A stretch of 61,268 nt of DNA, filler included, from Asterionella formosa (Eukaryota), in assembly GCA_002256025.1 (NCBI GenBank). It is 5 parts of 5 records of this genome, joined end to end, with 100 filler letters (N's around TTAATTAATTAA, not from the genome) between each part and the next. Parts side by side here need not be neighbours in the genome. Positions count along the whole stretch, not along the records: positions 1 to 12,184 come from NKIB01007718.1; 4 more parts are not named here. The stretch is one strand, 5' to 3'. Positions 1-61,268 of the stretch are shown one piece after another; position 1 is the stretch's first letter; each line of letters begins with the position of its first letter. Below the pieces are notes generated by a model. That model had not been told where the DNA came from, did not search any database, and saw only the letters and a program-made list of their open reading frames with translations. The position numbers and the translations under genes are program-made.

Positions 1-208
1 TTGGTACCAGGTAGTAGACTCGAACGTATGTACTCCAATTTCAAGAACATAGCATCAATGGTTATAATGAGTCACAAGGACTGTGGACTCGACTATAGTC
101 CAACGAGTCAAATGGTGCGTTCCCATGTCAAGAAGCTTGCTAATGAGATTCATGTCTTAGATCAATCAGAAGAAGGTTTACATCAACGAAAAGGGAACAC
201 GAAGAACA

Positions 209-426
209 GGTTCTCGAAGTGTGATGAATGGGATTGAAACTTAGTTTTATTTTACGCTTATAATTAAGAAACAGTGAGAATTGACAACAGAGTAAGGTCA
301 ATAGCAAAAACTACTAGCACGAAGGCTACTAGTAGCAGAAAGAAGATAACAATACAAGTGGTACAACAGGTAAGACCTATGTAAGAGGAAACCCGTCAGA
401 AGGAAGGAGTAAGAGACCTTTTAACA
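209..426 (+). repeat. 5' LTR of Copia element 1 (portion shared with the 3' copy)
   Basis: Near-identical to 3616-3825; ends in CA. Confidence 0.85.
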
Positions 427-3022
427 TGCTTTAAAGCGCAGCTTTGAATGCCACAGGCTACTCAGGAATGATGGGAAGTGACAATGACACATCAGTGAGC
501 GAGATTGCTGCCAATGTTCGATGGGCAAGATGCTAAATGGCACATGTGGAAAGCGAATTTTCTCGCATACATGTGCTACAAGAACTTTCAAGGAATACTT
601 AACAGTGACGAACTACCAAGAGGAGAGAAAGACCTAAAGGGTGATACGATCGTGTTGTTGGATGCTGACGAGAGATGCATCCAAAGGAGCAACACAGTTG
701 CTTAAGCAAGTTTGATAATGGCATGCCAGAGTGGGCCATTTGGACATGTAAATAATGCAATAAGTGCCGAGTTTCCTAACGGAAATGCTAAAGAAGCATG
801 GGACAAGCTCATTTCTATGTATGAGTCAGGCAACATGGCGAACGTCATTGCCTTGTCCCACCAATAGACAAAGTGCACTCTAGGGGAAAACGAGAGCCCC
901 AACAGCTGGTGGTATGTGGATTTGGATCGTATCCGGGAACGATTGGGCAATACAAGCTCCGCCGTTTCGGATGGTGCCTATGTGGCACACATGACCAACA
1001 ACCTACCTGAAAGCTACAAGAGTTTGGTAGTAGGCAGGAAGGTTTGGCCTGGCGCACAACACGCTAACGGTCGAAGAGATTAAGACAGACATCCAGGACT
1101 ACTACGATCTATATTTCCGGGATGACGTCAAAACGACTACCGGTACCAAGAACAAGAGTGAACAGGCCTTCTACACAAAAGGGAAGTTCAAAGGTGACTG
1201 TCGTAAGTGTGGCAAGTATGGCCACAAGGCGGCTGACTGTCGCAGCAAGGGCAATAATGCCAACAAGAAGGAGCTCACTCCTGAGCAGAAAGAAAAGAGG
1301 AAAACGGCCGATCAAGTGTTTCAAGTGCCAACGCATGGGACACTATGCAAGTGAGTGCACTAGTAACAGTGCATCTAAAAATAATAAAAGCGAAGAGAAC
1401 AACACGACTNNNNNNNNNNNNNNNNNNNNNNNNNNNNNNNNNNNNNNNNNNNNNNNNNNNNNNNNNNNNNNNNNNNNNNNNNNNNNNNNNNNNNNNNNNN
1501 NNNNNNNNNNNNNNNNNNNNNNNNNNNNNNNNNNNNNNNNNNNNNNNNNNNNNNNNNNNNNNNNNNNNNNNNNNNNNNNNNNNNNNNNNNNNNNNNNNNN
1601 NNNNNNNNNNNNNNNNNNNNNNNNNNNNNNNNNNNNNNNNNNNNNNNNNNNNNNNNNNNNNNNNNNNNNNNNNNNNNNNNNNNNNNNNNNNNNNNNNNNN
1701 NNNNNNNNNNNNNNNNNNNNNNNNNNNNNNNNNNNNNNNNNNNNNNNNNNNNNNNNNNNNNNNNNNNNNNNNNNNNNNNNNNNNNNNNNNNNNNNNNNNN
1801 NNNNNNNNNNNNNNNNNNNNNNNNNNNNNNNNNNNNNNNNNNNNNNNNNNNNNNNNNNNNNNNNNNNNNNNNNNNNNNNNNNNNNNNNNNNNNNNNNNNN
1901 NNNNNNNNNNNNNNNNNNNNNNNNNNNNNNNNNNNNNNNNNNNNNNNNNNNNNNNNNNNNNNNNNNNNNNNNNNNNNNNNNNNNNNNNNNNNNNNNNNNN
2001 NNNNNNNNNNNNNNNNNNNNNNNNNNNNNNNNNNNNNNNNNNNNNNNNNNNNNNNNNNNNNNNNNNNNNNNNNNNNNNNNNNNNNNNNNNNNNNNNNNNN
2101 NNNNNNNNNNNNNNNNNNNNNNNNNNNNNNNNNNNNNNNNNNNNNNNNNNNNNNNNNNNNNNNNNNNNNNNNNNNNNNNNNNNNNNNNNNNNNNNNNNNN
2201 NNNNNNNNNNNNNNNNNNNNNNNNNNNNNNNNNNNNNNNNNNNNNNNNNNNNNNNNNNNNNNNNNNNNNNNNNNNNNNNNNNNNNNNNNNNNNNNNNNNN
2301 NNNNNNNNNNNNNNNNNNNNNNNNNNNNNNNNNNNNNNNNNNNNNNNNNNNNNNNNNNNNNNNNNNNNNNNNNNNNNNNNCCTACGCGAAATCCGCTGTA
2401 GGTAATCAGTACTGGGTCATGGCAGTGGACGACTACACAAGAAAGCGCTGGAGCTATTTCATTAAAAAGAAGAACATCGTCAGAACAGTCAATGAAGATT
2501 TACTACCAGAAGTTTCAGATGATGAGGAAGATGACAACGAAAAGGATAAATCAAGTTCAGACACTGGAACAGCAAAATCTACCTCAAGGAATGATGAAAT
2601 TTTTGACCTTGAAAAGAGAAATGTTTTGAAGCAACAAGCAAAGACTAAATACCCAACTACGCTCCTCCTATCTAGACAGGCAAAGTTGGAACAAGAAATG
2701 AAGAAGTTGGACTCATTGTATAATCCTACTAAAAGTGTTAAGTTCACTCCAGGCACCTCATTACCAAATGTGATTGAGGAGGAAGCTTCTTCGAATAAGG
2801 AAACTGAAGTAAATTTCGTATTCAATGCAAGTCTTACATCGGACCCAGGTTAAACAAATAGTTATGATGAGGCGATGGCAAGACCTGATCGCAAAGAGTG
2901 GATGAAAGCTATAAAGAAAAAATTTGAAAACTTCCAAGCAAGAGGAGTGTGGAAAATAGTTGAGAGAAATGATGTGAACAAGTGAGACAAGGTGGGTCTT
3001 CTGTATCATTAATAAGGAGGAC

Positions 3023-3631
3023 ATGATAACCGGCAAGACAGTATACAAGGCACGGTTGGTCATGAAGGGATATGAACTGATCCCGGGAGTTGATTTTACT
3101 GAGACATTTGCTCCTGTTGTACTAAGTGATGCTACAATAAAAACCGTACTGGCTGTGGTTACTATGTACTACAGTTGGATACTAGTGGAAACAATCGATG
3201 TTGAAGCAGCGTTTTTAAATGCTGACGTCGACAAAGACATTTCTATTGATCCCCCAGAAGGATTGACAGAGATTAACCAGAATACACATATCTGCAAACT
3301 AATTAAGGCTATGTATGGAATTGTACAAGCTCCAAGATGCTGGTCCAAGACATTTGCGAAATGCGTCACCAACAAGACAGGCATAAGAAAAAGCGAAATA
3401 GACCCAATGCTGTTTATCTACCGCAACAACGATGGACAAATTAAAGGGTTATTGGCAAACTACATGGATGATGGAATTATATGTGGTACCAGGAATGCAG
3501 TCGACCACATGAAAAATATGATCAAGGAAGATTTTAAAATCATGGAACAAGGTCCGCTACAAAAACACTTAGGTGTGGAATATATGAGCAAGCACGACAC
3601 ATTTGGAGAATACTGGGTTCTCGAAGTGTGA
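3023..3631 (+). pseudogene. Copia reverse transcriptase fragment, truncated and fused to the 3' LTR
   Basis: RVT_2-type motifs; the ORF runs straight into LTR sequence at 3616 with no RNase H or PPT. Confidence 0.88.
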
Positions 3632-3825
3632 TGAATGGGATTGAAACTTAGTTTTAGTTTAAGCTTATAATTAAGAAACAGTGAGAATTGACAGAGTAAG
3701 GTCAATAGCGAAAACTAGCACAAAGGCTAGCAGCAGAAAGAAGATAACAATACTAGTGGTACAACAGGTAAGACCTACTTAAGAGGAAACCCATCAGACG
3801 GGAAGGAGTACGAGACCTTTTAACA
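3616..3825 (+). repeat. 3' LTR (5'-truncated) of Copia element 1
   Basis: Matches 209-426. Confidence 0.85.
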
Positions 3826-4189
3826 CTCCAACTGGGTCCTGATACCGGTACTCTTGCTTGTTACCAGGGTTACTGATACTGGGTACCGGTAGTACTGGTG
3901 CTCCGTACAGCATTCCGTACCTGGGATACCCAGCAAGGAGAACAGCATACCACCGGTATACGAATTCTATGTTCTTGGCAACTAACGAACGTGGTTGTTG
4001 TGTTACAATTTAGGCCCCGTCTTATGGTGCCCGATATGACACGACAATAACAAATGGTTGGTATGATCCACACAGGAGAGATTGCACCAATCTTCTGTGC
4101 AAGGACCTCGAGTTGCTTCTGCTGGCTGCTCTCTTCACTCTAGCAACTGGTGCTTCCCATTTGTATGTTTACATTCAAAGTGACATCTC

Positions 4190-4530
4190 TAAAGAGGTAC
4201 AACGCAAATTTTTCATTCACTGGACTTCAAAGTTTGCAGAAAAGAAGGATGAATATGTATACATCATACTGAGAGAGGAAGATGATGACCAACTGCACCG
4301 AATTCTTAATGACTACAGTTCCCTTGGGCCTACAGGGTGTGGTAAAGGCTCAGTCGATTGTGTGCAAATTGGGTGGAATCAATGTCCAGCCTACCAGAAG
4401 AATATATTTAAAGGTTCCAAGGGTGTCCTTCAGTTGTTTTTGAGGTGGTTTCTGATCACAGAAGAAATATTTTATCAATCAGCTACCTACACCCAGGAAC
4501 AAGAAATGACAAACACATATTGGTACCACA
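4190..4530 (+). pseudogene. PIF/Harbinger-type (plant-transposase-like) transposase fragment
   Basis: GPTGCGKGSVDCVQIGWNQCPAYQKNIFKG resembles the G.PGC.GS.DC.H..W..CP motif of PIF/Harbinger transposases; frameshifted afterwards. Confidence 0.65.
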
Positions 4531-5030
4531 GGTATGCATTATCCAGTCTACCAGTACTAGGTTACTTACCCTATGTAAACTCTAACAAACCCCAAATAGA
4601 CTATCAGTACCTAATAGGCTATCAGACTTGAAGCAACCTATAAGCAATGTAATAAGAATCCACAGTATTCAGGGTGATGGAGAAAACTGGACTATTTTTG
4701 CATTGATGTCAGTACCCTGGTAGAAGAGTTTACCAGTGGTCTATTTTTTTGTACTTATCATGCAATGTATGTACAACAGTTCCTGCAAACAGCAATGCTT
4801 GGCAAAAAATGAGTATCATTGGGAACTAGACCAACGCTATAGACATAAAAAAGAATGGAAGTGTCTTAAGCTAAACTAGCAGTTGATAACCATGTATAAT
4901 GAAGTGTGCTAATACAACTAACATTTGGAGATGCATGTTTATAATACCTTTTTTGATATACTACCTGCGACTCTCTGGCAATTTACATTTCAGTTTTCGA
5001 TTGTGCGATTGTGCGGGCAGGTCTGTTTGT

Positions 5031-6510
5031 TTACATACAATTACGGTAACTTGCTGTCAACTCTGCGGCACGTGCCTTGGCAGCCGGGGTAGTTCCCAAC
5101 CAGTATCCTGCATGGACATTCGACTCCAGTTCCCAAAAATGCAAGGGCGATGTTTCCAACTTGCCTGTCAATGCCTCCACACCATCTGGTGTAATCAGTA
5201 GAGTGTGTTCGAATTGAGCTGATCGACCACCATCCACTGTTGTGGCTGTCCATTCATCTGGCCATGTTAGTGCCTTGGCTGAATTTTGAAAATAAACCGA
5301 AAAAGGTCTCGTCGTAAGCAAATAATCCTACAATAGGTGCACACAACTATCATATCATGTGCTTGTACGTACCAGTTCCTTCACAAATCATAGGCTCAAT
5401 GGTAAATGTATGTCCTGCAGCCATTTGTCCATTTGGTTCATTATTCCGATAATGCAAAATATTTGGTGTCGTATGAAAGACACTTCCAATTCCATGTCCA
5501 CAGAAGTTCTTGACAGTCGAAAAGCCCTTCTCGACCACATAATCTTCAATAATGGCCCCAATATCTTTGTAATCCTTGCCCGGTTCCACAAAATTCATGG
5601 CTGACACCCAACAATCATAGGTACATTGGATCAATTTTTTGGCAGCTTCGTCGGGAGTTCCAGCAACAAACATTTCCGAACAATCTCCATGGTAGCCATC
5701 CAAGTAGCATGTAATGTCTAGATTGACCACATCACCTTCTGCCAAGGGACGATCATCGGGGATGCCATGGCAAATAACTTCATTAACAGAGGTGCAACAT
5801 GATTTTGGAAAGCCATGATAGTTGAGGGGCGAAGGATATGCTCCTCTCTGAGTGGCACAATGTATTAGAAATATTCTTAGAACGGTCAACAACCCTTATA
5901 TTGAAAACAAGGAGCGTACCTTTAACGTTTCCGCATGAACCAACGAGTCAATTTCATCCGTAGTAATCCCCACCCGAACCGCTCGTCCCGCAATGTCCAA
6001 AACCTCTCTTGCCACTCGTCCAGCAGCTCTCATTTTTTCAATTTCTTCGGGTGTTTTCACTTCCACAATCCATGGCATCATGATTTGTCGTTTAGATTTG
6101 GGCTAATTTATTCATGTGAATTTCGATAAAAAATGGAGTTGTTGAGAAAAAAGCCATACGAACAAAGGATTTATTGAAACAAGACCACGTACCACACCAT
6201 CGTCACTATAATCTGGTTTCACAATAGTCTCCACATCGACTCGTTTCTGTGGTGACTGTGTTCCAGGCCGAATGGCTCCGGCATATTTGAATGTTGTTAG
6301 TTGCAAGTCTCGCAAAGCTCCAGCAAATCCTTTTGGTTTTGCTCTTGCAGCTGACTTTTTGTTGGTCGATTTCTTGTCATAAAGTCGAGTGGCAGTTGGC
6401 GCTGTTGAGAGACGAGACGGACAAAAGGCATCCACACGACAGAAGGAACCCATGAGCATGAAAACAAAATAAGAAAGGACTGGCATCATGCAAAGAAATC
6501 GCATCATCAT
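5031..6510 (-). CDS. map: Methionine aminopeptidase type 1, plastid-targeted; 4 exons (6510-6193, 6102-5920, 5847-5373, 5278-5031)
   Basis: Motifs [53 protein letters not shown]. Three GT-AG introns join the exons in frame. Signal peptide followed by VDAF. Confidence 0.95.
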
Positions 6511-8747
6511 TTTAATGATCGTGGATTGTATATTTACTTGGGAGAGATGAGTAGATTGAATTCAAATGCTTTTGACCTAGATCCAATGTATTTGATGACA
6601 ATGATGAAAGCAATTCTTTTGTTGATGAGCAAATCCAAAATGATCCAATCCCATGGTGGCCAACAATCGAATCGAACACTCAGTCACAAAAAAACAGCTG
6701 GCAGTACTATAGTATGTGGACTAGCTGTATAATACATATATTTTATTGCGAGACTACAATAAAATAGCTAACAACTATAGAATATCGGGACGTACGCACC
6801 AGGACCGGTATTCTTTCTCATTGTACGCACTGCAAAATTACATGTATGTACATATATACAAGAGTAGCTAATGGTGGACCGGTATGTAGTGTACGTGCAG
6901 CCACAAGCCCGTAGTCCATTCGAACACACCATGCAACATGTTGTGCTTCAAACTAGATGCGACTAAAAGGGTAATTGATTTTGTTGGTAAAAAGAATTCG
7001 AATTGTTTAGAGCAAAATTAATCTTTTTTTGCAGCCATCGAGAGCAAGGACATAACAAGGGATTGATCGAAAAATGATTTCCTTCATTTGTTTGGCTGAG
7101 CAATGAAGAACTTGAAAATTGTAGAGTAACAATAATATGATTTCCGACTTTAAGATCTGGTATGTTGTTTTGATGTAAAACCATCATATACAAGTAGTTT
7201 CATCATGATGAAGCTATCATATCATTAGTACACAAGGTACTGTTGTCAGCCACCATCATAATGAGCCTTCTGATTCAAGCAACATTTATTCTACTACTAA
7301 CTGAGATGTTTTGCCCCTCTTTTCCATAGTGCTGTTGACCTCAAAGTACACCAACATCATGCCAAGAATGTTTTTTTACAGAAAGAAATCAAGGAGTTGT
7401 CTACAATTAAATGCAGTTATTCGATATCGACGAAAAACGCTTATCAACAGGGCGGTTGCAAGCACCACTTCATCCAGCAACCAACAAGCAGTGTCACCCA
7501 AACATTAAGCAACACTATTCCTATTAGTTAAATGCTCCCTCTGTTCCGCTTTATTTGCAACCAAACTTTAGGTCACTGCCTCCTCTCATGAAGGGCAAGC
7601 TCCAATAATTCTGCAGCTAATAGACCCTCCTGTTAAAAAATTATTGTGAATTGAAAGGTGGTGTGCGTGTATATTACATGTTCTAATAATTTGTCAAAGC
7701 ATCCAAATGTAAACAGAAGAAAGTAAGCTAGTACTATAACAGCAATGCTATTAGCACCACTGGTAAGTACCACCCTCTCTCACCATGAAGGGCGATGTAT
7801 ATTTGCAGTACGCCATCAAATGAGTCCGTTTCAGCGCCACTGCAGCTACACACCAGTATACACCACGCTTCAATCAGATGAAAGAAAAATAAGAATTAAC
7901 AACAAGAAACTCATGAAGATAGACCAAAGTGACAACCGAAATCCACCCAGCATCATCATTAAATTGAGTAAGGCTTTTGACAATGTCCACGCATCCAAAT
8001 CAGATCCAGACAGACCGTTTCCCGTCCCCCAATACCTACACAGTACATACTTAACAACAAACAGATTATATACTGTACAAAGATATGAGAAAACTTGAGC
8101 AACAGTAATTTCGGAGAGAGGAGCACAATATCTCAAAATGCAAGAAAATACCTCAAGGTATGATAATTACTATGTACTGACTATCATGTACATACTAATT
8201 ATCTTTGTTCATTTTTCTACGAAATCTTGGGCTTGATACGGTCATTTTACAGTTTAACATAGACATACATTTAGACATTCAACAGTACACTGCTTATTCT
8301 TTGGGCAACTAAAATTTTCGCATCGCCTATGTGCAAGGATGGTAATGGACCCTGCAGTCTCCCCTTTCTTGTATTATATGGTGTGCGGAGCCTTCATTAC
8401 ATGAAGAGTGAGCAAGTGAACTGAAGTTCTGTGAACCTTGCTCATCTTCATTTGCCTTTCCCAGGCAATGCGAAAAGAAAATTTGCTCCATTTTACGTTG
8501 GTTTTGCATGACCCTGTGATATGACTTTGGAAGTACATTGTATTCCATTGGAGTTCTGCATGGGCTGTAGAGGATTGAGTGATGCACACTATCGTCGCTG
8601 CTGCTTACTAGCTCACTACTATTCTTACTAGTAGGGCGCTAGTCTGGTGATTTGGATGCAGTAGTGCTTTCTTTTGTGCCTGTTTAGTCCCATGTTTAGT
8701 ATTTCCCAAGTACTGGGGGGGGGGGCTGTAAAACCTTGATGTGTAAT

Positions 8748-9160
8748 GGTCAAGGCAACAACTGTGGAGGAATCACTGCTGTCCTTGAATCGTACAAGAA
8801 GGAAAATATCTTTAATTTCACGCAACATTCGATGTACCTACTTGGCATAGACTGTCGACCAGAAGACGACTCTTTGGTAGCTGTACTAACAACCGAGAAT
8901 TTTTGATGAATCATGCGCACAGACAGCAATTCTGGGGCAATTCAATCTTCTTTGCTGCAGATGCATCTTACAGGCTGACACAAGAAGGAAATGGCGTTTT
9001 TCCAGTGATTACAACCAACTTGGCTCAACAAACAAAAACGATTGCATATGGAGTGATAAGCCATGAACACCACAAAGCGCAAAGATTCATATTTGCGTCG
9101 ATTAAGTATGCCTTGGAAGAGCTCGTTAGATATAGGAAAACTAATTATATTCCTATCTAG
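8748..9160 (+). pseudogene. Mutator/MULE transposase N-terminal catalytic half (first Asp)
   Basis: FTQHSMYLLG...LTTENF.MN.AHRQ...FFAADASYRLTQEG...TKTIAYGVISHE resembles the MULE D1 region; small frameshift near 8900. Confidence 0.65.
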
Positions 9161-9188
9161 TAATGACAACTATTATAATCACTACCTA

Positions 9189-10800
9189 CTAGTAAGCCTT
9201 TCTAAATATAGTCATCCTTTGCTTAATATCTAGTAAGTTACCTCCACATTTCCCATTTTGGATTCTTCCAGAACCTTTATTCTTAATACTAGGCTTTGGA
9301 TGCATTGTCTTTGGAAAGATTGAATTAATTCCACGGTCAAATGCAAAAGCACATGAATGTTTACACCACGCGTTTGCTAAATACGTGTGACAATGGCAAA
9401 ATATGAGGCCTTCATTGCCCATTGCTTTCAAGCTATTAATCGAAATGGGTCCCAATATACACGCTCCCAAAATTCCTAAAAATTTAGTTAGAGCAACATC
9501 ATCATTTTCACTCTTGGACACAATAGGTTCAATAAGGTGAAAGAAACCTGTGGGTGAGAGAAAGGAAATCATCATGTGTGGTCAACAGAATAGTGTTCAG
9601 GATTTCGGAGAAGTCACTTGTACTCATCATGCATTTGGTTCCTCTTTATCAATTGCATAACCACAGTTAGTGCAGTAACTGATTCTGCGTTCCTGATATA
9701 AAGATATCTCTTTCGAGATTGTGATAGTTGACTGCGCTGTCCCGATATAAAGATATCTCTTTCGAGATTGGCTTGTGATAGTTGACTGTGCCTTGACAAT
9801 ACAGTTGCAGTACTCTGGGACTGCATTGTTTGCATAGAGGACATAATATTTAGGTCCAAAAATGATAATGTCGCAATCAACAATGAACCCTCTCCGATTC
9901 TAATTGCATCACACTTGAAATCAAATGTCACTGTGAGAAATGTGGATTCTCCATTTTGGCTTTCTCAAGAAGCTTATAAATCGACTTGTAGAAATTGATT
10001 GAGTGTATTGATGAGTGTCTGTAAAGTGGAGCAAAATGATGGATCCCCTTTGGAACAATCCTCTAACATGTAAGACATGTTATGAATGAAGTTAGCCGTT
10101 AAAGACTTCCTGTGGTCAAAGAATGATTTATCACCACTGTTGATGCCCTCTGAATTGTTGTTGTATGCAGGCAAGCCACCACGAAGTAGATTGGAACTGT
10201 TCAATTCAATTGTGGTGTGAATGGTGGGACCCCATTGTTTCAACCATGCAGTCGCAACTTTCTTTTCCTTGTATGTGTTGATCCACTTGAAAATCATCAA
10301 ATCGCGAAGGATTGCTGGAACTAGCTGTATCCTGGGACTTCTTTTATACGCCTCGAAGTCTTCACCCATTCTCTTTTTGTTTTTGTCGTATTTCTTGAAC
10401 TTTCCTCTATGTTTCTTTACCCATGCATTCCAGGCATGATAAGAGCACATACAAAATGTAAATTCGGCGTTTGGCCAAATCTTCTTGACAGCCTTGTGAC
10501 AAGCTAAAGTATAATCAGTCATTGTCTGTTTGATAAAGTCTGGTGAGTCCGGTTCCCAGCACCAAGGAGTGTCGCCAAGGGGAAGAGGAAAATGGTCAGT
10601 GCATACTGGAGTGTTGCCTGCAGGTGACAATGGTAGGATGGAAAAGTTTATGGGGTCTATCCCTTCTTTCCAGAAGAAGAAGCACTATCGTCTGACAAAC
10701 TATCTCCTGAACTATCTCCTGAACTCTGCAAGATGCTATCATCCTCCTCAGAGGAGGAATTGTGAGATGAAGACGAAGAACTAGACTTTTGACAAAAAGT
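9189..10800 (-). pseudogene. Mutator/MULE transposase C-terminal half (second Asp, CxxH, Glu, SWIM finger)
   Basis: TMTDYTLACHKAVKKIWP...CMCSYHAW (D2 and CxxH), NNNSEGINSGDK (catalytic E), CHCHTYLANAWCKH (SWIM). Acidic Ser/Asp-rich leader at about 10660-10800. Several stops and frameshifts. Confidence 0.75.
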
Positions 10801-11095
10801 AACAATGCATGGATACATACAGCAATTCCAAGTATAATGCCAAAATGTATGATGTGGACTTTTATTGCCAGGTAGTAGTAATGACAGACCTACAGGATTA
10901 CATGTGAATTCCAACTGTTGGTACAACACATGAATATAGTGATGTATATCATATATTCTTGGCATACTAAATACTACTGGGGAGTACTACCAGTACTTGC
11001 ATGTGTGTTTGTACAGCTGCCTGTGGTATGGGGTTGATGAGACCACAGCAACTCCATCTTGACCACCATGACGAAATTATGGATTTGAATATCTT

Positions 11096-11259
11096 CGTCT
11101 GCAAATAAAAACTATCATGAATATAGGATCAAGGGTATCATATGCTTAGTGGCACATGATTTTTACATATATGATAGTTTTTCGATCAAAAATATAATCA
11201 ATGTATCATATAATTATGATCATGCAGTAAACTTTTACCAAACTTGAAGTATGATAATA
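11096..11259. repeat. Dispersed AT-rich repeat, copy 1 (probable transposon end)
   Basis: Aligns by eye with 28694-28860 (cgtctgcaaataaaaa.tatcatg.atataggatcaag...cttgaagtat). Confidence 0.8.
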
Positions 11260-12184
11260 CTATCATAGTTATTATACAGTTAAGCATGGTCCTATGATGT
11301 GTATACTTTTGTCATACATCTATCTTAGCATGATCGTAATTCTCATCGATATCATGTCTAAAATAGGATGAAATTTATCGAAATTTAGAACTAAATTTAA
11401 GAATGGTTTTATGTTGCTTTCTATATCTTGAGTGGCTAGTACAGAATGTTCTACAATGCTCTCATCGCAATGATTGGTGCTTCAGCTTTCACTTCCACCT
11501 TCCCCCAATCCAATTCTGAAGGTTGTTGTAGTAGCGCTGGTTGCCTTGCCGTTGTTTCCCTGCTTTGTTCCATTTACTCCTGACGGATCTGAGTTTGCAT
11601 TCACGCATTTTCACATTACTATTGAATCCGTTTCGTTGTTCCAATCAGCCATACTAACAAAGAGAAGCAATTCATGATTGTTAGCTGTTCATGTTTTGTT
11701 TACAAAACAACATGCATTTCGCTTCTATCTTCATTTACCACAAATTGAGGAAGTAACTGATGCATATTTCTGTAAAAGAATGTGGCAGTTGAAGATTGAA
11801 TGAGAAAGAAATGAGCTCCAACGCTACTGTTTGTAACTTACAAATACTGTTTGTCTACCATTATCCTGAAAGAAGCAGCACATATTTGTCAGTTTTTCTT
11901 ACAGTTGTGGATTGATCCAAAGATGATATCACTTACTGATTTCTTTGTCCACATTGATGGTTGGCCAAACACCAAATCGAAAAGGAGCCATTGAATCACT
12001 GAAAGGGGACGATTCCGTACTTTATCCTGGCATTTTGTCTTGACATGCCGTGATACTATGCACGACAGCTTGTTGATACCGTCCTTCTCCATCATATTCA
12101 CTCATTCTTAGCCGCATGGTGTATCATTGTTGTGTTGTCACTTCAGTTTTTCGCATCATGTGTTGCTTGAGATCCTTCATTTCA

Positions 12185-12284
12185 NNNNNNNNNNNNNNNN
12201 NNNNNNNNNNNNNNNNNNNNNNNNNNNNTTAATTAATTAANNNNNNNNNNNNNNNNNNNNNNNNNNNNNNNNNNNNNNNNNNNN
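12185..12284. other. Artificial scaffold spacer (N44-TTAATTAATTAA-N44)
   Basis: Six-frame-stop linker, identical at all four junctions. Confidence 0.97.
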
Positions 12285-12860
12285 GAGAGTTCCCTTGGGT
12301 TGTTGCAACCCGTCAACACTGAGGCTTCGTCGTCAGCATCATCATTCAGAATCAAGCATCTGGATCTGACCAGCCGCCTCGACGCACTGGAGTGTAAAAT
12401 CAATTCCTTCGCAACTCCACAATCGATCTGGAACGAATCAGATGAGCTTCTTAGAGAGCTGCACCCGCAAGCAGCATTGACTTATCAAGAACCCTCGACG
12501 CGCAATGACCCCATCTACTATCGCAAGCAGCAAGTCCTGGCGTCTGTTGACGATTTGAAACGAGATTTCGCCGTGCTGAATAGAATTATGAATCTTTTGC
12601 TCATTTCTCAACCAGCCAGCAAACTAACAGAAGAGCAAGTTACGCAGGCTCCCATTCTTGTCTCGACTACTACCAACAATCCAGATGATCAAGTAAGGTT
12701 GGAAAAGTTGCTTGTCGACATTCATCACACTCGTCGCCAAGCGATGGACATGACCAGACGGGTGGATTCGTTGATACAAACATATCATGTAGTCGTTGCT
12801 TCCCTATCGGAAAGAATGCTACTGTTGCATCAAAAAATCGCTGCTAAGGAGCTCCACTGA
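12285..12860 (+). CDS. Coiled-coil protein, possibly dynactin subunit 3 (p22/p24)-like; 5' end may be cut off by the scaffold edge
   Basis: Clean 186-aa ORF. The pattern RKQQVLAS..DL...RLEKL...VDSLIQTYH.VV.SLSERML resembles DCTN3; the product name is an inference. Confidence 0.55.
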   Translation, partial: ESSLGLLQPVNTEASSSASSFRIKHLDLTSRLDALECKINSFATPQSIWNESDELLRELHPQAALTYQEPSTRNDPIYYRKQQVLASVDDLKRDFAVLNRIMNLLLISQPASKLTEEQVTQAPILVSTTTNNPDDQVRLEKLLVDIHHTRRQAMDMTRRVDSLIQTYHVVVASLSERMLLLHQKIAAKELH

Positions 12861-13024
12861 TGCAGAGTGGCTAACTTGCACACCTTTAGTAATAATCATT
12901 GCTCGCCTACAAGTGTTGCTATTGGGATTCCAGCAAACAAGGCATGTAAACAAAGAGGATTCCAATTAAAGAAATACTAAGTACGGAAATAACATCGGCC
13001 AGCTATCCACTCACTGACCATCTC

Positions 13025-15397
13025 TTACTTTGGTAAATACTCACGGTAGGCATCCATCACACTGGCCCTTTTCACCTTGTACGATTGCGTCAACTGTTGA
13101 TTGGCCATGGAAAATGGTTCCATAGTTAGGAAGACATCACCAACCTGCTCCCATGGACGGAAAACAGAACAAGCAGATTTGATCTGCCCCGCCAGTACAG
13201 CTTCAAGTTCCTTGTTGGCGCGCACTCGCTTTGACGCCTCTTGCAACGCCTTGCTACTGGCGGCTGCTTGTTCCTCCGTGCACTTGGGATCATTCAACAC
13301 ATCAATCTCCACTCGCATTGATTCGCCTTCGTTCTTGGAAATAAAGCCATTGACCACCAATTCAGTGGGGTTCAACACGGCAACAGCAACCAAGCGTCGG
13401 CCATCTTGCCCTGTCAACATGATCTGGTCAATTAACGGAGACTGACTCATGATTGCATCTTCGATTGGCACGGGTTCAATGTTTTCTCCATTCGACAAGA
13501 CAATCGTATCCTTAACACGCCCCGTTAAAATCAAATCTCCAGTCGCTGGATTAATTCGGCCCAAATCTCCAGTATCAAACCAGCCAAACCTGTCCACTGC
13601 CTTTTCCGTGGCTTCGGGGTTCTTGTAATAACCCTTCATGACTTGCGGCCCACGACCAACAACAACACCGGCAACTCCATCAGGCAATGCCTTGCGCTCC
13701 CCTTGACTAGGTTTGGCATCAGGATCGACTACTCGCACTTCCGTGTCCATGGTTGCTTTTCCAGCACACCCTGCCGTTACCAAGTTGGCATCGGTGCGGC
13801 GGTAGGAAAGCAATGGAGAACATTCCGTCAAGCCATACCCCACACTGACTGGCAAACCGACAGTCTCATAAAATGATTCGAGTGACCCAGCCAATGCAGA
13901 TCCTCCAGAAATAATTGCCTTGATTGATCCACCGAAGCCGGCTTGGACCTTGCTCCACACCAACTTGTTGCCAACAGCATTCAGCGGAGCCAACGCTTGG
14001 ACCACAGCTCTAGAAAGAATTCTCTGGAATGGAGTGGGAGGTGCATCACCAACAACGAGACCTTGAGCAATCTTCTTATGTTTTACCTTTAAATTCCCAG
14101 TTATAGTAAAAATCTTGACAAGCGTCCGAGCCACAATAGTTCCAGATGAAAACTTATCTTGGACTCCTCCAGCAACCTTTTCTAGCACACGAGGTACCAA
14201 TACCATCCATTCTGGCTTATGCTTGGCCAAATCGTTCTTGAAGGAACGAATGGAGGAGTACACTGTGTAACAACCTCGAGCAGCCATCCAGAGTTCGAAG
14301 GTGCGCTCTGTGATGTGCCAGACGGGCAAGATAGAAACCATGCATTCCCCAGGAAGTGGTTCTGTTTCTTCGTAGGGTTTCGTGGGCGACAATCGATGTC
14401 CCAGCTGATGAATGAGGTTGCCATGCGACAGCATAACGCCCTTGGGGCTCCCCGTAGTTCCCGAAGTGTACACGATTGTCGCGATATCGTCCAGTCCAAT
14501 GTCTGGTATGTCCTTCGCAGCGATTGGCGCGGTCTCCTCCAAGAGATCTGCGAATACTTTGACAGGGACACCTGCCTCTTTTTGCATTTCAGCAATGTCC
14601 TCGTCGCTGCTCTTCTCGCGGTGTATCAGGACGATGGTCTTGACTGGCCCGTGCATGTCGTTCGACAAACCCACACCCGCCACGCCTTTTGCCTTTGCAT
14701 CCTTCAACAATTTCTGCAACAGCTTAGGCCCTTGCAATACTGCCACTCCAGCGCTATCAGAATGCTCGTAAACGTATCGTAGTTCATCGATGGGTGCATC
14801 GGCTCCTCTAACTGCCGAGGTCCCACCAGCCAGCTGGATACCATGGTCTGCCATTAACCACCGAGCAGAGTTTTCCCCGAGAATCGCAACATGTGATCCT
14901 TTCGTGATTCCCAAATTGTAAAAAACTGCGGCCGATTTCTGCACCAAATCATTCATTTCCTTGAACGTGACATCAATGTTCGTGTCGCACATGTGTTCAT
15001 CCAACAACGCTCGCTTGTCCGGGCAATTCTGAGAGAGTTCTTTCCAAAGCATGGGACAGTTCGTGACAGTCTCGCGCATCGTTCGGAGCTTATTAATCAA
15101 TGGATTTGTTGACGAATGGTCCAGTGGGTTGAGAGGAACTTTAGGGTCCTTGAGAATGTTGCCGAGCCTCGACTTTTTGCGGTGAGGGGCGGGAAAGGGC
15201 GGAAGATCTTCACCAAAGAGAACTTCTTCTTCCTCCACCGTCAAGCGTGATTCTGCCATTTTAGTTGTCGCCATCGCTTGAACTCCGCTATGCTGTAGTC
15301 TTGAAATAGCTCTCGGAGCAAAGGCCTCTGTCGTTCGAAACGTCTGATCCGTTACCACGGCCAGGAACGCGAGACTCACTTGAATTGCAAAAATCAT
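13025..15397 (-). CDS. Plastid long-chain acyl-CoA/acyl-ACP synthetase (AMP-binding family, AAE15/16-like)
   Basis: YTSGTTGSPKGV, GYGLTE, GWFDTGDLG, GRVKDTIVLSNGENIEP. Likely start MIFAIQVSLAFLAVV...TEAFAP, an ASAFAP-like bipartite leader. Confidence 0.93.
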   Translation of the reverse strand: MIFAIQVSLAFLAVVTDQTFRTTEAFAPRAISRLQHSGVQAMATTKMAESRLTVEEEEVLFGEDLPPFPAPHRKKSRLGNILKDPKVPLNPLDHSSTNPLINKLRTMRETVTNCPMLWKELSQNCPDKRALLDEHMCDTNIDVTFKEMNDLVQKSAAVFYNLGITKGSHVAILGENSARWLMADHGIQLAGGTSAVRGADAPIDELRYVYEHSDSAGVAVLQGPKLLQKLLKDAKAKGVAGVGLSNDMHGPVKTIVLIHREKSSDEDIAEMQKEAGVPVKVFADLLEETAPIAAKDIPDIGLDDIATIVYTSGTTGSPKGVMLSHGNLIHQLGHRLSPTKPYEETEPLPGECMVSILPVWHITERTFELWMAARGCYTVYSSIRSFKNDLAKHKPEWMVLVPRVLEKVAGGVQDKFSSGTIVARTLVKIFTITGNLKVKHKKIAQGLVVGDAPPTPFQRILSRAVVQALAPLNAVGNKLVWSKVQAGFGGSIKAIISGGSALAGSLESFYETVGLPVSVGYGLTECSPLLSYRRTDANLVTAGCAGKATMDTEVRVVDPDAKPSQGERKALPDGVAGVVVGRGPQVMKGYYKNPEATEKAVDRFGWFDTGDLGRINPATGDLILTGRVKDTIVLSNGENIEPVPIEDAIMSQSPLIDQIMLTGQDGRRLVAVAVLNPTELVVNGFISKNEGESMRVEIDVLNDPKCTEEQAAASSKALQEASKRVRANKELEAVLAGQIKSACSVFRPWEQVGDVFLTMEPFSMANQQLTQSYKVKRASVMDAYREYLPK

Positions 15398-15682
15398 TTT
15401 CAAAGCCTGATAGAATTCAATGCGCTTCTGCTTCACAGATCTCTGAGTAGGCCAAATGCCCTTTGATTGCAGAGACCAGGAGCAACAAGGAGACTCACAA
15501 CAGCACAAAGTGATGTACCGTAGTGTTGTAGTCCCTTCCCGATGTACAAACAAGAACCTATTTATACAGAATGAGCAATAAAGTTTTTGTCTGGACGATA
15601 TTACAAACACACTATTATTTTTTGACTGCAAATCATAACCAACGCAAGTCCACCTCTACAAATCTACATATTACTGATGAAT

Positions 15683-16210
15683 ATACCGGTATATATACTT
15701 GATGACAAACGGGAGACTCTATGATAGAGTACCTGTAACAGTATGGTACTGGTACATACCTGGTAGACTAGTATGTTCCTGTTCTCGGAGGTCGTACGTT
15801 TAGACAACCAGGTACCTGGTACCAGGTACAACGACCTTGGATCAAGCGTACTCTGCAACTGGTGCCAGTACCAGGTACGAGGTAACTGGTACCAGGTACC
15901 AGGGTAACATCATGGTAGTACGGAGTACTTGGTATACCAGGTATACCAGTAATGAGGAACGGTTCGTATCACCATACCATATCTTTGTTCATGCAACATC
16001 CTCATGGTCGGAAACGACGACAACTGCCTTCGTTCTCCTCCGAAGTAGGAATTGTTCCTACACGTGTACCATGAGTACAAGGATGAATAATCCTGTCACC
16101 AGGTATATTCACGGTAAACTACCGGAACGAGTGTCAACAGTTGAGACACCAGGCGGGGGAACGTGGCATAGTACCAGGTACCTGGTACCCCTGGTACCAG
16201 CAGGTAACCA
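15683..16210. repeat. Cluster of GGTACC / TACC(A/T)GGTA palindromic motifs
   Basis: Examples: accaggtacctggtaccaggtac at 15807 and the perfect palindrome gtaccaggtacctggtac at 16171. Confidence 0.8.
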
Positions 16211-16241
16211 CCTAAACACTTTTTTAGACTCATCCTAAAAA

Positions 16242-18493
16242 AGGGGTGATCTTAACAGAGATAAAAATATTTTATCATTTTATTCTTGTATCTTCAAGAA
16301 CATGAATCTTTACAGAGATGCATTTCACCAAAATATCAAAGTAACAGCAAAACAGTTTGCTGTTTTTTAATGTCTCTGTCACAGTAGTTGGTTGAGCACA
16401 TTGCCTTTTATCTGAAGTTGTGTGATTCAATTCCCCCAATTTTTTTGAGAAGCAATTGTTGGGTTTGACTTCCACACTCCTTTCTGTCCCACATGGTCTT
16501 GCCTGGTGCTGTGCAAGAAATAGTGGGTTGCTTGTGCCACCTTCTTCCTAGGCAGTTGGAGTTTCCCCTAATGCTACAGCAAAGACAACCACCTTTTGCA
16601 AAAGGTGGTTAGGGACTCACATATGCTAACAAAACAAGGAAATCACAGGTCTTGTTGGCAGTTAGCACAATGAAAGACTTGCCTAGTAATAGGGGAGTAC
16701 AATGGGCTATAAAACATACTATCCTTTTGCTATGCATCAGACTCAGCAAAAATAATAGCAATGTGCGCTCCAAACATACAACCTGTCTGAAAATCATCAT
16801 TACTCAAATGAAAATGACAAATCGACAAGAAGAACCTGACATTTGGGCTGTCATTAAAAATCTTGATTTAGAACAGGAAATATAAGCAGAACAACAGAGC
16901 TTTCTGTTACTTGCAGCAAGCAAAATGGGAGTATCAATAACTTGACTGGTATGATCAAATCAGAAAGCTTCTCCCTGAGAGTAGTTTTCATCATGAATAT
17001 TGCATGTCTCTTCAAGCTTTCAATCACCCACTGGAACTACTTTGATCTTCTATCACAGTTTATTCTGTCAAATCAAATGCAAGTTTTGGCTTATACAGCT
17101 CAAATCAGCATATTTATCCTGAGTTGACCCTTGCCATCAGACTTCGCTGGCTTGCAGGCGGAAACCTCATAGACATTTGTCATGTCTATGCNNNNNNNNN
17201 NNNNNNNNNNNNNNNNNNNNNNNNNNNNNNNNNNNNNNNNNNNNNNNNNNNNNNNNNNNNNNNNNNNNNNNNNNNNNNNNNNNNNNNNNNNNNNNNNNNN
17301 NNNNNNNNNNNNNNNNNNNNNNNNNNNNNNNNNNNNNNNNNNNNNNNNNNNNNNNNNNNNNNNNNNNNNNNNNNNNNNNNNNNNNNNNNNNNNNNNNNNN
17401 NNNNNNNNNNNNNNNCAGGATGAATGGATTCCTTGAAAAAGCGAGCAGCAACTATTTTGTGGATGCATTGGTGCTATAGATGGATATTTACAGCCTATTT
17501 CTAAACCAAGAAAAAGGATTGTGGTGGCTTCCCTCAAGCATATTGGTCTGGGCATTATATGTCATATGGATTGAAAGTTCAAGCTGTTTGAGACAGTTAT
17601 TGCTGTTTCCTATAATTTAGTGTCGTGGCACAAGGAAAATGTCCAGATCAGAAGGCATTTGAAAGAGCAAAAACTATTCAGTTTGTATCCAACAACCTTC
17701 GTCCAAGACAATATGTAGTAGGTGATGCTGCTTTCACATTGACTGATCAAGTGCTCCGTCCATTTGTTGGAAGTCAAAGGGAATCAACAAACAAAGATGC
17801 ATACAACTATTTCCTTTCACAACTACGCATTAGAATTGAGATGACGTTTGGATTGCTCATCAATAAATGAAGGATCCTGAGGAAATCCTTGTCCTTCAGG
17901 ATGAAGAAATCAGTTGCAATTCTTTCTGCTTGTGCCCGCTCACACCATTTTTGCCTACTCATGGATGATGATAAAAAGAAAGAACTTGCTAATGGAATGA
18001 AATTTCTGACTAGTTTGGAGCTTGTTGATCCAATGCCCAATGCTCCTCTCATCTTTCTAATATCAGGCGATTGGATGTAGTACAAGGTACTTCACAAATT
18101 CGGCAAATTATTCTTGATGATGTCACCAAAAATGGGTTTAGACGGCCTCCAGCTAATGTGTTGCGCCGACGACGTGAACTGACTGAAATTGGAATTATTC
18201 ATGGCTAAATGTCCTTGCATCCAGCTCACACATAGTTGGTGAATTCCTAAGGTCCAAAACATCTTGACGATGTTTCTGATCGAAGAAGACATTTATTACT
18301 CAGTAGTATGTTCCGTGCTTCTTTATATATTTGAGAGTAGTTGCAGCATTTCTTTCTTTCTTATCCTTGGGAGTTCATCCATGTTTCTTAATGATTATCT
18401 GGGCTTTTTCAGAATCATAATCATAATCCATTAAAAAATCGACAGGGACTGGAGATGAAAAGGCAGACAATTAGGAAGGAGATAATTAGGAAT
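16242..18493 (+). mobile_element. PIF/Harbinger DNA transposon (degenerate): left TIR, DDE transposase (+), ORF2 remnant (-)
   Basis: TIR-like aggggtgatcttaacagagataaaaat matches the reverse complement of 40300-40329. Transposase motifs LAIRLRWLAGG, GCIGAIDG, VGDAAF, YNYFLSQLRIRIEMTFGLL. Homologous to 37830-39490. Confidence 0.88.
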
Positions 18494-18497
18494 CTAT

Positions 18498-19400
18498 ATG
18501 TTGCTTCCAGCAACAAATTTTTGTGGCTCCGAAATGTGTATCTGTGTGTATAACTGCGGGTACAACCAGCGTTAAGCAACACTAATGTTATAAATGTAAA
18601 ATATTTCATGTAATTAAATTAAGCAACAAAGACACCATTTTTATATCTAATGGCAACAACAGAAATGAATTTTGGGAGGAGGGATTCTCAGCAGCAATTA
18701 TTATCATCTCTAGCTACTCATGGAATAATGCTTTTCATCACTTGTAAACGACTTGCGCAATAGCATCATTTGAATGTTTGGACAATGAAACTTTCTCTGC
18801 AGCAAGGAAACAGGATGACCAGTGGGTTGCATGTATCACTCTGCTGATTTTTTCATTGACAACGAAGGGTCTTTGAAGACGATAAAAGACATTCTCATTC
18901 AACAGATATTGCTACAATGACTTCGTCGTATTTGCGTTCGCTTTAAAATCGCCGATAATGATCACACACATTAAGAATTGGTTAAAGACTCTTGATCTTT
19001 GAGACATGATGGAGTAAAACAAAAAGTCATCGAAAGAGCCAAAGAAGTATCTGAAAAGAAATGGAGCTCCCTTTACTCCTGAATCATCAACAAGGTTGCT
19101 TGTCTCCTCGCCTAAAGAAGTATCTGAAAATAAAAGGCTCTCCCTTTACTCCTGAATCATCAAAAAGGAATTCTCCTCGTCTGCTACTATCAAAGCATCT
19201 TTCTATTACCACAGAAGATATTGCCAATGACTCAAGTACAGATTCCGATTTATCTCCTTCCCAATTGTCTGCATTTACCTCTCCAGTTCCTGCTGATATT
19301 TTATTGGATGACGATTCTAAAAGATCCCACCAGATTATTAAGAAACAGGGACGACCTTCCAAGAATCAGTGGAAAAGAAATGCTGTAACTGCTCCCAAAT
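18498..19400 (+). mobile_element. Inverted Harbinger ORF2 5' segment
   Basis: Reverse-complement match to about 39330-40248, including a shared internal tandem duplication (KKYLK...PFTPESS twice). Confidence 0.85.
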
Positions 19401-19947
19401 TCATGCCGGCCGGCTGTACAGCAATCTTGGCAGTTATCATTGGACATACACTAACTGTTGCGAATGCTGGGGATTCCCAAGCTGTCCTTTGCAGGGTGGC
19501 GGGTGGAAAGACGGAAGCATTAAGTTTCGACCGCAAACCACAGCAAGATCAAGTAATGGATAGAATTCACAAGGCTGGTCGATTTGTCAACCAATTCGGG
19601 CGTGTGAATGGAAACTTGAACCTTTCTTGATCCAATGCATGGTGATCTGAAATATAAACAAGTTCCTGGAACTCCCCCAGCAGGACACATGATTACAGCG
19701 GAACCCAATATTGTTCAGGTGATTCTGCATCCAAATGACGAATTCATTATTTTGGGTTGTGATGGACAACAAACAGGCGGTAAAATACGTGAGAGAGCGA
19801 ATTGACACCAAGACGCCAGTAGAGATTGGAATTGAGATGCTAGATGAAATCATTAGTGAAGATACTCAATCTACCCAAGGTATTGGCGGAGATAACATGA
19901 GGATTATGGTTATTGATTTGCAACCACAGCAACGAGCCTACCAGTAA
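19401..19947 (+). pseudogene. PP2C/PPM protein phosphatase C-terminal fragment (PPM1G-like)
   Basis: AGCTA, VANAGDS.AVLCR, LSFD.KP, GRVNGNLNLS, GDLKYK, ITAEP, FIILGCDG, GGDNM. Premature TGA at 19628, a frameshift and a small deletion; the N-terminal part is missing. Confidence 0.88.
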
Positions 19948-20847
19948 AAACTTTATAATTAAAAGTCTCAGTAAGGTAAAAAATGTAAATTTTAGCTGTT
20001 ATAGTCTATCTTTCGTTGTGATGGATTGATTGGTTTCCCCATGACTACTACTACATAAACAATTATGACGCTAGTTGAGCTATGCAAAAGAGGGGGGGGG
20101 GGCGGGGGAATTGATCATATTTCTACTGTTAATATGATAAAAAATAGTATTAAACTATAGGAAAAGATGGTTGAGCTAAATTTCTTTATTTGCAGAACCA
20201 CCTCTCATCATAACAGATACTACACACATTATTAGATAGTCCAGAACTGTTTTATTATTTACCAGGTCTAAATTTATTATTGATATTCACGAATTGAGAA
20301 TTAGCATCATAAGAAGATGGACAAAGGGTTATGCTGTCGTTAGTGCAACTTCCATTTTCTTTTTTACCTACAAAGGCTATTATATTGCCAGCGTATCTAT
20401 TGGTAGAGGACAGGTACCTGGTACCAGGTATATGGTCTATCATGCATGAGCATGATACCTGCATCCCAAAGTGGATTCACTTTTCATCCTGTACATTTAT
20501 ACCATGGTAGACCACAGGTAGTCTATTACTCCTATGTATTTCCAGCCATCAATCAATATACTCATTGAAATGACTAACACAACAATGATATTCTTAACCA
20601 TCTCACCAAAAGACCAAAACAGGATGGCAGGGACTAGTCAAAAATATTAGATAACTGTCTATTTCGTATGTTAGCAGATCTGTGAAGCTAGCGTCATATT
20701 TGCATGTTTACAGCGTTCATTGCAGTTGGTTAGGAACGTACTGTACCTGTGCTCGTAACAGACCTGGTACGAGGTACATATATGGCAGATGAGTAAAATA
20801 TGATGTGTGCGCTTTACTAGTAGCCTTAGGTAGTGGCATGGAACACC

Positions 20848-22569
20848 TCAGGTCAGCTCAAACTCGTATTTCTCAGTTAGCTTGGCAAAGCGCCGTTCCT
20901 TCAGACGACGCAAAAGACGAGAAACCAGCAGAGATATTCCGACACAAAGTCCACAAAGTGCGCAAATAATTCCAAATACTTGTGCACCTGACACTTTATC
21001 AGGTCTGAACTCTATAGGAACGCCTCCTAGTTTTGGGCTGACATTGGATTCTGGTGTCAGGAACCCACTCCCTGGTCCAGATAATGGAGGAGGAGTTTCG
21101 GGAGGTCCATTTGGAGTAATTTCCGGAGTTGATGGGAGAAGAGCATTGCCAAACGAAATGTCCATGGGAAGATCAAATTGGCAGATATCAGCACTATTCT
21201 TGGAGGCTTTGGCAAACCCAACCCGCTTGTTTTGAAAGTCAAAGGCAGCATAGTACTTCAGCAAAAATGAGTCACCGAGAATCCAACCTGGCATGTCGTT
21301 GGTTCCCTGAAGGCGAAGCATACAAATATCATCTTGGGAAGTTTTGATTCGCAAGACTAAATCTTCCTTGCTCAGCAGATACGTGGTGCCATCCGCTTTG
21401 AACTCCAAATCAAAGAAAGGTCTATCACAGACCACATAAGCAGCATCAAATCCGTCTGGAGAATCACAATCTACTAGTTCAGGTTCAGCTCCGGGAACCA
21501 TGACAAAGCAGTTAGCCCCATTGATCTTTGCAATTTGACCAATGGCATCTCTTGGTCCAACAACGAAGGTGGATCCGCTGTCCACAACTGCCAGATTCGA
21601 GCTGGGCATTTGAGCGCCTCCTACTTGAACGGAATCCAGCTTAAAATCCCAGTAACCAACAAAAGTCTCACCAGAATTGACGTCTTCAAATTGACCAAGA
21701 TCGTGCCAAGTTATGCATCCTTCATAGTGTTTTTGATTGACTCCACCAAAGATAAGCTCCGAATGTGTTGTCAACGCATGGCCGCTTCCATGCGCTTTAT
21801 TCCTGCCATGTTGCTGTTCTTCTGGGTAGTCATCTGTCACATCCAAATAAAGTGAAAAGAGAGGGTGACGAAGTTTGTCTTTCAAGTTATGTATTGGCGT
21901 TGGAAAGTTGTGCGAGGAGATAAAGCTGAATCCTAATCCAAAAATACCCTCCTCACTTGCACAGGATTGAAAGTTAGAGAGTTTAGTAATTTGTGCAAAA
22001 ATCTGACCTGGAACCGTTAGAGAATCACCCAAATGCAAGACGTCCTTAACATGTACACCAACAGCAACTTCACCATCGGCGTATTCATCGTGAAATGCAT
22101 TGAGAGTGGGGTCTATCGAGCCAGGTTCGTAGGTTGAGGACAAATCCGAGTCATACTTCCTCCAACCTTCAAATTCATTGCAACTTTCGTCGCATTTTGA
22201 TGACGGAACCCATAGGTCGGCTGATCCCGTATCAAAGTCTACAGCAAACTTTTGTGCCGGGGTTCCTAGTCCAATTTCTCCGGTCCATAACACCAAATGG
22301 CAGTTTGACAATGCAAGCGATCCGATCTCGTCTTGTAATTCTCGATCATTCCCAATTAGCCTGGATCGCCAGTTTAGAGGTCCATGAGGAAACAAAGGCG
22401 TCGACGAGGAGGTTTCAAGTGATCCGCCTTTTGAATGCGCCAATTGTGAGCTCGAAGCTTCTGGATGTTCCAAGCGATATAAGCGACGTGCTCGGTGATG
22501 CTCTAGTTGGCCCCAAAGGGCATTTTCAAGGCGTTCCGAATCTCTCTGAAGCTTGACCGCGAACGCCAT
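20848..22569 (-). CDS. Pepsin-family (A1) aspartic protease with Pro-rich linker and C-terminal TM helix
   Basis: Catalytic motifs FDTGSADLWV and VDSGST; WILGDSFLLKYYAAFD; hydrophobic C-terminal helix. Confidence 0.93.
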   Translation of the reverse strand: MAFAVKLQRDSERLENALWGQLEHHRARRLYRLEHPEASSSQLAHSKGGSLETSSSTPLFPHGPLNWRSRLIGNDRELQDEIGSLALSNCHLVLWTGEIGLGTPAQKFAVDFDTGSADLWVPSSKCDESCNEFEGWRKYDSDLSSTYEPGSIDPTLNAFHDEYADGEVAVGVHVKDVLHLGDSLTVPGQIFAQITKLSNFQSCASEEGIFGLGFSFISSHNFPTPIHNLKDKLRHPLFSLYLDVTDDYPEEQQHGRNKAHGSGHALTTHSELIFGGVNQKHYEGCITWHDLGQFEDVNSGETFVGYWDFKLDSVQVGGAQMPSSNLAVVDSGSTFVVGPRDAIGQIAKINGANCFVMVPGAEPELVDCDSPDGFDAAYVVCDRPFFDLEFKADGTTYLLSKEDLVLRIKTSQDDICMLRLQGTNDMPGWILGDSFLLKYYAAFDFQNKRVGFAKASKNSADICQFDLPMDISFGNALLPSTPEITPNGPPETPPPLSGPGSGFLTPESNVSPKLGGVPIEFRPDKVSGAQVFGIICALCGLCVGISLLVSRLLRRLKERRFAKLTEKYEFELT

Positions 22570-23311
22570 CGTATTGCGATCTCGGATTCGCTTTCCGTCT
22601 GTTTACTTGTTTAATATTATTTTGTTCTTGTTCTTATTTTATTTGTTAACATTTTTTAGTATTGCAGACTACATTCCGGTTTAACGGTACCTGGTACCGC
22701 TAGCCTACAGAGTCTGGCTTACATAGTATACCGGGCGGACAAAAGCCCTCTATATGACATATCATTCATAGTACCTGGTAGCTTAGTGTCTATGGATGTA
22801 TTCAATATGTATACGAGTTTAAGAGCAATGTATATGATGCTCAAGAGATCACTTAATTGAACACCCGGCATTGTATTTTGTTGTCTATATATCATGCTGC
22901 TACCCTGGTGAGGGAGTACATTTTATTTTGCATGATGCACAAGATAGCGGTATGGATTTGAAGGACAAATGTACAGGTGTAACGGTATATGTACCGTAGT
23001 GAGATATCCCTTCTTTAGCACGATTCCGTTTAGCATACCGGGTACTGCCACGGTGTACCGGTCTGGCGGATCGTTCGTTCAAGGCGGAATGACTGGTCAT
23101 GGGTCGTTGCCTCCTTTTATCTACACAGTACAGCACCTACCAGGTACCAGTTACATACTATTAGCTATGAAAGAAAGCGTGGGAGCGAGTAGAACAAAAA
23201 ATGCACGATCAAAAAAGGGTTTCCACATCAGTCTCATAAAACATTTCAAGCAATCAAGGTCGAAAGGTTTGAAAAGACGTTGAGAAACAATATTGATATA
23301 CAAGACATACA

Positions 23312-23788
23312 ATGAAAATCGTCTTCCAAAGTCTCATCATTGCTGCTCTTGTCAACATCATGGTCATGGCCCAGGATGGATGCTTAGTGGGTGATATTAT
23401 GTTCCAAAATGGTGCAGACCTTGGATTCCTTGGACTCGAATGCCTGAACTCCACTCATTTTGATGCCTCTGAATCTGCTTGCGTCAACGGCGTGATTGAA
23501 GAGACGGCAACTGTCCTGAGCTGCAGCGGTAGTGTTCCATATTGCGTTCAGTGTGGCAACCGAACGGCGGGTGCTGCCCTTTGTTTGAGCACACCAGAAG
23601 TGCCGCCTACTTGTGACGACATCTTATACAAACCTGTCGAAGCGGTTCCTACTGCAGCTGCTGCTAGTGACAAGATGATTGGAAGTAAGGGTATGATGAA
23701 GATGGGAGGTATGGGTATGATCAGAGAGCGTATTCTTTATGATGTTGCTACCCCAAAAGTGAAACGCTTTCGTGGCAGTAATGTGTGA
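23312..23788 (+). CDS. Small secreted Cys-rich protein with Met/Gly/Lys-rich tail, function unknown
   Basis: Signal peptide MKIVFQSLIIAALVNIMVMA; 8 Cys in about 80 aa; tail GSKGMMKMGGMGM. Confidence 0.8.
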   Translation: MKIVFQSLIIAALVNIMVMAQDGCLVGDIMFQNGADLGFLGLECLNSTHFDASESACVNGVIEETATVLSCSGSVPYCVQCGNRTAGAALCLSTPEVPPTCDDILYKPVEAVPTAAAASDKMIGSKGMMKMGGMGMIRERILYDVATPKVKRFRGSNV

Positions 23789-24467
23789 ATTCGTCAGCAA
23801 TGAATCTATGTCATGCCCGTTGTCTCGTGAAGAATTCCACAGGCATGATGATCTCAGGTTTGTTGATCGCAACTTCGGTGTGTGGATGCTTTGTCTCTTT
23901 TAGTTATAGTGGCGTAGATTTAAACTTGGGTTTCTTCACTATATTCTAAATAATTGGATAAATAAGCGTTCGCCAACATTTAAATCAGGTGACCTATGAC
24001 CTCACCTGGTCTGGTCATCATGGAAAAAGCTGCCGTATATTCCAAAGTAAAAATATTTTAGCCATTAATGACACAATATTCTCCCAACCCATTTTACTTT
24101 GAACTCGGTGTTGTTTTTCGTGTAGTTCCTAAATTCGGTTGGCTCCGCAACAATCCTTCCAACACTTCCCATCATTTCCTTGGCGTACCCCATCAGCGTG
24201 CAATATCGCTATACATACTATACATGTATGTACACTACCGGTCAAAAGCTGATAAAGAATACTTCGAGCTGAGTCTCTGCCACGAAATCGGGTTAAAATC
24301 AAGTCTTGAAGTGCTTCATGTGCATAGAAGGATTTTTAGTGAATCGAATCCTTCGTGCTATAATCTGTTATAGAATAATGGTACGATGACTTTATACGAT
24401 GAATCAATAGTCTCTAGGTACTCCAGAGGAAGTCTCTAGGCACTAAAGAGGAGAGAAACTAATGTAC

Positions 24468-24567
24468 NNNNNNNNNNNNNNNNNNNNNNNNNNNNNNNNN
24501 NNNNNNNNNNNTTAATTAATTAANNNNNNNNNNNNNNNNNNNNNNNNNNNNNNNNNNNNNNNNNNNN
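24468..24567. other. Artificial scaffold spacer
   Basis: N44-TTAATTAATTAA-N44. Confidence 0.97.
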
Positions 24568-26151
24568 TGTTATGCTCATTTCAGCGGCAGCTGATGAGTT
24601 AGTCAAAGAATTAGCTTGTTATTTTACACTTAAGGTTGTTGAAGATCCAGGGACCGCACCTTGCCGCTATCTAGGCGCAATGGTTGGTCAGTATCAATTT
24701 GGTGATGGGTCATTGGCGTGGTCAATGTCAGCAGAGGATTATCTCACCAAGGCTATTCCGACTATTGAGGAAGCTTGGGATGAAAAGTTATGCCATAAGG
24801 CGTCCTCACCCCTACCAGCTGGATACCATCCTGAGATTGATGTCAGCCCCCTATTGAGTGAGGATGATGTATTCTTGTACGCTAGTTATATTGGAATCCT
24901 ACAATGGGCGACTGAGTTAGCGCGAATTGATTTGATGCATTCGGTGTTGCTCATGTCGAGATTTAGGAATGCTCCGCGTGAGGGACACATGGAGGCAGTG
25001 CTCCGCATATTTGGTTATGTGAAAGGGCATCTGAGGTCACGGCTTGTATTTGATCCAGCATATAGGGATTGGACTACAGTCGATTGGTATGACGGTGCTG
25101 ATTGGAAAGAATTCTACCCTGATGCTGTTGAGTTGATTCCACCAGGTGCACCAGAGGCTCTTGGGAATGAGGTACAAATCAACATCTTTTGTGATGCTGC
25201 GCATGCGACTTGCCTTGCTACCTGTAGATCGACAACAGGGGTATTGATATTCATAAATGGTGCTGCTGTGAGGTGGTATTTCAACAGGCAAAATACTGTT
25301 GAAACGTCAACTTTTGGGAGTGAGTTTGTGGCGATGAAAATTGCTATTGAAATGAATGACGCCCTTAGATACAAGTTACGTATGATGGGAGTGCCCATTG
25401 ATGGTGCCGCAAATGTGTTTGGAGACAACACAAGTGTGGTAAAGAATGTGACTAGGCCTGAGTCAACGTTAAATAAAAGGCATAATGCGATTGCTTATCA
25501 CAAGTGTCGTGAGGCTTGTGCATGCGGGTCAGCGCGTGTTGCACATGAACCTGGTAAGGCTAACTGCTCTGATGGTCTAATGAAAATACTCACTGGGGTG
25601 CCATTTTATCATTTTGCCAGGAGTGTTTTATATTAAATTGTTTCTGTTATATCTATTGGAACATTGCTTGAGAGCAATATTAAGTGATGTTTGATACAGA
25701 ACAAGGTTCAATGACTACTGTTCTTTTCCAAAACAGAATAGGAAGACAGTGGGTTGCGAATCGGAATACATGGTACAGCCCAAAATGGACTGAGTGATGA
25801 AGATCACTGGCAGAACCAGTCGTTATTGTTGCAATGGAGGAGAGTTTTCACGGTGGCATCTGGCATGGTTACCACCATGGGGGGACTGGTAAATTCTGGG
25901 TATACGTCAGGGTGTCTCGGGCAGATGCTCAACGGGGAAACCGTTAGGTGTAGTCCTGCGAGGTCTGTCTTGTGACATGCAGGCGCCTGGTACTAGCGGC
26001 CTGTAGGACCAGCGTGCATTTTGGTCATCCTTGAGTGGGTAATCCTTGTCTGGAATATGTCGAGTTTTTCCCATCCAACAAGTTGTGTTGGATATTGCTT
26101 TGTGATTACTTCTTTTTTATCTGGTACCCTTCGATAGCGCTAATTGCAACA
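24568..26151 (+). mobile_element. Copia (CoDi-like) retrotransposon 3' end: RT C-terminus, RNase H and probable 3' LTR (about 25678-26151)
   Basis: ORF 24572-25636 with YLGA, YHPEID, IGILQW, DAAHA, RSTTG, QNTVETSTFGSEF, LRYKLRMMGVPI, GDNTSVV, IAYH. LTR boundaries are inferred (end ...tgcaaca). Confidence 0.88.
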
Positions 26152-27749
26152 TTAGGTTCAGTATTCTCCCCATTGCCTGTTTGAAAGGAGAATTAGTCGC
26201 TTTTGAGGTTGCGAAGCGAGCAATTGGCTTGTATGTATTGTCGCTGTTCTTGTGGCTTTCATTCTCCATGATTCAGTCAGGTCCAAGATCTAGACAAAGA
26301 ACTTGGCAGCTTCCTTAATGCTTCAGTTAGGATACCGTAGTTGAATCACATGTGGAGAACAATCAATGCCCGTGGTGATGAAGGAGTTTTGTTGGTGATG
26401 ATGTAGGCCAGGTCAAAAGTACAGGAGGAACAACTGCAGTAACTAAGATGCCAATCCCCACAAATGTTGCCAAGACTCGCTCCCCACCCTTGACGTCGAC
26501 AATAGGCTTTTTCAACAGCTCCGTGGTCAAAAATAGAGGAACTGGCAATTTCAGGATCATCGATAAGAACAAACTGCATTGAATAGCTTGCTTGTTGTTT
26601 CCTTCCAATATAAATTTGCCCTTGGAGAAAATAACACGGCCACCACTTAGTGTCAAGCTCATTTCATCTACTTTCTTGTCTGATTAAAATTTACCCATTA
26701 AGGATCCAATTGCGGCTGTCAATCATACGGTATTGGGTAGGTCATTTCTCGAAACAGCTTTGAAGAGGGGTGAATTGACAATGTGATGGCCACCCCAGTT
26801 GCTGGGCTTTTTGGACAGTGCTGGAAAAGTTTTCGATATGGACATGCATAAAATGACCAGTTCCTTCTCGAATGCGGAACATTTCTGCAGCCAAACCCCA
26901 CTCAACGCAAAAATCCTCAAGTGCTTCTTTAAAAATTCCTGTATATTGTCAAGTGGTCGTACTTTATTGGAGGAGATAAACATGAGTGTATCTTGAGTTC
27001 TTGAAAGGACTGAAGCTTTGCGATTTGAGCAGTCGTCCTCATCTAGTAGCATTTGAATCACTCATTCTCGCTTCCATGGTGCAAGAATACTGCTTTAATT
27101 TGTACTCCACAGTTGGCTGCTGATTGAGATCCTGCCACAGTGTGACAATATTGTACTATCAACATCATCATCTTCTTCTTCCAATGGAATTAGGTCAACA
27201 ATGTTGCTTGTTGGAAAGGGTGCTGGGACAAGGGTTTCCTCTGCATCATGGCGGTAGAGAAGGTCGTAAATTTGGAGGAGAACTGTCCGATGCAGTCGTG
27301 TTGGCTGGGCTGCTGGAATCCAACAATCAACCGAAATTCCCATTTTCTAGAGGGACAAACACAAAAGCTCGTCAATGAAGAAGTGTAGTAGATAAACTAG
27401 CTACAGTAGATAAACTAGCTATGGTAGCTAATTATACCGGTAGTGTTTCTGCTATTCTCCTGCTAGTAGCACAGTAGCTGTTTCTAGACAAGCAGCAAAA
27501 ACAACATCGTACTAATTAAATACCAGTATCACTGTGGATGAGAGTCATACCGGTAGATAAGTGTATACATCTGTCATGCATGAGGAATGAGTTGCGTAGA
27601 ATTCTACGACATTTGGTAGAGACATTATTTTGGCAGTATGAGAAAAGGAGTTTTAACACAAAAAACACTTTTCACTCGAACAAGAAAAAAAAGAAGTCGC
27701 TCGTCAATCACAATAAACAACTTCCATTACATCCAAGACGACATTCACA

Positions 27750-28676
27750 ATGCCTAGATGGGAAGAAGAAGTCAAACGGTTGAAAGCGAATGATCCAAGG
27801 TTGACTACACTTGATCTCAGTTTTGATTTAATTGGTGTTGACGGAGCCAAGGCCATTGCAGAGGCTCTCAAGGTCAATACTGTCTTGACTGAACTTGATC
27901 TCAATAGTAATTCAATTGGTGATGACGGAGCCAAGGCCATTGGAAAGGCTCTCAAGGACAATACTGTCTTGACTGAATTTTATCTATTTACTGAACTTGA
28001 TCTCAGAATTAATTCAATTGGTGTTGACGGAGCCAAGGCCATTGCAGAGGCTCTCAAGGTCAATACTGTCTTGACTACACTTGATCTCGATAGTAATTCA
28101 ATTGGTGATAGCTTACTTAATAAAATTCAAAGTGTCTTGACTGAACTTGATCTCGATAGTAATTCAATTGGTGATAGCTTACTTAATAAAATTCAAAGAA
28201 CAGTCCAGATAAGAAGGAAGGACTTTCTCAAATCGCAGAACAGTGATGACAATGTTTTTAAATGTTACAGGTATGTAGCAGCAGCCCTGATCTTGGAGGA
28301 AACAACCCTGATCAGGGTGGATGATATTGAAGCCCAGTTGAAAGCTTGTCCTGAAGCCGCAAAGGTGCAAGACCGCCATGGAAACACTCTGTTGCACCTT
28401 GGAATAGAAGAAGGGGCCAATGTGGTGGTTATCAAGGCCCTTTTGGATGCCTGTCCTGATGTCACGACAATGAAAGATGACAAGGGTAACACTCCACTGC
28501 ACCTTGGCATGAAAGTCCGGGCACCAGTGGAAATTGTAAATGCCCTTTTGGAAGCTTGCCCTAAAGCTGCAACAATAAAAGCCAACGATGGTGAGACTCC
28601 TCTTGACTGTTGTCTAGGAGTGGAAAAGCCAGTATCACTTGAATCCATCCAAGCTATTGTGGACAAATATCCTTAG
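27750..28676 (+). CDS. LRR (ribonuclease-inhibitor-like, 28-aa units) plus ankyrin-repeat protein
   Basis: Repeats LTELDLxxNSIGxDGAKAIAEALKVNTV, then ankyrin motifs GNTLLH, GNTPLH, GETPLD. Confidence 0.88.
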   Translation: MPRWEEEVKRLKANDPRLTTLDLSFDLIGVDGAKAIAEALKVNTVLTELDLNSNSIGDDGAKAIGKALKDNTVLTEFYLFTELDLRINSIGVDGAKAIAEALKVNTVLTTLDLDSNSIGDSLLNKIQSVLTELDLDSNSIGDSLLNKIQRTVQIRRKDFLKSQNSDDNVFKCYRYVAAALILEETTLIRVDDIEAQLKACPEAAKVQDRHGNTLLHLGIEEGANVVVIKALLDACPDVTTMKDDKGNTPLHLGMKVRAPVEIVNALLEACPKAATIKANDGETPLDCCLGVEKPVSLESIQAIVDKYP

Positions 28677-28693
28677 GCAAATTTATTGAATTG

Positions 28694-28860
28694 CGTCTGC
28701 AAATAAAAAGTATCATGCATATAGGATCAAGTGTATTGTACGCTAAGTGGCACAGGATTTTCGTATTTATGATAATATTTGGATCAAAATTATGATCAAG
28801 GTATCCTATAACTATGATGATTTGTTTATATGTTACTGACCTTGAAGTATAATGATAATA
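28694..28860. repeat. Dispersed AT-rich repeat, copy 2
   Basis: Aligns with 11096-11259. Confidence 0.8.
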
Positions 28861-30007
28861 AGAACATTATCATCACACAATATATATCAACTGATCAACA
28901 ACATTACTCATCAACATCATAAACCTTCTCATATTATTTTCAATTCTCTTGATTGCCCGATGTAAATTATTACTACAACGCATCCAAAAATCACTACAAC
29001 GCATCCTAAAATCAGCTCAACTCTATGCTATCATTTAAATTGATTCATCGTAAATCTATTGTAAACATGATCATAATTCTAATCACAAGCATTGTTCAAA
29101 ATAGATTGAAATGGATTGTAATTTAACTATCAAATTTAGCAATGCTATCTATTATTCTACATGCCAGCAACCCAACGTTTCTCTCTCTACTCGACTCAAT
29201 GTATATTGTTCCTGTCTCGCGCTTTCCTTCCTCTATTCTGAATCTTGTGCCAAGCAATGCCTCCTAATGTTGCGTCTCTTTTCCTGCTGTTAGTGTCACT
29301 CTAAACTCGCCGACTATTCTGTTGTTTGATTGGTTTTATTGTCCTATGCAGTTACAGTAACAATGAGAAGGAATGATTTGTTACCTACTCATTTTACATT
29401 CACAGAACATCATGCCATTCCATCGCATCCTCTTGCTTGCTTCATTTACCACAGCCAAATCAAAGCAAGTGATGTATAAGTCTGTAATAGTAAATTTCAG
29501 TAAATTATTAAATAAGAAAGTTTCAGGTTTCTAATGTTGCCGAATAAAACTTATTGATTCATTTTCGTTAGCTCAACTTTGAGAGAAGGTAAACGTGGCG
29601 TGTCTGTCAGTTATGTTCCATCAGAAGTGAATAAGTCCAATGACAAGAGCACTTACCAATTTTGCTTTATTTTGTTTTACATTGGTGCTCCCCAACAAGC
29701 GAAACGAGCTGTTGATTCAACTGAGAAAAAAGGAAATATGCGTTTAGTTTACAATTTGTTGTTGTCCTGCCTCCCAATGATTTTCATCCAAGTACCACAT
29801 TGATGGCTTCATTACCTTAAACATACTCCATCCTTCGAAGGTGCAATGTGTCGAAGCCACAATGTTTTTCGTTATGTATTGCGTAAACTTTCCTTTCTTG
29901 TCATGTGCTTTACTCCGATATTTCTTTTCATGAAGCAGGCATTGTTTGTTAACATGACAGAACAATTTCAAATATATCTGCCATGTACCCTAACCCTAAC
30001 AGTTTTG

Positions 30008-30347
30008 TGTTGAGATGTTCCAGATCTCCTTGATAGTACTTTCAAGTCTGGTGTTCACGAGTTTTACTTTCTTGGTTTTGTTCTTCACCTCAATCCACTC
30101 TTTCTCATTGGTCGATTTCAAATGATTTGCAATTTCAATTGTCTCAGTCTTATCATTTAATCTTGCATGTTGGTCTTGCTCTGTAGGAATTGCTATGATT
30201 CCATTTACGAATCCCGCATATATTTTCCTGAACTGACCTTCTTGTTCCATGGAATTCCTCACCATGACTGTCGGTAGTGCAGACTGTGCAGTCATTACAG
30301 TACTAGATTTACTACTGTCTGCTAACAGTAGTCGTTTATCCTCAACA
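30008..30347 (-). repeat. 3' LTR of Copia element 2 (340 bp)
   Basis: Matches 33926-34430 minus an internal block of about 165 bp. Confidence 0.9.
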
Positions 30348-33300
30348 TCCTCCCTCCAACATTCAAGATTCCCATTTCTTATCCTTGCTGCGTGCTTTGT
30401 GTGCAACTTCTCTGGACAGTTCTTGTTTAGTATGTCAGCTGAGTCCTCTTCCAATCGTACAAAATGTACCATCAAATATTCTTGATCTTCAAGTTCTCAG
30501 ATGAAATGTGCCCTGACATCAATATGCTTTGTCCATGCACCCACATGTTGGTTCTTTACCAAAAAGATAGCTCCTAAATTGTCTTTGTATAAACTTTGTC
30601 ATCAAATACATTACTTTTCCAACCATAGAACGATATTCCGTCATTTTTACTAGTTCTCCTTGATTCTTCCTGAGGAAATTGTTTGGATATCCTGGTGTCT
30701 CTGTCTCCTTAACACTCTTCCCAATTATATTTTCGAATGACTCAACAATTTCATTTTTCAACCTTGTCGGATTGTGTTGTGGTCTCTCAGCTTTGCTCAC
30801 CAGCTTCCACAGTAATATCATCTGCTCCATACATTTCCATTTCTGGAGCATTTGTTCTTGTATAAATTTCTGGCAAGTCATCAACATCACTGTTGTCTGT
30901 TTTCGTCGAATTTGACTCATCACTCCTTTCTTCATCATCCTCTTCATTTTCTTGCTCATTTTCTTGAGTCTTTTTCTTCTGAAGTTTTCTTTTCCTCCTC
31001 ATACATCCTCCCTGCTCCAGACAATGGAAAATTTTTGATGTGGATTCTGCCAATTCATCTTCATTTGTGGGGATTATAGTATGGATAGGAGGACTGTCCT
31101 CATCAGGTCCTTCAATCACTTCTGGAGGTTCTGGCTCCTCCAAAATCAACTCAGGGTCATATATTTCACTTATAGTCAATCTGATATCGTTGGTAACACT
31201 TTACTGGTTACTGGATTGTACATACAATACACATCCCTGGCATGGCTCTCACCATTGCCAATCATTACCATGGGATTTTCTTTCTCTTTGAACTTCCCTT
31301 TCATTGTGGACCTGTTTGTAACATAACGAACTCTTCCAAACTCAATCAAGTGTGTGTAGATGTTCACTTGGTTTTCAATAAAATAACTCATCAGGTGGTA
31401 CTGTACTTCGGGTGTTTGGAAGGGAATTTCCTAGTATTGCTGCTGTTTTCGTCGCTTCAGCCCATAATTTAGCTTGCATCTCTTTGGTCCATGCAGCAGA
31501 TATCATCATTGCCAGTGCACGCTTTGCATCACGTGAAAACATCATTTCCACCACTCCATTGTGCTGTGGTGTGTGAGGTGGTGCTGTGTACTCCAACTGA
31601 ATTCCATATTCTCCTTCACATATTTTTCGTAATTCAAACATATGATCGCCCGCATTGTCACACCGTAGATATTTTACTGGCTTCCCAGCAGCCTTCAACT
31701 TGTCCAAAATTTCCTTCAGTACTTTTGTTATGCCATTTTTCTTGCTCCATAAAAATCCCATGACTTCCTTGTTTTGTCATCAACAAATTTATACCAATAA
31801 CGTGACCCCATCAATGTCTCTGAATATGGGCAACTTGTATCCAGCATTAAGATTCTCTCGCCAGGTTTTTCTGCTACCACCACTGTAGTCTTCTTGTTTG
31901 TTCGTTTCTGGGTAGCTTTTGCTTGTGCACAGCCATCACACACCAACATTTTTCCAACTGGTATGATCATAAGTGCTTGCAGCATTTTTCGCACCACTTT
32001 TTCTGTTTCATGCCCAAATTTTCTGTGTGCCTGATTAATGTTCATTAGTTCTTTCTTCTGTTTCTTAATCATTCCATCATCATTTTTAATTTCTTCAATT
32101 TTATAGACCTCTTTTGCTCCAGCAACACGCTGTGCAATCAGATAAGCCATACCATCGGTTCCTTTCTCAGAACTCATGATGCCACCAGAATCATTAAATA
32201 TCTTGGATCCTTCTTTTCCAGCCACAAATTCGTTTCCTTTCTCTGTCAACCTGCCAAAACTTATCAAATTTCGAGCAAAACCGGGAACAACCATCACTTT
32301 TTCCAATTTCTGTGTTTTCTTTGTGTCCTTCTGCTCCATAGTTAAATCACCAATCGTTGTTGCCTTAATGGTTTCATTGTTTCCAACCCTCACATGCTCA
32401 CCTTCAGTTGCAGTCTGCAAATTACTCAGTTTTATAGTGTTGATGGACACATGGGTTGTTGCCCCTGAGTCAACAAGCCAGCTTTCATGTCCACTCTCTG
32501 TGACAGGGCTCATAGTTTTCAATGAATTTGTAGCAAAAAATTCCTCATCTCACATCCATTCTGCTCCATGGCTTGTTTTGTCCATCTGGTAAATAATTTC
32601 TTTCTCATCAACAATTCCTCTGTTCTAATTTTTGTCGACATCGTCATATTCCTCCTCATCACTTGTCTCACACATATCAGCCCAGCTCATGGTCTTTTTC
32701 TCTACTTTCTTCTTTTTGCTTTTCACTTGTTGGATCTTGTTGTATTTTCTTGGTTTCCACTTAAATTCTCTTATGTCTTTCAAAACACTTCTCTTCTTCC
32801 TGTTATAGTCTGCAATTTCTTGCAAAAGTTCAATTGCGAATTTATTTGTGCCACTCTGTTTTAGCTTCTTGATTCTTCTTGACATCATCCTCCCGGATAT
32901 CAGGTCCATGGATTGTCATACCAAAAAACATACCAGACTCTTCCTTCTTTGGAGAATCTCTTGCAATGTGTCCAAATCCACTGCAGCTGTAGCACTTCAC
33001 CTTCGGTTTTTCAATGTCTTTCTCTCCACTGTTGTTGCTATTGCCATTGCTTCTGCAGTCTCTTGCTCTGTGGCCTTGTCTTCCGCACTTATTGCATTTG
33101 CCTTTAAAGGTTCTCCAGGCACCTTTTCCACTTGTAGTATTCAGAGTCAGATGCTTTTCCCTTTCCTTGTTCTCTCTTTGATCTTGATTTTCGCGACTTT
33201 GACGATTTTTGAATGGCTCCACAAACATCTCATAATGGCCAATGATCTCAGCAATGAAGTCCTTATTGTCAAATCCTTTTGTACCAATCTTTCCATTTCG

Positions 33301-33925
33301 AGATGAAATCACTGATTCATATCTTCATTTTGGTAGTCTTGCTAATATGGTTGCTTGCATTTGCTCTTCACTGTGTCTTGATCCATTTTCGCACTTTTCC
33401 ACTTCTCTGTTCAATTGTTCCAATTCGACAATCCAAAGGGAGGGATAATCTATGTCTGATTTCATGTAACACTTTTTAAGTTTGGTTGTTGCTTTTACCA
33501 AATCTTTTGTCTTATTTGAGTTGTACCGATCCTTGAGAGCTTGAAACATTTGGTATGCTGTTTCATATGATTCAATGATTGCAAAAGCGTCACCTCTGCA
33601 TGACATCATAAGAAAATGCTTTGCTTCATCATCTTGTCTCACCAACTCCATCTCTTCTTTTGTCAAATCTTCTCTCTCTGCCCAACTTGGAAGAAGTCCT
33701 TCTTCGAGTAACACCTTCTTAAAACCCTTTGTTGCATCGAATACCTCAGCCTTCTTGAAAAATTCTCGGGGTTCAACTCCCCCCTTTGTAGTGTCAGTTC
33801 CATAAAAAGGAATGACCTTGGCTGACTCCAGGACTGTTCCAACCTTCTTTGCTTCACTCATCCTTTGCACAATCACTTCTTGTCTTTGTGACCTTAACTT
33901 CCACAAGCAATCTTTTTTAAAAACA

Positions 33926-34430
33926 TGTTGAGATGTTCCAGATCTCCTTGATAGTACTTACATGTCTAGTGTCCAGTACTACTAGTTCTCCACTAGCTAG
34001 TTTTCGACAACACTTTAATCTACTTTTAGATTAACCTCTTTCAATGTTGTGATTACTTCAGATTACTTTTTCTATCAATCTTACCAAATTCTATCAATCC
34101 TGCCAAATTACTTGGTCTTACCAAATTGATATTGTTTCACGAATTTTACTTTCTTTGATTTGTTCTTCACCTCAATCCACTCTTTCTCATTGGTCGATTT
34201 CAAACGATTTGCAATTTCAATTGTCTCAGTCTTATCATTTAATCTTGCATGTTGGTCTTGCTTTGTAGGAATTGCTATGATTCCATTTACGAATCCTGCA
34301 TATATTTTCCTGAACTGACCTTCTTGTTCCATGGAATTCCTCACCATGACTGTTGGTAGTGCAGACTGTGCAGTCATTACAGTACTAGATATACTACTGT
34401 CTGCCAAACAGTAGTTGTTTATCCTCAACA
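33926..34430 (-). repeat. 5' LTR of Copia element 2 (505 bp)
   Basis: Inverted termini; contains 19-bp tandem units tctatcaatc(t/c)t(a/g)ccaaat near 34071-34126. Confidence 0.9.
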
Positions 34431-34898
34431 CACATGTTCATTCCACACAATTCATCGTCATAGTTTTTACCCTGCTCAAAAGTATGGAGAGCAGGTGCGT
34501 TTATTTCCTGAAGAAATTCCAAGAACTGAAAAGGAAGCAAGTCTTCTCACTTTCACTTTGTCTGTACATAGGCATTGTACCAACATTTTGTCAGTAGGAA
34601 TGGAAAGGGAAAAATTCTCAATCATTTCCGCAATTCTGCTTTGCGGAGTACCGGGTAAGTTAAAATGACCCTCGGGGTCATTAATCTATGTTAAATACTG
34701 GTAACATACATACATTGGACGAAACTTCAACCTTCTCCTATATAACGATTATTTCATACCATCTGGAGTGGTACCACCGGTATTTTTCCAATAAATGTAC
34801 CTGTTGTACTGGTATCGGTGTACCAGTACACTGTATAAAAAGTGTAATTAATAGCTCGTAATTTCTCAAAATATCCTCATCAGTCATGGAACGTTTTC

Positions 34899-35010
34899 AT
34901 ACAAGATGATCCATCCTGTTTTCTATATAAGTTTATATTCCGATATGGAATATTGATACAAGATCCATTCTGTATTCAATATAAGTTGATATCCCGATAT
35001 GCAATATTGA
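34899..35010. repeat. Two-copy tandem repeat of about 55 bp
   Basis: atacaagat..ccat.ctgt.tt..atataagtt.atat.ccgatatg.aatattg occurs twice. Confidence 0.75.
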
Positions 35011-36216
35011 TAAATATCGGTAGATGATATGTGTGAATCATGTACACAAAGCCCCTTTCAACACCATATTAATTACTTATATGTATAGTGTATATACAAT
35101 GCAGGGCATATGTACAAACATATTATGATGGACAAAAGTTCCGGCATCATGGTGATGACTGAAAATGAAGAAATTTAGAGCCTGATATGTAGAACTCCAC
35201 GACATCAGTTGGTAAAGAAATTATTGCGGGAAATGGACAGGAGTCAAGAATTAGAAACACGAACGACATCATTCGAAACATACGCAAATTTTGTAGGAGA
35301 GCGCGCGACAAGAAAACAAAATATTTGTAATTAATGATTTATATTTTTACATATATTTGTTTATGCTTACAGGTACACATATAAGCCCTTTCATCACTCC
35401 CCCGACCGTGAAACCTGGTGTCTCGTATCCCCCCTGATACCTGTACCCCCCTTCGTACATCTGGCACAAAACCCCCAATCGTATGCATGCTTGCATTTGT
35501 TCTTCCGTACCAGGGACGGAGGAGTAGTTAAAAGCATATGCATCACAATCACCATAAGGTAGTTTAGTCTAGGTAAAAAACATATGACAATCATGCATCA
35601 TGCATCATATACATCATAGGTAGGTGTATATATGAGGATGTACAAATTTTCCGGGATCATCTATCATAGTATATGAGGAATGAGTTGCATCTTTTACGTA
35701 GAATTCAACGACAAGTGGTAGAGACACTGCTCATCATCATGCATCATCAGACATCTACCGGACACTTACGCTGATTTTCGTAGAAATGTTCGGACAGTAG
35801 GCCGGTTTTTCGACCACTGTCTAAACTTCAGTTCATTCCCAGTTTATAGTTTCACACGTTATATCTAGCACTTCTATGTTGAACTTGGAGTGAAGTTTGA
35901 TCATTAGAGGGGAATACCGGACAAATGGCCGTTTTTCCCCGGTCGTCATTTTCTCGTGGCATTTTACATTGGCAGTGGTTGTCCTGATGGAATCTTTTTT
36001 TATACACTTTGATGCAAACTACGAAAGTATCATGTGTGTATGGGCAATTTCAGCGAGGAAAAAATGCATTCATATGATGAAAATTATATGAGTATAATGT
36101 GTTTATGGGCGATTTCATTGAGGATCGGCATCAAGCAAGAAATTTCAAAAGCACACACCACATCATACTCATCATTCATTGCATCTCCACCTCATGGCAA
36201 ATACTGTCCCCATTCA

Positions 36217-36750
36217 TGGGCATCCTCTGAGGATGTTAATGAACAAATGATGATAGAAAATATTGTGGCTGGTGGAACAAGGCGGGCATACATCGCTGAT
36301 AGCCTCCTGTTTGCAAGGTGGTGCTTGGAGCATCAAACTGGGTGGCTCACAGCAAATGCTAGAAACCGACTCCAACAACTGGAAATTGAAGCAGAAGGAA
36401 TGGGAACAAGGCAAGGCGGGATGCACATCAAATCAGGCTTTGCCCTTTTGCTACAGAATATTATAGCAGAGGAACCTGTTATTTTGCAAAACGAGATCAC
36501 ACCATCAGGCTTCATGGTCTACTTGCAAGGATTGCGGCATTGGCGTACAAAAGAGAGGCTGTCCAAGAGCGGTTATGGAAACAAAAGATCTGCAATCTAC
36601 AATTTATTTCGTCTACATAATGGAACAGGCTTCTCTGCTACCTTTGAGCAAGAGTTAAGCAATTTAATGCGAGGTTTCTTCCGAATTATTGCTCTTGAAA
36701 ACAATGATGGATTGGGTGAGGTTCGAGAGGGCAAGGATCCAATGACTTTT
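36217..36750 (+). mobile_element. Crypton-like tyrosine recombinase, N-terminal part, cut by the scaffold end
   Basis: LSKSGYGNKRSAIYNLFR and EGKDPMTF resemble the N-terminal region of stramenopile Crypton recombinases; the catalytic R-H-R-Y residues are not in the window. Confidence 0.65.
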
Positions 36751-36850
36751 NNNNNNNNNNNNNNNNNNNNNNNNNNNNNNNNNNNNNNNNNNNNTTAATT
36801 AATTAANNNNNNNNNNNNNNNNNNNNNNNNNNNNNNNNNNNNNNNNNNNN
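36751..36850. other. Artificial scaffold spacer
   Basis: N44-TTAATTAATTAA-N44. Confidence 0.97.
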
Positions 36851-37536
36851 ATAATATTATCACTGTAGACTCGGTATTATTTTTACGAGACCTGAAATGT
36901 TGAATTATATCGTTCACATATTCATTGATTTTACGTACCGTATGCCCGATTTCGTCCTCACAAATATAGTTCTCACTCTATCTTGCCTGCCTTTGCTCTA
37001 TTCGGGCTTGCAATAGTAGGCAATGTTCGTCTTTCTTTTATCCCATCGTCTGCTGCTTGTTATGCTAGTTGAAGCGGATCGGTGAGTACAACAGTGAAAT
37101 ACTGAATGTGGATTGTAGATCGTATTTATCGACTTTCCGATTTGATTGCTTCCGTGGTTTGTTTTGATCGCTTCCATCGTTGTTTGTCGTTACGCACTGT
37201 CGTTTTCTTCGATTGTATATATCTGCATAAGAACCAATGCATTTATCAATAACTACTCATTGAAGATGTGGTATTGTGCCATTGTTGATCATATTTATAG
37301 ATTTGTATAGTCGTTGACAATGACGTCAATATTGCTGCCAAGCAATGCTTTTCTTGTACTAACGCGCTTTGCTACATTTCTACTACGAGTTCGTATGAGA
37401 AGGAACATGAATACTCAGCTATTAGAGAGAGTCAATAGTGCTGGAGCAGCGTGGCGATCACGCTTGCTCAGAATGGAATGATCAGGGTTGCTTGTTTGGT
37501 GGGCAGCGGAGAGGAATGACTGTGGCGGAAATACTG
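36851..37536 (-). repeat. LTR-like repeat, copy A
   Basis: 36851-37000 and 37444-37536 are reverse complements of 47177-47329 and 47083-47176. Confidence 0.85.
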
Positions 37537-37564
37537 TAGTCCAACCTTTGTCCAGGACAATACA

Positions 37565-37626
37565 GGGGAATGGCTTAGTGGTTAGCACACTCACTGTGGT
37601 GGCGGGTTTGATTCCTGCATTCTCCA
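37565..37626 (+). pseudogene. tRNA-Ala-derived sequence (SINE head or tRNA pseudogene) lacking an intact anticodon arm
   Basis: Acceptor stem ggggaat/attctcc with a G3:U70 pair and A73; A-box tggcttagtgg; T-arm gcggg-tttgatt-cctgc; T5 run just downstream. Confidence 0.7.
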
Positions 37627-37829
37627 CCTGTCTTTTTCATGTATTCCCTAGGGTTCCAAGGGGTGCGGCTGATGAGAAGACAGGTCCCGTTGTACTGTAC
37701 AGACGAATAAAACCGGTACTAATTGTGTCCATATATTTGGTGGGCCCGAACCCAATTATTAGAAAGCTTTATTGTACTATAAAATTTAATTGACATTTAA
37801 AAAAAAAGAAAATTTGTCCAGCACAACAA

Positions 37830-40329
37830 CACATAGTAGGTGATGCTGCTCAGTACACATTGACTGATCAAGTGCCTTGTCCATTTGTTGGAAGACAAAG
37901 GGATCAAAGTGAATCAACAAACAAAGATGCATACAACTATTTCCTTTTACAAATCCGCATTAGAATTGAGATGAAGTTTGGATTGCTCACCAATAAATGG
38001 AGGATCCTGAGGACATTCTTGTCCTTCAGGATGAAGAAATCAGTTGCAATTCTTTCTGCTGCTTGTGCCCGCTTTCACAACTTTTTGCCTTCTCATCATG
38101 GATGATAATTAAAAGAAAGAAATTGCTGATGGAATGGAATTTCTCACTAGTTGGGAGCTTGTTGATCCAATTCCCAATGCTCCTCTTTGGTGGGCTTATC
38201 TTCCAACTGTCAGGAAGTTGGATGTAGTACAAGGTACTTAACAGATTTGGCAAATTATTCATGATGTTGTCACCAACAATGGGTTTAGGTGACCTCCGGT
38301 TAATGTGTTGCGTCGACAGCGTGAACTGACTAAATAGGATTAATGTAGACATACAAACTATAACTGGAAGGAATTAGGAAATAACAAGAACTAAGTAGAT
38401 ATATAATTGGTTTTCCTAACTATGATTAGATGCATCCTCTTCAGCTGTTTGTATGAGAGCCACAGAATTCTTGGTCAGTGCATCCATGATAGCTTCAAAA
38501 AGTTGGGCTTCAAAAAATTCAACAAAACTGACATTCTCTTGCTTGATAGTACTACTCTTTACCGTCGCATTTTTGTGACACTTCATTGCTTGCTACTTTA
38601 GTTTCGAGCTTCCTTTAACTTTTCGCGGTACATACTTACAACATCCATTAGTTCCTTCTCTCGTTTAACAAGAAAAATTTCTCGAGAAAATTCTGTATTG
38701 GAACTTTGAGAGGCAAGTGTTATTTGTGTACAGCACTCGTTTGCCTTTGAAAGTTCTATAAGCGCGTCGACCACTTGTTTGGATGTGTTTTGAAACTCAT
38801 CGCTGTCATATTTTCTACCTTTTCTTCGTTGAACAGGTAGATTGGTAACATCATCCTCTGCAGGAACGTGAATTAGACTGCCCATAGCAACACCATCACT
38901 TAAACTTGGTACTGTATAGGCACGGAAATGTGGCACATGTTGAAGCAATAAATGATAGTACAAAAAATAAGGCTGGTTTTGAGTGAAATTGTCAAAGTTA
39001 TTGTCTCGACCAGAAACTTTGCTGTTATTGAAACAGATCTTGTAATGTGCATTTAGAAATTCCATAACCTCTGAAAACTGTTTGCTACCCAACATATCAA
39101 AAGTGAGGGGGTATTCAAACTGGGTGTGTTTGAATGCCATGGATCCAACTGTAGCATCGTCTATGTCCATGTAGGTATCCAATAACTTTCCCAAACTGCT
39201 TTATGGGGAATTTCCTTGCATCCAACTCACTCATAGATTGAGTATTCCCAAGACACAAAATATCTTGTCAATGTTTCTCATCGAAGCAGCCATTAATTAA
39301 TCGATAGTATGTGCCATACTTCTTAATATATTTGGGAATCTGTTGCAGAATTTCTTTTCCTCTGATTCTTAGGAGGTCTTCCCTGTTTCTTAATAATCTG
39401 GTGGGATCTTTCAGAATATTCATCCAATAAAATATCAGCAGGATCTGGAGATGGAAATGCAGACAATTGGGAAGGAGATAATTCGGAATCTGAACTTGAG
39501 TCATTGACAATATCTTCTCTGGTAGTAGAAAGTTGCTTTGATAGTAGTAGGCAAGGAGACTTCCTTGTTGATGATTCAGGATTAAAGGGAGAGCCTTTTC
39601 TTTTCAGATACTTCTTTAGGCGAGGAGACACCCTTGTTGATGATTCAGGAGTAGCTAAAGGGAGCGCCGTTTCTTTTCAGATACTTCTGTGGTTCTTTTG
39701 ATGAATTTTTGTTGTACCCCATCATGTCTCGAAGATCAAGAGTCATTAACCAATTATTAATGAGTTGTGTAAAAGTTATCATCTTTGTTTTGTTTCTGTA
39801 TCCGGCGATTTTAAAGTGCACACAAATACGACGAAGTCGTTGTAGCGATATCTGTTGAATGAGCATGTCTTTTATCGTCGTCAATGAAAAGATCAGCAGG
39901 AGTGATACATGCAACGCACTGGTCATCCTGTTTCCTTGCTGCAGAGTAAGTTTCATTGTCCAAAGATTCAATGATGCCATTGCGCAAGTCCTTTACAAGT
40001 GATGAAAAGCATTATTCAATGAGTAGCTAGAGAAAAAAAATAATTGCTGCTGAGAATCCCTCCTCCCATAATTTATTTCTGTTGTTAACGTAAGAGATAA
40101 AAATGGTGTCTTTGTGGATTAGTTTAATTACATGACATATATTAAATTTATAAAATTAGTGTTGCTAGTGTTGCTTAACGCTGTATCTGCAGCGATACAC
40201 AACGATACACATTTCGGAGCAACAAAAAATGTGTTGCTGGAAGCAACAAATCACCCAGATGTGTGAGATACAAAAAATTGGGCCAAGCTACATTTTTTTG
40301 ATTTTTGTATCTCGGTTAAGATTGGCCCT
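37830..40329. mobile_element. PIF/Harbinger transposon, second copy: transposase 3' part (+), ORF2 (-), right TIR
   Basis: YNYFLLQIRIRIEMKFGLLTNKWRIL; ORF2 fragments GTYYRLIN and SGRDNNFDNF..QPYFLYYH; terminus ttgtatctcggttaagattggccct. Confidence 0.88.
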
Positions 40330-40411
40330 CAGATTTGTTGCCTGATCAACCAGTTCAGCAAACCGTCTTCTTCCTTCGAAATACAAATAGGAATCATTTT
40401 ACATTTTGAAT

Positions 40412-40492
40412 TTGCTGAAAATTACTAGAACTTGCTGACAACAACTAAAATTTGATGACAACGACTAGAATATGCTGACAATGACTGGAACG
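40412..40492. repeat. 20-bp minisatellite, about 4 copies
   Basis: Unit tgctgacaacgactagaa.., with related units at about 41385-41418. Confidence 0.75.
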
Positions 40493-42099
40493 TGAGAGCA
40501 AATACAAATAGATTTTTTGCATGACCCTTCTACAAATGAAATACCATACCTGGTAATGGTATATACATGAACATACACAACTATTGTACTAGTTACAGTA
40601 ATCTTTCTGAACTAAGGAGTTAGCTGTTTTTATCCAATATTAAATTGTTTTTCCAAGAAAAATGACTGCATCTGGTTGTTGAACCTGCAAGTTGTGGTCA
40701 TTTTCCTGAAACGGTCAATGTGTTACCACACAGCAACCTATTTTATAATATATAAAGGACACCTTCTTTTCATAGCACAATTCAGCGAAATAATTAGTAA
40801 AATTCTTCTAATAGCAAAAACGAGAACACACAACATATGACTATGACTTTCAGGAAATTCCTATAGGATATATGCTAAGGGTACCCGAGGTAGCCCTTGT
40901 AGACTATTGCATATAATAATTTAGCTTAGATGTTGCGATTTGTTTCTGTATACAATGTAGTTGCTGTGAACGGCTGGAGTATCCTGTATCATGCCATTTC
41001 CGCCTTGACCATGACGAAAATAACGAATATCTCCATGGAAAATGAAAACGACGCTATGCTATTTGGTAAATCTAACTTTGACAACATAGATAATACAATC
41101 ATAAGAAAATAATTGTAATAACACTAATATTTACAATGGAAATTGAAGTCGTCGATGGCGCATTTCTTCATGTAGTTTAGGCGATGCACATTTCAAAATG
41201 ACGACGTTGCGACAGCCGAGATTTAACACTTTCACAGCAGCGCCAACACGCTACACTATGGTAATCTGTAGGGCGAACCAAATCTTTTGTTTGATTCTCT
41301 ATTTACCAATATCAATTTATAGTCTATTGATATTTTCAAAATGACTCTTTTGTTTATGTGTAATGATCCAGCTGTTGACTACAAATGACTAGAAATTTGC
41401 TGACAACGACAAGAATATTTATTTCCGTTCATTTTTACTCACTGCATAACAATACATATGCATGTGTACATTCAACACTCAATGGCTGGGGTTGGTTAAC
41501 ATTCTATGATCACTCTGTGCACACATCTGACCCCAAAAAATCTAGCTCTCTGGTAACCCCCCCCCCCCCCCCCCAAAAAAAAATCGATTGAGGACATTAG
41601 TTTCTCCCTGAAATAGTTTCTGCCAAAGGGAGTGAGCACCCCAAGATTCTCCACCACCCAACCACATTTTTCTGGGGCTATGGAGCGCAATTAATAAAAT
41701 CCTGTAGCTAGTAGACTATTACTAATGCGCCATAAAAGTTATTGAAAAATATATTCATTTTAATTCATAGTTCATCAGCCTTTACATATTATAGCTATAC
41801 TATGTATTAGCGAATATAATCTGTACTGAGCGATACATGCATATGTAATTTTTTCATTTTTGTATGCAGGTATTTATGTATGGGCTCGTAGCAAAATCAG
41901 TGACAAGCAATAGCCCGACATTGTAGACCAGCAAGTTGTGTTAACTTGATCAAATGGATAACGTGACACAAGACAGGCGCTTAAGTACACAGAAATCGTC
42001 ATCAATTACATCTTTAAATCGTCTATATGGTAACCACTTAGTGACATAGGGCTGTATGCTAATTTTACGGAAATGTCAAAATGTGGGCATAAATGGCAT

Positions 42100-42890
42100 T
42101 AAAAAAGCAAATATCAATGGCCCATAAGGGCGGCCCGAACCAAAAGTAAGCAAAATCTTTGCTTTATTCCCTCCAAACTCAAGATTGTTCAACCTATCTT
42201 AAATAACGGTTTTGCAAATGATATAACAGTTATATCGGGTACCATCAGTAGTTGTTATGTATGATGAAGCTAGCATGTGAATATACAAGTCTAATATACA
42301 TAGTATCGTTCATCATTGGTTACTTTCATCATTTTGGCAGGAAAAGCAAGGAGAAAGATTTTGAGTTTGGAGAGAAGTAATCAAGACTTGCTTACTTTTG
42401 GCTTGCTTTTGCTTTCTTTTGCTTAGGGCCGACTTCGTATGCACCGGTCATAGTCATTTTCTTTTTTGCCATGCGCTCTCCTTTTGATGTTTCCGCATTT
42501 AGACGAAATAATTAGCATAAAACCTCCTTTATTCAGTCGTGATAAAGTGGATTTCAACAAATGAATCACATAAGAAACTAAGCTAATAATCATATGTTAA
42601 CGCTATGAATTATCATACCTTGGGTACCTGAGCATGAATCCAGCTATAATAAATGGTTATTTTTGGTACATGTAGTTGGTCCATGATATGATGAAGCTGG
42701 CATGTGCATATTAAAATCCTAACGCCTTTGGAGCATTTCATTACTGTTTTTTTCATCACTTTGGCCAGAAAAAGAGAATGATTTTGAGTTTGGAGAGAAT
42801 AAAGCAACTTTGTTTCACAGTCTTTGTCATTTTCTTTTTTGGCCATTCGCTCATGCTTTGATGTGTTCGTGTTTGGAAGAATAAATAAGT
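42100..42890. repeat. Diverged repeat: two direct copies (about 42238-42510 and 42665-42890) and one inverted partial copy (about 42100-42190)
   Basis: Shared blocks atgatgaagct.gcatgtg, attttgagtttggagagaa and gtcattttcttttttg; ctccaaactcaagatt is the reverse complement. Confidence 0.7.
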
Positions 42891-44724
42891 AGTCACAAAG
42901 GTTTGATACAGATAGTTTCAAATAGTAAATTTATGGCATTCTCAATGTAGTATGATGAACTTAACCACCTGTCCTGCCTCGCTTCTTCCGTTTCAGTAAA
43001 ATTACCACAACATGCTGGAATACCAGTACCTTGGCACTTATCATTTCAAATAAGTAGCATTCTGTGGTTTCAGTGTTTGCCTCTAGTTTTTTCACAAGAA
43101 GGAACCTTCAGTTCTTGGATATTGCTATTTTTCCTTGATTAATCCCCTTTATTCAAGGTAATGATAGATAAGGGTCATTGTAGTAGTTCTATCTTGAAGA
43201 GGCTTGGATGATAAGTTCCCTGAAAGTGTGATTTTTCCATTCACAATTCAGTTTTCATTGCATAGGAGAACATCACTGCTTGCCAATCATTGACACTACA
43301 TTGAACCCCTGCATGCAAAGGCTCAATCTTCCCCTGCATTCATATATTCCTTTTGTCTGTAAATTAACCTTTTATGCTCATGTGGGCATCATGAGCATCA
43401 TGTAATGTTGTTTTTCCTTGTTGCTATTTAGTGTAAATTACACTCAGTGACTTTCTGTTGTAGTTCACTGACTGCACCACCAGCTTGTGGGCTCATCAAC
43501 ACTTTGGTGTTCTGATATCTTCTGCAGACACGCATATCAATACCAGTAGAGGAATTCTTCTCTGTAGCTCAGAAAGACATGTTGTTGCTTCCAACAGAGG
43601 AATCTCCATTCTGATCAATACTGAAGATTTTTCTTGAGCTTGATACTGTGACTTCATCCTTGATGCAGCTGACTTTTCCTTTGTCTATTTTACTTGGACA
43701 GACATGCAATTGCTTCACAGATACTTGCTTTCTGGCCAGCTCATGATGAGTGGAATGGTTTCTGATGGTTTGTAAAGTAATGTGATCAGGATAGTGCAAC
43801 TATCCAGAGAACATTGCAACTCTTACAATACAGTCCTTGAAAGTACCAGATAAGATAAGATGATTTGTAAATTGTATCCTACATAATGCATGCCTATCTA
43901 AGCACAACCAATAATAGTCATTCTGTTGTGTCAGTGTTTGCCTGAAGGTTGTCCATAATAAGGAACCTAGTAACTCTTGGATATAGCTGTCTTCCCTTCA
44001 TTATAATTGTACAGATGTAGCCTGCTATAGACAACCAACCAGTAGACAACCCTGGCAGGATACTTTGACATGGGCTGCTGCAAGACGACAGCTGGTACCT
44101 GGTAGTCTACGCCCTCCGGGTGGAAACTTTGGCATCTTCACAAGCTATGTTTCCTTCTTGGTTGGGTTAACCCAAATCTGGAAAATTGCAACTCTTTCCT
44201 TCTTATCTGCAGAATTGTAAGGAGGGAAGAAGGGTGACAAGTCAACGAAAAGTCTGCAATAGGAATGCAGAACCTAAAATGATTCTCCCTCAAAGTTACA
44301 GGTATGCCACATGTTCCCTATTCATATTCTGGCAGTTGCTGTATAATGTTACAATCTCATCGCCTGTCACTGTAGTCCAGCAGAAGTGATATGACTTATT
44401 TTCAAGGAATCAAGAAAAATGAAGTGGTCCTGCAAAGTAGTTTTTGCAACCCACCATCGTAACCCTGACTAGGCCCACTTGCATTAAGAGTGTGACACTT
44501 TCTTCCCTTTTTGCTAAAGTCCTACCAGTACGATGACCAACGTAGATGCAATGGAATAAAGGAAATCATTATACTTACTCTTGTTTCCGCGCTCACACAA
44601 AATCTTTCAGGAAAGGGTTGCGGACCTCCAAAAAAGTAGCACAGAAGTAATCAATCCTGTTGAACTGCTCCGGGGTAGGAAATAGTATGGTGCGAAGAAA
44701 AAACGTGGTCAGCAATCTACTCTT

Positions 44725-46170
44725 CTAAAGGGGGGAATCTTCCTTTTTATCTTGCGTCACAACGTCGAATTCAATTTCCTGTTTCACCTCACGAAAAGCC
44801 ATAATATCCGGTGACAATACAGAAGCAACCTTTAGTCCGCCATGGTCAGTTGTAAAGTTAGCATGAAGACTGGGGAGACCAGTTCGTCTGACCATGTCCA
44901 CATTGTGGTTGAGAATCACCGCAGCTAGGTGCCGTCCTGGGGAGGCTAGGTTCGTCTTTATCTTGTGTCCAATGCTTTGATAAAGGGGTAAGAGATGATC
45001 TCTGGTCTTATATTCCTTGCCACTTTTCGTTGTTGAAATACGTCTACCAAATGGAGGGTTAGTCGCTACCAGCAAGTCCATTGGTGCAACACTTGAATTA
45101 AGAATCCATGGATTGTTGGCAAGTACTTGCGTTTGAATGTCCATATATTTGATAACACCAGCTCGTTCGGCATTTCTCTTCGTACTTTCCACAGCACCTT
45201 CATCTCGATCCGATGCCGATATCCGCGGCACCGTCTCGAGATTTTTGATTAAAATCTCTGACTCTTGCAAGCTTTGAGCCACAAGTTTTTCCCATTCCTT
45301 GGGGTCATAAAAACGTGTTGTTTTTAACGGAGCCTCACGCAATCTCCCAGGCGGCAAGCCTACCATCATGGCAGCTCCTTCTATTGGTAGTGTCCCAGAC
45401 CCACAAAAGGGATCCACCAAGCCAGAAAACCCAATTTCCTTTTCGTCTTTGTGATATTCTGGGCGTAATCCGGCTCCATAGAGCATGGCAAATGCAATGT
45501 CTTCGCGAAGTGGTGCCTTTCCGGTTTCAAGGCGATATCCTCGTCGATGGATGGGCGTTTCGGATGTGTCAATCGAGAGAGTAACTGTATCCCGATGTAT
45601 TCGCACAATAATTGTGGCTTTTTCAGTAGGACCGTGAGGGGTGTAATTCGTGGGCCTATCAAGTCTTTTCAATATTCCATTCTCAACTCTTTCAGCGACA
45701 GCTCCAGTATGCGTTAGTTTGCTCTTACTTGAAGTGACGCGAAAGTCAAACGCTGTCACGTTTGGGGAAATGAAGTTCTCCCAAGGAAATTGGGCGACCT
45801 TTCGAAGGAGCTCCGAAAAGCCGCGCACATCAAACGGCTGTCCGCAACGGATATACAAATGAGATGCGCAGCCGAGATACAAATGGCAATTGAGAATATT
45901 TTCGACGGACATGTCGCGAATGCTCACCCCTCCAGCGGATGCAGTATTAGGGATCTTGAGTGCATGCATCTCCTGCGACAGCAATGGTTCTAGACCGGGC
46001 AGGCAAGTCACAAACACGTTATGTTTGTCATTTGCTTTCTGCGAAACGCATCGTTTCACACCTGCACGAAAGTGGAAAGAACCCTGGGTTGTTGGTGTCG
46101 TACGAGATACTCGGAAGGCTCGCTCGACAGCAAACACTCTTCCTCGTGCTCCACCAATCCAACTGAACAT
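44725..46170 (-). CDS. THUMP-domain RNA m2G methyltransferase (RlmL-like), probably organelle-targeted
   Basis: TCLPGLE, SIDTS, HRRGYR...APLRE, DPFCGSGT, TNPPFG; Arg-rich N-terminal leader. Confidence 0.9.
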   Translation of the reverse strand: MFSWIGGARGRVFAVERAFRVSRTTPTTQGSFHFRAGVKRCVSQKANDKHNVFVTCLPGLEPLLSQEMHALKIPNTASAGGVSIRDMSVENILNCHLYLGCASHLYIRCGQPFDVRGFSELLRKVAQFPWENFISPNVTAFDFRVTSSKSKLTHTGAVAERVENGILKRLDRPTNYTPHGPTEKATIIVRIHRDTVTLSIDTSETPIHRRGYRLETGKAPLREDIAFAMLYGAGLRPEYHKDEKEIGFSGLVDPFCGSGTLPIEGAAMMVGLPPGRLREAPLKTTRFYDPKEWEKLVAQSLQESEILIKNLETVPRISASDRDEGAVESTKRNAERAGVIKYMDIQTQVLANNPWILNSSVAPMDLLVATNPPFGRRISTTKSGKEYKTRDHLLPLYQSIGHKIKTNLASPGRHLAAVILNHNVDMVRRTGLPSLHANFTTDHGGLKVASVLSPDIMAFREVKQEIEFDVVTQDKKEDSPL

Positions 46171-47082
46171 ATTTCAGTCGACTGATAAGAATATGCAGCT
46201 GTTATTCTCTTGTCCGCGAAAGAAAGCAATGTGGCTGCGATCTGTTGGTTGGTCGCGGTCAAGCGAAATCAAAGGAATAAATTAATTTGTGCTTCCATCC
46301 GTCGTGGCTGAAGGACGAAGCAAAGTCGGATGGATGGCTGTGGTTCGATCCTCCTGGGCAAATTATAAAAACGAGATTGATAAAGTATACTGGTACATAT
46401 GTATTACGCATATTAATACCGGTACTGTAATCAACAACGTTTTGTTAGATACATATCCATTTAGTTTATTTGATTGCGAGACGACCAATTCGAACCAACT
46501 ATACTACAGGTGTACGAACATACTTCTGTAAGTCGACCGAATGTCCGGAGTCGTGATCGAGCATTGCTGGAGCAATTCCCGCTCCAGCAATCGTCTTGCC
46601 ATCCGGGTACTTCTTAAGTAATTTTTATTTAAGGGCAATATGGGGCACATCGAATTTTTCGGCAATAAAATTGCCGATTTTAGCATGACAACCAGAATAA
46701 CGGTAATATGCATAGAGATGGTACAACAAGCGTAAAACACACGAGAATGATTGTAACATGCAACATCAATGAAAATTGAACATGATGTTTGGAGCAACCA
46801 AAGTATGAAATGCGATGTAATAAGTAGCATCAAATGAGAAATAGAAAAAATTGTTTTGGGTTAGAAATGAAATAAAAAATAAGAGTTTCAATGGAGACGT
46901 ATGCATTGTGAATCATTGTAGTACTTACACAGGCAACATTGACTTTCCATCACCATACAATCGACGACCAAAAGAAGAAGAAAAAAGCTCAACCCAGCCA
47001 CTGTAGACCTGCATTGTTATTTAGTGTAAATGGTATGGTTGCTGCAACCATGCGCATCGCTGTAGTAGCCTGACACCAGTAG

Positions 47083-47332
47083 CAGTATTCCTGCCACAGT
47101 CATTCCTCTCCGCCCACTTAACAGGCACCCTGCCTGATCATTCCATTCTGAGCAAGCGTGATTGCCACTCTGCTCATAGAGCAAAGGCAGGCAAGAAAGA
47201 GTGAGAACTATATTTGTGAGGACGAAATCGGGCATACGGAACGTAAAATCGTCAATGAATATGTGAAAGATATAATTCAACATTTCAGGTCTCGTAAAAA
47301 TAATACCAAGTCTACAGAGATAATATTATAAC
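47083..47332 (+). repeat. LTR-like repeat, copy B (internally deleted relative to copy A)
   Basis: Inverted match to 36851-37536 lacking 37001-37443. Confidence 0.85.
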
Positions 47333-47648
47333 GTGTTCAAAGTAAGCGGTAAAGCATAGCTTAAACCATGATGGTTGTTTTTAGTACCACGTACGTATGT
47401 AGACTAGATGACTGCCGGTACAAGTAGAATATCCGTTAAGCATCATTACATACATGACCGGAGCAAAAACTTGCCACCAACATCAGATGAATCGATATCA
47501 TTGTTCATCCGACTAAAAATGGACGATGCGACTACATGAATGCCTCGAGACGACAAGCAATCCAACAATCAACCGCATCCGTCAGGCAAAGAATCGCTAC
47601 TGGCGTCATTGCGGAACTGATTTCGCTTCAAACCGGTCATGATAGACG

Positions 47649-49012
47649 ATGATTGGCAAGGTGAAAGGTGAATTACCGGAGTCCACTTTTCAGGAGACGA
47701 ACAGAAACGAACCCATCTTCTCTCCTGATGGACTAAGTGGAGTAGGAACTTGTGGCCACATTGACACAGTTGACACACCAGTCACATACACTTTCCAAGT
47801 CATTGACCTCATTTCCAATATCATTGCCCTAGGGGGAGGAGCCTTGTCTTTGCTCATGCAACCACACTATGTCGATGAAGGCTCAGCTTTTGATGGTCGC
47901 ATCCCAAAGGGTGAAAATTTCAAACTACAGAAAACACCAACCAGCCTTCCAAACCCTGATGGTTGGCCAGGATACCACTCTGCCTCTGATACCCCTGATG
48001 CAGTAGAACTCCATGATCTTGAAGGTTTCTTTGGTTCTATTCCAACCATAGCGATTTTAGATGCTCCACCTACATTCCCACCTGAAGGAACACTAGATGA
48101 TGACGATTTCATCTCTAACCTTGATGGCCAACACCCTTTCCTCCACTATCTTGTGGCAGCCTGGCTTTACCTCCATGAACATACCAAGGGGACCTCCCTG
48201 CACATCGAGAACCCTATCCTTCCTGTAAAACACAAGTATGTGAAATGGTTAGTAGAAAACGCGATCATCCCAACAAAACCCCAACAAACCTCCAGCCTCC
48301 ACACAAACGAAACCGCCCCCTCTATACTTCATACTAGTACAGCAAAAACAAAATGGCTCACTCTTCTCTGCCAAACCATGATGGCAGACTGGATCCGCAA
48401 ATCCGCTTCTAACCGAGCCATCTACGAGAGCACACTTGACAACATTTCCAACGACCCTTTGGCGGAATTCTACCCCAGCACCAAAACAACCAACCCAGTC
48501 AATCTCAATGCAACAGGAGCTGGAGAGGATACACCCCATCCACCAACCACCACACCAACAATGTTGCCACTCCTCACACCACCAATCCCAAGAAAAAAGA
48601 TTCTCGTTCTACCTCCACTGCCACATCTCGCACCCCCCGCCCCCAACTGACACATCAGATTCCGTACTTTCTGAGCCGGAGGACGACGATATTGTGGAAT
48701 ACACTGGTCACAACAACCCTGCACCGGTTGACCCATATTCATTCCAACGGACCTACTACCAAACACCAGCAATCCCAACCCAAAAATTGGTACAGGAGAT
48801 CCACCTTTTCAACACAGAGGATTCCCGTACCCAACATCCTATCCAACAGCAAACACATACACACCACCAGCACCTCCCCCAACAGTCACTCCAACACACC
48901 AACTCCACCCTTCCAACCACGTCTCCCAGCAACGAAACTACCCACAATCATTACATTACACCAAGACCAAGACCAACAACCCCCAAGGCTCTCTGGAATA
49001 CTCATCCCCCCC
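47649..49012 (+). other. Long C/A-rich ORF region (333 aa plus a frameshifted Pro/Thr/Gln-rich continuation), probably retroelement ORF1/gag-like
   Basis: Strong strand C/A bias, overlapping ORFs switching at a C-run near 48632-48645, no recognisable domain. Confidence 0.35.
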
Positions 49013-49112
49013 NNNNNNNNNNNNNNNNNNNNNNNNNNNNNNNNNNNNNNNNNNNNTTAATTAATTAANNNNNNNNNNNNNNNNNNNNNNNNNNNNNNNN
49101 NNNNNNNNNNNN
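49013..49112. other. Artificial scaffold spacer
   Basis: N44-TTAATTAATTAA-N44. Confidence 0.97.
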
Positions 49113-49234
49113 TGAAATTGCTTGTTCCTGTCAGCATCGCTCTCCAAAGGTATTTTTCCTGGATCTTATCGTTGAATAGAGCGAAGAAAGTGGAGATCCC
49201 CAGCTGAGCCTTTGGGAAATCGGAATCCACGAGC

Positions 49235-50330
49235 ATGGATCGCAGCATGCTGTCGTCACTATCATCACATTCGACGACCCCCGAGGACAGCAACGGAAGC
49301 ACCAATGCCCCAAATTCTGTCCTATTATGTGACAATCATGCATCGCATCCTTCCTCTGACCAAGAACTATTTCTCAACATGGAACGAGATGCCTTACCGG
49401 CCTTACCTTCAGGTGATTGCATTTCCTTCAGGCCACTCCACGAAGGCGATCGCGACCAAATACAAGATCTGCATGAAGAATGGTTCCCGGTTCGGTACAA
49501 GAGTGAATTCTACGACGAATTAGTTCGCCATCGAATGGTGAATAGTGGAGAGCATTTGTTTACCTGCGCAGCTATCTATCATGAGGAAGATCCGTTCATA
49601 AAGGCAGAAAACCACGAATGTTCTCGTCTAGTTGGTGCAATGGAGGATGTAGAAAGTGACGAAGACTTGATTGCAGGTTGCATAGTTGGTTCGTTCGTCA
49701 TGGCAAATCGGCTCAACAAGGACACTATGGGGCTCTTAGTTTCAGATGTGATGAGGTTTACAAAATTGTTTTAGTAAGTGCAACTGCATGGCTGGGCCAA
49801 AAGACACTGGTTCATTTACTTGCCCTAATCTCACATGATTCAAATCTCAACCCAAGTATAATGACAGTCGGAGTTATCACAGAGTTTCGCCATCGGGAAT
49901 TAGGATCCACTCTTGTAAAGAAAGTCATTTCTGTGGTGGAACAAGACAATGACTGTGGGGCTATCTATCTTCATGTTATTACACACAATAGTGCTGCAAT
50001 CCGTTTCTACGAAAAACTTGGCTTCTTTCGCGTCAAAGAGATCAAAGACTATTACAAAATCGAAGGCAAGAATTATAACTGCTACCTCTACGCTAGATAC
50101 TTCCATGGTAAGTTGAAAGGGGCTCCGCTGGTACATAAATGCACTTCTTGAAAGCTTTTGTTCGCTCATTCCCAAGTTTAAACAATCCATTGCTAGGCAA
50201 CCGAGGACAGCGAGATTTTTTCCATTTAGCATCGACATATTTGTCATTACTGTGGAAGCAGCTTACTGGAGCGTCCATATTTCCTGGAATCCAACCGGCG
50301 AGCAGGCGTCCAACTCATAGTAGCTCGTAA
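49235..50330 (+). CDS. NAA60: N-alpha-acetyltransferase 60 (NatF); exons 49235-49773, 49857-50107, 50197-50330
   Basis: LHEEWFPVRY, YIMTVGV..EFR, AIYLHVITHNSAAIRFYE, DYYKI.GK.Y..YLY; two GT-AG introns restore the frame. Start codon uncertain. Confidence 0.88.
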
Positions 50331-50340
50331 AGTCTTGGAA

Positions 50341-51286
50341 TTAATCATGAGCGAACCGCTCATTTCCATAGCTTTCAGCATGCAACGCTTGGTCTGCTAG
50401 CTCCTTTTTCATCAATAGCAAAGTCCATCCATGCTTTGAGTCGTATTCTTGCGAAAGAACTTTGTATCCTAAGCTTGAATATAGTCCCACCGCAACCCCG
50501 TTTTGCTGTCGAACCTTCAAATATACTTCTGTTTCTTCCCACTCGACGGCCTGTTGTTCGGCTATCCGAACCAGGTCTTTCGCAAAGCCGAATCCTCTCG
50601 ATTTCAAATCCACGGCCAAGTTGCACATGTAGGGTCTAGGTGCGGCCTTGGTGTTATTGGTTGGTCTGTTATCAATTTCGCAAAAAGCAATGACACGTCC
50701 ATCGTTCGATCGACAGAGAGAAAACATTTCATGTTGTTCCTCTATTTTCGGGAACGTGGACTCTAGGCTCAAATATGTCTGCAACCTCTCGAGTTGGTAC
50801 AGGATGATATTTTTATCGCTATGAAAACCATCAGCAAGGATCTTGCTGGCATAACCAAGATCTACAAATCATCACCAACAAACGCCAAGATGAATATGTA
50901 TATATATATATATATGGTAATGTGTCAGACACAGGCAGGTGGGATGTGTGTGATATATATATGGTAAGGTGTCAAATACGGTAAGCACATTAGGAAATAC
51001 ACGTACCTGCCATGAGTGATTTTCGAATGAAATATGGTTCTTGCTCTATTTCACTAAAATATGTGATTGCTTTCCGCTTTGAATAGTGCACATGATGATG
51101 TCTTGTCCTAGACGATGTGCTTTCTCGTCCATAAGAAACGGTCGGACTAAAGGCTGAAACAAGAAACGATGAGGCACCTGACAATAAGAGCAATAAAAAT
51201 AGTCCAGAAACCCTCCTGGTTGTGTTGCGCCAACGTCGGCATTTAGGAAACAGCAAAGTTGATGCCGTTGCAGATGTTTTCATCAT
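50341..51286 (-). CDS. GNAT acetyltransferase with plastid-type leader; exons 51286-51007 and 50861-50341
   Basis: RPYMCNLAV..KSRGFGFAKDL, YLKV..NGVAVGLYSSLGY; hydrophobic leader with VSAFSP; GT-AG intron containing (TA)n. Confidence 0.85.
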
Positions 51287-52071
51287 GATGGGCAAAACGC
51301 AATCATATGATGAGGGTGTGATGAAGCTGTCATTCATTGCTTGGAAGTAATACTGGTAATCATGTGCAGAACGCATGCTGATGATGTGTTGGTCATGGGG
51401 TCAGGATGACGGGGGTTGGATCATCTCATGCTCAGTGGTCTACAAAACATTATAGTACAAATTATTATGTAGAGAGATTGTTCCGTGACCAGCAAGTTGT
51501 GGTCATTTAGCTTAAACTGTCTGGGATAAAGATAGCTAAATCTTTAGTTTCAGCAAAATTGACGCGATTTGGAGGTCTGCATACTACCTGGTAGGAGTAC
51601 CAGGTAGTACCTTGTACTGGTACCAGGTAGGATCGCTGTAAAAATGACGAAGATTGGGAAAATTCATGTTGTATAAACGTAGTACATTGAACTAGTCTGT
51701 CGCATGTAAATCATTAAAATATATTTTGTACGGTTTCATTTCACCGGCCTCATGGTCGCGCCATCATCGAAAGAAGTACCGGTACAATGGATTATTGCTC
51801 ATGCCATGATACATTAATTCCGAACAAACAACGACATTACTGATAGCAGGTACCTGGTATCATGCGTATGGAATGTGTCCACTTCATGACTGCAAGAGGT
51901 CATGTAAAGACTTATTCTATAGAGGAGCTATAGTTTCAGGCGATATGATACTGCGCTATAAATTTAAGTCGATTTTATTACTTTACTATTTATGTGTATA
52001 ATGACCGCAGCTTCAATGCGTGTACATATCGAGAGTTGTACGCAAAGATGCACTCGATAGCGGGAGTTGTT

Positions 52072-52572
52072 TTACTTTTTATCATCCTCGTCCCCTTTTT
52101 TGTTAGTTTCCACCACCTTCGAGTCCGACTCCACAGCAACCCAATCTTCATGAGGGTGGGATGTAACAGGGATAGTCTGAGCAATTGGTTTCTCTCTCTT
52201 TGGAACAGTCACTACCAATACGCCATCAGCAAGATTGGCAGTAGCGTGAGTTGTATCAAGGGAAACTTGGTCCAAAGCAAATGACTTGACGAAGGATGAC
52301 GGTTGTTGCCCCTGGCCTCCAAACTGGCGAGTCCCTGAAATCTTCAAAACTCCTTCATCAAACTTGAGGGAAATATCGGATTGCTTCACTCCTGGAAGAT
52401 CAACGGAGAGTTGAAATGCCTTGTCATTTTCGGCGACACTGTGGTCTCGGAAAGCAGCTGTAGAGCCGCACTGCCCAACATGACAAGAAGGACCTCTGGC
52501 GCTGAAGGTGCTTGAAAACAAGCCATCTAGGGGAAACTGATGAGGAGCGGCAGTGAATGTTACGATAGGCAT
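52072..52572 (-). CDS. Small heat-shock protein (HSP20/alpha-crystallin)
   Basis: VDLPGVKQSDI, GVLKISG.R, ANLADGVLVVTVPK. Confidence 0.93.
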   Translation of the reverse strand: MPIVTFTAAPHQFPLDGLFSSTFSARGPSCHVGQCGSTAAFRDHSVAENDKAFQLSVDLPGVKQSDISLKFDEGVLKISGTRQFGGQGQQPSSFVKSFALDQVSLDTTHATANLADGVLVVTVPKREKPIAQTIPVTSHPHEDWVAVESDSKVVETNKKGDEDDKK

Positions 52573-52675
52573 TATGATTGTTGATGAGTGTTTGCGTTTG
52601 CGTTTCTGTAGTTTCTGAATTGTGAGATGAAACATTTTTTATGTCACCCATCATATGGAGGCGAACCATGATTGA

Positions 52676-52745
52676 TTTCTAGAAAGATCGTCTTCGCGAA
52701 GGATCGAATAGAAACATCTGGAACGAGTTCGAACTCCATAGAAGA
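52676..52745. promoter_or_regulatory. Heat-shock element (nGAAn) cluster upstream of HSP20
   Basis: ttctagaa, ttcgcgaa, tctggaa and ttcgaa 100-170 bp upstream of the HSP20 ATG. Confidence 0.65.
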
Positions 52746-53866
52746 AGCAAACAATTTGGACACTTGGATAACCCGGAGGTAATGAGNNNNNNNNNNNNNN
52801 NNNNNNNNNNNNNNNNNNNNNNNNNNNNNNNNNNNNNNNNNNNNNNNNNNNNNNNNNNNNNNNNNNNNNNNNNNNNNNNNNNNNNNNNNNNNNNNNNNNN
52901 NNNNNNNNNNNNNNNNNNNNNNNNNNNNNNNNNNNNNNNNNNNNNNNNNNNNNNNNNNNNNNNNNNNNNNNNNNNNNNNNNNNNNNNNNNNNNNNNNNNN
53001 NNNNNNNNNNNNNNNNNNNNNNNNNNNNNNNNNNNNNNNNNNNNNNNNNNNNNNNNNNNNNNNNNNNNNNNNNNNNNNNNNNNNNNNNNNNNNNNNNNNN
53101 NNNNNNNNNNNNNNNNNNNNNNNNNNNNNNNNNNNNNNNNNNNNNNNNNNNNNNNNNNNNNNNNNNNNNNNNNNNNNNNNNNNNNNNNNNNNNNNNNNNN
53201 NNNNNNNNNNNNNNNNNNNNNNNNNNNNNNNNNNNNNNNNNNNNNNNNNNNNNNNNNNNNNNNNNNNNNNNNNNNNGCAGTAGTTTGGTGATTTGGGTTG
53301 CACAGGATGAACCCTCAATTACTTTAATTCTGTAGATTGCTGGCTTAATTGTTTGTCCTTCACAACAATATGGTGAAGTCACTGTTATTTTACCTCTAGG
53401 GAGAATAAGTAAATTCCCTTGTGGGTAGTCCTAGTCCGTGATGAGTATTGCGATATTGTCCACAGTGGTACAAAGCCAAGCTTTCTCCTTGATGCATTGC
53501 TATGATAGCATCCCTGAAGAGTGGAGGACATTCACACGGGACCAAGAATCTGGCACATACTGCATGTTGTCAATGCCCTCCATTCCACGACTTGGCAAAT
53601 TCATTGATTTAACAAGCACACGTCTCGCTACAACGACGAGGATTCAAGTGCTACTTGTGTTTGCTCAGCTTCGAAGGATTTAAAAAATTATTGTCACTTC
53701 CTCTCAGAATTCTGTTGAATGAATCATGTCCTTATCCGGCACACATGCACTGTTTTACTCTTTCATCAATTAAATCGTCTCCATATGGCACCCTAATAGT
53801 TGCGCAACGATAAAACGTTAAAAAGAAAATTGAAAAGGAGGAACATGATGGGTACTATATAGAGTA

Positions 53867-54469
53867 TTATGATTCCAAAGTTAGCGTCTCTTTTGTCTTC
53901 TTCGGTGGTCTGTTGGTTAAAAAAAAAAGTGTTGGCTCATTGATTTTAGCGAATTTTGAATCATCCTAACTTGACTATATATGACACATATTTAACTTAC
54001 GGTCCGCACGGTTGGACCATCTTTTCGATCATTTGCGCTCTGACCCTTCCAATGGATTCATTTTGAGCCACCGCATAGAATGACAGTTGGTCATAGTGAC
54101 CTACATGAGAAGCAAGTGTATCTCGATGCATATTGCTGGCAAACTCGCTGCAAAGTAACAAGAAATAACAATAAATGAACAGTGTCAACAATGAGGTTCA
54201 GTTTTAGTATTCTATGTACGACAGAGGTGATGATAAGATGGTATCATGAGCACGTAGAGTGTTAAGAGTACTTACTATTTGGATAGATCAGCGTGGCCTA
54301 ATACACAGGGGAGGAAAGACTGTGAGTACACAGATCGTGCGGGCGATGGGAACATATTACAGTGTCTTGTAGACATGGATTTCAATGGATGCTTATGTCA
54401 CGGACCTGTTCCTATGTAGCGGGCCTTCAGCTGATCTGCTGAGATATTGGCACCTCCAGGTGTCGACAT
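53867..54469 (-). CDS. SF3B5: Splicing factor 3B subunit 5 (SF3b10); exons 54469-54406, 54297-54276, 54147-54001, 53909-53867
   Basis: Spliced product MSTPGGANISADQLKARYIGTGHADLSKYEFASNMHRDTLASHVGH...NESIGRVR..MIEKMVQPCGPPP; three GT-AG introns. Confidence 0.92.
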
Positions 54470-55359
54470 GTTGGCGAGATTGAGATGAGATCGTCGTAAA
54501 TAGTAAAATTGAGGGAACCAATCGAAACAGACAACCGCTGCATCGGAGAAAGAGCATTTATGAGCATGGCGATTCCTCGCTCATGTAGCGGTGCGGTCGG
54601 CTATACATATTCTTCGGAGGTATTCGCACCAGGTATTGAAAAGTACCTGTATTCATTTACCGGTATTATTTACTGGTAATAGCTAACTAGCAACATAGCA
54701 GCTAAATATGAAATTAAATTTCGAGAGAATACTTTCATATTCATTTATATCCTTATAGTACCGGTATCCATGTATCATCGTTATGTAGCGCTATATCGTA
54801 GTTACAGGGATATTTTTTGTTTCATTTTGCTACCGGTAGTGATGAAATATTGATGCAGCAGCAATAAAAATTACACTACAGCGGGTATCATGTACTGTGA
54901 CAAGAGAGATATCTACCGGTACTATAGTGAGCTCCAAAGGTGAAAAGAAAAAATACTGGGAAGGCAAAAATAGCTATTAGTTAGTAGCCAAACAAGAAAA
55001 CTATGTCGATTGGGATGTACCAATACATTCACAACCTAATAAATTTCTATGCATAGCCAACTAAGAATGACATTGTAAGTAGAGGGAGGAGGCAATGATC
55101 AACTTTCGTCGATTATGATGGCGCCCAGATGACACTCAACCTTGGTGATGGGATAGAACCTTGATGCAGGGTAGGATGATCAGCAGATGTTGGCATTTTA
55201 TCAGGGTTGGTTCCTGCGTAACCAAGCTTCTCCGTCATTCAATAGTCAATCAAGCAAGGCTCTCGCAAATTCCGCTGACCACAGCCATTAACAATAGGTT
55301 CATCACACTTTGGATCAAGAAAATGCTTCAGTATGGCCACCAGATGTTTCGCTGTTGGT

Positions 55360-56236
55360 TCATCTGTGTGTGTCAGCTTGTTGGGAGGCATTGGTTGCGG
55401 CAATCATGTCCCTTTCTTCCAAAATGATTCCTTCCGAAGCGAATGTCGCAACAACTGGCCTAAATAAATAGCGTGGAAGAATGGAATCTGTATATCGATC
55501 ACGTACTATGATCCCTCGGATCATGTGTGGTTTGGCTCCAAATGGATTCAAGATAATGTCAGCGTAACAGCGAAGCGTAGTAATTCTATTGTCGTTTGTC
55601 TTGACAGCAAGTCCATNNNNNNNNNNNNNNNNNNNNNNNNNNNNNNNNNNNNNNNNNNNNNNNNNNNNNNNNNNNNNNNNNNNNNNNNNNNNNNNNNNNN
55701 NNNNNNNNNNNNNNNNNNNNNNNNNNNNNNNNNNNNNNNNNNNNNNNNNNNNNNNNNNNNNNNNNNNNNNNNNNNNNNNNNNNNNNNNNNNNNNNNNNNN
55801 NNNNNNNNNNNNNNNNNNNNNNNNNNNNNNNNNNNNNNNNNNNNNNNNNNNNNNNNNNNNNNNNNNNNNNNNNNNNNNNNNNNNNNNNNNNNNNNNNNNN
55901 NNNNNNNNNNNNNNNNNNNNNNNNNNNNNNNNNNNNNNNNNNNNNNNNNNNNNNNNNNNNNNNNNNNNNNNNNNNNNNNNNNNNNNNNNNNNNNNNNNNN
56001 NNNNNNNNNNNNNNNNNNNNNNNNNTTGAACCTGATGGCGGCACCTGTTCCTCCCAATAGACCATTGTAGTCGTTCTTGAATCATCCTTTTCTATGTGTA
56101 CCGTCGGTTGTAGTGATTTATTGTTATTGTTGTTCGTATCGGCTCGGTTCGCTTCAATGGTAGAAATTAACATCAGGCATACGAACGAAAAGAATAATGC
56201 TACTATCGGTAGCTTCCATTGATGGACGGGCTTCAT
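55360..56236 (-). CDS. Hypothetical secreted or membrane-anchored protein spanning an assembly gap
   Basis: Hydrophobic N-terminus (LPIVALFFSFVCLMLI) before the gap and an open frame after it; no domain recognised. Confidence 0.45.
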
Positions 56237-56699
56237 GCTATTTGATGTGATGAAACCAATATTGTATCTACTAGATTTTTGTAAAAGCCCATCAAGTACG
56301 CCGGTAACGGCGAACAAGGAAAGAGGACTGTGTTATTTTTTTTTTCAGAATGGGTCATGACGACGACTACGACTAGTAAGACGACAATGCATCGAGATGA
56401 TTTTTAGTACATTTGCATGCTGTGCGTCTAAAAACAAAGTATGAAGGACGTGCTGCAAAAAGAGAAAATTACCTGCTACAGTACCAGTTCCGGTATCATA
56501 CGTAGTAATATTTTATTATACTCTCCAATACCGGGTACGGTCTGCTATACCAGTAATAGTACAGATTTCGCCTCATCATTTTATTGGTGTAGAACGACAA
56601 GACTCTGTTAGTATGACATGACTATTTTAGCTCTGTATGAACTGTATCACACATAGTAGGTGCCGGGAGACGAGCCCAAAAAAATTATGATACCTGTTA

Positions 56700-56770
56700 A
56701 CTACAGTACCGGTAGGTACCTGGTACCAGGTACTGGTGGCACCTGGCAGTACCAGGGTAGCAGGTAAGTG
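56700..56770. repeat. GGTACC / CCWGG palindrome cluster
   Basis: gtaccggtaggtacctggtaccaggtactgg. Confidence 0.75.
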
Positions 56771-57320
56771 GTATCGGCATTTGCGGTGCATAATATGCAT
56801 GACGAAACATGGCAATGATACATGTAAACTGGACCTAACTGCTGACGTCACATCCACCACTGAATCTAATCCAGTCATTTCTTCGCCGGCATCATATCAT
56901 TTACCGGTATACTGTTAACCCAGTACCGGTACATAGCTGTAAATACTGGTAGTAGCCGATAAAATGATTCGTCGTGTCCTCTGCTGACATGTCAAAGTGA
57001 TCTATATTTAGCTTTGACATCATGGTGAGAGATGTGTTCGGAATCCATCAAGCAAGAAGGCAGGCGGAAAGCAGGATGATCCTGGCTGATGATGACGGTG
57101 GCTGAAATGAGGATGTAAAATTTTTCTTCCAATTTGCTTCGGCAAATGTAATACACATCAGTTATTAAATGATACTACAAGTTATATATGGAGTATAGAA
57201 TTTCATTGATGCAATTGAAACCACGACATTACCATAACTAACACATCGTTAATCAATCAATACTCATAAACCCACACAACACAGCCACAACGCTCAATCA
57301 GGTCGTGGAATACTACAACG

Positions 57321-60083
57321 ATGGCCATGATGCTACTTCCGACGATTCTGTTGATGCTCGGCTGTCTCCCCCTGCAGCATGCCTTCCAATTGAGACCCTC
57401 ACACTCGAGACGATGCGATCCCTCCTCCCTACTTGCACCTCGCTTTGCGACGGAATCGGACTTGGAGGAACAGGAATACAGCAGTGATGAACAAGGATAC
57501 ACCTTTGTCTCGAAGGAAAACTTCGTCTCGGAATCAGACATTGCTCAACAAGCAAATCTTCTGGCTGGACAAGGAATTGAATTGAAGACGGAAATTGAAA
57601 ACTCATTCCTGCAATATGCACTATCAATCATCCTGGGGAGAGCCCTACCAGATGCACGAGATGGACTAAAGCCGGTACATAGGCGGATCTTGTACGCCAT
57701 GTCAGAGTTGGGCCTCACGCCGTCATCGGGGCATCGCAAGTGCGCTCGTGTGGTGGGCGAAGTATTGGGCAAATTTCATCCTCATGGCGATATGGCTGTC
57801 TACGATGCTTTGGTACGAATGGCGCAAGACTTCAATTCAGGAACACCCTTGATCGACGGACATGGGAACTTTGGATCTGTAGACGCTGACCCTGCTGCGG
57901 CAATGAGATATACTGAGTGTAAACTGACCAAGGTGGCATATGACGCTCTGCTCGAAGGTCTCAACGAAGACTCGGTCGACTTTATTCCGAACTTTGACGG
58001 AAATGAAATTGAGCCTGCTGTGTTGCCGGCGAAATTACCCATTCTACTATTGAACGGGTGTGCTGGAATTGCGGTTGGTATGGCCACCAATGTTCCGCCT
58101 CACAACTTGAACGAGCTAATGAATGCGTGTATTGCACTTTTGGAAAGTCGAATGGATGGGGCCGCGGAGCTATCTGATAACGATTTATTTGGAATAGTTC
58201 CAGGACCTGACTTTCCCACTGGAGCAACTATCATGGGCACTAGTGGCGCAAAGCAGCTATATCAGACAGGAAACGGAGGTATCGTTATGCGAGCAACTAC
58301 CCAAGTGGAAAAGGTTGTTGTCGGGAAGCAGGCAAGATCCGCTATTATCGTTACAGAACTACCCTTCCAAGTCAACAAGGCCGCCTTGTTAGAAAAGATC
58401 GCGGATTTAGTGAATGACAAGAAAATAGATGGCATTTCGGATTTACGCGACGAGAGTGACAGAGAAGGAATGCGAGTTGTTATTGAGTTAAAACGAGATG
58501 CTGTAGCTGCTGTTGTTCTGAACAATTTATATAAGAAGACAGCGCTTCAGACCAGTTTTTCGGGAAACTTCTTAGCATTGATGGGTGAAGGAACCGTTCC
58601 ACAGCGATTCACCTTGAGATCCGCTTTGGATTGCTTCTTAGATTTTCGGTTTGAGACCATTAGAAGGCGATCTGCATTTCAACTTCGAAAGGTCGAGGCA
58701 CGAGCACACATTGTCGATGGCCTTTTATTGGCTCTTGCATCCATAGACGAAGCTATTGATATTATCAGAAAAGCCCCTGATCAGAATGGAGCTCGTGAGG
58801 CACTGATGAACAAGTCGAACGAGGCTCTTGGACTTTCTAAGGATCAGGCAGACGCTGTTATGAAACTTCAACTTGGACAACTGACACGACTAAATAAGGA
58901 TAAACTACAGGATGAAAAGGTCACCCTGGACTCTTCGCAGAAAGGTCTCGAAACGCTCATGACAGTAGACCAAGCTGTCCGTGACATGATGAAGGAAGAA
59001 TTCGAAGTCATGAAAACGAAGTTCGGGAGCGAACGAAAGACTCACATTGAAGTAGATGAAGGTGATGTTTCTGACTTGGACCTTATCCGAAATTCTAGAT
59101 CAATTATTGTTGTAACTCGAGGGGGTTACATCAAGAGAATGCCCTTGAAAACCTTTGAATCACAAGGGCGTGGTACACGAGGGAAGAAGGCTTCTGCTGA
59201 CAGTGCAAATTCTGACAACGAAGTTGCGCACTGCTTCACTTGTAATGATCACGATACACTGCTAATGATAACTCAAAAAGGAATTGCATATGGTCTGCGG
59301 GCCTACCAAGTACCCATTGCAGGAAGGACCGCGAAGGGTCAGCCAATTCCCTCTGTCTTGCCTGTCAAAGCGGACGACATTATTACTGCCATTTTACCAG
59401 TGTCTGAATTTTCGAAAGGAGAATTCGTCGTTTTGGCAACTGAACAAGGAATGATAAAGAAGACGGAACTAACAGCCTTTGAAAACCTGTCAAGTCGAGG
59501 GCTAACAATTGCTTCACTTGGAGAAGGCGATCGCCTCATGTGGTCGCATCATTGCACAGACGAAGATGACATATTAATTGGATCTCGAAAGGGCATGGCC
59601 ACTCGTTTTGAAGCTACGAAATTACGGCCGACAGGTCGTACGAGCCGTGGGGTTCGAGCTATCACGCTCCGAGAGGGCGATTATATTGCTGATATGAACG
59701 TGTTATCAGGAGCCAAGAATAGCGACACTGCTCGTCAAGAGTATGTCTTGGCGGTAACATCCCACGGGTACGGGAAGCGAGTTCCAACCTCTGAGTTCCG
59801 AGCACAAAACCGCGGAGGAGTTGGTGTGATCGCAATAAAGTTCAAGAAGGATCAAGAAGACGAGATGCATTGTTTACGAACGGTCACTGACGAGGACGAA
59901 GTCTTGGTCATTACCTCCCGGGGCATAATTGTCAGGCAGCAGGTCGGTGACATCCCAAGTCAAGGGCGTGCAGCAACTGGTGTAGTGGTTCAAAGAGTTG
60001 ACCTCGACAATGGGGACTACATCAGCAGTGTGAGCATTGTACCATCATACGACGAAAGCGACGACGATCAGTCGTTCGAGTAG
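57321..60083 (+). CDS. gyrA: DNA gyrase subunit A, organelle (plastid)-targeted
   Basis: [29 protein letters not shown] (catalytic Tyr), GIAVGMATN, GyrA-box QGRGTRG, C-terminal pinwheel repeats; signal peptide plus HAF. Confidence 0.97.
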
Positions 60084-60121
60084 GCCATTAGAGCATAGCA
60101 AGATATATCTACTCGTTCCTT

Positions 60122-61027
60122 TTATGCATCATGTCTATTTCTCCACTGTATTCCATATACACGAAGAACATCTCGATGACCATCCAAATCTCTGGTGACC
60201 GTTTCTTGCAGACACACACAGGAAAGGTAGTGATGAGCAGTCTTGCTTCGCTCGCCAAGTTTGGCATAGAAGGCGTTATCGCTTTTCCAGCGTCTCGCGC
60301 CAGCAATCAGACCAATACTTCCCTCTGGCGCATGTGACAGTAAACTCGCCAGTGTCTGTTCTAGTGGATCCTGTAATTCCTTGAAATAGACACAATCTGC
60401 GGCCAAAATCAAAAGTTGGTCGTCTTTGGGCAGCCAGCTCAATGCCTCCTGGCAGTGAGATTCATCTCCCCATGCCAACACTTGAGTTTGGACAGCATCT
60501 TCGCCGCATTGGAATCGTTTCTTATTTAGTTTGATGTTTTGCTCTAGGAGGGGAATTGCCTCATCTAAATCTGTGGATAGAATTCTGCATGGTAACATCG
60601 TGGCGAGTTGTAATCCAGTCAATCCCACACCAGCCCCCAGTTCAATCACATGGAGAGGCTTTTCCTTATTCCGAGTACAAAGTAGATTATCAAGTATGGC
60701 CGCCATATCAGTGGCTTGTTTCGTCTCAATGCTCCCATCACTTTTCGTTTGGTGCTCGTGCTTCTGAGTACTGTTGAGTACAAATTCTGCTAGATATTGA
60801 GCTGCAGGCCACAACCTTTGAGCGATAGACCCCCCGAATTGTTGTTCCGCCAGCAGAACGTCCATGACTTGGCGTTCCACAATACAACATGATATATTAG
60901 TAATAGCGTGATCGCCCGGGGAATTGCTCACAGTCTTGTCGTTGTCATCATCGTCGTCGGTATCAGAGTCAGTCCGAAAGAGATTCCTTGTTATAGCTCC
61001 TTCTATACTTGAGTCATCATTGGCCAT
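60122..61027 (-). CDS. METTL21/Methyltransf_16-family protein methyltransferase
   Basis: LWPAA, VIELGAGVGLTG, TDL, LAWG, ILAADCVY. Confidence 0.9.
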   Translation of the reverse strand: MANDDSSIEGAITRNLFRTDSDTDDDDDNDKTVSNSPGDHAITNISCCIVERQVMDVLLAEQQFGGSIAQRLWPAAQYLAEFVLNSTQKHEHQTKSDGSIETKQATDMAAILDNLLCTRNKEKPLHVIELGAGVGLTGLQLATMLPCRILSTDLDEAIPLLEQNIKLNKKRFQCGEDAVQTQVLAWGDESHCQEALSWLPKDDQLLILAADCVYFKELQDPLEQTLASLLSHAPEGSIGLIAGARRWKSDNAFYAKLGERSKTAHHYLSCVCLQETVTRDLDGHRDVLRVYGIQWRNRHDA

Positions 61028-61268
61028 TTGCAATAAGCAATGCTACCGGTATACATAAGAAATTATGATACGATTGCAGACGAGGAGGGTATGAAATGCT
61101 CGGAATGCCCGCACTTTTTCTGGACCATTTGCGATTTCTATCGTCATGACACAATAAAATTGTTCATACAAAAATGTGTAGGTATCCGGTACTCTGAGTA
61201 AACATGACGTACATACGAAACGAAAATTTAAAATTCTATTTACTTGATGTACCGGTATTATGATTGCA

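Follow-up and report, generated by a model that had tools for sequence, protein, structure and literature searches.

A decayed Mutator-like element in an Asterionella formosa assembly, and relatives, whose DDE transposase appears to be divided over two convergent genes

DDE transposases and their relatives are normally regarded as single catalytic polypeptides. Tn7 transposition requires two different catalytic polypeptides, TnsA and TnsB, as would the split transposase proposed here; unlike the latter, TnsA and TnsB each possess a complete active site of their own, in different folds, neither being a fragment of one fold. ProtoRAG and RAG1–RAG2 resemble the elements described below in being TIR-bounded with two convergent genes, both of which are required for activity there, as would be the case here, but RAG2 is an accessory protein of different fold and the whole DDE domain lies in RAG1. 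MuDR and the other MULEs have in common with the present elements the DDE triad with CxxH past the second Asp (D2), fingers of WRKY/GCM1 type at the N-terminus and of SWIM type at the C-terminus, and TIRs of approximately 200 nt. The MuDR genes mudrA and mudrB are transcribed convergently from the TIRs.

The accessible part of one survey (PMC6446971) gives MuDR these same two genes, and for MuDR and every MULE class tabulated there it lists the transposase as one ORF and any extra ORF as a different protein. Unlike MuDR, the second gene of the family analysed here encodes the remainder of the catalytic domain. An active MULE of Phaeodactylum tricornutum has been described as an element of 3707 bp that has TIRs of approximately 200 bp and TSDs of 9 bp; of its two ORFs, one carries the annotation MULE+SWIM and the second, Phatr3_J50367, is called a UBR-type zinc-finger E3 ligase-like protein (bioRxiv 10.1101/2023.01.02.522487); a split DDE domain is not mentioned in the accessible portion of that preprint. 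The best structural match of our C-terminal half is the ISCth4 transposase (PDB 6xgx), for which the accessible text gives D241, C262/H265 and E348 (PMC7780238). D2, CxxH and Glu follow the same order at similar spacing in both, and both have a helical insertion domain; ISCth4 differs in being encoded by a single ORF that includes D175, in being prokaryotic, in its copy-out/paste-in mode and in having an HTH instead of WRKY and SWIM modules.

We analysed a window of 61,268 nt from an assembly of Asterionella formosa (GCA_002256025.1), this being the whole stretch of DNA presented, filler included. The locus lies in its first piece. A gene carrying the first Asp (D1; gene A, encoding the N-half) and a gene carrying D2 and Glu (gene B, encoding the C-half) were recognized by comparison with the N-half protein P0004 and the C-half protein P0001, respectively. 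The features of the locus are as follows.

8739..9160, plus strand: gene A (N-half) remnant, approximately 139 terminal codons
8759..8811: left edge of the repeated DNA and 5' truncation point of the window copy, where single-copy contigs of three runs end
9161..9188: spacer of 28 bp between the convergent stop codons
9189..9581, minus strand: gene B C-terminal part with SWIM-type CxC...CxH, 53% identity to P0001 residues 412–519
9590..10600, minus strand: gene B core with FPLP..W.WEP motif, 48% identity to P0001 residues 103–402
9680..9791: tandem repeat, 42-nt units spaced 49 nt and a 19-nt pair spaced 54 nt
10657..10986, minus strand: Ser/Asp-rich gene B leader, possible Met near 10815
11096..12184: a different repeat, abutting or interrupting the element, summed depth approximately 1,000,000 in run X1

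The first-pass annotation had described a transposase split over two convergent ORFs on opposite strands, with stops only 28 bp apart, and both statements were borne out. The plus-strand ORF at 8816–9160 matched positions 4–66 of the 99 positions of the Pfam MULE profile PF10551 (E 0.0068, 17.3 bits) and the minus-strand ORF at 9974–10684 matched positions 66–93 (E 0.059, 14.2 bits), both scores falling under the cut-off of 27.6 bits and each half representing part of the profile only; the two matches abut at a single profile position (66). The TAG stop of gene A lies at 9158–9160 and that of gene B at 9191–9189. The gene A remnant aligned with P0004 residues 205–343 in two frames at 53–69% identity (tblastn), with a frameshift near 8897–8903. 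Its open frame (8816–9160) reads ...FFAADASYRL...IAYG...RKTNYIPI before the stop, with the D1 codon GAT at 8960–8962, and the remnant as a whole carries an ENLLLNAYRQ-like motif, strands 1–3 with D1, and helix 1. As it starts at P0004 residue 205 (position 8739), the zinc-finger and HTH part is absent.

The C-half had been read as one open minus-strand frame, which did not hold. Compared with P0001, the gene B core (10600–9590, in one frame) is broken by three in-frame stops (codons at 9976, 9967 and 9616), the tandem repeat at 9680–9791 adds approximately 31 residues, and the frame shifts after the core, so that 9560–9234 is read in a different frame; the last open frame runs from 9581 to 9189. 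The core retains D2 at 10516–10514, CxxH at 10447–10436 and Glu at 10150–10148, and the SWIM CxC...CxH finger lies at 9398–9354 (all minus strand). The acidic Ser/Asp-rich leader noted earlier is present as a Ser-rich segment at 10986–10657, whose 54 residues from the Met include 21 S, 6 D and 2 E, but its frame differs from that of the core. The window copy, rightly called degenerate in the first-pass annotation, is dead: it is 5'-truncated and carries three in-frame stops, frameshifts and a tandem-repeat insert.

At the left edge of the repeated DNA, contigs end at 8758 (X1 record 5), 8811 (X3 record 28) and 8836 (X2 record 12), and the summed depth in X1 rises from approximately 550–610 (8277–8690) to 28,000–170,000 (8691–10967). 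The element is multi-copy, with 38,741 X1 contig pieces at ≥90% identity on 6000–12184; summed depth over the element is 50–300 times that of the flank, a measure that is not equivalent to copy number. A second copy of the five ORFs was not found elsewhere in the whole window by tblastn. The other repeat (11096..12184) abuts or interrupts the element, and this piece of the window accordingly shows no right TIR; both sides of 11096 have loose ends (consensus 0.94 behind, 0.39 before). The stop–stop junction is spanned by contigs of independent runs, namely X3 record 29 (9116–9296) with 0 differences and X20 record 20 (9035–9311) with 17 differences and 10 gaps. Run X20 is a metatranscriptome with contigs on both halves and across the junction, and with depth 0 on the single-copy flank 8277–8690; this signal was not counted as expression, because carried-over DNA from a repeat with many copies would give the same picture.

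To judge whether the arrangement belongs to the family, we compared the ends and starts of related genes. Among proteins matching the N-half profile, 17 of 23 stop ≤9 residues past the profile end. Likewise, 47 of 49 loci that match to profile position ≥335 have a stop within 12 codons and the other two run off the contig; a stop after helix 1 is thus present in all 47 testable loci. On the other side, there were 77 C-half proteins that begin with Met and whose match sets in at profile position ≤45; the stretch ahead of the match has a median length of 14 residues (≤125 in 75 of 77). These stops and starts are maintained in lineages that share 24–54% identity. A C-half lies downstream on the opposite strand, tail to tail, at 14 of 56 metagenome loci, representing 10 of 39 clusters; these 14 loci show 24–42% identity to P0004, and the spacers between their ORF ends measure 39–821 bp. 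At two loci the C-half is instead upstream on the same strand (L012 and, weakly, L035). A C-half was absent at domain E ≤1 from 11 of the 23 loci with ≥600 bp past the N-half stop (8 of 16 clusters).

Loci without a C-half: L005, L015, L031, L032–34, L041, L046, L049, L052 and L053

A 615-aa convergent ORF at L015 was considered as a C-half and proved unrelated (hhalign probability 0.1). In a scan of viral contigs with a closer alignment set, 0 of 44 pattern-matching stretches were confirmed as matches. The canonical single-polypeptide MULE form, with D1, D2 and Glu in one ORF, is not the form of this family. Close collinear relatives had been named beforehand as evidence against a bipartite transposase; one distant relative alone was collinear, P0086, the sole one of 159 proteins to match both half-profiles, with a C-half 31% identical and no Pfam MULE match at E ≤0.1. 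When P0086 was aligned jointly with the two half-families, the N-half rows came out misaligned (8–15% identity). At E ≤0.1, the Pfam MULE profile was matched by 11 of 27 members on the N-half side, the best E being 4.9e-5, and by 3 of 36 on the C-half side; the Pfam gathering score was not reached by any match among window ORFs, family members and P0086. From these sequence comparisons, the split layout is a trait of the family and not a peculiarity of the window copy; it recurs in many relatives among eukaryotic DNA of aquatic origin.

The convergent layout was also found inside TIR-bounded elements. Three of the tail-to-tail loci sit between TIRs of approximately 200 nt, the long TIRs characteristic of the MULE superfamily, for which target site duplications of 8–11 bp are also typical; in each of the three loci, one TIR extends to the contig end.

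L025: TIRs at 1–201 and 3474–3674, 201 nt, 98% complementary
L007: TIRs of 198 nt, 98% complementary
L018: TIRs of 198 nt, 97% complementary

In L025, both genes are intact and each begins just inside one TIR: gene A, with its ATG at 240, contains a GT..AG intron, and the gene B ATG at 3469 opens an uninterrupted ORF of 559 aa. The C-halves of L007 and L018 lack profile positions ~107–377 and represent deletion derivatives. With its length of approximately 3.7 kb, 201-nt TIRs and two genes, L025 resembles the Phaeodactylum MULE as presented in the accessible portion of its description. The identity of Phatr3_J50367 with gene A is only a lead, drawn from a comparison of descriptions.

Next to this layout, the catalytic residues are strongly conserved. 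Of 65 sequences, 4 have a gap at D1 and the other 61 all carry Asp there; D2 is Asp in 96 of 98, the Cys and His of CxxH are kept in 101 of 104 and 103 of 106, respectively, and Glu in 105 of 108. Mean column identity is only 17–22%, whereas the catalytic residues are kept in 96–100% of aligned members. In P0001 the spacing is D132-C155-H158-E253 (D-23-CxxH-94-E); the MULE combination of DDE and C/DxxH approximately 20 residues past D2 is therefore present, with the triad spread over two genes. Most pairs used for dN/dS were identical or saturated, and the four informative N-half pairs gave omega values of 0.20, 0.13, 0.41 and 0.37. The N-half is under purifying selection. For the C-half, the sole varying pair, with 11 differences, gave 0.76 and is not informative, so that the expectation of dN/dS below 1 on both halves was confirmed for the N-half only.

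Structure prediction placed the two halves on consecutive parts of one fold. The N-half model (pLDDT 77.3) ends with strands at 274–277, 289–296 and 302–310 and a helix at 315–339, and the C-half model (pLDDT 77.8, pTM 0.73) starts with a strand at 126–131, a helix at 135–144 and a strand at 149–154, with a later helix at 250–262. The predicted order is that of an RNase H-like fold, of which the N-half supplies strands 1–3 and helix 1, and the C-half everything from strand 4. Residues 1–96 of P0001, the leader, are predicted to be disordered. A WRKY/GCM1-type N-terminal finger and a C-terminal SWIM finger, as in MULEs, were both found. The former has conserved residues C102, C110, H134 and H137, and model residues 50–137 aligned with AFT2 (Z 6.3, rmsd 3.0, 74 aligned) and WRKY33 (Z 5.2, rmsd 4.1, 76 aligned), both Z values being middling; a SWIM Pfam match was obtained in 6 of 36 C-half members (best E 6.9e-4). 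C-half residues 116–296 aligned with the transposase of ISCth4 (IS256 family) at Z 5.4 (rmsd 5.5, 158 aligned), and the next row had Z 3.0. In Foldseek searches against the PDB neither half was matched at E ≤0.001; the top C-half row was again ISCth4 (E 1.2), and for the N-half the row of highest probability (0.75) was RAG1 (E 0.077). Profile searches of the PDB gave 0 hits for one half-family and chance-level rows (E 0.047 or worse) for the other.

Co-folding of P0001 residues 95–522 with P0004 residues 195–343 scored 0.77, compared with 0.02 for the best of three controls, although halves of one fold can pass this assay through likeness to solved single-chain structures. Of 78 solved complexes, 51 reached the mark applied, versus 2 of 108 mismatched pairs; for eukaryotes, 39 of 65 solved pairs (without a like complex in older structures) and 2 of 126 unrelated pairs did so. 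The inputs were single sequences from two different clusters, used without alignments. At least 75% of contacts agreed between runs and partner pLDDT was ≥77. The predicted interface comprises chain-1 residues 125–132, 249, 251–252 and 255 and chain-2 residues 271–279, and holds D1, D2 and residues flanking E253. Together with the recurrent layout, the TIRs and the N-half dN/dS, this result favours the naturally bipartite reading already preferred in the first-pass annotation.

Several other explanations were weighed. An inversion or misassembly private to the window copy might be suspected from the N gap at 1410–2380 in the same piece and from the degenerate state of the copy; it is ruled out by the contig of another study that bridges the junction without difference, the fourth-run contig that bridges it at approximately 10% divergence, and the same layout in 10 independent clusters. 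The old internal inversion considered earlier survives in another form: because the collinear relative P0086 exists, an ancient inversion probably made the split, before and apart from the window copy. Such an inversion may have killed the transposase, leaving non-autonomous elements moved in trans by a P0086-type collinear enzyme, with the halves decaying, repurposed or serving, for example, as DNA-binding regulators or inhibitors. P0086 could indeed supply activity in trans, which counts against assembly of the halves, and both the missing C-half at 11 of 23 well-flanked loci and the deletion derivatives (the L007 and L018 C-halves, and a deletion-type joint from 9024 to 10356 contained in X1) agree with such a history. 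We nevertheless regard it as improbable, given that D1, D2, CxxH and Glu persist where mean column identity has fallen to 17–22%, that stops and starts are conserved over such divergent lineages, that N-half omega is 0.13–0.41, that L025 has both genes intact between 98% complementary TIRs, and that only 1 of 159 proteins is collinear.

Joining of the halves into one collinear polypeptide, after transcription or by programmed DNA inversion, has a slim chance at best. Nothing direct speaks for it beyond the viability of a fused protein implied by P0086; nearly all members keep the gene A stop and the gene B Met with its own leader, an inverted gene B would leave a stop and leader between the halves, and no collinear-order joint occurs among the joints listed, in contigs that drop rare forms. 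That the halves are two domesticated MULE-derived host genes, no longer mobile, fits the conserved ORFs, the purifying selection on the N-half and the loci with an N-half only, but is hardly credible beside near-identical TIRs of approximately 200 nt around the gene pair, a repeat that is multi-copy in four runs, and a window copy that is a pseudogene.

We therefore consider it likely that the copy in the window, truncated and mutated, belongs to a multi-copy MULE family with two convergent genes whose products associate into one DDE site. In the normal layout of this family, each gene would begin just inside a long TIR. The gene A product would open with an acidic leader and continue through a CCHH zinc finger of WRKY/GCM1 type and a DNA-binding module of three helices to the start of the fold, namely strands 1–3 with the first Asp and helix 1, closed by the conserved stop. 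The gene B product would start with a disordered leader and the conserved (P)RED..PLP..W.WxP segment, followed by the remaining elements of the fold: strand 4, which bears the second Asp; strand 5; a helical insertion that contains CxxH; and the helix of the Glu. Its C-terminal domain would include the SWIM finger. By the co-fold model, the two products may associate by fold complementation to form one DDE active site for cut-and-paste of the element. The ancestor would have been collinear and P0086-like, with the inversion breakpoint in the linker of approximately 12 residues between helix 1 and strand 4.

In the literature searched, which lay mostly outside subscription journals and Repbase, we found no description of a MULE with its DDE domain divided over two genes, nor of a family in which one gene encodes the first Asp and a different gene the second Asp plus Glu. 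We lean, if only slightly, towards the view that a widespread eukaryotic MULE lineage is a natural split transposase working by fold complementation, and that the mobile Phaeodactylum MULE, whose transposition in the laboratory has been observed, may be such an element. If the halves assemble, the RNase H-like fold would tolerate being split in nature after helix 1, ahead of strand 4, transposition would be under a two-key control in which each gene is read inward from its own TIR, and the pair would offer a natural template for split, inducible transposase tools. Annotation would also need correction, since gene B alone is liable to pass as "the MULE transposase", with gene A taken for a zinc-finger protein that has another function. 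If the Phaeodactylum MULE is split, its 'E3 ligase-like' ORF would in fact be the half that carries D1, and activity would already have been proven by experiment without being recognized as such.

The Mutator-like element lies in the first (window 1-12184) of the five pieces of about 12.2 kb that make up the window, which are separated by linkers of the form N44-TTAATTAATTAA-N44 carrying stops in all frames. The features are located as follows.

Features of the window and of the two half-ORFs
12185-12284, 24468-24567, 36751-36850 and 49013-49112: linkers; the window is a composite of separate pieces
1410-2380, 17192-17415, 52787-53276 and 55617-56025: other N gaps
8816-9160, + strand: N-half frame, with a TAG stop at 9158-9160
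8960-8962, + strand: D1 of the N-half
9581-9189, - strand: last frame of the C-half, with a TAG stop at 9191-9189
9398-9354, - strand: SWIM motif of the C-half
10150-10148, - strand: E of the C-half
10447-10436, - strand: CxxH of the C-half
10516-10514, - strand: D2 of the C-half

The two convergent stops are separated by 28 bp. Against the Pfam MULE profile, the + strand ORF matched positions 4-66 (E 0.0068) and the - strand ORF at 9974-10684 matched positions 66-93 (E 0.059); both matches are below threshold, and they adjoin at one profile position. Together with the motif coordinates, these results confirm the proposal of the first-pass annotation that a MULE transposase is present here as two convergent half-ORFs. 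The copy had also been described as degenerate, and alignment to the best homologues bore this out. Its N-half begins only at residue 205 of the N-half protein P0004 and is frameshifted relative to it near 8900, while the C-half carries three in-frame stops relative to its best homologue, an insertion of about 31 residues derived from a 49-nt tandem repeat, a second frameshift ahead of the SWIM part and a leader that is out of frame. The window copy itself is an ordinary dead transposon fragment.

Contigs of four public sequencing runs were placed on the first piece at ≥90% identity. Contig depth was single-copy up to approximately 8690-8811, and summed depth over 8691-10967 was 50-300 times that of the single-copy flank; summed contig depth is not copy number, and the safe claim is therefore that many similar copies exist. 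The stop-stop junction was bridged with zero differences by a contig from another study (X3 record 29, 9116-9296), and was also spanned by a contig of the fourth run diverged by about 10% (X20 record 20, 9035-9311). In one contig of run X1, 9024 is followed, after 2 extra letters, by 10356; this is a deletion derivative in which the N-half remnant is fused to the middle of the C-half. On its right side, the element is abutted or interrupted by a different, non-coding repeat (10968-12184), which sets in at about 10968-11096 and has about ten times the summed depth of the MULE (about 1,000,000 in X1). This repeat breaks sharply at 11096 and 11278 and shows internal skips of 506 nt. Upstream, summed depth was raised at 6828-7034 and 7656-8276 (up to 170,000 in X1), indicating other repeats, and 8277-8690, between these and the element, looks single-copy.

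Among longer proteins, the C-half ORF query detected P0001 (522 aa, 58% identity), which has a Met start and an acidic leader and lacks the D1 region. The N-half ORF query detected P0002-P0006 (328-377 aa, 52-70% identity), each with a Met start, an acidic leader and a CCHH finger, and with a C-terminal end within a few residues of the window N-half stop. With the C-half as query, an exhaustive search of representatives detected 137 clusters at E ≤ 0.001, and an N-half profile search gave 21 proteins. Among 159 proteins, the N-half profile was matched by 23, the C-half profile by 137, and both only by P0086. Of the 23 N-half proteins, 17 stop within 9 residues past the profile end and 4 are fragments; P0007 extends 125 residues past the profile, and P0086 runs on into the C-half. 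In the 77 C-half proteins with a Met start and a match beginning at profile position ≤45, a median of 14 residues precedes the match, and more than 125 do so only in P0086 (423) and P0099 (263). The C-half relative P0139 (498 aa) bears an N-terminal 3'-5' exonuclease domain (PF01612, E 1.6e-13); this protein may have arisen by fusion or be an artefact of the gene model. The start of the C-half gene in metagenome locus L025 (3469-3300, - strand) and residues 1-60 of P0086 are Cys/His-rich, whereas the P0001 leader is acidic, so that leaders differ from lineage to lineage.

A single scan of metagenomes using the N-half alignment yielded 56 loci, forming 39 clusters at ≥80% nucleotide identity. 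Several contain a GT..AG intron of roughly 90-100 nt, indicating that the N-half loci are eukaryotic genomic DNA. A stop followed within 12 codons in 47 of the 49 loci matching to profile position ≥335, the other 2 leaving the contig. An opposite-strand C-half lay downstream, across spacers of 39-821 bp, in 14 of the 56 loci (10 of the 39 clusters), so that the convergent layout is not unique to the window copy. The large convergent ORF of L015 was rejected as a candidate C-half, being unrelated to it, a result that counts against the split-pair model. In L043 (1213-2952), the N-half frame carries an upstream ubiquitin C-terminal hydrolase fragment (PF00443, E 2.2e-11, profile positions 155-246 of 254), which may be a piece of a captured or adjacent host gene.

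In a check proposed by the first-pass annotation, the layout was also found inside elements bounded by terminal inverted repeats (TIRs): in L025, L007 and L018, the gene pair is flanked by TIRs of 198-201 nt with 97-98% complementarity. The L025 element, of about 3.7 kb, has the ATG of its N-half gene at 240, just inside the left TIR, and an intact 559-aa C-half ORF from 3469, just inside the right TIR; L007 and L018 carry deletion derivatives of the C-half gene.

The main alternative, mobilisation in trans by collinear relatives, appears rather improbable to us. A collinear relative does occur: P0086 (859 aa) joins an N-half (143-411) to a C-half (424-850) through about 12 residues. L012 (1-2880) departs from the convergent layout in another way: both ORFs lie on the + strand, the C-half (1-1200) upstream of the N-half (1538-2824), and the interval leaves no space for an inverted partner. 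L035 shows this order weakly, and both loci speak against the split-pair model. Where 600 bp or more of downstream sequence was available (23 loci), the C-half was present in 12 and absent in 11 (8 versus 8 clusters), and these 11 also count against the model. In L032-L034 (contigs of 6.7-8.3 kb), the match covers the N-half RNase H part (profile positions 213-341); the zinc-finger part was absent, and no C-half was found within 6-7 kb downstream. Judged from sequence comparison, this part is under purifying selection (dN/dS 0.20 for L032/L036). The three other informative pairs, all of the N-half, gave 0.41 (L046/L048), 0.37 (L024/L017) and 0.13 (L019/L038, with dS near saturation). At a mean column identity of just 17-22% in the half-family alignments, D1 is Asp in 61/61 N-half sequences, and in the C-half alignment D2 is Asp in 96/98, CxxH retains Cys in 101/104 and His in 103/106, and E is present in 105/108. 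We regard the split layout, with two convergent genes, as very probably native to the family.

The AlphaFold2 model of the N-half (pLDDT 77.3) comprises a strand-rich zinc-finger domain, best matching AFT2 (Z 6.3) and WRKY domains (Z 5.2, 4.8 and 4.2), a three-helix module, and then three strands and a long helix. In the C-half model (pLDDT 77.8, pTM 0.73), a disordered leader (residues 1-96) is followed by a strand (126-131) ending at D132, a helix, a strand (149-154), CxxH, a helical region and a helix (250-262) bearing E253. Its top structural match was ISCth4, a transposase of the IS256 family (Z 5.4, rmsd 5.5, 158 aligned; runner-up Z 3.0), whose D241, C262/H265 and E348, in the excerpt of PMC7780238, have a spacing similar to the C-half motifs. 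By these models, match and spacing, the halves complement each other within a single RNase H-like fold, with the split predicted to fall between helix 1 and strand 4.

The first-pass annotation had suggested that the two products might assemble together, and the co-fold prediction agreed. Single sequences from different clusters, P0001 residues 95-522 and P0004 residues 195-343, scored 0.77 (runs 0.78, 0.77 and 0.75), and the highest-scoring of the 3 controls reached 0.02; halves of one fold can, however, pass via likeness to solved single-chain enzymes. The mark was attained by 51/78 solved complexes versus 2/108 mismatched pairs, and among eukaryotes by 39/65 solved pairs without a like complex among older structures and 2/126 unrelated pairs. 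The runs share at least 75% of contacts, with partner pLDDT ≥77. The predicted interface (C-half 125-132, 249, 251-252 and 255; N-half 271-279) includes the D2- and D1-bearing strands and residues flanking E253, which is itself not among them. The two half-products probably form one active site.

In the literature searched, we found no MULE with its DDE domain divided between genes. The MULE classes in the excerpt of PMC6446971 have one transposase ORF, some with unrelated extra ORFs, and 'MULE-Diatoms' there has one ORF plus a SWIM finger. As far as the available text of bioRxiv 10.1101/2023.01.02.522487 describes it, an active Phaeodactylum MULE (3707 bp, TIRs of about 200 bp, 9-bp target site duplications) agrees with L025 in size and TIRs, and has two ORFs, one annotated as MULE plus SWIM and the other as a diatom-specific zinc-finger 'E3 ligase-like' protein, the latter being a candidate counterpart of the N-half gene. 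What the dead window copy reveals is, very probably, a family in which the native form of the transposase is a pair of convergent genes.
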